Origin: Nitrospirota bacterium
GTDB taxonomy: Bacteria > Nitrospirota > Thermodesulfovibrionia > Thermodesulfovibrionales > UBA9159
Direction of reading: 5' to 3'
DNA: 64,000 bases
Assembly (NCBI GenBank): GCA_963699545.1
Contig: CAVOUE010000012.1
Coordinates: forward strand, 1 to 64,000
A program made the translations under genes and the position numbers. How positions within the stretch are numbered: position 1 is the stretch's first letter; every line of letters begins with the position of its first letter. Shown piece after piece: positions 1 through 64,000 of the stretch. The notes under the pieces are model-generated. The model was not told the DNA's origin. It saw only the letters and a list, made by a program, of their open reading frames with translations, and did not search any database.

Positions 1-385
1 CATTGGTACTTTCTAACAGAACTTAAAATTTGAAATACCTTTTCTTTTTCTCCTTAATTCCTTCCTCATCGTAAACTGAATATGGTGAAGATTTAATCAT
101 TTTAGATTCATAAGATCTAAAATCTGAAATCAATGAAGAAAATCTATTTAAAAAATTATCAGATTCCAATTCATATTGTTCGATTGAATCAAATATAAAA
201 TTACAAATCCAGTCATAATCGCCACTTAATCGGTTAGAATATAAACAAAATGATGATTGGTTCACATAGTCAGTTAATTGTTTGATTTTTTCCTGTGACG
301 ACCTTCCATACTTGAATTTCAATAGAACGGTACGATTAATTTTTTCTGAGATTATGTTAGGATTTAAAATTGTCGAATATCCTAA
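1..385 (-). CDS. Fragment of an Lrp/AsnC-family transcriptional regulator (AT-rich, possibly archaeal; probably foreign to the contig)
   Basis: ORF 23..412: GYSTILNP...RLSGDYDWI resembles the Lrp/AsnC linker and ligand-binding domain; much more AT-rich than the rest; abrupt junction at ~386. Confidence 0.5.
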
Positions 386-965
386 AACGCGCGGGCCGGC
401 CGACACGTACACGGACCGGAGCCTCTACGACCGCTGCATCACGCGCGGCTACCCGGGCTCGATGCTGCCGGCGATCTACGGCAACCGGTACGAGATCGTG
501 CAGGCGCCGGGCATGGTCGCCATCCGCTACGAGATGATCCACGAGACGCGCGTCATCCCGCTCGACGGCCGCCCGCACGTCAGCAGCCGGCCATCCGGCA
601 TGGACATGGGCGACTGCGCGCGGCCGGTGGGAGGGCGACACGCTCGTGGTCGAGACCCGACCAACTTCAAGGAGCGCAGCGTCTACCGCAACGCGAACGC
701 GGACACGCTGAAGATCACGGAGCGCTTCACGCCGCGTCGCGCCGACACGCTGCGCTGGACGGTGACGGTGACGACCCCGTCACCTGGACGCGGCCGTGGA
801 CGTTCTCGCTGCCGCTGACGACGGACGCCACGCCCCGCTGCCCGCCTACGACTGTCACGAGGGCAACTACGGCGCTGCCGCAACATCCTGAGCGCCGCGC
901 GCGCGGAGGAGCGGGAGGCGGCTCGGACCGGCCGCCGCGTGGACTCTGTCGAGCGGCCGGGCGAG
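386..965 (+). CDS. Fragment of a GC-rich hypothetical protein, frameshifted (probably foreign to the contig)
   Basis: [55 protein letters not shown], later [11 protein letters not shown] in another frame; very high GC; abrupt junctions on both sides. Confidence 0.5.
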
Positions 966-967
966 AC

Positions 968-1733
968 ACGCCGATCGGGAAAGGGCAAAGGGGAATGATC
1001 GTTGCCGCGCCGAGGACAGGAAAGACAATGCTCCTCCAGTCCATCGCCAAGGCCATAAAGAAGAACCACAAGGAAATCCATCTGATCATACTGCTCATCG
1101 ACGAAAGACCTGAAGAGGTGACCGACTGGAAACGTCAGGTGCCCGGCGCCGAGATCATCAGTTCCACTTTTGATGAGCCGCCGCAGAGGCATATCCAGGT
1201 GGCGGAGATGGTAATCGATCGGGCAAAGAGGCTGGTGGAATGCAATAGAGATGTGGTCATACTCCTGGACAGTATCACACGGCTTGCGCGGGCCTATAAT
1301 GCGATCATCCCTGCGAGCGGCAAGGTCCTGTCGGGTGGCCTTGACGCAAACGCCCTCCAGAAGCCGAAACGTTTCTTCGGAACCGCCAGGAACATAGAAG
1401 ACGGAGGGAGCCTCACTATCATGGCCACCGCCCTTGTAGATACGGGGAGCAGAATGGACGACGTCATCTTTGAAGAGTTCAAGGGAACCGGCAACATGGA
1501 ACTCCACCTCGACAGGAAACTGGTCGACAAGAGGATATTCCCGAGCGATCGACATCAATGCATCCGGGACGAGGAAGGAAGAGCTTCTCGTTGACAAAGA
1601 CACCCTGAACAAGATGTGGATATTGAGGAAGGTCTTCAATCCCCTCACCACTGTGGAGAGCATGGAGTTCCTCCTCGGCAAGCTCATGGCCACAAAGGCC
1701 AATAAAGACTTCCTCGAGATGATGAACAAGTAA
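968..1733 (+). CDS. rho: Transcription termination factor Rho, C-terminal ATPase part only; frameshift near 1545
   Basis: [68 protein letters not shown]. Confidence 0.95.
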
Positions 1734-1816
1734 AAGAGTGACCGGTATCGGGTTGTTTGACAATTCAACCATGCCAGTGACCCATTCACCGATGATCCGC
1801 GACCTCTCCCTGTCCT

Positions 1817-2206
1817 ATGAAACTTGAGGATGATCACTACTGCTTTGTCTGCGGCAGGCAGAATCCCGGCGGGCTCAACCTCGTTTTCTCCTTCCGTGAC
1901 GGCAAGGCATCAGCAGAGTTTTCCCTCGATAAAGGATTTCAGGGGTATAAGGATATTGTCCACGGCGGGATTGTCGCTGCCATCCTCGATGAGGCTATGA
2001 TTAAAGCAGTCCTGGCCCAGGGGATAAAGGCGGTCACCGCAGAGATCACCGTAAGGTTCAAAGACCCGCTTCGTACCAATGAGAAAGCCGTTGTGGACGG
2101 AGAGATCGTAAAGAAGGGGAAAAAGCTGGTCGAGGCGAAGGCTCACATAAAAGGTCCTGATTCAAGGACGATCGCTGAAGGCAAAGGGAAGTTGTACATC
2201 GAGTGA
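1817..2206 (+). CDS. PaaI-family thioesterase (hotdog fold)
   Basis: CFVCGRQNPGGL, QGYKDIVHGGIVAAILDEAM. Confidence 0.85.
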   Translation: MKLEDDHYCFVCGRQNPGGLNLVFSFRDGKASAEFSLDKGFQGYKDIVHGGIVAAILDEAMIKAVLAQGIKAVTAEITVRFKDPLRTNEKAVVDGEIVKKGKKLVEAKAHIKGPDSRTIAEGKGKLYIE

Positions 2207-2329
2207 TCGGGACGTCCTGCAGTTCTTTCAGCGCAATTCTGTTTTGCTCATTCTTAATGCCGTAAGGAAAACAGCGCGGGAATTTCTTTCAGCCCGGCTG
2301 ACATCAACGAGAGGAAGATGTCAGCGTCT

Positions 2330-2702
2330 TTATGCGTATTGTATGGCAACTTCGTAGACAATAGCCGAGTGGTCGGCTGAAGGACCATTGCCTTCACAAC
2401 TGAGTTCTCCTTTTGCAGCCTCTCTGCGGTTTCTGATCATCCCGGTTATGACCTGGGTGAGATCGAACCCTCCGTCAACACAGTCCTTGTTCAAACAGTC
2501 TACCCTGAAAAACGCATAACTGCCGGGAAAGAAATTAACGGTCCGGGGCAATGATTTTTCTATGCCCCTCTGATTATACATCATGCTGATGACGATGCCT
2601 GCAACCTCAGGGAATTGTGCAGCCACAAAGCCTGCGTCGAGCTCTCTGCTGCAGCCTTTCCATCCTTGCTGCATTCTTTCTGCTGTTCATCTGTTGTTCA
2701 TG
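2330..2702 (-). CDS. Hypothetical protein downstream of csp; probable frameshift near 2645
   Basis: ORF 2330..2674; GGGAGG RBS before ATG at 2702; Cys/His pattern CLNKDC...C...H. Confidence 0.6.
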
Positions 2703-2716
2703 TTCCTCCCAAATAT

Positions 2717-2750
2717 GAAAAGGCCCCTCCCGTCTGGAAGGGGCCTTTTC
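2717..2750 (-). terminator. Intrinsic terminator after csp
   Basis: GAAAAGGCCCCT...AGGGGCCTTTTC inverted repeat immediately after the csp stop. Confidence 0.75.
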
Positions 2751-2757
2751 CAGTTAA

Positions 2758-2958
2758 TTACAGTTTAACGACATTGATCGCCTTGGGACCTTTCGGGCCT
2801 TTTTCAGTATCAAAGCTGACCTTGTCACCCTCGGCAAGACTCTTAAAGCCATTGCCCTGGATGGACGTATGGTGAACAAAAGCTTCACTTCCGTCTTCAT
2901 TCGTAATAAAGCCAAAACCTTTGCTGTCGTTAAACCATTTCACAGTTCCTTGTGCCAT
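2758..2958 (-). CDS. cspA: Cold-shock protein
   Basis: [15 protein letters not shown] (RNP1), FVHHTSI (RNP2); GGAGG RBS. Confidence 0.95.
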
Positions 2959-3074
2959 TTCTTTTACCTCCTTCTCTGTAAACTCAAATCTCAGAAGGCC
3001 TCAAGAAAAAAAGGCCACAAAGTCAAAAGTCTTTGTGGCCTCATAAACGCAAAAACTTCTAAAATTCTATTTTT

Positions 3075-3104
3075 ATGGTAGCATGTGCTTGATCGATTAG
3101 TCAA
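3075..3104 (-). promoter_or_regulatory. Sigma70-type promoter of csp
   Basis: Minus strand TTGACT-18 nt-TACCAT with extended -10 TG. Confidence 0.55.
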
Positions 3105-3144
3105 GAGAAATAAAATCGCCTTGAGACCCTATCCTTTATCCTTC

Positions 3145-3501
3145 TCATCCGCCTGAGCGTTTCGGTCTGTAGCCCATCTTCCCCAGCGCCGCCATGAGCG
3201 CGTCGCAGTGGTCGCCCTGGATTTCGAGCGCTGCATCCCTGGTCGTGCCGCCTGTACCGAGCCTCGCCTTCAGCTGCTTCAGCAGCGCCTCCCTTTCCTT
3301 CTCCGCCATCGTGAGGCCCTCGATGACCGAGACCGACTTCCCGCCCCTGCCCTTCCGGTCAAGCCGGACAGTCACCTTCTGCGGCGCAGGAGACAGGCCT
3401 GCCTGGAAAGCCTTCTCGACAGCCCTCGCCTTCCGGGTTTTGTCTGGCAGGGGCAGCTTCTGATCTGTGGAATAGACTAATTTAGATCGTTCATCGGGCA
3501 C
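3145..3501 (-). CDS. yciH: SUI1/YciH translation initiation factor
   Basis: LVYSTD, RKGRGGKSVSVIEGL, LKARLGTGGT, LEIQGDH. Confidence 0.9.
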   Translation of the reverse strand: MPDERSKLVYSTDQKLPLPDKTRKARAVEKAFQAGLSPAPQKVTVRLDRKGRGGKSVSVIEGLTMAEKEREALLKQLKARLGTGGTTRDAALEIQGDHCDALMAALGKMGYRPKRSGG

Positions 3502-3537
3502 GGTTTTATTTTAGCACGATAAAGAGTGCAGATTGGA

Positions 3538-3671
3538 TGTTAATTCTCACCCAAATATTGCCCCTTTTCTCATTGAAAACTGACCCCCATTCGGGTGCGG
3601 AGTATATCGACACCTAAACACTACAGAGGAATCAAGGGACTCACAATTTTCAAAAGAACTCCGCGCCCAAG
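3538..3671. mobile_element. 134-bp repeat, copy A, with IS21-like terminus
   Basis: Starts TGTTAATTCTCACCC; contains TTTCTCATTGAAAACTGACCCCC identical to copy B; ends TCCGCGCCCAAG. Confidence 0.7.
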
Positions 3672-3894
3672 CAAAATCACGGTCCCAATGCACATCCTGG
3701 AAGAAACGGACAGAGATTGCGATGTTCAAGAAAAGTTTCAACCGAAAAGAAACTCTTATCGGAAGCTTAGAGCCACGCTTGTCTGTCTGTTGGAAGATCT
3801 CTTACGACGCAATGATACCGGGTCACTTTCAGCCGTATTGCATTCCTATTAAAGCTTTGTTATAGTAGTACCACAATACTATCGTGGAGGAAAG

Positions 3895-5130
3895 ATGCTG
3901 GACGATCTCTTCAGGCTCAGTCAGAATTTTATCAGGACACACAGGCAGGATTATGTACGTTACTTCCTGAAGGCCAACCCACTGAAAAGCCGCTTCTCCA
4001 TAATAATAGGGCAAAGGGGTGTTGGAAAGACTACTGCAATGATCCAGCATATCCTCGCTTTCTCAAAGAAAGATACCTTTAGCGCTGAAGCTATTTATGT
4101 CCAGGCAGACCACTTCCTTGTCGGAAGGCAATCCCTGTACGAAATTGCAGAACAGTTTTATAATCTCGGCGGCAAGCTCATCTGTTTTGACGAGATTCAT
4201 AAGTATCCGAACTGGTCGGCAGAAATGAAGAGCATCTATGACACATTTCCCGGTCTTATGATAACTGCGTCTGGCAGTTCGGCACTTGAAATCTATAGGG
4301 GAAGCCATGACCTCAGTAGAAGGGCTGTCATTTACAGAATGTACGGCATGTCCTTCAGGGAATTCCTTGAACTTTCTCTAGGCATCGAGCTTAAATTCAT
4401 TAGTATTGAAGATATTGTGGGCAATCACCAGCGTTCCGCAGACCACATTATCAGTGCCGTCGAGAAGAAACATAGGAAGGTGCTTGCCCTATTTGCTGAA
4501 TACCTAGAATACGGCTATTATCCTTACTTCAGGGATTATAAAGACAAAGTCCTTTTTTATCTCACTTTGGAACAGAACATCCATACAACGCTTGAAAGCG
4601 ATCTTATCGCAATATACCCATCGCTTAGCGGAAACAGTATCAAGAAACTGAAGAGGCTGCTTTCAATTATCGCTGCATCGGTACCTTTTACCCCTGACCT
4701 AAAGAAACTTAAAACGCTGCTCGATGTCGGAGATGAAAGGACCTTGAAGGCTTATCTTAAATACCTTGAGGATGCAGGGATTATCCTGACAGTTTCGAAG
4801 TCGGGGAAATCTATGAGGGCGCTTGAGAAGCCAGAAAAAATATACCTTAATAACCCGAATCTTATTTATGCCGTCAAAGACCGCGAAACTGCTGATACCG
4901 GCAACCTGAGGGAAACCTTCTTTCTGAATATGGTTCGCACCCTTCATAAAGTGTCTGTCCCGACAGCCGGTGATTTCTTGGTCAATCACAAATATACTTT
5001 TGAGGTGGGGGGCAGGAGCAAGAATTTTTCTCAGATCAAGGATGTGAAGCAGTCGTTTCTTGCCTTGGACGGCATCGAGATAGGAGCAGGCAACAAGATA
5101 CCGCTTTGGCTCTTCGGATTTCTATATTAG
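3895..5130 (+). CDS. AAA_14 ATPase with C-terminal DUF4143-like domain
   Basis: Walker A GQRGVGKTT, Walker B FDEIHKY, SGSSAL, EKIYLNNPNL, FEVGG. Confidence 0.85.
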   Translation: MLDDLFRLSQNFIRTHRQDYVRYFLKANPLKSRFSIIIGQRGVGKTTAMIQHILAFSKKDTFSAEAIYVQADHFLVGRQSLYEIAEQFYNLGGKLICFDEIHKYPNWSAEMKSIYDTFPGLMITASGSSALEIYRGSHDLSRRAVIYRMYGMSFREFLELSLGIELKFISIEDIVGNHQRSADHIISAVEKKHRKVLALFAEYLEYGYYPYFRDYKDKVLFYLTLEQNIHTTLESDLIAIYPSLSGNSIKKLKRLLSIIAASVPFTPDLKKLKTLLDVGDERTLKAYLKYLEDAGIILTVSKSGKSMRALEKPEKIYLNNPNLIYAVKDRETADTGNLRETFFLNMVRTLHKVSVPTAGDFLVNHKYTFEVGGRSKNFSQIKDVKQSFLALDGIEIGAGNKIPLWLFGFLY

Positions 5131-5184
5131 AATGAACCCTCGGCACTGACAAATGCCGACCTTAAGAGAACTGGCAATAAGACA

Positions 5185-5613
5185 ATGAAGATGCTAAGAA
5201 TACAGTCATTAGACAAGCGGTGGCATGACAGGGACGAGATCCTTTTACATACAACTTTTCAAGTGCTGGTAGATTTTATAGAAAAGGAGCGCCCTGACAG
5301 AGTCATCGACTGGAGTTCCGATGAAATCCACAAGCACGCGTGGAAGGAAATGAGAGCCCTATACAAATGGTGGACGGAAATAAGGCCAGCTCGACGGAGT
5401 CCACTGGACAACAAGAGGCTATCCGTCCCACCATTGAAGTCTGAGAAGATTGCCGGCACGGACTCTTATCGAATAATCAAGCCCAACAGAAGGAAATATG
5501 CAGCGTTCTATAAGGCGCTGAAAGTGCATAGCTGGTTAGAACAGAAATGGTTTGAAGAAGATCAGCGCAATCTTCATCGACTTATCGACATTAGAGGCTT
5601 TCTCTGGACATAA
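5185..5613 (+). CDS. Hypothetical protein
   Basis: 142-aa ORF, Trp-rich, ends LHRLIDIRGFLWT. Confidence 0.7.
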   Translation: MKMLRIQSLDKRWHDRDEILLHTTFQVLVDFIEKERPDRVIDWSSDEIHKHAWKEMRALYKWWTEIRPARRSPLDNKRLSVPPLKSEKIAGTDSYRIIKPNRRKYAAFYKALKVHSWLEQKWFEEDQRNLHRLIDIRGFLWT

Positions 5614-5675
5614 AGGGCGAACGTTGAAGGCAACTGTGCGGGATTATCTCTTAAGCACGTGCATCCATTAGCAAC

Positions 5676-5809
5676 TGTAAATGCTCACTGAAAAGTGACC
5701 CTCTTTCTCATTGAAAACTGACCCCCGTTCGGGTTCGGAGTTCACCGACAACACTGCACATTTCAATTTATTGCAACAGTAAAGATTTTCGAGAGAAATC
5801 CGCGCTAAC
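5676..5809. mobile_element. 134-bp repeat, copy B, with IS21-like terminus; other end at attC R' GTT
   Basis: TGTAAATGCTCACTGAAAAGTGACCC followed by CTCATTGAAAACTGACCC (tandem sub-terminal repeat); ends at GCTAAC (GTTAGC on minus). Confidence 0.75.
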
Positions 5810-5882
5810 AAGTTGGGTTGAGCGGCGGATTAGGATTACCGTTTGATGCAATTCCGAGATTTCTTTTAAAGACCTATTAGAA
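5803..5882 (-). other. Degenerate attC site (right arm recognisable, left arm pairs poorly)
   Basis: Minus strand after the stop of 5877..7073: ...CCGCCGCTCAACCCAACTT GTTAGCG. Confidence 0.45.
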
Positions 5883-7073
5883 ATCGAAAATGCCTTCGAT
5901 ATCGGATATGTCAGCTGGCATCCAGGGATAACGTGGACAACCTGCAACAACGTCGCTTGTAAAAGAATGCGCGCCCCAGTATTCATCTGGGTCACTGGGC
6001 TCATAAGGTCGTGACAAGTCTTCGTAATGGTGAATCCAACGACCTTTAGCACCTTCTTGCCCGGCTTGCCACCACGACATTCCGGATGCTGGCTCTACCA
6101 GACTGCCACGTGCCAAACTGTCTTGCGACAGAAGGTCGCACTCTTCAGATACTTTAAGTAGAATATTCGACAACTCTTTCGCAATCTTTTCACTTTGGGC
6201 GATAAGGACATCTTTTCGGAACACAAGATTCATGTCTTTACTGATAATCACTTCAGAATTTTCATCGATTAAGGGATAAGAAAGTGACTCACTTATGTAG
6301 GTCACGTAATCTCTAATTCCGCTGTAATTAGAAAGAATAGCCGGAGGATTAATTTTGACAAGCTGATAATGGTAAAAATTTTCAGAGCTTTTATAATTAT
6401 TGAGAATCGGCGATTTGAAAGTGAGTTTTATATTTACCCACTCCTCATTTGCACTGTAGAATGGCGTTGTAATAATTTGCTTTGTACCTAAGGTGCTAAT
6501 TGACTGATACCATGTTTCGGTCGTATTTGTTGGAACCCGTAAGGATTGTGCGAAAAGGTTTGCGAGACATGCTTCGACCCCAAGCAACGTATGCCTGGAA
6601 TTCTGCTTTACTACCCCAACGTCTTCGGCCCTCATTGGACGAAAATGGGCAAGAGAGTTTCGAATAGTACCTATTTCAAGTAGCTTGTTCTTTATGATTT
6701 CCTTGTTTCCCTTAAAGTGTCCTTTAAATTTCGGCCAGTACGCATCTGCCGTAATAAGTTCTACCAACTCACCGCTCGTTAAGTGCATCAGACGAGCTTT
6801 GATATCAAAACCGAGATATCCGAAGTTGTCTGCCTGAGTAATACGCTTAGCCGAGACGCTCTTGATGTTAGCCGTGTTTCCACCAGGCATTGAGAAGTTG
6901 CACTCTTCCCATTTGCTCGAATATTCGTTCTTCAATATCGCATAGACAAACACGCGCAAAGAGTTTTCGAAGCGAAAGAGAATGTTCAGTGCTTCGTAGT
7001 AATGGATGTGTAGCCATCTTTTGGGTATATTGACTAGGCCTTGATCATTTTTTGTGGCAGGTTTCCATTCCAT
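5877..7073 (-). CDS. Gene cassette: Swt1-like HEPN domain protein
   Basis: FENSLRVFV, LTSGELVELI, RNSLAH (RxxxxH); AT-rich; preceded by attC R'. Confidence 0.7.
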   Translation of the reverse strand: MEWKPATKNDQGLVNIPKRWLHIHYYEALNILFRFENSLRVFVYAILKNEYSSKWEECNFSMPGGNTANIKSVSAKRITQADNFGYLGFDIKARLMHLTSGELVELITADAYWPKFKGHFKGNKEIIKNKLLEIGTIRNSLAHFRPMRAEDVGVVKQNSRHTLLGVEACLANLFAQSLRVPTNTTETWYQSISTLGTKQIITTPFYSANEEWVNIKLTFKSPILNNYKSSENFYHYQLVKINPPAILSNYSGIRDYVTYISESLSYPLIDENSEVIISKDMNLVFRKDVLIAQSEKIAKELSNILLKVSEECDLLSQDSLARGSLVEPASGMSWWQAGQEGAKGRWIHHYEDLSRPYEPSDPDEYWGAHSFTSDVVAGCPRYPWMPADISDIEGIFDF

Positions 7074-7125
7074 AAACGATTCTCCTTGGCAGATTTAATA
7101 AATTTTCATGCTGTCATAATGGACC

Positions 7126-7214
7126 AGCTAACGACCTAAATGAGGCGCAGGGGCAATTAGCACTTGCAAAGACCATAGTGGTTATTCACTGTCGCCTCGA
7201 TTTTGTTGTTGTGT
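7126..7214 (-). other. Integron attC site (89 bp)
   Basis: Minus: R'' ACACAAC, arm AAAT[C]GAGGCG[A]CAG pairs with CTGCGCCTCATTT leaving two unpaired bases, R' GTTAGCT. Confidence 0.85.
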
Positions 7215-7979
7215 GGCAATTTTTTCCATTTGTTCCCTGACTATGTTTTGGTAACAACGGAAGCACGCTACGGCTCTTTCATGCTGTTCGCTCAATTTGA
7301 GAATGACATCTTTAAGCTCCAAAGGTTTGCTATATCCGAAGGCATATGCTATAGGGCCGGTATTAGTTACATGCCGAGTCATAATTTTCGAGAGTCCAAA
7401 CTCGATATGAGAAGGAAACCGATGATGATATTGATTTCGGTAATCACCGACAGCATTCTGATATTCCTTGTCCGATAATCGTTCCAGTGCTTGTTTTAGT
7501 TTATTATAAGACTGCCAATTTGCTGCATACTTATCCATTATTGAAAAATAAATCTGATCATCGGCTGGTAAATCATCTTTCCAGTCTCGCCCTAAAATAG
7601 TTCGATTCGCCTGGTGACTTAACTGAGTGACAGAAAAAATAAAACGCGACCGTATTACATAAGGTAAATTGATGCACATGCTGCAAAGAGGTTCGATGAA
7701 TTCATGAATAACATAAAAGCGCTCTTCTTCTGTGTATTCAAGGATAACTTTGGCCCAGGCAGATAGTTTATCAATATAAAGTGAGAGCTGATTTATGACA
7801 TTGGCCAGCTCGGTTGCATGATCTTCGAGCATTTGGAAGTATGGGAAATATAGCATCAATTCTCCCGAAACGCTCTTTGGCAGATTTAGCCAGTTAAAAG
7901 GTAATGGTTGACCCGATATGCTTTTGCTTAATTCAGACCGAAAGTGACTGTATATGGCTATGTATTTATCGTCTTCCAT
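7182..7979 (-). CDS. Gene cassette: putative HEPN-domain protein
   Basis: YRNQYHHR (RxxxxH) in a helical-looking 265-aa ORF; reads into its own attC. Confidence 0.6.
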   Translation of the reverse strand: MEDDKYIAIYSHFRSELSKSISGQPLPFNWLNLPKSVSGELMLYFPYFQMLEDHATELANVINQLSLYIDKLSAWAKVILEYTEEERFYVIHEFIEPLCSMCINLPYVIRSRFIFSVTQLSHQANRTILGRDWKDDLPADDQIYFSIMDKYAANWQSYNKLKQALERLSDKEYQNAVGDYRNQYHHRFPSHIEFGLSKIMTRHVTNTGPIAYAFGYSKPLELKDVILKLSEQHERAVACFRCYQNIVREQMEKIATQQQNRGDSE

Positions 7980-8030
7980 TCATTTGGGTCGCGGAGTTTA
8001 TTAATAAATGATCGGTTCATATTTTCCTCA

Positions 8031-8115
8031 ATCTAACGAGAAACATCACTGGCAGCGGCAACCACAATTGATTTCGTCGCCGCTATTCGCTGTCCAGTGG
8101 ATTTGGTTGTTCAGT
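8031..8115 (-). other. Integron attC site (85 bp)
   Basis: Minus, directly after the TGA at 8116: R'' ACTGAAC, arm AT[C]CACTGG[A]CAGCG pairs with CGCTGCCAGTGAT, R' GTTAGAT. Confidence 0.88.
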
Positions 8116-9099
8116 TCAATTTCGTGAACCGAGCTCAAGTATTTCTTTGTTCTTTGTGTTAAAGAAATGTCCTTTCTTTATGGGTCTACGCTCTCCCGAA
8201 TAATCGCGGGACAGACATATAGTATATTTGACCCAATTAAAGAGCGATACCTGACTAACAATAGAGACATTATCTGCCGCCCAATTCACAGTTACGATAT
8301 GGCCAAGTCTCCTACTGCCTCCTGTTTCATCTGCCAAAATCGGTTCGGCAAGAACGTCGACTATCGGATATAAGGCAGTTTCGTCATAACGAATATATCT
8401 CCGAGTAGTGTTGAAAGTCTTTTGACACATAAATTCACTATCTTGCCAATATGCAAAATAGTTAAAGGCAACTTTTGATATTGCACGAAATATTTTTCTA
8501 TCTATTGTTCCTTCAATTTGATAAAGCAAAGTATCGCTTTCATGTCTTGGAATAAATTCGCCGCCTGAATTAAGAGAGATGCCTTTCTCCCTAAGTTTAT
8601 CTTCCAGTCTTTTCATATCCATTCCGTATGATCGTATGCCATGCGGATTGCTGAGCTCGAAATTCTCTTCCAAGTATTTCTTGTCAGGTACTTCATTTAA
8701 CAAGTAGTAGACGTACTCATCTGCATTAGGCTGTTTGAATCCCATTTGAGGAAGAGGTTTAAGCACAATCTTATTACTGCCTGGCGAATATTCGCGGCAA
8801 GCAAATATGCCCTTCAAAGGCCCTCCTGCAACACGGATTATTAATCTACTCTTCTTGCCGTAGGATTTATAATTATTAGCGGCCTTCACATTAAATTCGA
8901 ATCTCGATTGACCCTCGTAAGTGTCGCGTGCCAGATCGAGCTCTAAATTTTCTCCGAAATATTTATTGCAATCATTGCAAACCACCTTTTTTAAAGTGAA
9001 ATTATTCTTGAATACTCCAAACGATTGTGGAATCACATGCTCCGTATTGGTAAATGATTTTATAGGTTTACTCTCCAAACAATATATGCATTTTGTCAT
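8116..9099 (-). CDS. Gene cassette: HNH endonuclease (HNH_5-like N-terminus)
   Basis: CIYC...EHVIPQSFG...VCNDCNKYFG. Confidence 0.8.
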   Translation of the reverse strand: MTKCIYCLESKPIKSFTNTEHVIPQSFGVFKNNFTLKKVVCNDCNKYFGENLELDLARDTYEGQSRFEFNVKAANNYKSYGKKSRLIIRVAGGPLKGIFACREYSPGSNKIVLKPLPQMGFKQPNADEYVYYLLNEVPDKKYLEENFELSNPHGIRSYGMDMKRLEDKLREKGISLNSGGEFIPRHESDTLLYQIEGTIDRKIFRAISKVAFNYFAYWQDSEFMCQKTFNTTRRYIRYDETALYPIVDVLAEPILADETGGSRRLGHIVTVNWAADNVSIVSQVSLFNWVKYTICLSRDYSGERRPIKKGHFFNTKNKEILELGSRN

Positions 9100-9117
9100 A
9101 AGATTAATCCTGAGTTA

Positions 9118-9286
9118 CTGAAACACAACAATGATTATACGAACTTCCTGTTTGCTGTCCTCATGGGCTAAATATAGCATAGCCGGGGAAAATTCTTAAA
9201 GGGCAATATTCAATAAAATCAACAGGGCAAGATATTCTACTTTTCGCATTTTGCGGTCATAAGGACTAAAGGCGAAGTTCGTATAA
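9118..9286. repeat. Perfect 13-bp inverted repeat; left copy lies in a 28-bp dif-like site
   Basis: TTATACGAACTTC (9135-9147) / GAAGTTCGTATAA (9274-9286); minus 9145-9118 reads AGTTCGTATAA TCATTG TTGTGTTTCAG. Confidence 0.7.
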
Positions 9287-9486
9287 CATGGAAAATTTGT
9301 GCGGCCTTGATTCCGGGAGTACTTTGCAGTCCTCGATCTGATGCCGTCAGCGCGGGTTTCAGGAAGGAAATCGCAAGGGCGTTGGGATCAATTTTTAGAG
9401 GGAAAGCCGCCCCTGCGGACCTATCATCTTCCTGCCTTCCGGACCATGCTGCTTCTGCACGTTTCCACTTGACCGGATTCTTTCAC

Positions 9487-9515
9487 TTGACAGGGTTTTC
9501 CCAAAGTGTTATTCT
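9487..9515 (+). promoter_or_regulatory. Sigma70-type promoter of the DEAD-box helicase
   Basis: TTGACA-17 nt-TATTCT with extended -10 TG. Confidence 0.6.
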
Positions 9516-9614
9516 TAAGCATCAAAATAACTGCAGTACCCGGATGAAAACTACGTCGTTGTACTCCACCATACAACCTGGCTTTTTTCCCCGAACGCAG
9601 AAAAAAGGAGTCTT

Positions 9615-10839
9615 ATGGAATTTCAAACGTTTAATTTTCACCCCCACATCGCTGCCGGGGTAAAGGCAGCTGGCTTTGTAACGCCAACACCGATCCAGGA
9701 ACAGGCGATCCCGCCGGTCCTCCAGGGAAAGGACGTCATGGGCCTTGCCCAGACCGGCACGGGCAAGACAGCGGTCTTCGTGCTGCCGATCCTGGAGCGG
9801 CTGATAAGCGGACCGCGCGGCCGTATCCGCGCCCTCGTCATTGCGCCGACGCGCGAGCTGGCAGAGCAGATCAACACCGCCGTCGGGCATCTGGGCCGCC
9901 AGACACGGCTGCGGAGCATCACTATTTACGGCGGCGTGAGCTATGAACCCGCAGATACAGAAGCTGCGCGCCGGTGTCGAGATCGTCGTGGCCTGTCCGG
10001 GCCGCCTGCTCGATCATATCAATCAGGGAACGATCAACCTTTCGGGCGTAGAAGTGCTCGTCCTGGACGAGGCGGACCGCATGTTCGACATGGGCTTCCT
10101 GCCTGATATCCGGAAGATCATCAGACACGTGCCTGCCAGGCGACAGACGCTGTTGTTCTCGGCAACCATGCCCGATGATATCCGGCGGCTGGCCCACGAG
10201 GTCCTGCACGCCCCGGTCACGGTGCAGGTCAATCACGCCGCGCCCGCAAGCACGGTCTCGCATGCCCTCTACCCGGTCGATCAGCACCTCAAGACCGCGC
10301 TCCTCCTCGAACTGCTGCGGCATACCGACACGGAGTCGGTCCTGATCTTCACGCGCACCAAGCACCGCGCCAAGCGCGTGGGGCAGCAACTGGAAAAGGC
10401 CGGCTACCGGGCCGCATCGCTTCAGGGGAACCTGTCGCAGAACAAGCGCCAGGCGGCGCTGGACGGGTTCCGGGACGGCTCATACCAGATCCTTGTGGCG
10501 ACCGACATCGCGGCCCGCGGCATCGATGTCTCAAGCATATCCCACGTCATCAACTACGACATGCCGGATACGACCGACGCGTACACGCACCGGATCGGCC
10601 GCACCGGCCGGGCTGCGAAGACCGGCGATGCCTTCACGTTCATTACCCGTGAAGACGAGGACACGGTGCGCAGCATCGAGCGCGTCCTCGGCGAAAAGAT
10701 AGAGCGTCGCACTGCTGGAAGGCTTCGATTACGAAAAGCCCGCGCCGGCGCGCGACATCGAGTTTGCCCGCCCGCGCGCGTGAACCGCAGCGCCGCCGGA
10801 AGAACGGCAGTGCACAAGTGCGGACTCACTCCCGGGTAG
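9615..10839 (+). CDS. rhlE: DEAD-box RNA helicase (RhlE-like); frameshifts near 9940 and 10715, 3' end uncertain
   Basis: PTPIQ, AQTGTGKT, PTRELA, LDEADRM, SAT, ARGID, HRIGRTGR. Confidence 0.85.
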
Positions 10840-10987
10840 TGACCCATGGTTCAAAAGCAGGACAACGGTCCGACGGTCCGGTGACACGGAAGCACAAAAG
10901 CTAAACAGTCCACGGGAAAAAGCCCGACAGACATTCCTTCGGCTGACTCAGTGCTTCCCTTGAAAAGAACTGCTCTGCTCAGGAACT

Positions 10988-11482
10988 ATGAGAAACCCAT
11001 TACATAGCAAAGCAAGGGTATCACCGCATATTACCCCCGAGGGGCACAAGCGTTTAAGTGAGGAACTGTCATATTTGTGGAAGGTGAAGCGCCCCCAGGT
11101 CACTCAAGCTGTTGCTGAAGCTGCTGCCATGGGGGATCGTTCTGAGAACGCGGAATACATTTACGGAAAAAAACAGTTACGGCAGATCGATTCCCGCATT
11201 CGTTTTCTTGCAAAGAGATTGAGCGAACTGATTGTCGTGGACAGGATACCTGATAATACTTCAAAGGTGTTCTTTGGCGCATGGGTCGCACTTGAGGATA
11301 CTGACGGGAACGTACAACGGTATCGCATCGTCGGCCCTGACGAGATCGATCCTGACAGGAGTTTCATCAGCATTGATTCACCCATGGCCAAGGCATTGCT
11401 GGGAAGGGCAGAGGGAGACGAGGTTATAGTGTCCAGACCTAACGGCACTGCTGCTTTTCTTGTGACATCCATCCATTATTAA
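10988..11482 (+). CDS. greB: Transcription elongation factor GreB
   Basis: ITPEG, LWKVKRPQVT, GDRSENAEYIYGKK, ISIDSPMAKALLG. Confidence 0.92.
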   Translation: MRNPLHSKARVSPHITPEGHKRLSEELSYLWKVKRPQVTQAVAEAAAMGDRSENAEYIYGKKQLRQIDSRIRFLAKRLSELIVVDRIPDNTSKVFFGAWVALEDTDGNVQRYRIVGPDEIDPDRSFISIDSPMAKALLGRAEGDEVIVSRPNGTAAFLVTSIHY

Positions 11483-11577
11483 GTGCACTGTCTGCCCCGC
11501 GCTCTTAGTTCAAGTGTTTTGCCTTCTCTGCTATAATCTTATTGGTTGTATCCTATGCATGCCACAAGGAGCCGGAC

Positions 11578-12555
11578 ATGAAAAGAAGTGCAGGGCTCAC
11601 AGTCCTATCGCTGCTGGTCCTCTCGGGTTGCGCCTTCAACTTTTCCCTGACGCCAGGGATGAAACCCCTTGAAGAGAAGGTGATCGAGGGTGAGGGCTCG
11701 CCCAAGATACTCCTTGTGGACCTTGACGGCGTAATCTCATTCAAGGAGGAAACCGACCGCCTGAAGCTCAGGACAAGGCCCTCGAAAGTCGCCTTTTTCA
11801 GGGAAGCACTCCGCAAGGCCGAGGCGGACCCTGACATCGCCGGCGTGATCGTGAGGATCAACTCGCCGGGAGGCAGCGTTACCGCAAGCGACACCGTATA
11901 CCATGAGATCATGAGTTACAGGAAAAAGAAGAAGGTACCTGTGAACGCCTATATAATGGAGCTGGGCGCCTCGGGAGGGTATTACATCGCAGCAGCAGCC
12001 GACCGTATCATTGCAAGTCCGACCGCGGTCACGGGCAGTATAGGAGTCATCGCCATGAAGTTCAACGTCGAGGGGCTTCTTGCGAAGATAGGGGTATCGG
12101 AGGAGACCTATAAGTCAGGACCGAAAAAGGACTTCTGGTCTCCCTTCCGTCCCAGCACGGATGAAGAGAAGAGGATGTTCCAGGATATAATCGACCGGCT
12201 GTATGCCCGCTTCGTCGGGGTGGTCTTCGCGAACAGGCAGAAGGTTCTCACCGAAGGAGAGGTGAGGGCCCTTGCAGACGGGCGCGTGCTTACCGCCGGG
12301 GATGCCCTTGAGGCGAGGCTCGTAGACGAGGTAGCATATCTGGACGAGACCGTCGAGGCGATGAAAGAGTCTCTCAATATTCAGCAGGCCAGAGTGATAA
12401 CCTATGTCCGCCCCAAGGCCTTCAAGTCGAACATATACTCAGAATATGACGACCTGCCCCCGTCGGGCCCACAGGTCGTAAACCTCATTTCCATAAACGC
12501 GGAGGACCTTCCCTTCTTCTCGGGGGTGCAGTTCATGTACCTCTGGAACCCTTAG
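11578..12555 (+). CDS. sppA: Signal peptide peptidase SppA (S49), lipoprotein
   Basis: LSGC lipobox, RINSPGGS, ASGGYYIA, TGSIGV. Confidence 0.9.
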   Translation: MKRSAGLTVLSLLVLSGCAFNFSLTPGMKPLEEKVIEGEGSPKILLVDLDGVISFKEETDRLKLRTRPSKVAFFREALRKAEADPDIAGVIVRINSPGGSVTASDTVYHEIMSYRKKKKVPVNAYIMELGASGGYYIAAAADRIIASPTAVTGSIGVIAMKFNVEGLLAKIGVSEETYKSGPKKDFWSPFRPSTDEEKRMFQDIIDRLYARFVGVVFANRQKVLTEGEVRALADGRVLTAGDALEARLVDEVAYLDETVEAMKESLNIQQARVITYVRPKAFKSNIYSEYDDLPPSGPQVVNLISINAEDLPFFSGVQFMYLWNP

Positions 12556-12844
12556 GGCTGATCAGTATTTGAGGAAGAGGGGCGTATGAATTTTCGGCTT
12601 TTTATTTTCTTTCCCTTTCGTATGATACGGACAGCGGCATATGGCGCAACGCGAATCGCAGCAGTACTGGCAGAAGGTGCAGTCAGGACACGGGTTCTTT
12701 TGCTGGCCCTTCTTCTCCATGGATATATTTTACAACCTTTCCCTGCAAAGAAACTACCGCGTTGTTCTCCCTATGAGCTGCGGGCCTTGAAGAAATACAC
12801 TTTTTCAAGACAGAGCCCATCTTGTTCTGTATAATAAACGTAGG

Positions 12845-13330
12845 ATGGCGATGCAAGAGTCATATGAATACAAGAACGACTTTCTCTATTTCGTCATACG
12901 CCCTGATGAAAGCAGGGGTAAGGGCGCACTGGTATATTGTTCAGGTGTTAATATAGTCCGCTTTTCCGCCATTACAAGGGGGCGACATGGTATTGGTAAT
13001 CCTTCCATGAGGGGACTTCAACTGGTGAACTTCGGGGTCAGGGCCCTGGCACTGGCAAAAGGAGCAACCCCCAGGGCGCTTCGGGGGAATGACTGCGCAG
13101 GGATCGCTCCTACAAAGGAGACCTGGTATACCGAGCTTTTGTTGATAGAGAATGCGTCAGGGTCATTCCCTGATGAGATGATCAATTACTGCGTTATCAA
13201 CCTTCTCAGGAAAATATTCAAGGCCTGCATGCTGGAAGTGGAGCTGCCTGACACATTACCTGCTCCCGGTGATCTTCAGGACTTTCTTGAGCCGCTGTGC
13301 AGGAAATACGGCGGGGAATCAGAACCATGA
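12845..13330 (+). CDS. Hypothetical protein
   Basis: 161-aa ORF preceded by TATAAT; no family recognised. Confidence 0.65.
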   Translation: MAMQESYEYKNDFLYFVIRPDESRGKGALVYCSGVNIVRFSAITRGRHGIGNPSMRGLQLVNFGVRALALAKGATPRALRGNDCAGIAPTKETWYTELLLIENASGSFPDEMINYCVINLLRKIFKACMLEVELPDTLPAPGDLQDFLEPLCRKYGGESEP

Positions 13331-13490
13331 TTTGAATTCAGCGAAGGCCCGCTTCACTGCCTCCAACTCGGCTCCAAGCCTTGCGATCTCTTCTTTCCCG
13401 TCTGATGATCCTCTCGTGCGTCAGGGTCGCCGAGAATGCGGTCCTCCGCGGCATCAAGAACGCCATTCATAGTTATGTTCCCCGACGAGC

Positions 13491-14300
13491 CTATTTCTTA
13501 AATATCATAGCAAGGAACCTCCGCAGTTCTTCCCATGACTTCTTGTCTGCTTCTGCGTTATATCCGAGCGGGAGATTGAATTTCTTCGCATACTCATCCG
13601 CATCAGGGTTGGTGAAGCTGTGGATAGCTCCCGGATAAGCGATAAAACGGAAATCGGCTCCGGCATCTTTCATTTCCTTTCTGAATGCCTCGATCTGCTC
13701 AGGAGTAACGAACTTGTCATCCGCTCCGTGCAGGACAAGGATTTTGGCTTTCACGCCGCCGGGCTGAGCAGGCTTCACTGCAGCAAGACCTCCGTGGAAG
13801 CTTGCCACGCCCTTTCAGATCAACGCCCTGGCGCGCCATATTGAGCACAACACCTCCGCCAAAGCAATACCCGATGGCAGCGATCTGCTCCGGAGTCGAC
13901 AGTGGGCTGCTTCTTTAAGAAACTCCATTGCGGCCATGAAACGGCCTTTCGCCGTGTCGAAGTTCTTCATGAGCTCTGACGAGAATCTACCTGCATCATC
14001 AGGGTGCATCGCCTGCTTTCCGTCTCCGTACATGTCTACGGCAAGGGCGGTATAGCCCATCTCTGCCAGCATGCGCGCACGCTTCCGTGCGTACTCATTA
14101 TGTCCCCACCATTCATGGACCACGAGCACACCCGGTCTCTTGCCCGGGATATTCTTGTCATACGCAAGATACCCCTTCATCACCACACCCCCGGAACTGT
14201 ATTCCACGGCCTTGCCCTCGATCTCCGGCTTTGCCGAAGCAAAACCCGCAAACACCAATACCAATGCACCAGTAACCAGCGTGATCAATGTCTCTTTCAT
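13491..14300 (-). CDS. Dienelactone hydrolase family protein, exported; frameshifts ~13810-13920
   Basis: VHEWWGHN, GYCFGG (out of frame), SFHG, HGADD, HSFTNP. Confidence 0.85.
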
Positions 14301-14496
14301 AGTATCCTCCCTCATGTCCATTGTTTTACTCGGATAGTTTCGGTTTGTGAGCCTTTGATTAAAGTGTATCAAAACCCGGATCGAATTCAACTCTTCTTGA
14401 TCGCTGAAGAGAAACTTTTTACCTTCTGAGATAAGTACATGGGAAGGCTGACTTCAGCCGGGACGAACTGGCGTCGAGGAAAAACTGCCTTCCGCG

Positions 14497-15354
14497 TTAT
14501 TTTACCCGTCCCCGCGCTCCCAGTGTCCTGTCGTATTCCTTTCTCTTTTCAGGATTCGCGAGCGTCGAGTATGCGGAGTTTATGCAGGAAAATATCGTAT
14601 TCAGTTTCTGCTTCAGATCATCAGGGAGATCCATATGGAGGTCCGGGTGGAATTCCTTTGCCATGCGAAGATATGATTGCCTGATCTCACCTGCAGCAGC
14701 ATAGTCACGGATACCCAGGAACCTGTAATGCCCCAGGCTTTTATGCCATGTATACACATAATTGATCCTGTCAACGAACTCCTGAGGGATGTCGACCGGC
14801 CGCTGCGGAGCGGTCTGCTCATTGTCAGGCCTCTTTTCCTTCTCCGGCTCGCCGGGTCCGGACGACTGTATGTGTTCAGACTTCTTTGTTTCGAAGGTGA
14901 AGCCGCGTTTCCTGGCAAAGTCCTCGACGGCCAGAAAATGCCTGCCGTCAAACAAGGTAAGGCTTTTAAACAGTCTGGCCGTGTCCGGGTTCGAGAGCGT
15001 TATTGCGGTGATGTAGTGCTGATCGGCGGCGCTGCTCTCGATACCGATTGCGGCCTCAAAGGCCTCCTCCAGTGTCAGCCTCTCCGCGGATTTCAGGAGA
15101 AGATCGGCATGGGACAATATCTTTTCTATTTCGGAGATGTCGACGTCCACTTCTTTAAAACGTGCCGGATCCGCCGTAACCTGGCGGCGCTGAAACCGCA
15201 CGAGGTCAGCATGTGCACCCTCATCAACGCTCATCTGATAAAAAAAGACCGACGCCTCCGCATCGTTCTGAAATCTCTCGCTGAACCGTTTGTAGAGTTC
15301 AGACAACCGGGTTTCCAGTTTTTCCAGCGGGCCCAGGACCTTTAATAGGTGCAT
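14497..15354 (-). CDS. Ferritin/rubrerythrin-like domain fused to a C-terminal DnaJ domain
   Basis: LYKRFSERF...DEGAHAD; C-terminal HYRFLGI...KEFHPD...AYSTLANPEKRKEYD. Confidence 0.8.
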   Translation of the reverse strand: MHLLKVLGPLEKLETRLSELYKRFSERFQNDAEASVFFYQMSVDEGAHADLVRFQRRQVTADPARFKEVDVDISEIEKILSHADLLLKSAERLTLEEAFEAAIGIESSAADQHYITAITLSNPDTARLFKSLTLFDGRHFLAVEDFARKRGFTFETKKSEHIQSSGPGEPEKEKRPDNEQTAPQRPVDIPQEFVDRINYVYTWHKSLGHYRFLGIRDYAAAGEIRQSYLRMAKEFHPDLHMDLPDDLKQKLNTIFSCINSAYSTLANPEKRKEYDRTLGARGRVK

Positions 15355-15622
15355 ATATGTTCCGGGGAAAGGGTCCTTGCGTTCATGCAGTAATTATATT
15401 CCAAATATCGCCGGATTGATAGAACGAGGATGCATTGCCTGTCCGTTCGCTGACCTTGGTCTCTCGTACATATTGCGCGCTTCTCCGCTGTGATACTTTG
15501 GCACTTTGGAACATTTGAGCTATTGCACTTTTGCGCTGTTCCGGCATATGATATTCTCGAGAGTATCCCGGGGACGGTTTGAAGCGAACCATGTGATTCA
15601 CATGGAATCAAGAGGCAACCAA

Positions 15623-17041
15623 ATGCCGGAAACTGATGTCGTAGAGGTGGAAAGCGACATCCCACCCCGCCTTGACCGCCTTCCGTGGACGAGCTGGCAC
15701 ACAAAAGTGGTTTTTGCCCTGGGGTTCGCCTGGCTGCTGGATTCGCTCGAGTCAAGCATTATCGGCAGTGTTCTCGGTATCCTGAAAAAGATCTGGCAAT
15801 TCACTCCCCTGCAGGGCTCCATGACCGTAAGCGCCTGGCTGATCGGTATCATGGTAGGCGCCGTCGTCTTCGGCTTTTTGGCAGACCGCTATGGCCGGAA
15901 ACCGCTGTTCATAATAACCCTTCTGTGGTACGCGCTCTTTACGGTAGGCTGCGCCTTTTCCCATGACATATGGCTGTTCATCTTCTTCAGGTTCATGGCT
16001 GCCCTGGGCATAGGCGGAGAATATGCGGCTATCAGTTCTGCTGTTGTTGAGTTCGTTCCCCGAAAGATGAGGGGAAGGATAGATGCGTTCATCATGTCGC
16101 TCTGGCCGATCGGAGCAATAGCTTCTGCATTACTGGTGCTGATTGCCCTGCAGCTTTTCCCGCCGGAAATAGCCTGGCGGGTCGGGTTCTTACTCGCCGT
16201 TGTACTCGCTGTTTTTGCGCTTGTCGTTCGCAGACTCCTCCCTGAATCTCCGCGGTGGCTGATCGACAAGAAACGGTTTAAAGAGGCCGAGAACATCGTA
16301 ACTTCCATCGAAATACAGGTAATGAAAAAGAGGGGCTTGGAAGAATTACCGGAAGTCAGGCTGGTCACGATTCATCCCGGAACCTCCACTATGTGGCATC
16401 AGACAAAAGAATTATTTACCCTGTACCCCTGGAGGGTGGCTTTAGGGGCGGCCTTGAATTTCTCACAGGTCGCACTGGGCTATGGTTCCATTGCATTCGC
16501 CTCTTTGGTGCTTTTCCCCATGACGAAAACCCCGCCGGCAGATGTACCCTTCTATATGATGATTGCCTTTTTGTGCGCATTTGCCGGTGGATTGACGTCT
16601 GTGATCATGGTGGACGGTATCGGACGAAAGACTACAGGGATACTCTCTTTCTTGAGCTACCCTGTTTCGGCCATAAGCATGATCTTTGTCAAAACCTCCG
16701 GTGATGCACTGCTTTCCCTGTGCTTTATGCAGTATAGCTATACATGGGCCTGGGTCACGGAATATGTGATCAAGTCTGAAATTTTTCCGACACATTCGCG
16801 GGCAGCGGGCATCGGCTGGGCCACTTCTTTTGGAAGGCTCGGGGGAATCGTTGCGGCACCTGTCCTTACAGGTATCTATCAGACAACCAACTCAATTGCG
16901 TATGTATCGTACGCTCTTGCCCTCCTCATATCGCCGGGATGGATCGCGTGCATTTTCTGGGCGGCCAAGGGTGTTGAAGGAAAGCACCAGGCCCTCGAGG
17001 AATTAGTGAAAAAAGGGGGATCAAACGAGGGTCAGACCTGA
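15623..17041 (+). CDS. MFS transporter
   Basis: LADRYGRK, GIGGEY, PESPRWL, DGIGRK, SEIFPT; many TM segments. Confidence 0.9.
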   Translation: MPETDVVEVESDIPPRLDRLPWTSWHTKVVFALGFAWLLDSLESSIIGSVLGILKKIWQFTPLQGSMTVSAWLIGIMVGAVVFGFLADRYGRKPLFIITLLWYALFTVGCAFSHDIWLFIFFRFMAALGIGGEYAAISSAVVEFVPRKMRGRIDAFIMSLWPIGAIASALLVLIALQLFPPEIAWRVGFLLAVVLAVFALVVRRLLPESPRWLIDKKRFKEAENIVTSIEIQVMKKRGLEELPEVRLVTIHPGTSTMWHQTKELFTLYPWRVALGAALNFSQVALGYGSIAFASLVLFPMTKTPPADVPFYMMIAFLCAFAGGLTSVIMVDGIGRKTTGILSFLSYPVSAISMIFVKTSGDALLSLCFMQYSYTWAWVTEYVIKSEIFPTHSRAAGIGWATSFGRLGGIVAAPVLTGIYQTTNSIAYVSYALALLISPGWIACIFWAAKGVEGKHQALEELVKKGGSNEGQT

Positions 17042-17097
17042 GAGCTGATGTTCTCGATAAAAATGCGCAGCACCGTGTTGGGAGCGCACTATGCCGG

Positions 17098-18166
17098 TTA
17101 ATAGTAAATTAGCTTTCTTTCCAGGTCGGTCGAGCGGGAAATCCGCTTTGCCTCATCAAGGGTTATGACTTCCTGTCTGCAGAGCTGGATCAGATGCTGG
17201 TCCAGGGTCTGCATATGATATTCATCACGCCCTTTTTCAATGTACTGCTCAATCTCATCGAGGTGACCATCCCGGATACATGCCTTGATGGTGGACGTCG
17301 CATACATCACCTCCAGGGCCGGCAGAACGATTTCGCCGCTCTTCCCTCTGTACAAGCCGCAGAGAAACGGTGGCCACGAGGATCTCTGCCAGTCTGTGGC
17401 GGACATTCTCCTGCACCTGGGTGGGGAAGTACCCCACGATGCGGTTGATGGTGGAAGCCGCATTATGCGTATGGAGGGTCGAAAGTACCAGATGCCCTGT
17501 CTCGGCAGCCTTAATGCAGGCGTCAATCGTTTCCAGATCACGCATTTCTCCCACCATGATGACATCGGGGTCCATACGCATGGCCGCTTTTAAGGCCCCG
17601 CCAAAACTCTCGGTGTCGATGCCCACTTCTCTCTGGATAATACAGCTCTTATTTGAATGAAAAATAAACTCGATGGGGTCTTCGATGGTAATAACATTGT
17701 AGTTGAAATTGTCGTTGATATACCGGATCATCGAGGCCAGGGTCGTGGATTTACCGTTGCCGGTGGGTCCGCAGACAAGGATCAGGCCGTTCGGGGCCTT
17801 TGTGATATTCCCCAGTACCGGGGGGAGATTCAGTTCCTCGAACGTGCCGATATGGTGAGGGATGACACGCATCACAAGGCCGATATTGCCCCGCTGACGG
17901 AAGATGCTGACCCGGAAACGACCCACGTTTGACAACGTATAAGAAGTATCAAATTCCGTTAAGTGTTCAGGCAGCTTCCGGCCGTGCTGCTCCATGACGG
18001 TAGAAGCGATAAACTCGGTGTCTTTTTTGGTCAGGTTATTCAGTTTTGAGCGGATCAGGTGCCCGCGGGCCCTGAATATGGGGGGATTGTCCACCTCAAA
18101 GTGGATATCGGAGACCCTCTTTTCAAAAGCGATTTCAAGAATTTGTGTTAAGGTGGCAATGTCCAT
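17098..18166 (-). CDS. pilT: PilT/PilU-family type IV pilus ATPase; frameshift near 17340
   Basis: SDIH, GPTGNGKSTTLA, TIEDPIE, DPDVIMVGEMRD, AAETGHLVLSTLHT, MQTLDQHL. Confidence 0.88.
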
Positions 18167-18218
18167 AGTCGTTTCTCCCTTGATATCATATAGAATTACC
18201 TGTCGGTGTCAGGTCCTC

Positions 18219-20037
18219 TCACTTCTGAGACGCCTTGTTGAGCTGTTTACGATAAAGCGTATTTTCCAGAACCAGGCCGGCCGACTGTGCCAGAATTTCC
18301 AGCACATCACTTTGTACGGGTGACGCCTCTTTCCCGCCGAAATCTCCGTAGGTCAGGGTCACGGTCTTCCCGCGACTCTTCATCGGAAGGAGGATTATCG
18401 TCCGGCTCAGCGGCTCGCCGATCCCCTCAAAGAGATGTTTCCTTAAGACTTCATCTCGCTCTCTCCACAAAAAAGGCTGCTCCCTTTTCAACCACATCAC
18501 GGAAGACCGAAGGCTTTGTCAGAGGGATCTTCAGCCTTGTGACTGAAGTCGGTCCCTCGTTCCTTTTCGGCATACACTCCTATGGCCTTTTCTCCCGATG
18601 AGCTCCGTCGGACGAACAATAAAGGTAATAGACCGTTCACATATTTCAGAGACACTCTGAAGAAGGGCAAGGGACACAGCGGAAGGTTCGTGCAGGTTTC
18701 GAAGGGCCAGCGATGCGGTCTTTGAGCATGCTCAGTTGGCCGTCCGCTGCGACGCCGGGTCTTTCTGCGTCATGGGAAAAGCCCTTGATATAAGATTTGA
18801 AGGTTTCCAGAAATGTTATCGTATCTTCAATGAACGTTGCCTTCCTGACCTCCTTTGAAGGCTTGGGAAAGACCGCCCTGACCCCGTCATGAAAAGACTG
18901 TAACGTAAAGGCATAATCCAGCGGAGAGGCCATCTGAATAATTGAAACCTGCGGATATCGTTCCCTCATCTGCTGACGCAGGCCGACGATCTTTTCTTTG
19001 GAAAGCAACCGTTCCTGTGTTTCGGGGTCATCGAAGACCAGGACGGGCAAGATCTTTATCTTGAGGCACTGGTCTATAATGCGGTCGAGTTCCTCTTCTC
19101 CGTCCGTGGCAAATACGAGGACGCCTTCGTCCTTGCATATGGTCATGACCGAATGTTTGATGAGTTCGTCTTCGCTGAAGAGGATAAGGGCCCTGGTCCG
19201 GCCCTCCTGCCTGTACGAACCGTCATAAGCCCCTCTTCGTTCCGCAGATTCCAGAAAGGAGACAAAGGCCTCCTGCTCTTCGGCCGAAAAAGCGGCAAGT
19301 GTCTCCCTTATCTTCTGGCGGTGGATCTCGACGGGATCAAAAACCTCATTCACCGGAAGATACTGGGGTATTTTTCTCTCAAGGTGGTCGAGATCGCCCA
19401 GACCCAGGTCGTCTGCAGTAATGACAGGGCTTTTCTCGCCGGCTCCCTCAGACGCTTCCGACGGAATCACGTCTGCGAACACTTCTTCATCTGACGGGAC
19501 TGTCTTCCCTGACTGGCGGTCACGTTCCCGTTCGTCAAAAATGCGAAGGGCATCCATCAACACCATCTGGGCATCAAGGCCTATCTCCTGCTCCATCCTG
19601 CTGATGGGATAACTGCATTCAGGAGATACGGCGATGGCCTCAGTGTCAAGGGTGAAGGTTCCCTTTGTCCAGCCTATCAATTCAACAAGGGTCATCTCAA
19701 TCAGCTTCTTCAGTCCCCTGGATGCCTCGTCACTCCCCAGTTTGCCGAGTTCGATGAGGGTGGCAATCAGGGGTTTGCGGTCCTTCCCCGCACGTTTCTG
19801 GACTTCAAGCGCCTGTTCGAGATCTTCAGGGGTTATGGCGTTCATTTTTACCAGGACTGTGCCGATGCGGACCCTGTTGTTGAGATGACTTGCTCCGACA
19901 ATATACCCGTTACTGAAGATAATCCGGCTTTCGCCCTTGCTTCCCTTAACAGAAAAAGTGCCGGACTTCCGCGTCGTATTGAGCAGCTGAATGATGTCAA
20001 CTATGTTTAGTAGTTCTAAGTCTCCGGTAAAGGCCAT
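18219..20037 (-). CDS. DUF4388-domain protein with receiver-like and C-terminal GAF-like regions; frameshifts ~18500-18720
   Basis: MAFTGDLELLNIVDIIQLL...KSGTF, ELIGWTKGTF; C-terminal LTYGDFG...LEILAQSAGLVLEN. Confidence 0.75.
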
Positions 20038-20316
20038 CGCTCTACACCCTGCCAACAACCGGTTTGTTTTGTCTAAAGAAGAATACCATAAAACACGGCC
20101 CGGTACATAGAAAAAAAAGAAAGCAAATGACAAGCCGCTCTGCAAGGTGAATAAAGGTCAGGGCCACATGTTAATGCTCATTTGAATGAAGGCGGGTGAC
20201 CTTCCCCTTTTTTCGGTGAAAGGCCATAAGGCGAAAACAACTCACCCTTCATAGCTCATCCCCAGGCTGGAGAAAAGATTGTTGATCGAGGGGTTCAGAA
20301 CGTGAGGGGCAAGAAA

Positions 20317-20910
20317 CTATGCAGTCTCCGGCTTTGACCACTTTGCCAGATAAAGTTCTCCCAGGGCCTTCATAACCTTTCGCACATAATCAGGGTCCCC
20401 TCCCACGTAAGCGATCAGGGCTTTCTCAAGAGTTTTGGTTCTTGACAGATACTTCTGCAGGACATATGCGCCTGAGGCTATATTATTCGATATCTGATAG
20501 AGATCCTCTTTCTCCTGCACGATCCCCTGCTCTTTCAACTCGTCCAGCCAGGCCCGGGGTAATATACCCATAAGGCCTATAGCGCCTTTCTCGCTCTTGA
20601 CGTTCGGGTTGAAATTCGATTCCACCATGCAGATGGCCAGTATCAGATCGGCGTTGACATTGTTCACTGCGGCCCGGTATATATCCGAGAGGACCTGTTC
20701 GGACATCCCTGAGTTGTTCTTCATCCATTCCAGGATAACAGGATTCAGCTCTTCTGCCGCATACGCGGCATTTACCGGTCTGACCAGGTCTCTCGCTGCG
20801 AATACCAGCGCAAAACCTGGTATTCCTATCAGACACGAGAGGAGAATCACCATTAAGAGCACCTTCCTGGAAACCATACCTATATGGCCCTTGATATTGT
20901 CTTTCATCAT
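20317..20910 (-). CDS. Lytic transglycosylase (SLT domain)
   Basis: VESNFNP, GAIGLMGI, NIASGAYVL, ALIAYVGG; N-terminal TM segment. Confidence 0.85.
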   Translation of the reverse strand: MMKDNIKGHIGMVSRKVLLMVILLSCLIGIPGFALVFAARDLVRPVNAAYAAEELNPVILEWMKNNSGMSEQVLSDIYRAAVNNVNADLILAICMVESNFNPNVKSEKGAIGLMGILPRAWLDELKEQGIVQEKEDLYQISNNIASGAYVLQKYLSRTKTLEKALIAYVGGDPDYVRKVMKALGELYLAKWSKPETA

Positions 20911-21238
20911 ATACACCTCCAGAAGACGCTGCGTTCGCGCTCATCATCGTGCGCTGCACAGGTCTCTTCTTACGGCTTCCGCTGCACTATTGCGGCGGGA
21001 GCTAAAATCCGCTTCCGGTCTCTACGTCCCAAATTATTTTCGTGGCTGTAGTATCTGAACAGCTTGGGGTTGGGGTTTATGGGGACTCCGCGACGGGACG
21101 ATTCGTATGTACAATTAGATTACACTATTTCGGACATAAAAAGCAACAGAAAAATAACCCGGAACGAAAGCGGAGATGAGCTGACCGTTCACAGCTCATC
21201 GTAAGACGCTCAGAAGAAAGCCCGCGGAAAAGAGGAGT

Positions 21239-21922
21239 TCATGGCCTCTGGTGACTTTTCCCGACGTAAGCGTCTATGGCGGTCCTAAACTCGACAGCAA
21301 GGTCAAGGAACCTGATGCCATACTGGTTCGTATCGTGCTCCGTCGCTCTGACAGCAGACCGGACAATCTCTGCGTCTGTCCTCACATGCGTTGAATCCGG
21401 AAGGACGAACCAGCACCATATCACTTCACCTTTCAGGAGACTTTTTTCCGCATCGACGAGCATGCCCGTAATGCTAATGTTCTCAGAGTAGCCCAGGGAG
21501 GGTTTGATCCTCCCGCACTCAACTCTGATGCCTATGGGGGCCCGGTAGGTCTCCCTCGCCGGAATACTCATGAGCTGGCGCGCTTTTGCAAGCAGGATCG
21601 AAGGGTCTGCAGATCTTTCTATGAAGGCGTTCGCCCTGCATGCGGAAATCCTCCCTCTCTCCGCAGTGCTGCCGGAGTGCATCATGATCATTGAAGCCCT
21701 GCAGAGCTCCTCGCTCTTTCTGATGGTCGAACACAGCAGTTCGCCGCTCATGCCACGCGAATCGAGATCCGCGATAATGAGATCGGCCTTCTCAGCCCTG
21801 TGGATGTCCAGCGCCTCTTCGTTCGAGACAGCGGGAAATATCCTGACGTCTGCCCGCTTCAGGAAACTCTCTTTGCTCTCAAACAGCGACAGAACGTCTT
21901 CAGCGATGATGATCTTTTTCAT
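21239..21922 (-). CDS. Receiver domain plus PilZ domain protein
   Basis: IIIAED...DLIIADL; RETYR (RxxxR) and NISITG (D/NxSxxG). Confidence 0.8.
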   Translation of the reverse strand: MKKIIIAEDVLSLFESKESFLKRADVRIFPAVSNEEALDIHRAEKADLIIADLDSRGMSGELLCSTIRKSEELCRASMIMMHSGSTAERGRISACRANAFIERSADPSILLAKARQLMSIPARETYRAPIGIRVECGRIKPSLGYSENISITGMLVDAEKSLLKGEVIWCWFVLPDSTHVRTDAEIVRSAVRATEHDTNQYGIRFLDLAVEFRTAIDAYVGKSHQRP

Positions 21923-21964
21923 CTTCAGAGTGTCCGGAGCATCCCCTTATAGGGTTCGCCCACC

Positions 21965-22183
21965 TTATTTGTCCTTCATCGAAACGATGCCTTTCAGGAT
22001 AAGAATCACCCAGGGTGTTCCGTGGAGCAGGAGATCAAACCAGTCCATGGTCCGGACGAGACAGCCCTTCATGAGCATCTGGATCTTTTCCACGATGTGG
22101 GGTGGATTAAAAGGGGCAAGGCCCAGTGTCAGGCAGAGAATGATGACCACAGGCCACGATATATGCGCTAGCAACCGCTCCAC
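21965..22183 (-). CDS. Small membrane protein
   Basis: TLGLAPFNPPHIVEK...DWFDLLLHGTPW, two hydrophobic segments. Confidence 0.7.
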   Translation of the reverse strand: MERLLAHISWPVVIILCLTLGLAPFNPPHIVEKIQMLMKGCLVRTMDWFDLLLHGTPWVILILKGIVSMKDK

Positions 22184-22288
22184 GATAGAAGTATATCACA
22201 GGATAGCCCTTCCACCGCTTGGAACAACGCAACAGTTCAGGAGTGCTGAAGTTCCACGGCACAAAAATCCCCGTTTCAAAACACAAAA

Positions 22289-23245
22289 TCAGGACGGCCC
22301 GGTCACGGCCTTTTGCATCTCCACGTAATGCGCCGCAGCCAGCGCGGCTATACATCCATCGGCGGCAGCGACCACGATCTGGTTGGCAAACTTTTGCCTC
22401 AGGTCACCCACAGCGAAGATGCCAGGAACGCTCGTCTCACACTTCTCATCGGTGATCACGAAGCCCCGTTCGTTTATCCGCACCGCAGAGGGGATCAGTT
22501 GATTGTTGGGAGAATAGCCGATAAAAATAAAGACACCGTCAGTGGGAAGCTCCCCCTTTTCCCCGGTTTCGGTATTCTCGATAGAGACGGCGCCGACCGT
22601 TCGCCCGTCCCCCTTGATTTCCGTAATAAGCGTGTTCCAGATTACCTCGATCGCGGGCTCAGCCATAAGACGACTTTGGAGCATCTTGCCTGCCCGCAAC
22701 GCATTTCCCCTGTGAACGAGGTATGCTTTCTTCGAGATCTTGGACAGGTACAATGCCTCCTCCACGGCCGTGTCGCCGCCGCCAACAACAACAACGGTCT
22801 TATCTCTGAAAAAGAACCCGTCACATGTACCACAGTAGGAAACACCACTCCCGAGGTATTCGGCCTCACCGGGTATGCCGAGCTTTCGCACGGTTCCGCC
22901 CACTGCAAGGATCAGGGCAACGGTGTGGAGCAGATCGCCGTTGGCCAGCCGCACCGCGTGAAGATCTGGGCCGGCGCTTATTGCGGCAACCTCCTGCTGC
23001 AGAACGGACAGGCCGAAAGACCGGGCATGATGGAGCATTTTCTCCGCCAGATCAAATCCGGTTATGCCCTCCACGCCCGGGTAATTCTCCACGTCTTTCG
23101 ATATGGCGATCTGTCCACCGGGCAATCCTTTCTCGAACAGGACCGTGTTCAGAGCAGCTCTTTTGCAATAGAGCCCGGCGGCAAGCCCCGCAGGCCCTCC
23201 TCCCACAATGATCACTTCATAGGTTTGCACCGCGCTTTCAGTCAA
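22289..23245 (-). CDS. trxB: Thioredoxin-disulfide reductase
   Basis: GGGPAG, GVSYCGTCDG, GGGDTAVEEA, FAVGD. Confidence 0.92.
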   Translation of the reverse strand: MTESAVQTYEVIIVGGGPAGLAAGLYCKRAALNTVLFEKGLPGGQIAISKDVENYPGVEGITGFDLAEKMLHHARSFGLSVLQQEVAAISAGPDLHAVRLANGDLLHTVALILAVGGTVRKLGIPGEAEYLGSGVSYCGTCDGFFFRDKTVVVVGGGDTAVEEALYLSKISKKAYLVHRGNALRAGKMLQSRLMAEPAIEVIWNTLITEIKGDGRTVGAVSIENTETGEKGELPTDGVFIFIGYSPNNQLIPSAVRINERGFVITDEKCETSVPGIFAVGDLRQKFANQIVVAAADGCIAALAAAHYVEMQKAVTGPS

Positions 23246-23484
23246 GAAGAACCTCCTGAAGAAATTCTAGTAATTCTGAGAAGGAAATGCAAGCGAGTGT
23301 ACACCTTTCACAGCTCATTGCTCAATGATCGGGATAACTCTCGGCCCTGCACCGCTGATTTCGATCCACTGGACAATAGGTATCAGCATGCTACAATGTA
23401 TACGGATCCATTACACAACATAACGTCATGTAAGAATGTTGTGTGAATTGTGCTAATAAGAAGCACGGGAAAGGAGAAAACACC

Positions 23485-23805
23485 ATGAAGTATTTGGTAG
23501 TCGGTTCAGGTGGGCCGGGATTTGCTTCTCCGGAAGAAGCAGTCGAGGTGTTGGAAGAAATAATACTTCCAAGCTTTGATCAACTCATCAAGCTGGAGAA
23601 GGAGAAAAAAATTCTCGCTGGCGGTCTCCCTGTGGGAGACAGGGCATTTGTGTTTATCGTGGAAGCGTCTTCCAATGAAGAGCTGGATCAGATGCTGCGC
23701 AAGCTTCCTCTGTGGGGGTCGCTTGATTGGCAGGTCACCGCACTCCAAACCTTCGCGGGCAGAGCAACCCAGGAACGGAGCATCGTAAAAGGACTTAAGA
23801 AGTAA
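23485..23805 (+). CDS. Muconolactone isomerase-like small protein
   Basis: GG...AFVFIVEASSNEELDQMLRKLPLW; AGGAG RBS. Confidence 0.65.
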   Translation: MKYLVVGSGGPGFASPEEAVEVLEEIILPSFDQLIKLEKEKKILAGGLPVGDRAFVFIVEASSNEELDQMLRKLPLWGSLDWQVTALQTFAGRATQERSIVKGLKK

Positions 23806-23815
23806 CGGCTGTCCA

Positions 23816-23852
23816 AAGAGAAGGCGCCGGGAATTTTCCGGCGCCTTCTCTT
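23816..23852. terminator. Bidirectional terminator between convergent genes
   Basis: AAGAGAAGGCGCCGG...CCGGCGCCTTCTCTT. Confidence 0.8.
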
Positions 23853-23884
23853 TGGAAGCACGGTCACGTCAGCACCGTTCCTCT

Positions 23885-24274
23885 TTATTGGTCATAACAG
23901 GCCAGAAACAGAGGAGCGATGTCAATGGCATCCGCAAAAAGGCTACCGCCTTCTTCGTGGTACGTCACTGTCACCCTCTCACCGACCTCGATGTCTTCGA
24001 GAGCCTTGTTCTGGTAACATCTTATCACATTTGTCATTTGGTCAAAGGTGAATGTGTATCCACCACCCGTCCACATGGAGAACGATTCTACTGCCTCAAT
24101 TGGCCGCACAGTGAGCGTTCTCCCGTAGCTGTCAACCGCTATGACCTCTCCCTTAAGGATGGCCATGCCTTCCGCGGCAACGGCATAATGTGTAAACGAT
24201 AGAACAAAGAGCACCGCAACAGCCGTCACAAGCACATAGGCTGCAAGACTCGCCGGTTCTCCGCCCTTTTTCAT
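23885..24274 (-). CDS. Exported hypothetical protein (OB-fold-like beta pattern)
   Basis: Signal peptide; GEVIAVD...TLTV...LEDIEVGERVTVTY. Confidence 0.65.
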   Translation of the reverse strand: MKKGGEPASLAAYVLVTAVAVLFVLSFTHYAVAAEGMAILKGEVIAVDSYGRTLTVRPIEAVESFSMWTGGGYTFTFDQMTNVIRCYQNKALEDIEVGERVTVTYHEEGGSLFADAIDIAPLFLACYDQ

Positions 24275-24708
24275 GTATGTTCATTTTACCGAACATAATC
24301 ATCATCCCTTTCTTTTTACGACCTTACTACGTGCAGAACCTTGATTCTGCACCTTTCTTGATTCCAATATACAATATGTTGCACAGATTAGCAACTCGGA
24401 AACTTACTCCTCTTGGCGGAGATTTTCCGGAATTTCTCCTGAAAACCGTAAAATCGCTTTTTTTACGAAATTCTCAGCCCGTTGCCCCTGAATTTCGCTT
24501 CTTGCCCTATGCTTGGATACTTAGCTCAGTACGCACAGAGGTGAATCTCGACTGAGGTCCGAAACATGGGCGGGTAGTGTCCTTCCTGGAGTCTTCACAT
24601 AGTGGGCATGATATAATGGTGCAGGGTACAAACTGAAATCGGTTGCATTTATGAAAGATCCAGTGATATTGTTTTCATCGCATGGAATAATGCGTTTCTG
24701 TCAAGCGT

Positions 24709-25974
24709 ATGCTTTATACAAAATCGGTCAAAGAAATTAGTTATCAAGATGTTCTGGATTTTTGTAATTCAGGTCATGAGGAAGGTTTCATTCTTGAATA
24801 CAAGAAAGATTTCCCGAACAATGAAATTATCGCAAAGACCATTGCTGCTTTTGCTAACACTTTTGGTGGGCTGCTGATTATCGGCGTGAATGCGCCTGCG
24901 GGGAAACCCATTCCTCCTTTTGAAGGAATTACTTTTGACCCGCTTCAAAAATATGAAGAAAAAATCGAAAATATAGTGCTGTCTCACATCAGAGAACCGA
25001 TATTTCCGGAGGTCCGCGTTTGTGATCCAGTAAACGGTAAGACGTTCATAGTGGTTCGCGTCGAAGAAAGCCATTTGACTCCTCATAGGGTTTCAAAAAA
25101 TACAAGAACTTACGTCCGAACAGGACAAAACAGTACGCCTAGTGAAGAGGCTACATGGGACAAGATTGAGTGGCTCGCCACAAGAAGAACAAAATCCGAT
25201 GGACTTCGAGAGATTCTAATTAACGAATCTGAGCGTTATTTTTGTGATGCATGCAAATTGCGCGGCATAGATGTCAGCGACAAATCACACTACTTTGCTG
25301 TGCTTTCATTGAGGGCCATCCCGCTCTTCCCCCAGAACCCTCTTATTCCTTACAAAGACATGGCGAGTATAGAGAATGACATTAGGATTCCTGGGAATAG
25401 ACCTTTTCCGGTCAGATTCTACAATCCCGATTTGATTCAAAATGGCGTCCGCAAATTGTCTTTCTCTAGTGGTGAAAAACCAACCCATGGTGTTGCGTTT
25501 GAGTATACACATCTCAACACCTTTGGCCTCTATCTTTGGAAAGGGGATATTGGCGAATTAGAAAAAAAGGAAATCAAAGAACAGGACGGTGCCACTTCGT
25601 CGATTATGATCAGGCGATTGGATTTTTATCGCATCCTATATGCCCTATATGAATTCCTCAGTTCCTCAGCTCTTTTCTATAAGAAGCTTGGCTATTGGGG
25701 CTCGATACAGGTTGTGGTCGAGCTTAAGAATGGTCTTGGTGTGCGCATAGAACATCCTTTAAGAAGTACGATGTTCGGCGTCTCAGAAGATTTGGAAATA
25801 CCGAGCGATGACTTGAAATGGGAAAAAGTGGTGTCTTCCATATTTCTTCAAGACAGAAAGAGGGAATTAACAGTGGAAATGCTTGATGCTATCGGATGGT
25901 CGCTTAATATTAGGCATCTGAATGAAGAGCATATCAGGAAGGGTTTGGATGCGAATTTTGGCATAGAAAAATAG
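24709..25974 (+). CDS. AlbA_2 (Schlafen-like) domain protein
   Basis: EGFILEYKKD...IAAFANTFGGLLIIGV, YVRTG; AT-rich. Confidence 0.85.
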   Translation: MLYTKSVKEISYQDVLDFCNSGHEEGFILEYKKDFPNNEIIAKTIAAFANTFGGLLIIGVNAPAGKPIPPFEGITFDPLQKYEEKIENIVLSHIREPIFPEVRVCDPVNGKTFIVVRVEESHLTPHRVSKNTRTYVRTGQNSTPSEEATWDKIEWLATRRTKSDGLREILINESERYFCDACKLRGIDVSDKSHYFAVLSLRAIPLFPQNPLIPYKDMASIENDIRIPGNRPFPVRFYNPDLIQNGVRKLSFSSGEKPTHGVAFEYTHLNTFGLYLWKGDIGELEKKEIKEQDGATSSIMIRRLDFYRILYALYEFLSSSALFYKKLGYWGSIQVVVELKNGLGVRIEHPLRSTMFGVSEDLEIPSDDLKWEKVVSSIFLQDRKRELTVEMLDAIGWSLNIRHLNEEHIRKGLDANFGIEK

Positions 25975-26076
25975 CGGAATGATAACCAAGTGTCTTCTTG
26001 TAATTCACGTTTCACAAAAAAGTAAAGATGATGTAGAGTAGAACCAGAAGTCTATCGTGGGAATGGGAGGTGTAGC

Positions 26077-26349
26077 GTGAAAATATTAGTTTTGGTAATG
26101 TTAGTGGTGCTGTCAGTGCCGTCAGTATCATTCGGATGCAGGTTTGACGTGGACTGCGACATTGGACAGAGATGCGTAAAAAGCTCGATGCAGAATGAGG
26201 GAAGGTGTATGTCAGCCGATGATTTAATCAGAGATAACAGGTCTACTACTAATCCTGTCAACGTCCAACCAGCTAGGCCTCCAAGAGGCCCGTTGAGCTG
26301 TCCTCCAGGATATATTTACGACTGGAATAGCCAGACTTGTACCAGATAA
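26077..26349 (+). CDS. Small secreted Cys-rich protein
   Basis: GGAGG RBS, signal peptide, six Cys. Confidence 0.6.
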   Translation: MKILVLVMLVVLSVPSVSFGCRFDVDCDIGQRCVKSSMQNEGRCMSADDLIRDNRSTTNPVNVQPARPPRGPLSCPPGYIYDWNSQTCTR

Positions 26350-26514
26350 GAAATTTGATAGATACCACGCTAAATACGTTGGAAGGTATCATCCTAATGC
26401 TGTCAAATGTCGCCTCTCGCACCTCCGCAGCTGTCCCGGACAGCGTGTCTTTATGGCTTTTCCTTCGTTCCCGTTGTATATTCAAACATCGACCTTAAAA
26501 GGAGGGACGCAACT

Positions 26515-26742
26515 ATGTCTTATTCTTTGGAACTCAAGTCAGTCGGACCCAAAGCTGGGGACCCGCCGGGATCTGCACTATCTCACATTTACATTAAGCA
26601 TAACCACGGCACAGATAAGGACGGCGATATTATCATCACTGCCGATTGTTTCGGCCTATCCGCAATGGAAAGAGAGATTGACCGGCTTATAGAAGAACTC
26701 AAAGACATCAGGGAAAAGGCAAAGCGCCTTTACAAAAAGTAG
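26515..26742 (+). CDS. Small hypothetical protein
   Basis: AGGAGG RBS; C-terminal amphipathic helix EIDRLIEELKDIREKAK. Confidence 0.6.
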   Translation: MSYSLELKSVGPKAGDPPGSALSHIYIKHNHGTDKDGDIIITADCFGLSAMEREIDRLIEELKDIREKAKRLYKK

Positions 26743-26858
26743 GGTGCACTATGGGAATCCCCGTATTACTTCATCAAGAGAATGGAGCCGGAGCCGGCTT
26801 CTCACGGGAGACCGCAACCCTCGTAAGGCGACTCGCCACGAAAAATGGAGGGAATAAT

Positions 26859-27284
26859 TTGAAAGCGAAATCATCAATTATAATTCTATGTGTACTGTTT
26901 GTAATCTTTGTGCACTCGTTATCTTCTTTTTCCGAAAACCGACCGACGAAACTCCCCGCCGGTGCACAACCTTATACTCCTTCCCGGTTAGAGTGGCTTG
27001 CTCTTGAATTGAACGCTGAACAACGAATAGAGCTGTCTGAAGAAAGTGGCTTTGCCATGACTTTCGTCCCAGTGGAGAACGAAAACGCCATTCTTATTTT
27101 TGTCAGGTATCTTGAAAATGTGAACCGCGAGATTATGAATACGAACATAGATACCGCAAGAAAGGTTATTTCTATGAAGGCAAAGTCGCATGGATGGGAT
27201 TCATGGCTAAAGGTCAAGGAAGATGTGCAAATGTCAAAACCGCGTGTTGGCGATGTTACGCACAAGCCTGGAACAACAAAATAG
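26859..27284 (+). CDS. Exported hypothetical protein (TTG start)
   Basis: GGAGG RBS before TTG; hydrophobic N-terminus; PYTPSRLEWLA. Confidence 0.6.
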   Translation: MKAKSSIIILCVLFVIFVHSLSSFSENRPTKLPAGAQPYTPSRLEWLALELNAEQRIELSEESGFAMTFVPVENENAILIFVRYLENVNREIMNTNIDTARKVISMKAKSHGWDSWLKVKEDVQMSKPRVGDVTHKPGTTK

Positions 27285-27352
27285 GGTCAGCGCCTGTTTA
27301 AAACACGAGGCTGCCCAACCAGTTGTCCCGCCGCGAAGCTGCTGAACTCATT

Positions 27353-27440
27353 ATTGCCGCTGATTTCTTCCGAAAATCGTCACTGTTGCAATTAGCTGAA
27401 CCACGTTTGTAAGTCGGTGTACTCCTTATGCAAGGGGCTG
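27353..27440 (+). repeat. Truncated copy C of the 134-bp element
   Basis: GATTTCTTCCGAAAATCGTCACTGTTGCAATTAGCTGAA...GTCGGTGTACTCC aligns with copy B minus strand GATTTCTCTCGAAAATCTTTACTGTTGCAATAAATTGAA...GTCGGTGAACTCC. Confidence 0.7.
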
Positions 27441-27490
27441 ATTGATACTTGTCTGCCAAGCCGTAGGATGCACAAAAACCAACCCTCTCA

Positions 27491-27847
27491 TCAAGACTGC
27501 CGGCGGCCTCCTTTCCCCGTCAGGTAATCTCCGAGAAGCCCCCTGCTGTGCTCGTCATCATGACAATAGACACACAGGTTCTCCCAATTGGAGCCATCCG
27601 CCGGGTTATTCTGGTGATTCCCGTCTTTATGGTGCACAGTAAGAAGATTCCGGTTCTTGAAATCGAACTCTCTCCCGCATTTGGCGCAGATCAGGCCGTG
27701 AATCCTCAGGGACTGTTCCCTGTAATCGGACATAACCGCATCCTTTCTCAATTCCCTGACGATTTCAGCAGCGGTCTTGTCCGCGGCGGGCTTCTGCGGC
27801 TGAGGCTTTCTGAATTTTATACGTTTTCTGTTTCCCAGGAAACTCAC
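27491..27847 (-). CDS. yajD: YajD-family HNH nuclease
   Basis: YREQSL...CAKCGREF...LTVHHKDGNHQNNPADGSNWENLCVYCHDDEH. Confidence 0.85.
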   Translation of the reverse strand: MSFLGNRKRIKFRKPQPQKPAADKTAAEIVRELRKDAVMSDYREQSLRIHGLICAKCGREFDFKNRNLLTVHHKDGNHQNNPADGSNWENLCVYCHDDEHSRGLLGDYLTGKGGRRQS

Positions 27848-27931
27848 CTCCTATAACGCAACGTTCAAATCGAAAAGGCGGATGAAAACCCATACGCTTA
27901 TTATAAACGCTCTTCGAAAAAAGGGGGAAGG

Positions 27932-28064
27932 GAGCCTGTCTATAAACTCAGTATTTGTCATCCTCCGGCTTGACCGGGGGATCCAGAATGTATTGAAAAA
28001 GCTGGATTCCCGCCTTCGTGGGAATGACGACTTTTTATGGAAATGGTAGTTTTTAGACAGGCTC
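27932..28064. mobile_element. MITE-like palindromic element (133 bp)
   Basis: TIR GAGCCTGTCTATAAACT / AGTTTTTAGACAGGCTC (16 of 17 match); inner GTCATCC...GGATCCAG and CTGGATTCCC...GGGAATGAC. Confidence 0.8.
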
Positions 28065-28108
28065 AAGGACTGCTTTTCTCGCTTGGAAGCTCGGGAATGC
28101 CTCCGTTG

Positions 28109-29278
28109 CTATGTAACGATACTGCTTGTCTTATCCTTCCTGCTGCCCTCGTACAATTCATACTCAAGGAGCCTGCACTCGATGGCGGCGTTAAAGAAGG
28201 GTATCCTTCGTTGCGCTTTCAACCCCACCTTTTTTGCCAGGTCAGGGTTGCCGGTGAAAATATATCCTGCATATCCCCTGCATTTCTGCTTAAAGTAATC
28301 CCCGATACCCTTGTACACACTCTCAAGCTCTTTGACCTTCCCCATTCTTTCTCCATATTCGGGGTTGAGGATCACTATTCCCTTTCCGTCGGGAATGGGG
28401 GTCTCGAAATATTCGCATGCATCGAATTCGATCAGGTGCTCCACGCCCGCAGTAGCAGCATTCTTCCTCGCCGCCTCAACCGCTTCTCTCCTGATATCGG
28501 TAGCAATGATCCTGGAGCTCAATGTTTTTTTTGTCGCTTTTTTTGCCTGTGCACGCAGATCGCTCCACAGGGATTCATTAAATCCCTTGAGATGCATGAA
28601 CCCGTAATTATCCCGCACCATCCCCGAAGCCCTGTTCAGTCCTGCGAGGGCAGCCTCTATGGCGAGGGTGCCGCTGCCGCACATGGGATTGATGAAATGG
28701 CTGCTGCCGTCCCATCCGGTAGCCCGGATGACAGCGGCAGCAAGGGTCTCCTGCATGGGCGCTGTCATAGGGATCTTTCTGTATCCGCGCCGGGAGAGAG
28801 GTTCTCCCGAGGTATCAAGATACACAGAGCAGCTGTCGTCCTTCCAGTAGAGGGTGACCACGGTCCTGTCCCGGTCAGGACCTGAATCGGGACGCCTCTC
28901 GCACTTTTCCTTGATCCTGTCCACAATGGCATCCTTGCACTTCACATTCGCATAACGCGAGTCCCTGATGCTCGGATTATCCACACTGGAGGTTACGCAG
29001 ACATATCCATCCTCGGCTATATAGTCCTCCCATGCCATTTCAGACACGGCGCGATAAAGGGCATCGGCATCACGAGCGGCGAATTCCGAGAGGTGAAAGA
29101 GGACACGATGTGCCGTGCGAAGCAGGAGATTCAGCCGGAGGGTATCATCGATCGTCCCCTCGGTGGCTATGCCTGCAATGGTCTCAGAGAGCACCGGAAA
29201 TCCCAGCTGAAGGACCTCTTCCTTCAGAAAGGGCGCTATCCCTTTTGCACAGGTGATCAGTATCCTGCTTTTCTTCAT
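28109..29278 (-). CDS. THUMP-domain RNA methyltransferase (RlmL-like)
   Basis: LDTSGEPLSRRGYR, APMQETLAAA, PMCGSGT, NPEYGER. Confidence 0.88.
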   Translation of the reverse strand: MKKSRILITCAKGIAPFLKEEVLQLGFPVLSETIAGIATEGTIDDTLRLNLLLRTAHRVLFHLSEFAARDADALYRAVSEMAWEDYIAEDGYVCVTSSVDNPSIRDSRYANVKCKDAIVDRIKEKCERRPDSGPDRDRTVVTLYWKDDSCSVYLDTSGEPLSRRGYRKIPMTAPMQETLAAAVIRATGWDGSSHFINPMCGSGTLAIEAALAGLNRASGMVRDNYGFMHLKGFNESLWSDLRAQAKKATKKTLSSRIIATDIRREAVEAARKNAATAGVEHLIEFDACEYFETPIPDGKGIVILNPEYGERMGKVKELESVYKGIGDYFKQKCRGYAGYIFTGNPDLAKKVGLKAQRRIPFFNAAIECRLLEYELYEGSRKDKTSSIVT

Positions 29279-29362
29279 GCCTTCTTTTCTTTTTTGATTA
29301 CCCGATCACCGCCTCCCAACCAGGCCTATACAGCGCGTGAGGGCAACAGTGAAGGTGATCGC

Positions 29363-29566
29363 TTATCTTCTTTTCTCGTCCGATGCATTGTTCCGGGCTG
29401 TGCGGGCGATAACGAAATCCCCAGGCTCAAGCTCAGGGTCTTTTTCGAGTTCCTCAACAAACACCATGATGGCCTTTCGCATAAAGGCCGAGAAGTGTGC
29501 GGCCCTCGGTAATGCATGAATCCTCTGACGTGTATTTTCATCAATAGTCGCTGTGTACTTTGCCAT
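29363..29566 (-). CDS. Small hypothetical protein, possible ribbon-helix-helix
   Basis: AAGGAG RBS; KYTATID strand then two helices (FSAFMRKAI). Confidence 0.55.
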   Translation of the reverse strand: MAKYTATIDENTRQRIHALPRAAHFSAFMRKAIMVFVEELEKDPELEPGDFVIARTARNNASDEKRR

Positions 29567-29622
29567 GATTGCTCCTTATTCCTCTGGTTAATGAGACCCG
29601 GGCTGATTGAAATGCCTCGGCA

Positions 29623-30573
29623 CTACTCACGACTCGCCGAGATCCGGCGCTGAAGAATCACCTGGTTCTTATGCTCATCTGTCTTGAATGTGAGGTAGTC
29701 CTTTTTGTCCAGGTCGAACAGCTGTCGCCTGAAACGGCTGGTAAGGTCATGCCACTGGCTGATCCTCATGGTGAAGCGACTTTCTTCGGGATATCGCAAC
29801 GTATCCATAAACGACTGGATCGCCAGATAGTACCGTACCGCGTTACGCTCCATCGCTGCCCGTGCTCCGCCTATATAGACAGGGTTGCCGCTGCTGTCGG
29901 TTCCGCTGACCGTGAATCCCGCCCTGCCGTGGCCGACTGTCGCAAAATAGATCTTTTCCGCGAAACGAACCGAGAACCCGTGGCTGTAGGCGTAACTGAC
30001 ATGTACAAAGGTCCTCCCCCTGTCAAGGGGTAAGGCCTCGAACCTCATCTTGTGATCCTTCGTACCGAAAGGGCCTTCCGGCGCAGTAAGAACGACATCC
30101 AGAGATTCCTGCCGCTGTTCAGCGTTCCGGTACTGATAGACGAACTGATAGGTGTCTGCAGGAGGCTGGTACGAAACTTTGCGGCCGGTATAGAAGGTCA
30201 GCCTCCATGAGCCGGGCAGTTCCCGATAGGTGCATGCCTTGACATTGGGATGGAGGAACGCGATTTCACACCAGTTTGCCGGGACCTTGAGCACGTCCAC
30301 AACGCTGCTGAAGGGATGCTCGAATATCCCGTAGACATCCACGTGCAGCCTGCCATTCTGATCCCAAGACTCTAGGGAGAGAGGAAACCCAAAACTGTTT
30401 TTCTCCAGGTCATGCTCGATCCTGTGATAGGTCTCAAGCAGAACGTCATCGCCCCTCACCGGCTCTTCCGCTGCCAAAGCAAAGCCGGTGGGGGAGAAAA
30501 CCAGAGCCGCTGTCAAAAGCAGGAAGAACTCCGAAAGGCCACGAATCCTGTGCATCCGCTTCATGTAACTCAA
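29623..30573 (-). CDS. Exported hypothetical protein
   Basis: 316-aa ORF with signal peptide; WCEIAFLHPNVKAC, ERNAVRYYLAI. Confidence 0.7.
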   Translation of the reverse strand: MSYMKRMHRIRGLSEFFLLLTAALVFSPTGFALAAEEPVRGDDVLLETYHRIEHDLEKNSFGFPLSLESWDQNGRLHVDVYGIFEHPFSSVVDVLKVPANWCEIAFLHPNVKACTYRELPGSWRLTFYTGRKVSYQPPADTYQFVYQYRNAEQRQESLDVVLTAPEGPFGTKDHKMRFEALPLDRGRTFVHVSYAYSHGFSVRFAEKIYFATVGHGRAGFTVSGTDSSGNPVYIGGARAAMERNAVRYYLAIQSFMDTLRYPEESRFTMRISQWHDLTSRFRRQLFDLDKKDYLTFKTDEHKNQVILQRRISASRE

Positions 30574-30659
30574 TAGAAGTAGTATAAAACATATTCCCTC
30601 TTTTTTGTCCCAATCGCCATGTCCCTTATGCCTTGCTATCCAGTCCTCCGTTCCGGCCC

Positions 30660-32348
<1,689 letters not shown>

Positions 32349-32549
32349 CGTATTTCAAATCCTTTCTTTACAGGGCTATCAGACTTTTCCGTGGGCATAT
32401 CCGGATCTGTGCTTTGAGAGAGCATTTCTTATAGGGTCGCCGCCACTGCTTCCGCAGGGGTAAACGTGTCGCCATGAGAGGACGGGGAGCGGGAATCCGG
32501 GCTTTTCAGGTAATTCAGAAATAGAACGGGATCATGACAGCAAGAAAAG

Positions 32550-33551
32550 CTACCCTTTATTCGCCATATCTTCAAGGACTTTGAGCTTTGTCCTTTCCCC
32601 CAGGGCTATGAGGACATCCCCCGGCTTGATGGTAGTCCTGAAGGTGGGGTTGAACCTCATGTCACCGCCCGAGCGCTTTATGGCCACAATAATGATCCCC
32701 AGTTCCCTGCCAATGCCGCACTCATCCAGGGTGGTCCCTGCGATGCTTGCTCCTTCGCGCACGCAGATCTCCTCCATCTGGAGGTCGATATTCCCTGCCG
32801 ACGTCGCGAATTCGATGAAGTCGACGACCGACGGTTTGAGCACAGTATGGGCGATCCGCATACCCCCGATGTAATACGGTGAGACAACCCTGTCGGCGCC
32901 CGCCCTGAGAAGCTTCTGCTCAGAGCCTTCCTCTCCTGCCCTTGCAACGATATTCATATCAGGGTTGAGCACCCTGGCGCTCAATACGACATAGAGATTT
33001 TCCGCATCTGTCGGCAGAACGGATATGAGACCCCTGGCCCTCTCGATGCCTGCTTCCTTCAGAACCTCATCCTTTGTCGCATCTCCCCTCACGAAGAGGA
33101 CATCGTTTTCGACGATATCACCGGCCACAGGCTCCTTTTCTATCACGACAAATCTGGCGTTTTTCTCCTTAAGTTCTTTACCGATCACGGTACCCATCCT
33201 CCCATACCCGCACACAATATAGTGGTCTTTCAGTTCTTTGATCTTCTTTTCCAATTTTCTCCTCCCGAATATCTCCTGTATTTCCCCTTCAACCAGTATC
33301 CTCGCCGAATTGTTGAGGGTATAGAGTATCGTGCCCACTCCCAAAACGATGAGGACAAGAGTGAATGCCCTGCCGGCATCCGACAGGTCATGCACTTCCC
33401 GGTATCCTACCGTTGTTATCGTGGTAATGGTCATGTAGAGGGCATCGAAAGCCGTCCATTTTTCGAGAATGACATACCCGGAGGTTCCGAAAAAGATCAC
33501 GACCACGATCAACACGAGGGAAAAAACAAACTGACGTTTCACTCGTGTCAT
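32550..33551 (-). CDS. Potassium channel protein with TrkA-N/TrkA-C (RCK) domains
   Basis: TTVGY filter, HYIVCGYGRMG, GDAT, AGADRVVSP. Confidence 0.88.
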   Translation of the reverse strand: MTRVKRQFVFSLVLIVVVIFFGTSGYVILEKWTAFDALYMTITTITTVGYREVHDLSDAGRAFTLVLIVLGVGTILYTLNNSARILVEGEIQEIFGRRKLEKKIKELKDHYIVCGYGRMGTVIGKELKEKNARFVVIEKEPVAGDIVENDVLFVRGDATKDEVLKEAGIERARGLISVLPTDAENLYVVLSARVLNPDMNIVARAGEEGSEQKLLRAGADRVVSPYYIGGMRIAHTVLKPSVVDFIEFATSAGNIDLQMEEICVREGASIAGTTLDECGIGRELGIIIVAIKRSGGDMRFNPTFRTTIKPGDVLIALGERTKLKVLEDMANKG

Positions 33552-34051
33552 TTTTGTTCGCGAGCCTCTCTGCTCCCTTCATTGAAGAGCGTATCGAGCA
33601 TCTCCCTGAATCTCCTCAGATGGGTCCCTTCCCAGTAAACGCTTCCGCAGGCTTTGCACCTCAGGAAGGTGCCGTGGTGAACGAATACATATTCCGGAAC
33701 CATGTCCCTTACAGAATCTTTCTTCTCAATCTTGCCTAGTATACCATTGCACCGCGCACACCTGCCAGGTCCCGGTTCTTTCGCCGCGAAGGTTCTCATC
33801 ACTTCCTTCACCTGCGCCAGAGAATCCTCCGCCCGCACAAACAAAAGGTTGTTCAGGTTCCTCATCTTGAGGAAGTGGGTGTCCCTCGTCAGGAGAACCC
33901 TCCCTTCCCTGAGTGCGAGCTTCAGGAGATCATTGTCGCTTATGTGGGGATAATAGAGGGTGTCGAATCCGAGGAGCCTAAGCCATCGTGCGAGACGGCC
34001 AAGCATAGCATCTGCGATGAAACGCACTTCATGGGAGGGTTCCCCGTTCAT
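33548..34051 (-). CDS. Mut7-C RNase domain protein
   Basis: DAMLGRLARWLRLLGFD, LLTRD, RCARCNG, CKACGSVYWEGTH. Confidence 0.88.
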   Translation of the reverse strand: MNGEPSHEVRFIADAMLGRLARWLRLLGFDTLYYPHISDNDLLKLALREGRVLLTRDTHFLKMRNLNNLLFVRAEDSLAQVKEVMRTFAAKEPGPGRCARCNGILGKIEKKDSVRDMVPEYVFVHHGTFLRCKACGSVYWEGTHLRRFREMLDTLFNEGSREAREQK

Positions 34052-34054
34052 GAA

Positions 34055-34090
34055 TAAACAAGGCAGGCCAGGCAAAACGCCTGACCTGCC
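34055..34090 (-). terminator. Terminator after rpoC
   Basis: Minus: GGCAGGTCAGGC GTTTT GCCTGGCCTGCC TTGTTTA. Confidence 0.65.
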
Positions 34091-34108
34091 GCTTCGAACT
34101 GTGACTAA

Positions 34109-37100
34109 TTATTCTTCTTCAACTGCAGGCTCTGCAGCAAGGAGCGGCTGCAATTCCCTTTTTACAAAGGTGTGGCGGTACTTCTGCATACCAGTACCCG
34201 CAGGAACGATCCTGCCCATTATTACGTTCTCCTTTAATCCCCTCAGTTCGTCGATCTGGGCATTTAAGGCAGCCTCCGTCAGCACCCGCGTCGTTTCCTG
34301 GAAGGACGCGGCAGAGACCCAGCTCTCGGTGGTGAGGGACGCCTTTGTTATTCCCAGGAGAAGGGGTCTGCCCTGGGCGGGTGCTCCGCCGCCAGCCCTG
34401 ACCTTTTCATTTTCCTCCTGGAAAAAGGCCCTGTCCACCTGCTCACCGATCAGGAATACAGTATCGCCAGGATCTTCGATCCTCACCTTCCTCATCATCT
34501 GCCGGACAATTGTTTCGATATGCTTATCATTGATCGAGACGCCCTGGAGCCGGTATACCTTCTGTACCTCGTCCACAAGATAGCTCTGAAGCTCATTGGG
34601 GCCAAGGATATCCAAAATGCTGTGGGGATTCACCGCGCCGTCCATCAACGGCTCTCCTGCCTTTACCCAGTCTCCCTCATGGACACTCACATGCTTGCCC
34701 TTGGGGATATGGTACTCTCTCTGTTCTTCACCGCCCTTCACAACGACAACCCTCATGCCCTTGTGAGCGCCGCGGAACTCCACGACACCGTCGATCTCGG
34801 TAACGATAGCCTGTTCCTTGGGACGCCGTGCTTCAAAGAGCTCCGCTACCCTCGGAAGACCTCCGGTAATGTCCTTTGTCTTTGTCGTTTCCCTGGGTAT
34901 CTTTGCGAGGATATCCCCGGGGGAAACGATATCATTCTTGTCCACAAGGATATGTGCCCCGGACGGCAAGAGGTACCGCGCAAGGTTCGAGGAGCTTGGT
35001 ATCTTGAGCGTCGCCTTGCCGTGCTCGTCTTTTATCGAGATCCTCGGTCTCATGGAGGCAGGGTAATCGATGATCACTTTATGGGAAAGGCCGGTGATCT
35101 CATCAACCTCTTCCTTGACCGATACGCCTTCAACGATATCACCGAGGGCGATCTTTCCGCCCACTTCGGTCAGTATGGGTGTCGAGTATGGGTCCCATTC
35201 AACGATCCTCTGACCGGCTTCAACCTTCTGACCTTCCTCAATCTTCAGTTTCGCGCCATAGACAAGATTGTACTTCTCTCTCTCCCTTCCATGACCGTCC
35301 ACGATCGCGATAAGGGCATTTCTGTTGATCACTACGAGGGCGCCCTCTCTGTTCCTCACCGCATTTATGTTCAGGAACTTTATTTTGCCGTTGTTCTTGG
35401 CATCGAGCACTGCCTGCTCTATCACCTTTGTCGCGGCGCCGCCGATATGGAAGGTCCTCATGGTCAGCTGGGTACCCGGCTCGCCGATGGACTGGGCTGC
35501 GATGATGCCCACGGCCTCACCGATCTCAACGCTGTCACCCCGCGCCAGGTCCCTCCCGTAACACCTGCCGCAGACCCCGAACTTCGTCTGGCAGGTGAGA
35601 ACCGACCGTATCTTTACCCTGTCAACAACAGCCTCTACTACTTTTTGAGCGAGCTCCTCAGTGATCTCGTTATTCTTCTTCACGATCACTTCCTTGGAAT
35701 CAGGCTTATTGATATCTTCCACAGAGAACCTGCCGACGATCCTCTCCTCAAGGGGCTGGATTATCTCACCGCCCTCTATAAGGGATGTTACGGTGATCCC
35801 TTCTGCCGTACCGCAGTCTTCTTCGGTAATGATGACATCCTGGGCCACATCCACCAGCCTCCTGGTAAGGTACCCGGAGTTCGCGGTCTTCAGTGCGGTA
35901 TCAGCAAGACCTTTTCGCGCTCCGTGTGTGGAGATGAAGTACTGGAGCGGGGTAAGCCCCTCTCTGAAGTTCGCGGTAATGGGGGTTTCGATAATTTCGC
36001 CCGAAGGCTTTGCCATCAGACCCCTCATTCCCGCAAGCTGACGGATCTGCGCAGCGCTTCCCCTTGCGCCGGAATCAGCCATCATGAAGATGTTGTTAAA
36101 GGATCGCCTCTCATTGAGTTCCTCCTCGGACAACTTCTTCCCTTCCTCTGCTCCCAGTTCGTCCATCATTTCCTTGGCGATACTCTCGGTGATGTTCGCC
36201 CATATGTCAATCACTTTGTTGTACCGCTCGCCGTGGGTAATGAGACCGTCGGCATATTGCTTCTGTATCTCCATCACTTCCTGCTCTGCGGCCCTTATCA
36301 GTTCGGGCTTTTTGGACGGGATGTGCATGTCTGCCATGCAGATGGATATCCCCGACTTCGTGGCCTGGTCGAACCCAAGCTTCTCGAGGTTATCAAGAAA
36401 TACCACGGTGGCGCGCTTCCCTGCCTGCTTGTAGGTATGTTCTATGATCTTCGTCAGCTCCTTCTTGGTGATGTCCTTGTTGATAAACTGGAACGGTATG
36501 CCTTCGGGAAGGATCTCACTGAAGAGAACCCTTCCGCAGGTGGTTTCCACCATCTGCCCGTCTATTCTTACATTAATACCCTTATGGATATCCAGTTTCC
36601 CGGAATCATAGGCGATCCTCACTTCCTCAGGGTCGGAGAATATCGCGCGCCTGCCTTTTATGACGGACTTTTTCTTCATGGTGTTGAGAACTTCTTCGCA
36701 GGTCGTCTCCACGAGGAGGCCGTCCGCCCTCACCGTCACCGTTTCCTGTTTTTCCAGCTTGCCGGAATCATGGGCAGCCTTCACCTCGTCAGGGTCAGCA
36801 TAGACTCTGCCCTTTCCCTTCGTCAGGTAGTAGATGCCCAAAACCATATCCTGCGTAGGCACCACAATGGGTTTGCCATTAGCAGGTGAAAGGATATTGT
36901 TCACCGACATCATCAACACCCTCGCCTCGACCTGAGCTTCAATCGAAAGGGGAACATGAACTGCCATCTGGTCTCCGTCGAAGTCTGCATTGAATGCGGT
37001 GCAGACAAGAGGATGCAGCTTGATGGCCTTGCCCTCGACAAGCACGGGATCAAAGGCCTGAATGCCAAGTCTGTGGAGGGTCGGCGCACGGTTCAGCAGC

Positions 37101-38365
37101 ACAGGATGCTCTGCGATCACCTCTTCCAGGGCATCCCACACCTCGGGATGTTCTTTCTCCACCAGCCTCTTGGCAGCCTTCAGCGTAGTGGCAAACCCTT
37201 TTTCCTCCAGCTTGTTAAAGACAAAGGGCTTGAAAAGCTCCAGGGCCATCCTCTTGGGAAGCCCGCACTGATGGAGTTTAAGTTCGGGTCCCACTACGAT
37301 GACCGAACGGCCTGAATAGTCGACCCTCTTGCCAAGGAGATTCTGTCTGAACCTTCCCTGTTTGCCCTTGATCATGTCGCTCAAAGACTTCAGGGGCCTC
37401 TTCGTTGCGGTCTTCAGCACCCTGCTTCTCCTGCCGTTGTCAAAGAGGGCATCAACCGCCTCCTGGAGCATCCTCTTTTCGTTCTTTATGATGACGCTGG
37501 GAGCCTTCAGCTCCATCAGCCGCTTCAGTCTGTTATTCCTGTTGATGACTCTCCGGTAAAGGTCATTGAGATCGGATGTGGCAAAACGGCCTCCCTCCAG
37601 GGGAACGAGAGGTCTCAGATCAGGGGGAAGTACGGGTACCGCATCCATGATCATCCAGTCCGGTCTATTCCCCGACAGCCTGAATGCCTCGATCACCTTC
37701 AACCTTTTGGTCAATTTCTTCTTGACACCTATGGAGGAAGCTTCCTTGATTTTTCCCTTCAGCTCGGCCGCAAGGGGATCAAGGTCCAGCCCCCTGAGAA
37801 GTTCCCGGATCGCCTCTGCCCCCATCCCTGCCTTAAACCGGGATCCGTACTCTGCGGTCTTTTTCTTGTATTCTTCGTCGGTGAGGAGTTCTTTTTCCTT
37901 CAGCGGCGTATCTCCAGGATCAATGACAATGTAGCTTTCAAAATAGAGGACCTTCTCAAGATGCCGCATGGTCATATCGATCAGGATACCGATCCTGCTG
38001 GGCACCCCCTTGAGGAACCAGATGTGCGCCACCGGCGTCGCAAGCTCTATGTGGCCCATGCGTTCCCGCCTTACCTTCGACTGAATGACCTCAACCCCGC
38101 ACTTGTCGCAGACGACACCCCTGTGCTTCATCCTCTTATACTTGCCGCAAAGGCACTCCCAGTCCTTCACCGGGCCGAAAATCTTCGCGCAGAACAGGCC
38201 GTCCCTCTCCGGCTTAAAGGTACGGTAGTTAATGGTCTCCGGTTTTTTCACCTCCCCGTATGACCATTCCCGGATCTTTTCGGGTGAGGCAAGCTTTATT
38301 CTTATCGCTTCAAAATCGGTCGGATTCTTCGGTCTCTGAAAAAGGGCATAGACATCTTCTACCAA
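34109..38365 (-). CDS. rpoC: RNA polymerase beta' subunit
   Basis: [29 protein letters not shown]. Confidence 0.99.
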
Positions 38366-38368
38366 GAC

Positions 38369-41300
38369 TTATTCCCCCTTGCTTTTTTTCTCCAGAAGCT
38401 CAACATCAAGACCAAGACTCTGGAGTTCTTTTATTAATACATGGAAAGACTCGGGAACCCCGGGTTCCAGAGTCGCATCACCTTTCACAATCGCTTCATA
38501 CATCCGGGCCCGTCCGGTAACATCATCACTCTTTACCGTCAGGAATTCCTGCAGCGTATAGGAAGCTCCGTATGCTTCAAGTGCCCAGACTTCCATCTCA
38601 CCAAGCCTTTGGCCGCCGAACTGCGCCTTGCCGCCCAGGGGCTGCTGGGTAACAAGAGAATATGGGCCGATGGAACGTGCGTGAATCTTGTCGTCCACAA
38701 GGTGGTGAAGTTTGAGTATGTACGTTTGTCCGACCGTGACCGGCTTGTTGAACGGTTCTCCCGTCCTGCCGTCATAAAGAGTGATCTGGCCTGACGAGGG
38801 GAGACCCGCTTTTTTCAGCATCTCTTTTATCTCGGACTCCTTCGCACCCTCAAAGACGGGCGTCGCCACATGAAAACCCAACGCCCTTGCAGCCCACCCG
38901 AGATGGGTCTCGAGGATCTGTCCAACGTTCATTCGAGAAGGAACTCCCAGAGGATTCAAAACAACATCTACCGGTGTTCCGTCAGGAAGGTAAGGCATGT
39001 CCTCTTCAGGCATCACCATGGCAACGACACCCTTGTTCCCGTGTCTGCCCGCCATCTTGTCCCCCACCTGAAGCTTGCGTTTCATCGCGATATACACCTT
39101 TGCAAGCTTGTTCACGCCCGGCGGAAGTTCATCCCCTCTCTTGACCCTGTCGACGCTTTCATCGTACCGCGTCTCGAGCCAGCGGATGTACTGGTTGGCC
39201 TCGTGGTTCATGGTCTCGATCTTTTCCCTGACATCCGCATCCGCAATCTTTACACGCAAAAGATGCTCATCCTTGATTCTCTCCAGATGCTTTTCGGTGA
39301 GCTTTTTCCCCGCGGAACAGATGACCTCTTTCGTCTTTGAATCCTTCACCTCTTCCTGTATCTTGCAGCCTGCAAGGAATTCCCTGATCCTTCTGAATTT
39401 TTCCTCCTTATTGATCCTCACCTCTTCTTCAAGGTCTCTCTGCAGCCGAGAGATGTCGTCTTCCTCTATGCTTTTGGCCCTCTCGTCCTTTTCCGTTCCC
39501 TTTCGAGAAAAGATACGCACGTCGACTATGATGCCCTCTATGCCGGGTGGCACGTAGAGACAGCTCTCCTTCACGTCCTCCGCCTTCTCACCGAAAATGG
39601 CCCTCAGCAATTTCTCCTCGGGAGTGAGCTGTGTCTCGCCCTTGGGGGTGACCTTGCCCACGAGGATGTCACCGGGTTTCACCTCGGCGCCGATCCTTAT
39701 GATTCCGCTCTCGTCAAGGTCCTTAAGGGCCTCTTCTCCCACGTTCGGTATATCCCTGGTGACTTCCTCCGGCCCGATCTTCGTTTCCCTCGCCTCAAGC
39801 TCGAATTCCTCGATATGCACCGAGGTGAAGACATCTTCCTTCACCAGTCTCTCGCTTATCAGGATGGCGTCTTCGAAGTTGTACCCGCCCCAGGGCATAA
39901 AGGCTACAAGAACGTTCTTGCCAAGGGCCAGTTCCCCCCCGTCAGTGGACGAACCGTCAGCGAGGACATCATTCCGCTGCACCACATCTCCCACTGTCAC
40001 TATGGGTTTTTGGTTGATGCAGGTTGCCTGATTCGACCTCTGGAACTTCACAAGACTGTAAATGTCAACGCCCCCGCCATCCTCGGACGTACGCACCACG
40101 ATCCTTGACGCATCCACGCTCTCTACAACGCCGGCCTTTCTTGCAAGCACCAGGGCTCCCGAATCCCGGGCAGCCACGAACTCCATGCCGGTACCCACCA
40201 CGGGCGCTTCTGTCTGGAGCAGCGGGACTGCCTGCCTCTGCATGTTCGAGCCCATGAGGGCCCTGTTGGCGTCATCGTTTTCGAGGAACGGGATGAGCGA
40301 TGCCGAAACGCCCACGATCTGCTTTGGCGAAACGTCCATATACTGCACTTCCTGCGGGGGGACCATCTTGAAGTCGCCTCCCACCCTGGCAGAGACAAGC
40401 TCACCGACAAGATGCCCTTTCTTGTCGACCGGTGATGTCGCCTCGGCAATATTATATGTTTCACCCTCTATGGCAGAGAGATATTCAATCTCCTGGGTAA
40501 CCCTCCCATTCACGACCTTCCGGTAGGGGACCTCGATGAAACCGAAATCATTCACCCTCGCATAGGAAGCGAGGGAGGTGATCAATCCGATATTCGGACC
40601 CTCAGGCGTCTCGATGGGACATATTCTTCCGTAATGGGTGGGGTGCACGTCCCTCACTTCAAACCCTGCCCTCTCCCTGGTAAGACCTCCGGGACCGAGG
40701 GCAGAGAGTCTCCTCTTATGGGTGATCTCTGACAAGGGATTGGTCTGATCCATGAACTGGCTCAGCTGACTGGAGCCAAAAAACTCCTTCACCGCGGCCA
40801 TGACCGGCTTTGCGTTGATGATATCGTGCGGCATGGCCGTCTCAAGTTCGGTGAGCGTCATCTTCTCCTTGATAGCGCGTTCCATCCTCACAAGACCTAT
40901 CCTGAACTGGTTTTCGAGAAGTTCCCCCACGCCTCTGATCCGCCGGTTCCCGAGGTGGTCGATATCATCCACCTCCCCTTTTCCCGTGCGGAGGTCGAGG
41001 AGGTAGTGCACGATCTCTATGATGTCTTTATCGGTGAGGACCCGGGTATCGAGCGGGATATCAAGGTTCAGCCTCTTGTTTATCTTGAGCCTTCCCACCG
41101 GCGACAGGTCGTAGCGTTTGGGATCGAAGAAGAGACCGTTGAACAGGTCCTTTGACGCATTCAGCGTCGGCGGTTCTCCGGGCCTCAGTTTCTTGTATAC
41201 CTCGATGAGGGCCTCTCCCTGACTGCTCACCTTGTCCGTCAGCAGTGTGTCCCGCAACGAGGAGAGATATTTCACGTTGTCGATAAAGAGGAGACTGAGG

Positions 41301-42302
41301 GTATCGATCTTAAGGGCAAGTATCTTGTTAAATATCTCTTCTGTTATCGCCTCATTGCCCTCAAGCAGAACCTCCCCGGTTTCCGGGTCGATGATGTCCT
41401 TGAGGGTGATACGACCGACGATCTCTTCCTTCAGGATCGGTATCTCCTTGATCCCTGCAGTCTCCATCTTCTTGATGGCTCCTTTGGTGATCTTACTGCC
41501 CTCTTTAACGATCAGCTCCTTGGTATCTGACGCGATGATGTTCTTGACCGCCTTCACTCCTGCCAGGACATCGCTCACCACCCTCGTATGGGTGTTTCCC
41601 TTGATCTTTACGGTCTCGATGGGATAAAACGTCTTGAGAAGGTCTTCATTGCTGTATCCCAGCGCCTTGAGCACTATGGTTGCCGGAAGTTTCTTCCTCC
41701 TGTCGATGCGGACATAGAGGATGTCCTTTGTATCAAATTCAAAGTCAAGCCATGACCCCCGGGACGGAATAACCCTGGCAGAATAGAGGAGCCTGCCGCT
41801 GGCGTGGGTCTTTCCCTTATCATGGCTGAAGAAGACACCGGGAGAACCGGTGGAGCTGGCTCACAATGACTCTTTCGGTGCCGTTGATGATGAATGTCCC
41901 TGTCTCGGTCATGAGCGGCATCTCACCGATGTATACTTCCTGCTCCCTGGATTCTTTCAGTCTTTTGTTGCCGCCTTCCTCAGCCTCCCACAGGTTGAGT
42001 TTCACCCGTATCTTCAGCGGAGCCGCATACGTTATCCCCTTCTGCAGGGAATCCCTTATGCTGAACTTCGGCTCTCCGACCATGTACCCGATAAGCTCCA
42101 CAGACGCGGTCTCGTTATAGTCCATGATCGGGAAAACGCCCTTAAAGGCTGCCTGTAATCCAGTGTCTTCCCGCTTGTCCATGGGAAGATCCTTCTGCAG
42201 GAATTTCTCATAGGAGCGCCTCTGGATCTCGATGAGGTTCGGCACCTCAAGAAAAAGCGGGACCTTGCCAAAATTTACTCTCTCTCTCAACTCCCTGGCC
42301 AT
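38369..42302 (-). CDS. rpoB: RNA polymerase beta subunit; frameshift near 41845
   Basis: [42 protein letters not shown]-terminus in ORF 41820..42302. Confidence 0.98.
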
Positions 42303-42319
42303 ATGTCTCCTTCTCTCTT

Positions 42320-42405
42320 TAGTTCAGAGCCGGGGGTTCAGAGTTCGGTGACAGCAATCAGACAGTGACAACTGCTCCGAACTCAGAACCAACTGCTCCG
42401 AACTC
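42320..42405. repeat. Heptamer-periodic inverted repeat between rplL and rpoB
   Basis: AGTTCAG...GGTTCAG AGTTCGG ... CCGAACT CAGAACC ... CCGAACT. Confidence 0.65.
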
Positions 42406-42788
42406 TATTTTACTTCTACTTTCGCGCCCTGCTCCTCAAGCTTCGCCTTGATGGATTCTGCCTCTTCTTTCGCAACCCCGGTCTTCACGGGTTTGGGGGC
42501 GCCGTCAACGAGGTCTTTCGCTTCCTTCAGACCGAGGCCGGTCAGCTCTCTCACAACCTTAATGACCTGTATCTTCTTGTCTCCGGCAGCTACGAGAATA
42601 ACGTCAAAGCTCGTCTTTTCCTCAGCAGCCGGGGCCGCTGCCGCTGCCGCTCCAGGTGCGGCTGCAATAGCCACCGGCGCTGCGGCGGTAACGCCGTACC
42701 TCTCTTCGAATTCTTTTACGAACTGAGACATATCGAGAATTGTCATGTTGTCGATAAACTCAAAAACCTGCTCCTTTGTCACTGCCAT
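42405..42788 (-). CDS. rplL: 50S ribosomal protein L7/L12
   Basis: [23 protein letters not shown]. Confidence 0.98.
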
Positions 42789-42861
42789 TATGTAAACCTC
42801 CTTCTTTTGTAATATATTGTCCGTTATGTGTTATCTGCGTGAACTTCCCATCCTTTACACA

Positions 42862-43380
42862 TCACGCTTCACGTTTTGTTTTCAAAGCGCTTACCGCGTA
42901 TGCAAAACTGCTTACGGTTGCCGACAATGCAGCGGCCATCTTGCTGGCGGGTGCCTGGAATGCGCCGGCGATCATTGACAAAAGCACTTCCCTCGGCGGC
43001 AGGGCTGCAATAGCCTTGACCTCATGCGCTGTATAGAGCTTCCCTTCGATCACGCCTCCGCTGAGCTTGAGTTTCTCGTTCTTTTTGGAAAACTCAATCA
43101 CCTTTTTGGCGGTCGTTACAGGATCCTTATACCCGATGGCTACAGCCACCGGCCCTTTGAACGCACCCTTTGCCACCGATACGGGGGTATCCTGGGATGC
43201 AAGACGGGCAAGGGTATTCTTCACCACCCGGTAATCAACGCCGCTACCGCGAAGGAGCCTTCTAAGCTCGAATAGTTCTGCAACCGTCATGCCCTTGTAA
43301 TCCGTTAAGATTACCGCTTTAGCCTCTGAGAACCTTTCCTTGAGTTCTTCAATTACCTGTCCTTTCTCTTCCTTTCTCAG
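42862..43380 (-). CDS. rplJ: 50S ribosomal protein L10 (probable CTG start)
   Basis: DYKGMTV, VVKNTLA; AAAGGAGG-ATAGT-CTG. Confidence 0.92.
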   Translation of the reverse strand: MRKEEKGQVIEELKERFSEAKAVILTDYKGMTVAELFELRRLLRGSGVDYRVVKNTLARLASQDTPVSVAKGAFKGPVAVAIGYKDPVTTAKKVIEFSKKNEKLKLSGGVIEGKLYTAHEVKAIAALPPREVLLSMIAGAFQAPASKMAAALSATVSSFAYAVSALKTKREA

Positions 43381-43545
43381 ACTATCCTCCTTTCCCAGAG
43401 ACTCTCTTTTTATTTCCATTCCTCTGAACCGCCCACAGGCCGCGACACAGGCGCTTCAAAGGACTGTCTCGGCAGGCTGCCCGTCCGTCCGCCGCAGGCG
43501 GACGAAGCGAAACAATTAAGGAAACCACCTACTGTCTCTGACAAG
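43381..43545 (-). promoter_or_regulatory. L10 leader (ribosomal protein autoregulatory RNA)
   Basis: Minus: GTCAGAGACAGTAGG...TTAA...CCTGCCGAGAC upstream of rplJ. Confidence 0.75.
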
Positions 43546-43653
43546 ATATCAAAACGGACAATGTCCGCACGTAAAACCGTGTAAGCAGGGTGCGAGGATT
43601 CCAAGATTCGAGGGTCCCAGAACGTCCCTTGAATCCCTGGTCCCTTGAACCCT

Positions 43654-44352
43654 TTATTTACTTGCCGATACCTTCCCCACGTCGACCCTGACGCCGGGCC
43701 CCATAGTGGATGACACCGCGATCTTCTTCAGATATTTCCCCTTGCTTGTACCCGGCTTTGCCTTCACAACGGCCTCGATGATAACCCGTGCATTATCCAG
43801 AAGTTTTTCGGCATCGAAGGACACTTTTCCAATGGGGACATGTATGATCCCGGCTTTTTCCGTCTTGTACTCGACCTTTCCTGCCTTTATCTCCTTCACC
43901 GCCTTCGTTACATCAAACGTCACCGTCCCGAGTTTCGGATTCGGCATCAATCCCCTTGGGCCGAGAATCTTTCCCAGCTTTCCGACAAGACCCATGATGT
44001 CAGGCGTCGCCACCGCGTTGTCGAAATCCAGCCAACCCTTCTGTATCTTCTCAACCAGGTCCTCTGCTCCCACGAAATCGGCACCGGCATCCCGTGCCTC
44101 CTTTTCCTTCTCTCCCTTTGCAAAAACAACGACCCTCACTTTCTTCCCCATACCATGGGGAAGCACGACGGTTCCCCGTACCATCTGATCGGACTTCTTC
44201 GGATCAACACCGAGGTTCAGGGCCATATCAACCGTCTCGTCGAATTTTGTATACGTGGCCTGCTTCACAAACTTGATCGCCTCTTCCAGGGAATACTCCT
44301 TCCCTGCTTCCACTTTCTGCATGGCAGCGTCCATCTTTTTCCCCATCTTCAA
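43654..44352 (-). CDS. rplA: 50S ribosomal protein L1
   Basis: [28 protein letters not shown]. Confidence 0.98.
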
Positions 44353-44400
44353 CCTCCAAGCTCCAATTTCTTATTCATCAGTTCACGGTCATTCTTCTTG

Positions 44401-44829
44401 TCAGTCAACGATATCGACACCCATGCTCCGTGCGGTGCCGCGGATGATCAGGGCGGCCTCCTCAACAGAATGGGCGTTCAGGTCCGGAAGCTTCGTCTTC
44501 GCAATCTCCATAACCTGGGCAGACGTCAATTTCCCTACCTTTTCCTTGTTGGGCACCCCCGATCCCTTAATGATGCCCGCAGCTTTCTTGATCAATTCCG
44601 ACGCTGGCGGCGTCTTTGTAATGAACGTAAAGGACCTGTCCTGATACACCGTGAGAACAACAGGAATGATGGTGTCACCCATCGCCTGTGTCTGCGCATT
44701 GAACGCCTTACAGAATTCCATTATGTTGACACCGTGGGGACCCAATGCAGGGCCAACGGGGGGCGCCGGATTGGCCTTTCCCGCCGGTATCTGCAACTTA
44801 ACCTGAGCAATCACTTCTTTCTTAGCCAT
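44401..44829 (-). CDS. rplK: 50S ribosomal protein L11
   Basis: [24 protein letters not shown]. Confidence 0.98.
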
Positions 44830-44844
44830 CTAACCCTCCAAAAT

Positions 44845-44912
44845 TAGTGCATAGTGCATAGTTCACAGTTCGCAGTTTCCGTCTATGAACTCTGAGCTAT
44901 GAGTCATGAACG
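44845..44912. repeat. Heptamer-periodic inverted repeat between nusG and rplK
   Basis: TAGTGCA TAGTGCA TAGTTCA CAGTTCG ... CTATGAA CTCTGAG CTATGAG TCATGAA. Confidence 0.7.
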
Positions 44913-44914
44913 AA

Positions 44915-45439
44915 TTACGCTTTTTCCACCTGGAAGAAATGAAGTTCCACGGGAGTCTGCCTTCCGAAAATACTGACCATCACCTTTAACCTCCCGTGAT
45001 CCATATCCACCTCATCGATATAGCCCAAGAAGTTGGTAAAGGGCCCGTCGATAATCCTGACGGGTTCTGCCTTCTGGAACTGTGTCTTCACCTGAGGCGC
45101 CGGCCCTTTTTCGAGCTGCTGGAGAATGATCTCGACCTCTTCTTCCGGGATGGGTATGGGCTTGGTCCCGCCCACGAAACCGGTGACCCTGGGGGTGCTC
45201 CTCACCAGATGCCATGTCTCGTCATCGAGGTCCATCTCCACAAGGATATATCCGGGATAAAATTTCTTATCGCTCTCCCTCTTTTTCCCGGCCTTCAGTT
45301 CGATGACCTTCTCCGTGGGGATAAGGATCCTTGATATCTTTTCCTTGAGGTCCTTCTTCCCGGCCCTGTCCTCTATGCTGAGCTTCACCTTCTCCTCGAA
45401 GCCCGAATATGTATGCACAACGTACCAGTTTTTCGTCAT
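44915..45439 (-). CDS. nusG: Transcription factor NusG
   Basis: WYVVHTYSGFE, YPGYILV, IFGRQTPVEL. Confidence 0.98.
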   Translation of the reverse strand: MTKNWYVVHTYSGFEEKVKLSIEDRAGKKDLKEKISRILIPTEKVIELKAGKKRESDKKFYPGYILVEMDLDDETWHLVRSTPRVTGFVGGTKPIPIPEEEVEIILQQLEKGPAPQVKTQFQKAEPVRIIDGPFTNFLGYIDEVDMDHGRLKVMVSIFGRQTPVELHFFQVEKA

Positions 45440-45443
45440 TCTC

Positions 45444-45628
45444 CTACCTTAATGCGACCTTCACAATTTTCGAAAGACCGAGGTCCACGACTCCCAGGAA
45501 AAGGGATATTATTATCGAAATGATGATAACAACCCATGTGGAGCCGATGAGTTCTTCCCTGCTGGGATAGACGACCTTCTTGATCTCGATCTTCACTTCT
45601 TGAAGAATTCCTTAATTTTGTTCATCAT
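45444..45628 (-). CDS. secE: Preprotein translocase SecE (not in ORF track; frameshift near 45598)
   Basis: Manual translation MMNKIKEFFK / VKIEIKKVVYPSREELIGSTWVVIIISIIISLFLGVVDLGL; lies between tRNA-Trp and nusG. Confidence 0.9.
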
Positions 45629-45675
45629 AACCCTTATTCCCCTCGCTGTTCACGCTCCGCCGTGAACCATTGTAT

Positions 45676-45752
45676 TGGCAGGCCAGGAGGGATTTGAACC
45701 CCCATCCCTCGGATTTGGAGTCCGATGCTCTAGCCGTTAGAGCTACTGGCCT
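45676..45752 (-). tRNA. tRNA-Trp (CCA)
   Basis: Minus AGGCCAGTAGCTC...CTCCAAA...GGTTCAAATCC...GCCA. Confidence 0.95.
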
Positions 45753-45836
45753 ATTCCTCATTCAGTCCCTGAGTCTCCTGTCCTGAGCCGACAGAAAAGA
45801 CCTCCTGTATCCATGACTGCTGATTATCAACTGTCG

Positions 45837-45989
45837 CTATGCCTTTGTCTCCTTGTGCATCGTGTGACGCCTGCAGGTCCTGCAGTATTTCTTTATCTGT
45901 ATCTTGTCGGTGGTATTCTTCTTGTTCTTCATACTGGAATAATTCCGGTTCTTACATTCCGTGCATTGAAAAAGTATTATATCTCTCAT
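45837..45989 (-). CDS. rpmG: 50S ribosomal protein L33 (Zn-binding type; not in ORF track)
   Basis: Manual translation [50 protein letters not shown]. Confidence 0.95.
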
Positions 45990-45995
45990 GGTCGT

Positions 45996-47200
<1,205 letters not shown>

Positions 47201-47295
47201 CTTCCTCCTTCCTCAATGAAGCACCTAGTACTGTCAGTCTCTGACATTCACCTGCATTACCGATCATCAGCTCGATACCACGCCTGCCACATTCA

Positions 47296-47371
47296 TGGAG
47301 CCCATGACCGGAATCGAACCGGTGACCTCATCCTTACCAAGGATGTGCTCTGCCGACTGAGCTACATGGGC
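47296..47371 (-). tRNA. tRNA-Thr (GGT)
   Basis: Minus GCCCATGTAGCTCAG...TTGGTAA...GGTTCGATTCC...TCCA. Confidence 0.95.
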
Positions 47372-47473
47372 ATTCTCAAGGCAATGAGCAATTAGCTATC
47401 GGCGCTCGGCTTCCAGCTAAGATCGTATTCTTCATTACTGACAGCTACATCGCTGACTGCTGATCACTGTCTC

Positions 47474-47548
47474 TGGAGCGGGAAACGGGATTCGAACCCG
47501 CGACCCTCAGCTTGGAAGGCTGACGCTCTACCACTGAGCTACTCCCGC
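47474..47548 (-). tRNA. tRNA-Gly (TCC)
   Basis: Minus GCGGGAGTAGCTCAG...CTTCCAA...GGTTCGAATCC...TCCA. Confidence 0.95.
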
Positions 47549-47654
47549 ACTCATTGCCTGTGCTCAGTTTGTCGAGTTTATTAGCCCGGCGTATACGTGC
47601 CCGCCATACGCCCAAACTCAGAAACAACTCCATCACTTAAACTCTCTCAGCATA

Positions 47655-47739
47655 TGGTGGAGAGGGGAGGATTTGAACCTCCGTAGGCTACGCCAACGGG
47701 TTTACAGCCCGTCCCCTTTGGCCACTCGGGTACCTCTCC
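47655..47739 (-). tRNA. tRNA-Tyr (GTA)
   Basis: Minus GGAGAGGTACCCGAGTGG...CTGTAAA, long variable arm, GGTTCAAATCC...ACCA. Confidence 0.95.
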
Positions 47740-47813
47740 ATCTACTCTCGGGGTTGGGTTGAGGATCGGTTTTTCACCAATCCCAAAATCCTAATCCCTG
47801 CCACCTTCTCAGT

Positions 47814-47889
47814 TGGAGCCACCGAAGGGAATTGAACCCCCGACCCGCTGATTACAAATCAGCTGCTCTGCCAGCTGAGCTACGGTGGC
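47814..47889 (-). tRNA. tRNA-Thr (TGT)
   Basis: Minus GCCACCGTAGCTCAG...TTTGTAA...GGTTCAATTCC...TCCA. Confidence 0.95.
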
Positions 47890-48005
47890 TTCAAGAGGCA
47901 ATAGTTCACCTCTGAGTCTTTTAATCAAGTGATTAATCTAAAAAAACAATTATATAATGGTCAAGCCTGAATTTGCAAGGAAAAATTATATTATCACAAG
48001 AATCC

Positions 48006-48758
48006 TTAGAATTTCTTGTTTTTTATAGATGATCTCTGTCTCAAAACCTCAAAGAGAGCTACTCCGGCAGCCACCGATGCATTGAGAGAATTGATCTTCC
48101 CCCTCATCGGGATATTTACAATGGTATCACAATGTTCCTTCACCGTCTTCCTTGCACCCTTCCCTTCGGAGCCGATGACGAGGGCAAGGGGAACGGTGAG
48201 GTCCGCTTCCCACAATGCCGGGTGGTCACCCGCTTCAGAACCGACTACCGTTATTCCCTTTTCTTTCATCTCCCGCATGGCATGCTTGATGTTCGAAACC
48301 ATGGAAACAGGGATATACTCAACTGCTCCCGCAGAGGTTTTTGCTACTTCAGGGCCAAGGCCAGCCGACCTGTGGGACTGGATAATGACACCGTGAACGC
48401 CTGCTGCATCCGATGACCTCAGTATGGCTCCGAAATTCCGAGGGTCTTCTATACCATCAAGGATAACAAACAATGCCGGTTCGTTCCTTTTCGCCGGGAT
48501 CCCGAGGAGTTCGTCAAGACCGATATATTCTTTCCGTACCCCCCTGGCGGCCACCCCCTGATGTCCCCTGGGGAACCTGCGGTCAAAAAAAGTGGGATCA
48601 GGGGTTTCTATAGGAATCCCTCTCCTCGCCGCCTCTCGCCTCACGTGCCCCACCTTTTCATGTCTGCCGGATGAAATATACACCGTCTTTATATCCTTTC
48701 CCGCCGTGAGGGCTTCGAGAACAGGGTTAAGGCCATAAATCCATTCATCGGAATGCAT
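48006..48758 (-). CDS. rlmB: 23S rRNA (Gm2251) methyltransferase
   Basis: HQGVAA, DPRNFGAILRS, IGSEGKG, SLNASVAAG. Confidence 0.93.
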   Translation of the reverse strand: MHSDEWIYGLNPVLEALTAGKDIKTVYISSGRHEKVGHVRREAARRGIPIETPDPTFFDRRFPRGHQGVAARGVRKEYIGLDELLGIPAKRNEPALFVILDGIEDPRNFGAILRSSDAAGVHGVIIQSHRSAGLGPEVAKTSAGAVEYIPVSMVSNIKHAMREMKEKGITVVGSEAGDHPALWEADLTVPLALVIGSEGKGARKTVKEHCDTIVNIPMRGKINSLNASVAAGVALFEVLRQRSSIKNKKF

Positions 48759-49031
48759 GATCAGTCAGTTTTCCTGCAGCCAGATTGCTCGATTTGCCGG
48801 GCGATAAGCGATTCGGCCTCCAGCAGTGTATAACAGCTTATCAAATAAAGCAAAAATCTGTCAACGGAAAGCAGGAGATGAACTGAATGCGTTCAGCGCA
48901 AAAAAAATCCAGCGGGCATATCAATGCTATCCGTCCCCCTTCATTTTTCCTATTTACATAGTTCCCCATAGAAAGCTATACTAACACGCTATTTTTCTTT
49001 AGCTCATTCGCGAAAAAATTCTTCGCGGATC

Positions 49032-51302
49032 ATGAAGGAGGGACGGATGGTGAGAGTGTTGGCTACGGCGCTGATGTATCTTGCGACTCTCTTGATAGGA
49101 GGCAGCATCGCCATCGCTCAGGAACAGCTCCCTCTCGTGAATTCCATTGAAGTGAAGGGGCTGAAGAGGATCGAAGAGGGCGCCGTAAAATCAAAGATCA
49201 CCCAGAAAGCGGGTGAGCAGCTCTCCAATGAAAAGATCACCGAAGACATTAAGAACATCTTCAAGATGGGATACTTCGACGACGTGAAAACAGAGATCGA
49301 AACACTGGAAGGCGGCATAAAGGTGATCTATATCGTTAAGGAAAAACCCACGGTCATCCGCGTCGAGTTCCAGGGCAATGATGAGGTAAAGGACGATACG
49401 CTGAAGGAGAAGACCACGATAACCGTAGGCGCCATCGCAGATACAACGCTCATCCAGGACAACGCAGGCAAGCTCCAGCTCTATTACGAGGAAGAGGGTT
49501 ACTGGCTCGCGAGGGTCGTCCCGGTGATCAATAAGGTGAGCGAGAACGAAGTTTACCTCACCTATCAGATCGATGAAGGGAAAAAGGTCAGGGTGAGGAA
49601 GATAACCATCGTCGGCAACAAGGTGATCTCGGCAGGAAAGATCACGGGCGCGATGAAGACAAGCACCTGGAAAATTTACTCGTTCATTACGTCGTCAGGA
49701 TACTACAGGAAAGAGACGATGAATGCTGACCTCGAAGCGATAAGAGACGTTTACTTTAATAACGGTTTTGTCAAGGCCGTGATATCTGACCCTGAGATAC
49801 AGCTCGATCCTGACAAGAAAGGCATGAGCATAACCATTCAGGTGTCCGAGGGAGACCAGTACAAGATCTCGGCGGTGACCCTCTCCGGGAATAAGGTTTT
49901 CCCGGAGAAAGAGCTGAGCAGGCTGATAACCTCTGCCCCTGGCCAGGTGTTCAGCAAAGAGAGATTAAGGAAGGACATCTCTTCCATGACGGACCTCTAC
50001 ACGCAGAACGGATATGCGCTGGCAAATGTCTTCCCGGAGATCGTTCCCGATGATGCCACAAAACAGCTCGCCCTGAGCTACAAGGTGGAAGAAGGGGAGA
50101 TGTACCGTATCGGAAGGGTCGAGATATCCGGCAATACAAAGACACGTGATAAGGTCATACGGCGCGAAATACGCATGGACGAAGGCGATATGTTTAACAG
50201 TGCCCTGTTGAAAAGAAGTTACGAGAGACTCAATAACCTTAACTTCTTCGAAGCGGTGGACATGGCCCCGAAGCCGAGATATGAAGAAAAGGTACTGGAC
50301 ATCGACGTCAAGGTGAAGGAAAAGGCCACCGGGTTCCTGAGCGTGGGTGGTGGTTACAGTTCTGTGGACAAGCTCATCGGAATGGTGGATATCACTCAGG
50401 GAAACCTCTTCGGACGCGGGCAGTATCTCAAACTGAGGGGTGAATTGGGCGGTCAGTCACAATTTTATGAATTATCCTTCAAGGACCCGTGGTTCATGGA
50501 CATGCCCATCTCCTTCACTGCTGATCTGTACAGCACACAGAGAGACTACATCGATTACAGCAAGAAAGCGGTCGGTTTCGGATTTGGCTTCGGAAAGGAG
50601 CTCGGCGAATTTTGGGGTGCAAGCATATCGTATAACATCGAAAGGGCGACCATCTACAATGTGAGCGACACCGCCTCCAGCGTCATACGGGAACAGATAG
50701 GCACCGCAACGACCAGCAGCATAACGCCGTCAATAACGAGGGATTCCCGCGATAATTACCTCGACCCTTCAAGAGGGTCGAGAAACTCAGTGTATTTCAC
50801 GTTTGCCGGCCTTGGCGGTGATAATGCCTTTATCAAGACCCTTGGAGACTCAGCATGGTTTTTCCCTGTGGGGAGCACTACCATCGCGCTGAGGGGTCGA
50901 CTTGGATATGCACAGGGGATATTCGACAAGACCCTTCCGCTTTATGAAAGATTCTGTGTAGGAGGAATTTACACCGTGCGAGGACTCGGTTACTGCGAGG
51001 CCGGACCGAAGGACGACCAGGGGGAGCTCATCGGAGGGACAAAGGAGCTCATATTCAACGCGGAGTACATATTCCCCATACTCTCCGAACTGAAGCTCAA
51101 GGGAGTTGTATTCGCCGATGCAGGGAATGCGTATGACTCAGACCAGCCCATCAACCCCGGGAAGCTCCGGTACACCGCAGGCGGAGGGATCCGGTGGATT
51201 TCCCCCATGGGTCCCATAAGGGTTGAATGGGGATATAATTTAAAGAAGCAAGAGGGAGAGAGCTCTAACAAGATCGAATTCACCTTCGGCAGTTTCTTTT
51301 AA
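49032..51302 (+). CDS. bamA: Outer membrane protein assembly factor BamA
   Basis: POTRA repeats, GNTKTRDKVIRRE, VRG loop, WISPMGP, C-terminal F. Confidence 0.95.
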   Translation: MKEGRMVRVLATALMYLATLLIGGSIAIAQEQLPLVNSIEVKGLKRIEEGAVKSKITQKAGEQLSNEKITEDIKNIFKMGYFDDVKTEIETLEGGIKVIYIVKEKPTVIRVEFQGNDEVKDDTLKEKTTITVGAIADTTLIQDNAGKLQLYYEEEGYWLARVVPVINKVSENEVYLTYQIDEGKKVRVRKITIVGNKVISAGKITGAMKTSTWKIYSFITSSGYYRKETMNADLEAIRDVYFNNGFVKAVISDPEIQLDPDKKGMSITIQVSEGDQYKISAVTLSGNKVFPEKELSRLITSAPGQVFSKERLRKDISSMTDLYTQNGYALANVFPEIVPDDATKQLALSYKVEEGEMYRIGRVEISGNTKTRDKVIRREIRMDEGDMFNSALLKRSYERLNNLNFFEAVDMAPKPRYEEKVLDIDVKVKEKATGFLSVGGGYSSVDKLIGMVDITQGNLFGRGQYLKLRGELGGQSQFYELSFKDPWFMDMPISFTADLYSTQRDYIDYSKKAVGFGFGFGKELGEFWGASISYNIERATIYNVSDTASSVIREQIGTATTSSITPSITRDSRDNYLDPSRGSRNSVYFTFAGLGGDNAFIKTLGDSAWFFPVGSTTIALRGRLGYAQGIFDKTLPLYERFCVGGIYTVRGLGYCEAGPKDDQGELIGGTKELIFNAEYIFPILSELKLKGVVFADAGNAYDSDQPINPGKLRYTAGGGIRWISPMGPIRVEWGYNLKKQEGESSNKIEFTFGSFF

Positions 51303-51408
51303 GCAAACGGAGAACGTGCTAAGGCCAGCGCCCTCTCTCTGCGGCATCGTCAGGCGCGCCACGTCTTCTGTGCACCACGTGAACATGTGAATATGTGAAA
51401 GGGAGGAT

Positions 51409-51984
51409 ATGATGAGCAAGAAAGCAGCGGTGATGGTTTTTTTTGTGCTCTGTGCAGTGGTTTCTGTTTCGCTTCTGGCGAACGTTGCCTCTGCAGCAGA
51501 GGTCGGAAAGACAGGAGCGGATATCGCGAAGATAGGATATGTTGACCTCAGGGTTGCCCTGAACGAGTCTGATGCAGGCAAAAAGGCAAAGAGCGAGCTT
51601 GAATCCATGATAAAGACGAAGCAGACGAGCATTGACGAGAAAGGGAAATCCATAGAGAAGCTGAAAGGGGACTTCGAAAAGCAGGCTTCCGTGCTCTCCG
51701 GTGAAGCAAGAAAGTCAAAGGAAGAGGAGATCGAGAGACTGGTGAGGGATTACCAGAGGATGGTCCAGGATGCCCAGAACGATGTGAAGAAGAAGGAAAC
51801 CGAAGTCACCGGATCCATCCTCAAAGAGTTACGGGAGGTGGTTGATAAGATCGGTCAGGAGGAAGGATACTCCCTCATCCTGGAGAACGTGGAAGGGATC
51901 ATCCTCTTCTCAAGGAAAGATCTTGATATCACCACTAGGGTAATCAAGAATTTTAACGAGGCAAGGGCCAGGCAAAAGAAATAG
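51409..51984 (+). CDS. skp: OmpH/Skp chaperone
   Basis: KIGYVD, coiled coil, DITTRVI; between bamA and lpxD. Confidence 0.9.
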   Translation: MMSKKAAVMVFFVLCAVVSVSLLANVASAAEVGKTGADIAKIGYVDLRVALNESDAGKKAKSELESMIKTKQTSIDEKGKSIEKLKGDFEKQASVLSGEARKSKEEEIERLVRDYQRMVQDAQNDVKKKETEVTGSILKELREVVDKIGQEEGYSLILENVEGIILFSRKDLDITTRVIKNFNEARARQKK

Positions 51985-52085
51985 CAGCCACACGTGAGAA
52001 AGAAAACATTTTTTGTGCACTCCACTCCGGAATCCCCCTTTCCTGAAAGGAGACCAAGGGGGGTTACTTTGCGCGGAATTTCTCT

Positions 52086-53105
52086 GTGAAACTCAAAGAA
52101 CTCGCATTAATGCTCGACGGAGAAGCTGCGGGAGATCCCGAGACAGAGATACGGGGCGCCGCGGGCATCCATGAGGTGAAGGAGGGAGAGGCCACATTCC
52201 TGGCTAATACCAGGTATCTGAGGGAATGTGCAGAGAGCAAGGCGTCCTGCGTCATCGTCAGGAATCTTATCCCGGATATGGGGAAGCCGCAGATCATCGC
52301 AAAAAACCCGCTCTATGCCTTCGCGAGATTACTGGAGCACTTTTATGTCGCGCCTTATAAGTCAGCCGGGATAAGCTCTGCTGCCTTCGTATCCCAAAAG
52401 GCCAGGATAGGGAACAATGTCTCGATCCATTCTTTCGTCTTTATTTCTGATAATGCGGTGGTAGGCGATGACACCGTTCTCTATCCGGGAGTCTTTGTCG
52501 GTGAAGATACGGTCATCGGGAAACAATGCCTCCTCCATCCCAATGTGACGGTTCGCGAGAAGGTACGGATCGGCAATCGCGTGATAATCCATGCCGGTTC
52601 TGTCGTGGGCGCCGACGGTTTCGGCTACGTGATGGAAGACGGCAGACATCACAAGATACCGCAGGTCGGCGGCGTCATTATCGAGGATGATGTGGAGATA
52701 GGAGCAAATGTTACGATCGACAGGGCGACAACAGGGAATACCTTTATCGGGAAGGGCACAAAGATCGACAACCTCGTCCAAATTGCCCACAACGTTCGCA
52801 TCGGGGAGCATTCCATCATCGTTTCCCAGGTGGGAATCGCGGGGAGTACCGAGATAGGGAACTACGTGGTTCTCGGAGGACAGGTGGGAGTGGCTGACCA
52901 TGCGAAGATCGATGACGGCGCTATGGTCGGGGCCCAGTCCGGGGTCTTCGGTCACCTCGAAAAAGGGATCCACTCGGGCAGTCCCACTATCCCGCACAGG
53001 GACTGGCTGAAATCGGTATCGCTTTTTGGGAAACTCCCGGAACTCCACAAGAAGATAAAGGAGCTTGAAGAGAAGATCAAGGTGTTGGAAAGGAGGCAGT
53101 CATGA
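52086..53105 (+). CDS. lpxD: UDP-3-O-acylglucosamine N-acyltransferase
   Basis: Hexapeptide repeats, [25 protein letters not shown]. Confidence 0.95.
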
Positions 53106-53545
53106 TGGATGTAAAAGAGATACAGAAGTTCCTCCCTCACAGGTATCCTTTTCTTCTGGTCGACAGGATACTGGAAATGGAACCCGAAAAAAAAGCCACG
53201 GGCATTAAGAATGTCACGATCAACGAACCGTTCTTTGTGGGCCATTTCCCGGGGAATCCTATAATGCCGGGGGTCCTGATTGTAGAGGCGCTGGCCCAGG
53301 TTGCCGGACTTATGGCCTTTGCTTCAGGCGTGCAGGGTGATACGGTATACTTCATGAGCATAGAGAAGGCAAAGTTCAGAAGACCCGTCGTACCCGGTGA
53401 CCAGCTCAGGCTTGAGATCATCAGGACCCAGCAGAGGGGGAATGTCTGGAAGTTCTCAGGGGTTGCCACGGTGGACGGAAAACTCGCGGCAGAGGCCGAC
53501 TTCACCGCAATGGTTGTGCAGAAAGATCAGGGTGAGGAGTCGTGA
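53102..53545 (+). CDS. fabZ: 3-hydroxyacyl-ACP dehydratase
   Basis: [31 protein letters not shown]. Confidence 0.97.
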
Positions 53546-54324
53546 TGACAACAGAGATCCATTCAACGGCAATTGTCGACAAAGAGGCGCTCATTGATGA
53601 GAATGTATCCATTGGTCCTTTTTGCATAATAGGCAAAGGTGCGCGGATCAGAAAGGGCTCAAGGCTTGTCTCTCACGTGGTCGTGGAAGGGAAAACAGAA
53701 ATTGGTGAAGGATGCCAGATATACCCTTTTGCGAGCATAGGATTTCCCCCTCAGGATATTAAGTACAAAGGTGAGGAAACCGGGGTGAAGATAGGCAACA
53801 ACAATATAATAAGGGAGTATGTGACCATTCACAGGGCGTCAGTTGCTGGACACGGCGTCACCACAATCGGAAACAATAATTTTCTTCTTGCATATGTGCA
53901 TGTCGCACATGACTGCGCGATAGGGAACAATGTCGTACTGGTAAACCTTGCAACACTGGCAGGGCATGTGGTTGTCGAGGACTACGCGTATATCGGGGGC
54001 ATTGTCGCTATCCATCAGTTCACCAGGATCGGAGCGTATGCAATGGTCGGAGGTTTCAGCGGTATTGGTCAGGACATACCGCCATATACAATGGCCTCAG
54101 GACCAAGGGCAAAGCTCTTTGGCCTGAACACGGTGGGCCTTAAAAGGCATGGGTTCACTGACACAACGGTTGCCGAACTAAAAAAGGCATACAAGATACT
54201 CTTCAGGGAAAAACACACATTAAAGGAAGCCATTAAGAAGGTTCAGGCAGACCTGCCCTATACGGATGAGATAAAGCACCTCATTGAGTTCATCGAGAAG
54301 AACAAAAGAGGCATCTGCAGATAA
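53545..54324 (+). CDS. lpxA: UDP-GlcNAc acyltransferase
   Basis: PQDIKYKGE, IREYVTIHR, HVAHDC, HQFTRIG. Confidence 0.96.
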   Translation: MTTEIHSTAIVDKEALIDENVSIGPFCIIGKGARIRKGSRLVSHVVVEGKTEIGEGCQIYPFASIGFPPQDIKYKGEETGVKIGNNNIIREYVTIHRASVAGHGVTTIGNNNFLLAYVHVAHDCAIGNNVVLVNLATLAGHVVVEDYAYIGGIVAIHQFTRIGAYAMVGGFSGIGQDIPPYTMASGPRAKLFGLNTVGLKRHGFTDTTVAELKKAYKILFREKHTLKEAIKKVQADLPYTDEIKHLIEFIEKNKRGICR

Positions 54325-54484
54325 GAAAAGGATTCTGGAGCAAATCCTGATGATAGCGGCCATGAAGAAACATTTGATCGGGGCCTTGGTCACCCCGCCT
54401 TTGGCCTTCATGTAAACTCCTTACCGTCGCTTCGTCATAAATAAGAGTACTGCGACTATTCCACATTTTTGAGGGGCTGACGCC

Positions 54485-55350
54485 ATGAACTCAGCTATGA
54501 AAGACAAAGGCAAAGGCAAAGGCAAAGGCAAAGATGCGAAAGTCATCGGACTCATCGCAGGTATGGGCGAATTGCCGAAAGCCGTCGCCTCTGAAGCAAG
54601 GGACAAGGGCTTTCATGTCGTTGCCGTCGCCCTCGAACACCTCGCCGACAAGAAACTGGCATCCCATGTTGACGAAATAAAGTGGGTAAATGTGGGCAAA
54701 CTGGGCACGATCATAGAATCCCTGAAGCGCTCCGGTGTTGAACGGGCGGTCATGGCGGGGAAGGTCCCCAAGGCCCTCCTTTACAAGGGCAATATCACCC
54801 CGGACCTCAGGGCAATGAAACTCCTTTTCACCCTGAGGGACAAAAGCGATGATTCTATACTCCTTGCTATCACGAAAGAACTTGAAAAAGACGGCATCAC
54901 GCTTTTGAACACCACCGATTTCTGCCAGAGCATGCTCACGCCTGAAGGACTGTTGACGGAGGAAGGCCTCACGGAGGATGAATGGAAGGATGTCAGGTTC
55001 GGGTGGAAGATCGCCAGGGAGATGGGACGGCTGGATATCGGGCAGACCGTTGTGGTAAAAGGACAGGCGGTGATGGCGGTGGAAGCCATAGAGGGAACCG
55101 ACGAGGCGATAAAACGAGGGGGATCTACGCCCGGGAGGGTGCGGTCGTAGTGAAGGTCAGCAAGCCGTTTCAGGACATGAGATTCGACGTCCCTGTGGTG
55201 GGTCTCGATACGCTGATGGCCATGGTCGAGGTAAAGGCGAGGGTCCTGGCGCTGGAAGCAAGGAAGAGCATAGTGCTCCAGAAGAAACGCTTTCTGAAGG
55301 AGGCTGAAGAGGCGGGGATATCAGTCGTGGGGTTCCTCGGCGAGTGCTGA
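54485..55350 (+). CDS. lpxI: UDP-2,3-diacylglucosamine diphosphatase LpxI; frameshift near 55125
   Basis: GLIAGMGELP, DIGQTVVV, AVEAIEGTD, QDMRFDVPVVG. Confidence 0.9.
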
Positions 55351-55414
55351 TATCGGCTTGATTAAATACGGCAAAATGTTTAGTATATTAGATTAAATTT
55401 CTGGAGGTGTGATT

Positions 55415-55747
55415 ATGTTTTCAGATATCGCCTATGCAATGGGGCCGGCACCACAGGCCGGACAGGGAGGAGCAGGTTCCATGCTCACCAGTTTTCTTCC
55501 CCTCATCCTGATATTCGTCATCTTCTATTTTCTCCTCATCAGACCTCAGCAGAAGAGGGCAAAGGAGCACCGGCAGATGTTGGAGAACATTAAGAAGGGT
55601 GATAAGGTGATCACGTCGGGAGGAGTATACGCCGTTGTCGAAAGCGTTGGAACAAATACCGTTGTGCTGAAGATCGCCGAGAATGTGAAGGTCAAATTCG
55701 GGAAGGGAAACATTGCTGCCGTCAGGCCTCCGTCTGAGGAAGACTGA
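55415..55747 (+). CDS. yajC: Preprotein translocase YajC
   Basis: FYFLLIRPQQKR, GDKVITSGG. Confidence 0.95.
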   Translation: MFSDIAYAMGPAPQAGQGGAGSMLTSFLPLILIFVIFYFLLIRPQQKRAKEHRQMLENIKKGDKVITSGGVYAVVESVGTNTVVLKIAENVKVKFGKGNIAAVRPPSEED

Positions 55748-55856
55748 TCCCGGACCGCATATCGGCGCGCATGAGGAAGGCTGAACACGTCCTCGGCTGC
55801 GAATTCAATCTTTTCATAAATACCATCAGAATGGTTCAGGAGGTTATGGATACGCA

Positions 55857-57481
55857 ATGAAGAAAAAGATTCTCTGGAGATTCATCCTCATCGGGATCAC
55901 CGTTGTTCTTGCCCTCGTTTTCTTTCTTCCCAATACGCCGTTATTTCAGTACATGCCTGCGTGGTGGAAGAACACCATGCCGAACAAGGGGATAACGCTT
56001 GGTCTTGACCTTCAGGGGGGAGTCCATCTCGTATTTGAGGTGGAGGGCGACAGGGCCGTGGAGATCACCACGGAGAGGATAGGACAGTCTATCAAGGACA
56101 CACTGGGGAAAAAGAAGATCGCTGCAGAGGTGAACAGGAACGGTCTCTTCCTCACGGTCTCGCCCAATTCCATAGAGGTAAGGAAGGCTGTTGAAGACAA
56201 CTATCCCTCACTCACCGCTGTAGAGACAGGGACAAAACTCGTTTATAAGCTTTCAGAGAGGGAAGCGGGCAGGACAAAGGAGACCTCGGCGGACCAGGCA
56301 CTCGAAACTATCCGAAACAGGATCGACCAGTTCGGTGTCGCAGAACCGACCATTCATCGGCAGGGGACCAATGAGATCGTGGTCCAGCTCCCGGGGATAA
56401 AGGACCCGAAACGCGCCATAGAGATCATCGGGAAGACCGCACAGCTTGAGTTCAAGCTTGTGGATGATGCATCGACTGTGGCAGCTGAAGATCCCTGCGG
56501 CCGTCAGACCGGGAGAAGAAGATGCCCTGCTGGCAAAGTTTGCCGGAAAGATACCTGCTGATGACGAGATCCTCTTCGAGAAGTCGGTGAACAGGGAGAC
56601 CGGTGAGGTCAGAAAAAGACCGATCCTTCTGAAGAAACAGGCGCTGATGACGGGGGACCTCCTCACCGAGGCGAAGGTGAACATCGACCAGAGGTTCAAC
56701 GAGCCCTATGTCTCCATAACCTTCAATGCGGTGGGTGCAAAGCTTTTTGAGGATATCACTGCGGCGAACGTTAAAAGGAGGACTGGCCATCATCCTTGAC
56801 GGGAGCGTCTATTCAGCCCCCGTGATACAGGAGAGGATATCCGGTGGAAATGCACAGATCACGGGGAGATTTTCCATGGATGAGGCAAAGGACCTCGCCA
56901 TCGTGCTCAGGGCGGGCGCACTTCCGGCGCCGGTAAAGATGCTCCAGAATGTCACGGTCGGACCGTCCCTCGGAACGGACTCCATCGAGGCGGGAAAAAT
57001 GGCCGGCATCATCGGGACCGTCCTTGTGGTCATCTTCATGATCATCTATTACAGGCTTTCGGGAGTGATCGCAGATTGTGCCCTCGCCCTGAACATCGTG
57101 CTCCTCCTCGGCGCCATGGCGTCCCTTAACGCCACGCTGACGATGCCGGGCATCGCGGGAATCATCCTCGCCATCGGCATGGCGGTGGACTCCAACGTGC
57201 TGATGTTCGAGAGAATAAGAGACGAACTGAAGACAGGAAAGACCCCGAGGGCGGCAGTGGATTCGGGATACGACAAGGCCTTCTGGACGATATTCGACTC
57301 CCATGTGACCACCCTCATCACCGCGGCGGTCCTCTTCCAGTTCGGCACAGGACCGATAAAGGGGTTTGCGGTGACCCTGAGCCTCGGCGTTGCCATAAAT
57401 CTCTTTACCGCTCTCATAGGTACAAAATCGATATTCGACCTCATCAACAGCAGGCAAGAGGTCAGGAAGCTGAGCATATAG
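55857..57481 (+). CDS. secD: Protein translocase SecD; frameshifts near 56480 and 56780
   Basis: [44 protein letters not shown]. Confidence 0.95.
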
Positions 57482-57489
57482 GAGGCAGG

Positions 57490-58404
57490 ATGTTAGAACT
57501 CATCAAGGATACAAAGATCGATTTCCTCGGGAAAAGAAAATTCGCATTCGTTTTTTCAGGGATACTCTCGATCATAGGAATCATCACCATTGTCCAGATA
57601 GCGAACGGAAGGGCGAACCTGGGGATAGACTTTGCGGGGGGCACGTCCATGCAGCTTAAGTTCGAGAGGCCCGTAAACCTCCACGAGGTGAGAAAGGCCC
57701 TGGAAGAAGGCGGTGTCAAGGACTTCGACCTCCAGGATCTCCCCGCAGTGAAGAAGATTCTCATCAGGGAGAAAAAGACCACTCAGCAGCTGGGGCAGGT
57801 CTCGGAGATGATCACGGGGATCATCAGCAAGAAGTTCCCTGATAACAGGTATGTGGTGGATTCCACCACTGAGATCGGGCCGAAGGTCGGCGGAAGATTG
57901 AGGGCCGACGCGGCGCAGGCGATCGCCATGGCGACGCTCGGGATACTTATCTACATCGCCATACGGTTCAAGTTCGACTTTGCGGTGGGCGCCACGGTTG
58001 CCACGTTCCATGATGTCCTTGCGGTGCTCGCGGTATTCTATCTTCTTGGAAGAGAGATAAACCTCATCCTTGTGACAGCCCTTCTCACCATCGCAGGGTA
58101 TTCCCTCACCGATACGGTAGTTGTCTTCGACAGGATAAGGGAGAACCTCCGCACAAAGTTCAAGGAGCCCATAGAGGCGGTCATGAACCAGAGTATCAAC
58201 GAGGTCCTCTCAAGGACGATTGTCACGTCCTTTACCGTGCTCCTCACCTCCCTCGCCCTTTTCTTTTTCGGTGGAGAGGTGTTGCACGATTTCAGTCTCG
58301 CTATGATCCTCGGAGTCATCATCGGCACGTATTCCTCCATCTTTGTTGCAAGCCCCATCGTGCTCCTTTGGGAAAAGAAGGGCCTTTTCAAGAAACGCAA
58401 ATGA
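57490..58404 (+). CDS. secF: Protein translocase SecF
   Basis: GIDFAGG, HDV, GYSLTDTVVVFDRIREN, GTYSSIFVA. Confidence 0.96.
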   Translation: MLELIKDTKIDFLGKRKFAFVFSGILSIIGIITIVQIANGRANLGIDFAGGTSMQLKFERPVNLHEVRKALEEGGVKDFDLQDLPAVKKILIREKKTTQQLGQVSEMITGIISKKFPDNRYVVDSTTEIGPKVGGRLRADAAQAIAMATLGILIYIAIRFKFDFAVGATVATFHDVLAVLAVFYLLGREINLILVTALLTIAGYSLTDTVVVFDRIRENLRTKFKEPIEAVMNQSINEVLSRTIVTSFTVLLTSLALFFFGGEVLHDFSLAMILGVIIGTYSSIFVASPIVLLWEKKGLFKKRK

Positions 58405-58473
58405 GAACTAAGAAATGAGAACGGGGAACCTGGAAACGTTCGCGATTCCCTATTCCCCATTTCTTATTTCCTA
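58400..58473. repeat. Heptamer-periodic inverted repeat between secF and recJ
   Basis: ATGAGAA CTAAGAA ATGAGAA CGGGGAA CCTGGAA ... TTCCCTA TTCCCCA TTTCTTA TTTCCTA. Confidence 0.7.
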
Positions 58474-58480
58474 GTTGATC

Positions 58481-60232
58481 ATGAACAGACGATGGCTCAT
58501 AAAGAGGACGAATCCTGAATATACCCTCTATCTGTCTAAAGCCGCATCCATATCCCCTGTTCTGGCGCAGGTACTGATCAACAGGGGGATAAAGACTCCC
58601 GGCGAGGTAAAGGATTTCCTCTCTCCCGGAATCACAACCCTTTCAGATCCCTTCGACCTTCCGGACATGTCAGCTGCCGTTGAGAGGATCAAGGTTGCAT
58701 TTCACCGCGGTGAGAGGGTCCTGGTCCATGGAGACTATGATACCGACGGCTTAACTGCCACGTCCATCATGACCCATGCCCTCAAGGCCATGGGCATGGA
58801 CGTCCATTATTTCATCCCCAACAGAATGACCCACGGATACGGCTTTAACATGCCCTCGGTTGATGTCGCCGGGAAGCTCGGGGCAAAACTCATCATCACG
58901 GTGGACTGCGGCATAACGGCCTTCGAGACGGCTGCAGCTGCAGCGGAAAGGGGAATAGACGTCATAATCACCGACCACCATGAACCATCAAGAAAAAGTT
59001 CGACGCTGGGAGTTCGGAGTTCGGAGTCCAAGAACGAACCTCAAGACTTGGAACTGCCCGAAGCTGTTGCGGTCATTGATCCGAAAATCTCCGCTTTCAA
59101 ATCCCCGATTTCGGACCTGTCCGGAGCCGGTATCGCATTTAAGGTGGTGCAGGCGCTGGCCCTGGACGATGCATTGCCTTTGTCAGTGGATGATTCCCTC
59201 GCCCTCCTTGACCTGGCTGCCCTGGGGACACTGGCCGACGTGGTACCCCTGACCGGTGAAAACAGGATCATCCTGAGGGAAGGGATGCGCCACATCCAGA
59301 GCGCCGACCGACGGGGCATTAAATCGCTGATCGAGGTATCCGGGCTCCGCGACAGGGAGTTAAGGGCGGGACTTCTCTCTTTCACGCTGGTACCAAGAAT
59401 AAATGCATCGGGAAGGATCGGTGATTCAGGGGATGTCGTCAGCCTCTTCCTTTCCGGTTCAGATGAAGAGACTCTCTCCATAGCGGAGAAGCTTGACCGG
59501 ACAAACTCTGAAAGGCAGAGGATAGAAGAGGAAACCTATCAGGAGGCCCTTGCGCAGCTCAGGGGAAAGAGATATGATGCCGCTGTCGTCCTCGCCGGCG
59601 AAGGATGGCATGCAGGTGTCATAGGGATTGTCGCTTCAAGGATCATGGAGGAATGCTACCGGCCGACCTTTATCTTTACCCTGGCTGATGGTGTCGCAAA
59701 AGGCTCTGCAAGAAGCATTCCGGCGTTCGACCTGTATAACGGTCTGTCCGCCTGCAGCGATCTCCTCCTGTCCTTTGGAGGCCACCGGCAGGCAGCGGGA
59801 GTGAAACTGAAGGAATCAGACATCGTGCGCTTCGAAGAGAGAATGAACGCGGTGGTGCGTGATACCCTTCAGGCCGACGATTTCACTCCGACCATCGAAA
59901 TCGATACAGAGCTGTCTCTGTACAATGTGAATACCGGCCTTGTGAGAGAACTGTCTCTGCTTGAGCCTCTGGGGTCCGGGAATCCTGAACCCATCCTTGG
60001 CGCGAGAAAGCTGGACGTCGTGAATCCGCGTGTTGTGGGTAAGAATCATCTCAAGATGAAATTAAAGCAGAAGGCATTGTCCTTTGATGCCATAGGTTTT
60101 GACATGGGCAGCTTCATCGAGCACCTCAGTTCGTCCTTATCAGTGGATGCGGCATTCACGCCCACGATAAACGAATGGAACGGCAACAGATACCTCCAGT
60201 TGAACCTCAAGGCATGCAGGCCGAGCAGGTGA
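58481..60232 (+). CDS. recJ: Single-stranded DNA exonuclease RecJ
   Basis: GDYDTDG, TVDCG, TDHHE, GTLADVVPL, PRINASGR, FGGHRQAAG. Confidence 0.95.
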   Translation: MNRRWLIKRTNPEYTLYLSKAASISPVLAQVLINRGIKTPGEVKDFLSPGITTLSDPFDLPDMSAAVERIKVAFHRGERVLVHGDYDTDGLTATSIMTHALKAMGMDVHYFIPNRMTHGYGFNMPSVDVAGKLGAKLIITVDCGITAFETAAAAAERGIDVIITDHHEPSRKSSTLGVRSSESKNEPQDLELPEAVAVIDPKISAFKSPISDLSGAGIAFKVVQALALDDALPLSVDDSLALLDLAALGTLADVVPLTGENRIILREGMRHIQSADRRGIKSLIEVSGLRDRELRAGLLSFTLVPRINASGRIGDSGDVVSLFLSGSDEETLSIAEKLDRTNSERQRIEEETYQEALAQLRGKRYDAAVVLAGEGWHAGVIGIVASRIMEECYRPTFIFTLADGVAKGSARSIPAFDLYNGLSACSDLLLSFGGHRQAAGVKLKESDIVRFEERMNAVVRDTLQADDFTPTIEIDTELSLYNVNTGLVRELSLLEPLGSGNPEPILGARKLDVVNPRVVGKNHLKMKLKQKALSFDAIGFDMGSFIEHLSSSLSVDAAFTPTINEWNGNRYLQLNLKACRPSR

Positions 60233-60236
60233 AGCT

Positions 60237-61070
60237 TCACGGCTTGTAATACATTAACCGGCGGGCATAGGGGGCGATCCTTTCTACTATCTCCTTCTGC
60301 TCCCTCTCTGTCATTGCCTCGAACCTTTTTGCAAACCTCACGTTCTCCTCAAGCTGCTCAACGCTGTCGCAGCCGATGACAACGGTGGTTATGGCCTGGG
60401 AAAGGGCGTACCGGTAAAAAGGTTCCGGAGATGAAAATCCCGGCAACCTTGCCGCCAGCCCCCTGAAATAGACTTTCATGCCGACAATGCCCATTCCTTT
60501 CTTCCTGGCAACAGGGATCACCGCATCGATAAAACTTTCATGTTGGGGCTCCGCAGGGTTCACCGGCATGAGCACCGTATCAAAATTGAACTGCTCGATG
60601 CATCGCCTGATGATGGACGGATCGTGGTGCCCTGTCACTCCGACAAATCTCACGAGACCTTTCTCCCTGGCTTCGACAAATGCCTCCAGAGCTCCTCCTG
60701 GACCGAATATCTCTTCTCTATCCTCGTCCGTCCGCACATCGTGGACCTGCCACAAATCCAGATGATCGGTCTTCATAGTGGTGAGCGTCTCGCGGAGATG
60801 ATGCAGTGCGCCTTCCTTATCTCTTGCGTGGGATTTGCTCGCAAGGAAAATATCTCCTCTTCTCTCTTTTAAGGCTTTGTCGTAATACGATTCACTTCCC
60901 GAATAGGCTCGCGCTGATTCGAGATAACTGATCCCGAGGTCTATAGCCTTATTGATTAACTGATACGCCTCCTTTTCATATCCGAAGGTCCGGAGGATCC
61001 CTTCGCCGCCAAGGCCAAGGATGGTCACTTCGACGCCGGTTCGACCAAGTCTTCTCTTCGGCAGGCTCAT
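60237..61070 (-). CDS. Aldo/keto reductase
   Basis: RRLGRTG, ESARAY, TDHLDLWQVH, GLVRFVGVTGH. Confidence 0.88.
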   Translation of the reverse strand: MSLPKRRLGRTGVEVTILGLGGEGILRTFGYEKEAYQLINKAIDLGISYLESARAYSGSESYYDKALKERRGDIFLASKSHARDKEGALHHLRETLTTMKTDHLDLWQVHDVRTDEDREEIFGPGGALEAFVEAREKGLVRFVGVTGHHDPSIIRRCIEQFNFDTVLMPVNPAEPQHESFIDAVIPVARKKGMGIVGMKVYFRGLAARLPGFSSPEPFYRYALSQAITTVVIGCDSVEQLEENVRFAKRFEAMTEREQKEIVERIAPYARRLMYYKP

Positions 61071-61095
61071 AGGAAAAAGTTCATCGAAAGACCAT

Positions 61096-61353
61096 CTACT
61101 CTTCCACTACCTTATAGACCACATCATGCTCGCGCACATGTTCCTTCACTTTGATACCGATGTCAGCGCCTTTCTCTGCCAGGTTAATATCTTTATGCTC
61201 GATCTGGATGGAGTCCACTTTCTGAATGAAATCAGAGGTATGGCCCTTGATGTGAACAGTGTCGCCCACTGTCAGTTCACCCTCCAGAACTACCGCCGCC
61301 ACTCCCAGGTGCGAAAAATAATGGCTAATGACGCCTACCCTTTTCTCTTTCAT
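61096..61353 (-). CDS. Small translation-factor-like beta-barrel protein
   Basis: VGVISHYFSHLGVA...GDTVHIKGHTSDF...IGIKV...VREHDVVY; GGAGG RBS. Confidence 0.75.
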   Translation of the reverse strand: MKEKRVGVISHYFSHLGVAAVVLEGELTVGDTVHIKGHTSDFIQKVDSIQIEHKDINLAEKGADIGIKVKEHVREHDVVYKVVEE

Positions 61354-61636
61354 ATGGCCCTCCTTGAAAAGAGATGTGTTTACGCGCAGACCGCCCCTTC
61401 TCCTTTTTAGATTATAGCAAGTTTTTGAGGCAAGCGTTACAGGAAGGACCCTCTCTGTGATCATTCAATCGTTATGGCCCGAAAAGGACAGGCATATATT
61501 ACGCTCTTGTGTTCTTCGAATACGAACTTTTCATGGTTTATCACCCATGCCTTCTCATCTCTCATCGTGAAGAACAGGGGGTAAAGTTCAACACACGCGC
61601 CGCATCCTGTGCAAAGGCTGTAATCGATATACGGTA

Positions 61637-62545
61637 TCAAGAAACATCCACCCCTTCCGCCTTCTGCCCCGTTATCTGCCTCAACCTCGCAGCGTTCTTT
61701 ATCGCCGGGGAGCCGTGGTTGTTGAACATCACAAAGGTTTCCTTTGCCTTCCTGGATACTTCAAAGACCGGTGGGACAAATTCCTTCAGTTCCTCATCCG
61801 AATAGGAATATTGGTACCTCAATGAAGTCCCTATTCCCTTCTTCAGCCAGGTTTCCTTGTTCCTCCCGTGTAACCGGAAATAGGCGGTATCTGTGGTAAC
61901 TTCAGGGATGAAGGGAACTGTGGCGAGGTTGCCGTACTGGGGCTCATCCGCTGCGATGTAAGTTATGCCATGCTTCCTGAGGAAAGGGAACACTGATCCC
62001 CTTGTTTCAGGAGTGAGCCAGCTTCCATTCCTGAACTCAACCCCCATGGGCACATTTCCCATGGCCTCCCTGCAGAACAGAATATAGTCAAGGTTTTCAG
62101 GTTTATGGATGAAGTGCCGCGAGTACTGGAATACGCTTATGCCCAGCTTGCCGGCCTCTTTAAGGGGCCTGAATGCTTCCTTGAACACTCTGAAGGCGGC
62201 TTCAAGGGGCGTTTTCTCCTTCACCATGACACGGTCCTTTCTGAGCGCGTCCGCTGGAAGCATGGCCCTCACTTCCGGAGGGATTGACATGAGATCGGCA
62301 CTGTGGCCGGTGAGCAGGGCATACGCCTTGACATGAAAGACAAACCCGGCAGGAGTTCGCTCCGCCCACTGCCTCACCGTCTTTTCTGCGGGAATGGCAT
62401 AGTAGCTTGAATCCACCTCGACAACGTCAAAAATGTTTGCATAGTATCTGAGCCTGCTTTCGGCAGTGTTGACCCCCTTTGGATAAAACTCCCTGCTCTG
62501 AACAAGGGTCTTCTCCGCCCAGGAACACATGCCGATACGAATCAC
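61637..62545 (-). CDS. DUF72 protein
   Basis: IGMCSW, VEVDSSYY, VEFRNGSW, YFRLHGRN, FNNH. Confidence 0.9.
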   Translation of the reverse strand: MIRIGMCSWAEKTLVQSREFYPKGVNTAESRLRYYANIFDVVEVDSSYYAIPAEKTVRQWAERTPAGFVFHVKAYALLTGHSADLMSIPPEVRAMLPADALRKDRVMVKEKTPLEAAFRVFKEAFRPLKEAGKLGISVFQYSRHFIHKPENLDYILFCREAMGNVPMGVEFRNGSWLTPETRGSVFPFLRKHGITYIAADEPQYGNLATVPFIPEVTTDTAYFRLHGRNKETWLKKGIGTSLRYQYSYSDEELKEFVPPVFEVSRKAKETFVMFNNHGSPAIKNAARLRQITGQKAEGVDVS

Positions 62546-62589
62546 AGGCCACTCACGATCAACTCCGGCGACCCTGTCAAGATTCCGAC

Positions 62590-63015
62590 CTATTCCTGTG
62601 CTTCACCCATTACCTGAACGATCAGTCTTCTTTGTCTTCCTCTGTTGTCGAAGTCAATGAAGACGATCTGCTGCCATGTTCCCAGTGCCAGCTCGCCTCT
62701 TATCACCGGGATGCCGAGAGAAGGTTTCATGAGGGCTGCCCTCACATGGGAGAAGCCATTCCCGTCTCCCCATCGTTTGTCATGTTCATAGGGGATATTG
62801 GAAGGCGCGATCTTCTCTATCGCTTTCTTAAGATCGTTCACCACCCCCGATTCATATTCAATGGTCGTTATCGCCCCGGTTGAGCCGGTGCAAAAGACCG
62901 TGACCAGACCGTTTTCGATCTTAGACCCGTGCAAAACTGAGAGCACCTTGTCCGTAATGTCGATGATGTCGGTAAACCCTTTTGTATTCAACGAGATGGT
63001 ATCGGTGATGATCAT
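62590..63015 (-). CDS. yjbQ: YjbQ/UPF0047 family protein
   Basis: [23 protein letters not shown]. Confidence 0.9.
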
Positions 63016-63190
63016 GGGTCATTTTAGCACTTTTATGGAGGATTGCGGAATGGCTGTTTCACCGACGAAGACGCAGTTCCTGGAAATCGAAACAGGTGGA
63101 GATCACTTGCTGGAACATGCAAAAAAAAGGGCGCGGGAAATTCCCCTCGCCCTGTATGAAAAAAAACCGCTATGAAAGCTTTATTTCTCT

Positions 63191-63361
63191 CTATGGAACT
63201 TCTCCCGAGGGCATGTCCTCCATCCTATTAATGAGATCCTTGACCGCCTTTTTCTCGATCAGGATTCCCTTTTCTCCGCCAGCCTTTTCGAGCTCCTTCA
63301 GGTAACCCTGGAGTGCATTCATTACCGCAGATGCCTCCAAACCAGTCAATTTCAAATCCAT
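63191..63361 (-). CDS. Small hypothetical protein
   Basis: AAGGAG RBS; MDLKLTGLEASAVMNALQGYLKEL; hairpin plus T-run downstream at ~63120-63155. Confidence 0.55.
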   Translation of the reverse strand: MDLKLTGLEASAVMNALQGYLKELEKAGGEKGILIEKKAVKDLINRMEDMPSGEVP

Positions 63362-63538
63362 CGCCTTGATCTCCTTTCTCGTTGAATGACGTCTTATATT
63401 AGAGCTTACCAGATGCATAGTGGGTGTCAAGCCCCCCAATTCGGTGTTTTGGGGCGTTGACCCGATTATGCACTTCAAAGAGGTAACGACCAGTTTTGTT
63501 AGCCCTGTCGAAGCAGCGCTGAATGCTCACACAGGCGG

Positions 63539-64000
63539 TTACCCAATGCTTTCATTGTCGCCGACTCTGGCCCCTGTCGCGGCCATGCTCTCCTCACTAT
63601 TGTTCGCAAAGAACGTCCCGGCCCTTTCCCTTGCTTCATCCATACTGCTGCTTGACTGGACCCTGGACGCCAAAGAGTGTCCGAATTTATAGTTCCGGGC
63701 GAAGTAGTGGGTAAATTCCTTCAGCCTGCCCAAGCGGTATATGGGGCGATAATCCGCGTTCAGGGCTTCGAGAAAGGCCGCGTAAACATCCGGCAGCGAC
63801 ACCGCCGGCTCCGTGATATCGCCGCCGAATACAGTCCTGGCAATTTCGGCGAAGAGCCAGGGTCTTATCACCGCCCCCCGTCCGAGCATCAATCCGTCGG
63901 CGCCGGATACTCTCAGGCATTTTTCCGCGTCCTCTACCGAGAAAATTCCGCCATTGGCGATAACGGGTATTTTAATGCATTCCTTTATTTCGGCTATATA
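63539..64000 (-). CDS. tRNA-dihydrouridine synthase family protein, 3' part (truncated by the window)
   Basis: IPVIANGGI...GADGLMLGRGAVIRPWLF. Confidence 0.85.
   Translation of the reverse strand, partial: YIAEIKECIKIPVIANGGIFSVEDAEKCLRVSGADGLMLGRGAVIRPWLFAEIARTVFGGDITEPAVSLPDVYAAFLEALNADYRPIYRLGRLKEFTHYFARNYKFGHSLASRVQSSSSMDEARERAGTFFANNSEESMAATGARVGDNESIG

Follow-up and report, generated by a model that had tools for sequence, protein, structure and literature searches.

A 134-bp repeated element in a Thermodesulfovibrionales family, possibly an IS21-type transposon end of non-autonomous cargo units

Elements of the IS21 family are defined by istA (DDE, rve fold) and istB (AAA+) genes located between their ends, by termini of the form 5'-TG ... 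CA-3', by multiple sub-terminal repeats, and by target-site duplications of 4–8 bp. Passenger genes can also be carried between IS-type ends lacking a transposase gene, as in the mobile insertion cassettes (MICs), of which those described derive from IS231 or Tn3 and have good inverted repeats. In class 1 integrons, the placement of attI is the reverse of a geometry in which the conserved part lies 3' of cassette-like genes. Finally, according to one account (PMC8649781), the ends of Tn7-like elements are marked by arrays of TnsB sites, defence genes are typical of their cargo, whole or partial integrons are present in 10% of them, their hosts include Nitrospirae, and multiple ends arise from adjacent insertion.

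The locus described here lies in a window of 64,000 nucleotides (the whole stretch of DNA analysed) from a Nitrospirota genome of 3.04 Mb that is 87% complete. The window contains repeated copies of a 134-bp element, which we tentatively read, with the balance tipping slightly against us, as the IS21-type transposon end of non-autonomous cargo elements in a family of the Thermodesulfovibrionales. The coordinates of the features are collected in Table 1; identities, boxes, and junctions were all counted by eye on alignments.

Table 1. Coordinates and strands of the features discussed, in window positions.
Feature	Position	Strand	Remarks
Left chromosomal flank, SUI1-family gene	3145–3501	-	
Copy A	3538–3671	+	Degenerate left end (LE) of unit E1; from the repeat with B and the insertion boundary against the empty site
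E1 cargo, AAA_14/DUF4143 ATPase	3895–5130	+	
E1 cargo, 142-aa ORF	5185–5613		Follows the ATPase gene; no Pfam family
Putative E1 distal end	5650–5667	+	..GCACGT..CCA, by analogy with E2; weak
Copy B	5676–5809	+	LE of unit E2
Copy B terminus	5676–5682	+	TGTAAAT
Copy B 18-mers	5684–5701 and 5707–5724	+	
Copy B core	5743–5809	+	CACCGAC at 5743–5749
Copy B dyad	5784–5800	+	GATTTTCGAGAGAAATC
Copy B closing box	5802–5809	+	GCGCTAAC
E2 cargo span	5877–9099	-	GC about 0.40
E2 cargo, Swt1-like HEPN protein	5877–7073	-	Under Pfam cut-off
E2 cargo, 265-aa ORF	7182–7979	-	
attC-like hairpin	8035–8115	-	Only one in the window; z = -0.73, not distinct from shuffles
E2 cargo, HNH_5 protein	8116–9099	-	
E2 distal end	9346–9467	-	Imperfect inverted partner of B; right boundary from empty-site homology
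Right chromosomal flank, DEAD-box helicase gene	ends at 10839		
E3 distal-end motif	24329–24338	-	TTCTGCACGT; precise E3 end undefined
E3 cargo span	24709–27284	+	GC 0.43–0.46
E3 cargo, Schlafen/AlbA_2 protein	24709–25974	+	
E3 cargo, two ORFs of no family	26407–26742 and 26751–27284	+	
Copy C	27353–27474	-	Inverted LE of unit E3; BLAST E = 4.7e-5
Copy C core	27419–27354	-	Putative terminus TGTGCAT at 27474–27468; 18-mers absent

Copies A and B are direct homologues in one orientation, as the earlier note had reported from the letters of the sequence. Positions 3538–3612 and 5676–5750 form a direct repeat of 75 nt at 80% identity (E = 1e-13 for the pair in a BLAST of the whole 3.04-Mb genome), both copies start with TGT(T/A)AAT, and the stretch quoted in that note as identical is also common to both. 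The tandem sub-terminal repeats that it saw in B were borne out as 18-mers beginning at 5684 and 5707. A search of the 3.04-Mb genome with the 18-mer pattern returned three exact matches, every one inside A or B, and three additional matches with three mismatches, the reversed-pattern control giving 3 + 3. Copy A is made up of a TGTTAAT terminus, one decayed 18-mer and one intact one, and a decayed core.

The third copy that had been claimed, C, does exist, but it is inverted rather than co-oriented with the other two (inverted pair 5762–5811 and 27351–27400, 78% identity). Instead of being truncated, as had been thought, it appears to be a different end variant that runs to a TGT at 27474–27472, with its likeness to B confined to the inner half and no 18-mers. 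Whole-genome BLAST gave it E = 4.7e-5, and the inner motif at up to three mismatches had seven matches in the genome versus none for the control. On reading, five of these seven were true copies and two (C6 and C3:706335) were not; a copy on C10 and the degenerate A come on top of the five. A count of three copies is thus too low, the core alone being present about six times in the genome. Similarly, the GTTAGCG box, which had been taken as the junction of a last cassette and special to B, belongs to the conserved element itself. The observation made in the earlier note is, as a whole, partly confirmed.

The element is built of two modules, an outer one, in which the TGT terminus precedes 18-mers spaced by 23 bp, and an inner core of about 65 nt that has CACCGAC at its start, a small dyad (GATTTTCGAGAGAAATC), and a ..GYGGTAAC box at its end. 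Read inward, the order is TGT, then none, one or two 18-mer boxes (CTCAyTGAAAAsTGACCC, spaced by about 23 bp), then the CACCGAC box, which is a related third box, and beyond it about 50 more conserved bases that close with the dyad and the ..GYGGTAAC box. A sharp TGT start with unrelated upstream DNA was found in six independent copies (A, B, G003:C89, G009:C218, G065:C3, and the metagenome contig L196). The TGT terminus and the repeated sub-terminal boxes are real, and the proposal that the element is the end of a mobile element is supported. Most copies consist of the core only, with an identical first base (CACCGAC). Boxes at the end of a family IS21 copy (G003:C88, below) make sense of such core-only copies, in which the CACCGAC box comes first, some 15 nt from a TG; B-type ends have two further boxes outward of it. 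Three copies have the outer module but lack the remainder of the core; of these, L196 and G004:C44 stop at CCGAC and G065:C3 has no CACCGAC. Genera other than that of the window, and one metagenome contig, also contain the outer module, with similarity opening exactly at TGT and unrelated upstream DNA each time, and a metagenome scan with a short terminus pattern found the second box too in one of 118 stretches (L196).

Regarding its spread, 8 of the 18 other genomes in this Thermodesulfovibrionales family gave a BLAST match to the core, as did 1 of 42 genomes from elsewhere in the order, and a profile detected it in 12 of the 19 family genomes (own genome counted). Among 47 matches of the core pattern in public contigs, about 16 came from Nitrospirota/Thermodesulfovibrionales; the remaining matches fell in unrelated phyla and are about as many as estimated for chance alone (some 26). 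Tandem co-oriented copies were seen in three cases, namely A/B, positions 691896 and 695219 of G000:C3, and G015:C353.

In G001, a genome of the same genus, 177 nt without any element separate the SUI1 and DEAD-box helicase genes, and the homology of the window to this empty site restarts just right of 9467. From this empty site it follows that the window from about 3538 to 9467 is an insertion, which we read as two tandem co-oriented units, E1 (3538–5667) and E2 (5676–9467), separated by an 8-nt spacer (5668–5675) between the putative distal end of E1 and copy B. It is a discrete insertion without a transposase, as in a transposase-less passenger cassette, with a second end that is only partly convincing. 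The GC content dips to 0.40–0.46 across the insertion, and once more at 24–27.5 kb, where E3 lies, a third unit in inverted orientation. One end of E3 is at 27474, and the far end is assumed to lie near 24329 from a motif in common with the other units. No orthologue of the gene flanking E3 was found in the same genus, and the ends of E3 are therefore not independently defined. A single large transposon running from B to C was considered and rejected, since housekeeping genes (GreA, SppA, DEAD helicase, PilT-like, and others, at 9.3–24 kb) lie between E2 and E3, so that B and C are not the ends of one transposon. The cargo genes of E1 to E3 are defence-like, and no recombinase genes were found among them. 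When the cargo-side ORFs were scanned at eight further copies, no transposase was found, and the sole recombinase was a resolvase in L079.

Several features of these and other loci were observed in passing. Inside E2, GTTATACGAACTTCG and an inverted partner (15 nt, 9133–9147 and 9273–9287) lie in the non-coding DNA 5' of the HNH_5 gene, and the half-sites of this repeat bear what we take to be a loose likeness to Xer/dif arms. The resolvase of L079 is a small serine recombinase (4843–5502, Resolvase + HTH, 219 aa) located 640 nt from a core copy and directed towards it. In L314 (G065:C3), genes at 9690–12217 for a 353-aa tyrosine integrase and a 377-aa DUF4143/AAA_14 ATPase stop 3 nt ahead of an outer-module-only copy; a DUF4143 ATPase is also found upstream of copy B, an association that may be a coincidence. 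The cargo adjacent to the core in L097 (4268–7115) consists of a Fur-family regulator and a catalase-peroxidase of 776 aa, and in L172 (2674–3280) two small ORFs adjoining a core copy form, by reading of the DNA, a putative toxin–antitoxin pair, with a RelE/HigB-like toxin and an HTH antidote.

The far ends of the units were less uniform, with little conservation from unit to unit and 18-mers mostly absent. That of E2 has a ..TTTCCA terminus reaching 9467, the motif CTTCTGCACGT at 9452–9462, an 18-mer-like box at 9384–9402, and an arm at 9346–9372 that matches 5784–5809. Compared with B, identities amounted to 8/12 in the terminus, 17/28 in the box region, and 13/15 in the arm. An exact TTCTGCACGT is present at the cargo far end in E2, in E3, and in a unit of G008, and in only 4 of the 168 loci examined, one of the four being an unrelated Bacillus locus; the far end of E1 has GCACGT only. 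The alignment of the left end of E3 with its far end was unconvincing. The far ends of E1 and E2 are readable as ..CCA, with positions uncertain by about 6 nt, and no target-site duplication was seen in the flanks of E1, of E2, or of the E1 + E2 pair. As A and B are just 80% identical and the elements old, such duplications could have decayed.

Three real IS21 copies of the Thermodesulfovibrionales family were available for comparison with these ends. Two of them (G014:C22 and G003:C66) have two terminus-adjacent boxes 23–24 bp apart, with sequences that differ from the 18-mers. At the istB-proximal end of the third (G003:C88) there are two boxes of the 18-mer consensus, each after CACCGA, and 31 of 63 positions (49%) are identical to B; we regard this likeness as suggestive and not as proof of cognate binding. 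The element thus resembles the IS21 family in its TGT terminus and in its at least two sub-terminal boxes phased at about 23 bp, a plan common to the family IS21 copies, and these multiple sub-terminal repeats are predicted to serve as transposase sites. In contrast to IS21 elements, the units hold passenger genes and neither contain nor adjoin istA/istB, their second end is weak, target duplications were not seen, and a conserved extra segment of about 50 nt follows the boxes.

The search for a cognate transposase gave a mixed picture. True IstB genes are present in about 10 of the 19 family genomes, and IstB, full or fragmentary, occurs in 9 of 12 core-positive versus 2 of 7 core-negative genomes, a co-occurrence that is just a hint because the genomes are kin. 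Neither istA/istB beside any copy nor an autonomous copy was found, and in G003 and G015 IstB and core never share a contig. IstB is absent from the genome of the window, where the lone match was partial and fell in a 460-aa frame that is found in every family genome and was taken as DnaA. The rve genes of this genome are IS3-sized or Tn7-like, and the window's contig gave no match to rve, IntI, or IstB, in agreement with the earlier statement that neither istA/istB nor intI is in the window. In the complete genome G061, three core copies coexist with no rve matches. Of 13 core copies from five further genomes, two have a tyrosine recombinase and three an IS3-sized rve gene within 10 kb, inconsistently placed. 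The IS21-type reading put forward in the earlier note is plausible, given that the architecture of the end matches that of family IS21 copies, although no autonomous istA/istB copy accompanies it; taken as a whole, the interpretation offered in that note is partly supported.

Under the IS21-type reading, the element would be the terminal recognition region, at one end, of an IS21-type, DDE-transposon-like lineage that in this genome may survive as transposase-less units with passenger genes. A cognate IstA-type transposase, encoded elsewhere, would bind the phased boxes of both ends and move the unit in trans, and repeated insertion at one place would give tandem, co-oriented units such as E1 and E2. 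We infer the binding of transposase to the boxes, the IS21 type, and the present or past mobilisation of the units in trans. Such units recall MICs and other transposase-less IS derivatives, with IS-type ends around passenger genes, no transposase, and presumably movement in trans; unlike them, they have asymmetric ends, defence-type cargo, and a Nitrospirota host. If the IS21-type reading is right, a poorly studied, uncultured family would spread defence-type genes on small units that have no mobility gene and rely on an outside transposase, and further cargo such as katG or toxin–antitoxin pairs would travel likewise. Defence islands in these genomes would then be easier to delimit, and the 18-mers and an IstA-type enzyme would constitute a testable DNA–protein pair.

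The sharp junctions and the occasional attC-like neighbours leave room for a coupling of transposition with site-specific cassette capture, and the element could also be, in a reading that we consider unlikely, a site-specific recombination module. It would then form one or more arms of a site of att type or like that of an integron, served by a tyrosine recombinase made elsewhere; crossovers would occur where the modules join (TGT, CACCGAC, and the ..TAAC / GTTA.. box), and modules and cargo would be swapped as cassettes. An alignment of 21 rows is consistent with this, as similarity opens at CACCGAC in the rows without the outer module, ..TAAC is the end of conservation in 12 rows, and a GTT(A/G).. 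box lies 45–75 nt past it in 8 rows by eye, four of them strictly following the consensus used for this count, GTTRRRY, versus about one by chance. The lack of visible target duplications, the three tandem co-oriented cases, and the two outer-module-only copies (of three) that stop at CCGAC would fit as well, as would a strong hairpin between the ..TAAC and GTTAGCT boxes of L097 (z = -5.1) and the presence of IntI over cut-off in 5 of the 19 family genomes, both congeners among them. Across these 19 genomes, however, the presence of the core does not go with that of IntI: G001 (2.8 Mb) has three IntI over the NCBIfam cut-off (C160, C126, and C86) and no core, G003 and G015 have five cores each and zero IntI over cut-off, and none over cut-off was found in the genome of the window (87% complete). 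A tyrosine recombinase lies within 10 kb of only 2 of the 13 core copies in the five further genomes, on different sides, the candidate crossover sequence is missing from the left junction of the island, and the conserved part is 3' of the cassette-like genes. The earlier proposal of an attI-like half-site, or of the 3' conserved segment of an integron, was not upheld, and the core as attI was discarded, since at the intI locus of G014, the only one read, no element lies upstream of or adjacent to IntI. The attC-like remnant that had been placed beside copy C folds no better than shuffles (z = +0.57). The hairpin listed in Table 1 has ..AAC and GTTAGAT boxes at its flanks and a single bulged base in its 11-bp stem; the three intergenic stretches of the window compared with it gave z values from -0.07 to +0.57. 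The element shares with attI/attC sites and CALINs the ..AAC / GTT.. box at the inner boundary, hairpins that sometimes follow it, and one attC-like hairpin in the cargo; it departs from them in having neither an adjacent intI nor a single-strand fold such as that of attC, in the conservation of its primary sequence rather than of structure, and in its missing correlation with IntI. The papers found on integrons and attC in Nitrospirae do not describe the element. We regard the integron/attI reading as weakly supported and a link to cassette recombination as conceivable but secondary. A hybrid platform specific to this Nitrospirota family, in which an IS21-type end has a conserved inner GTTAC-type box acting as a secondary landing site for integron integrases, is a long shot; if it were true, cassettes and defence genes would gather behind a trans-moved transposon end, linking two mobility systems.

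It is quite improbable, in our estimation, that the element is instead the end of a Tn7-like, Tn5053-like, or Mu-like element with a TnsB/TniA-type transposase, whose cargo and partial cassette arrays would lie beside the left end, as in Tn7. Tn7 too is built with phased sub-terminal boxes behind a TGT terminus, and the genome of the window does hold a Tn7-like element with a TnsA–TnsB fusion, a TniB-like ATPase, and TniQ. The end repeats of that element are nevertheless different (TGTCGC..AACCATA type), with no 18-mer nearby, and it was rejected as the mobiliser on account of these unrelated repeats. TniQ is found in just 3 of the 19 family genomes, all three among the 12 that are core-positive, and in none of them does it share a contig with the core; no 5-bp duplication was seen. 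Phased TGT-end sites, defence cargo, and cassette-like genes aimed at the end are common to both (PMC8649781), whereas no tnsABC/tniQ is linked to any copy of the element. The idea that the core is a small gene for a peptide of about 22 residues, or else a regulatory sRNA, riding on the islands, its end-like features being secondary, seems very remote. In 14 aligned copies the core has one open frame, with the TAA of the ..TAAC box as its stop and the consensus HRLTxVVQxIATVKIFER, some changes look synonymous, and one deletion in the core is of 3 nt. Yet this frame has no start codon, stops lie immediately upstream in several copies, it is broken in five of the six indel-bearing rows of the 21-row alignment, and third codon positions are not enriched for variation. 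The 30 copies listed from the 19 genomes are all in frames of 18–108 aa, four with an internal stop, and a C-terminal remnant of a longer protein was rejected because none of these frames exceeds 108 aa. As for an RNA, no fold beats shuffles, and Rfam gave only a sub-threshold match to CRISPR-DR6 (19 bits versus a gathering score of 39). We likewise set aside a structured site in RNA or ssDNA, six single-strand folds giving z values from -1.72 to +1.81 and Rfam nothing at the gathering score. Judged by eye against the consensus sequences, the spacing suited neither a promoter of the sigma-70 or sigma-54 type in the core nor an Xer/dif-type site at the termini, and these ideas were dropped.

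The Tn7-like element of this genome is located at about 569.7–577 kb of G000:C3 (L190, 6766–13815), beside a tRNA gene read as tRNA-Leu. Its genes encode a TnsA–TnsB fusion of 922 aa (TnsA_N + rve + Mu-transposase C), a TniB-like AAA ATPase of 364 aa, and a TniQ of 467 aa; its left end opens with TGTGTCGCGG.. and has repeated GTCGC..AACCATA boxes, and a LexA-like S24 peptidase gene adjoins it. Within the window, five clustered tRNA genes are encoded on the minus strand at 45679–47889.
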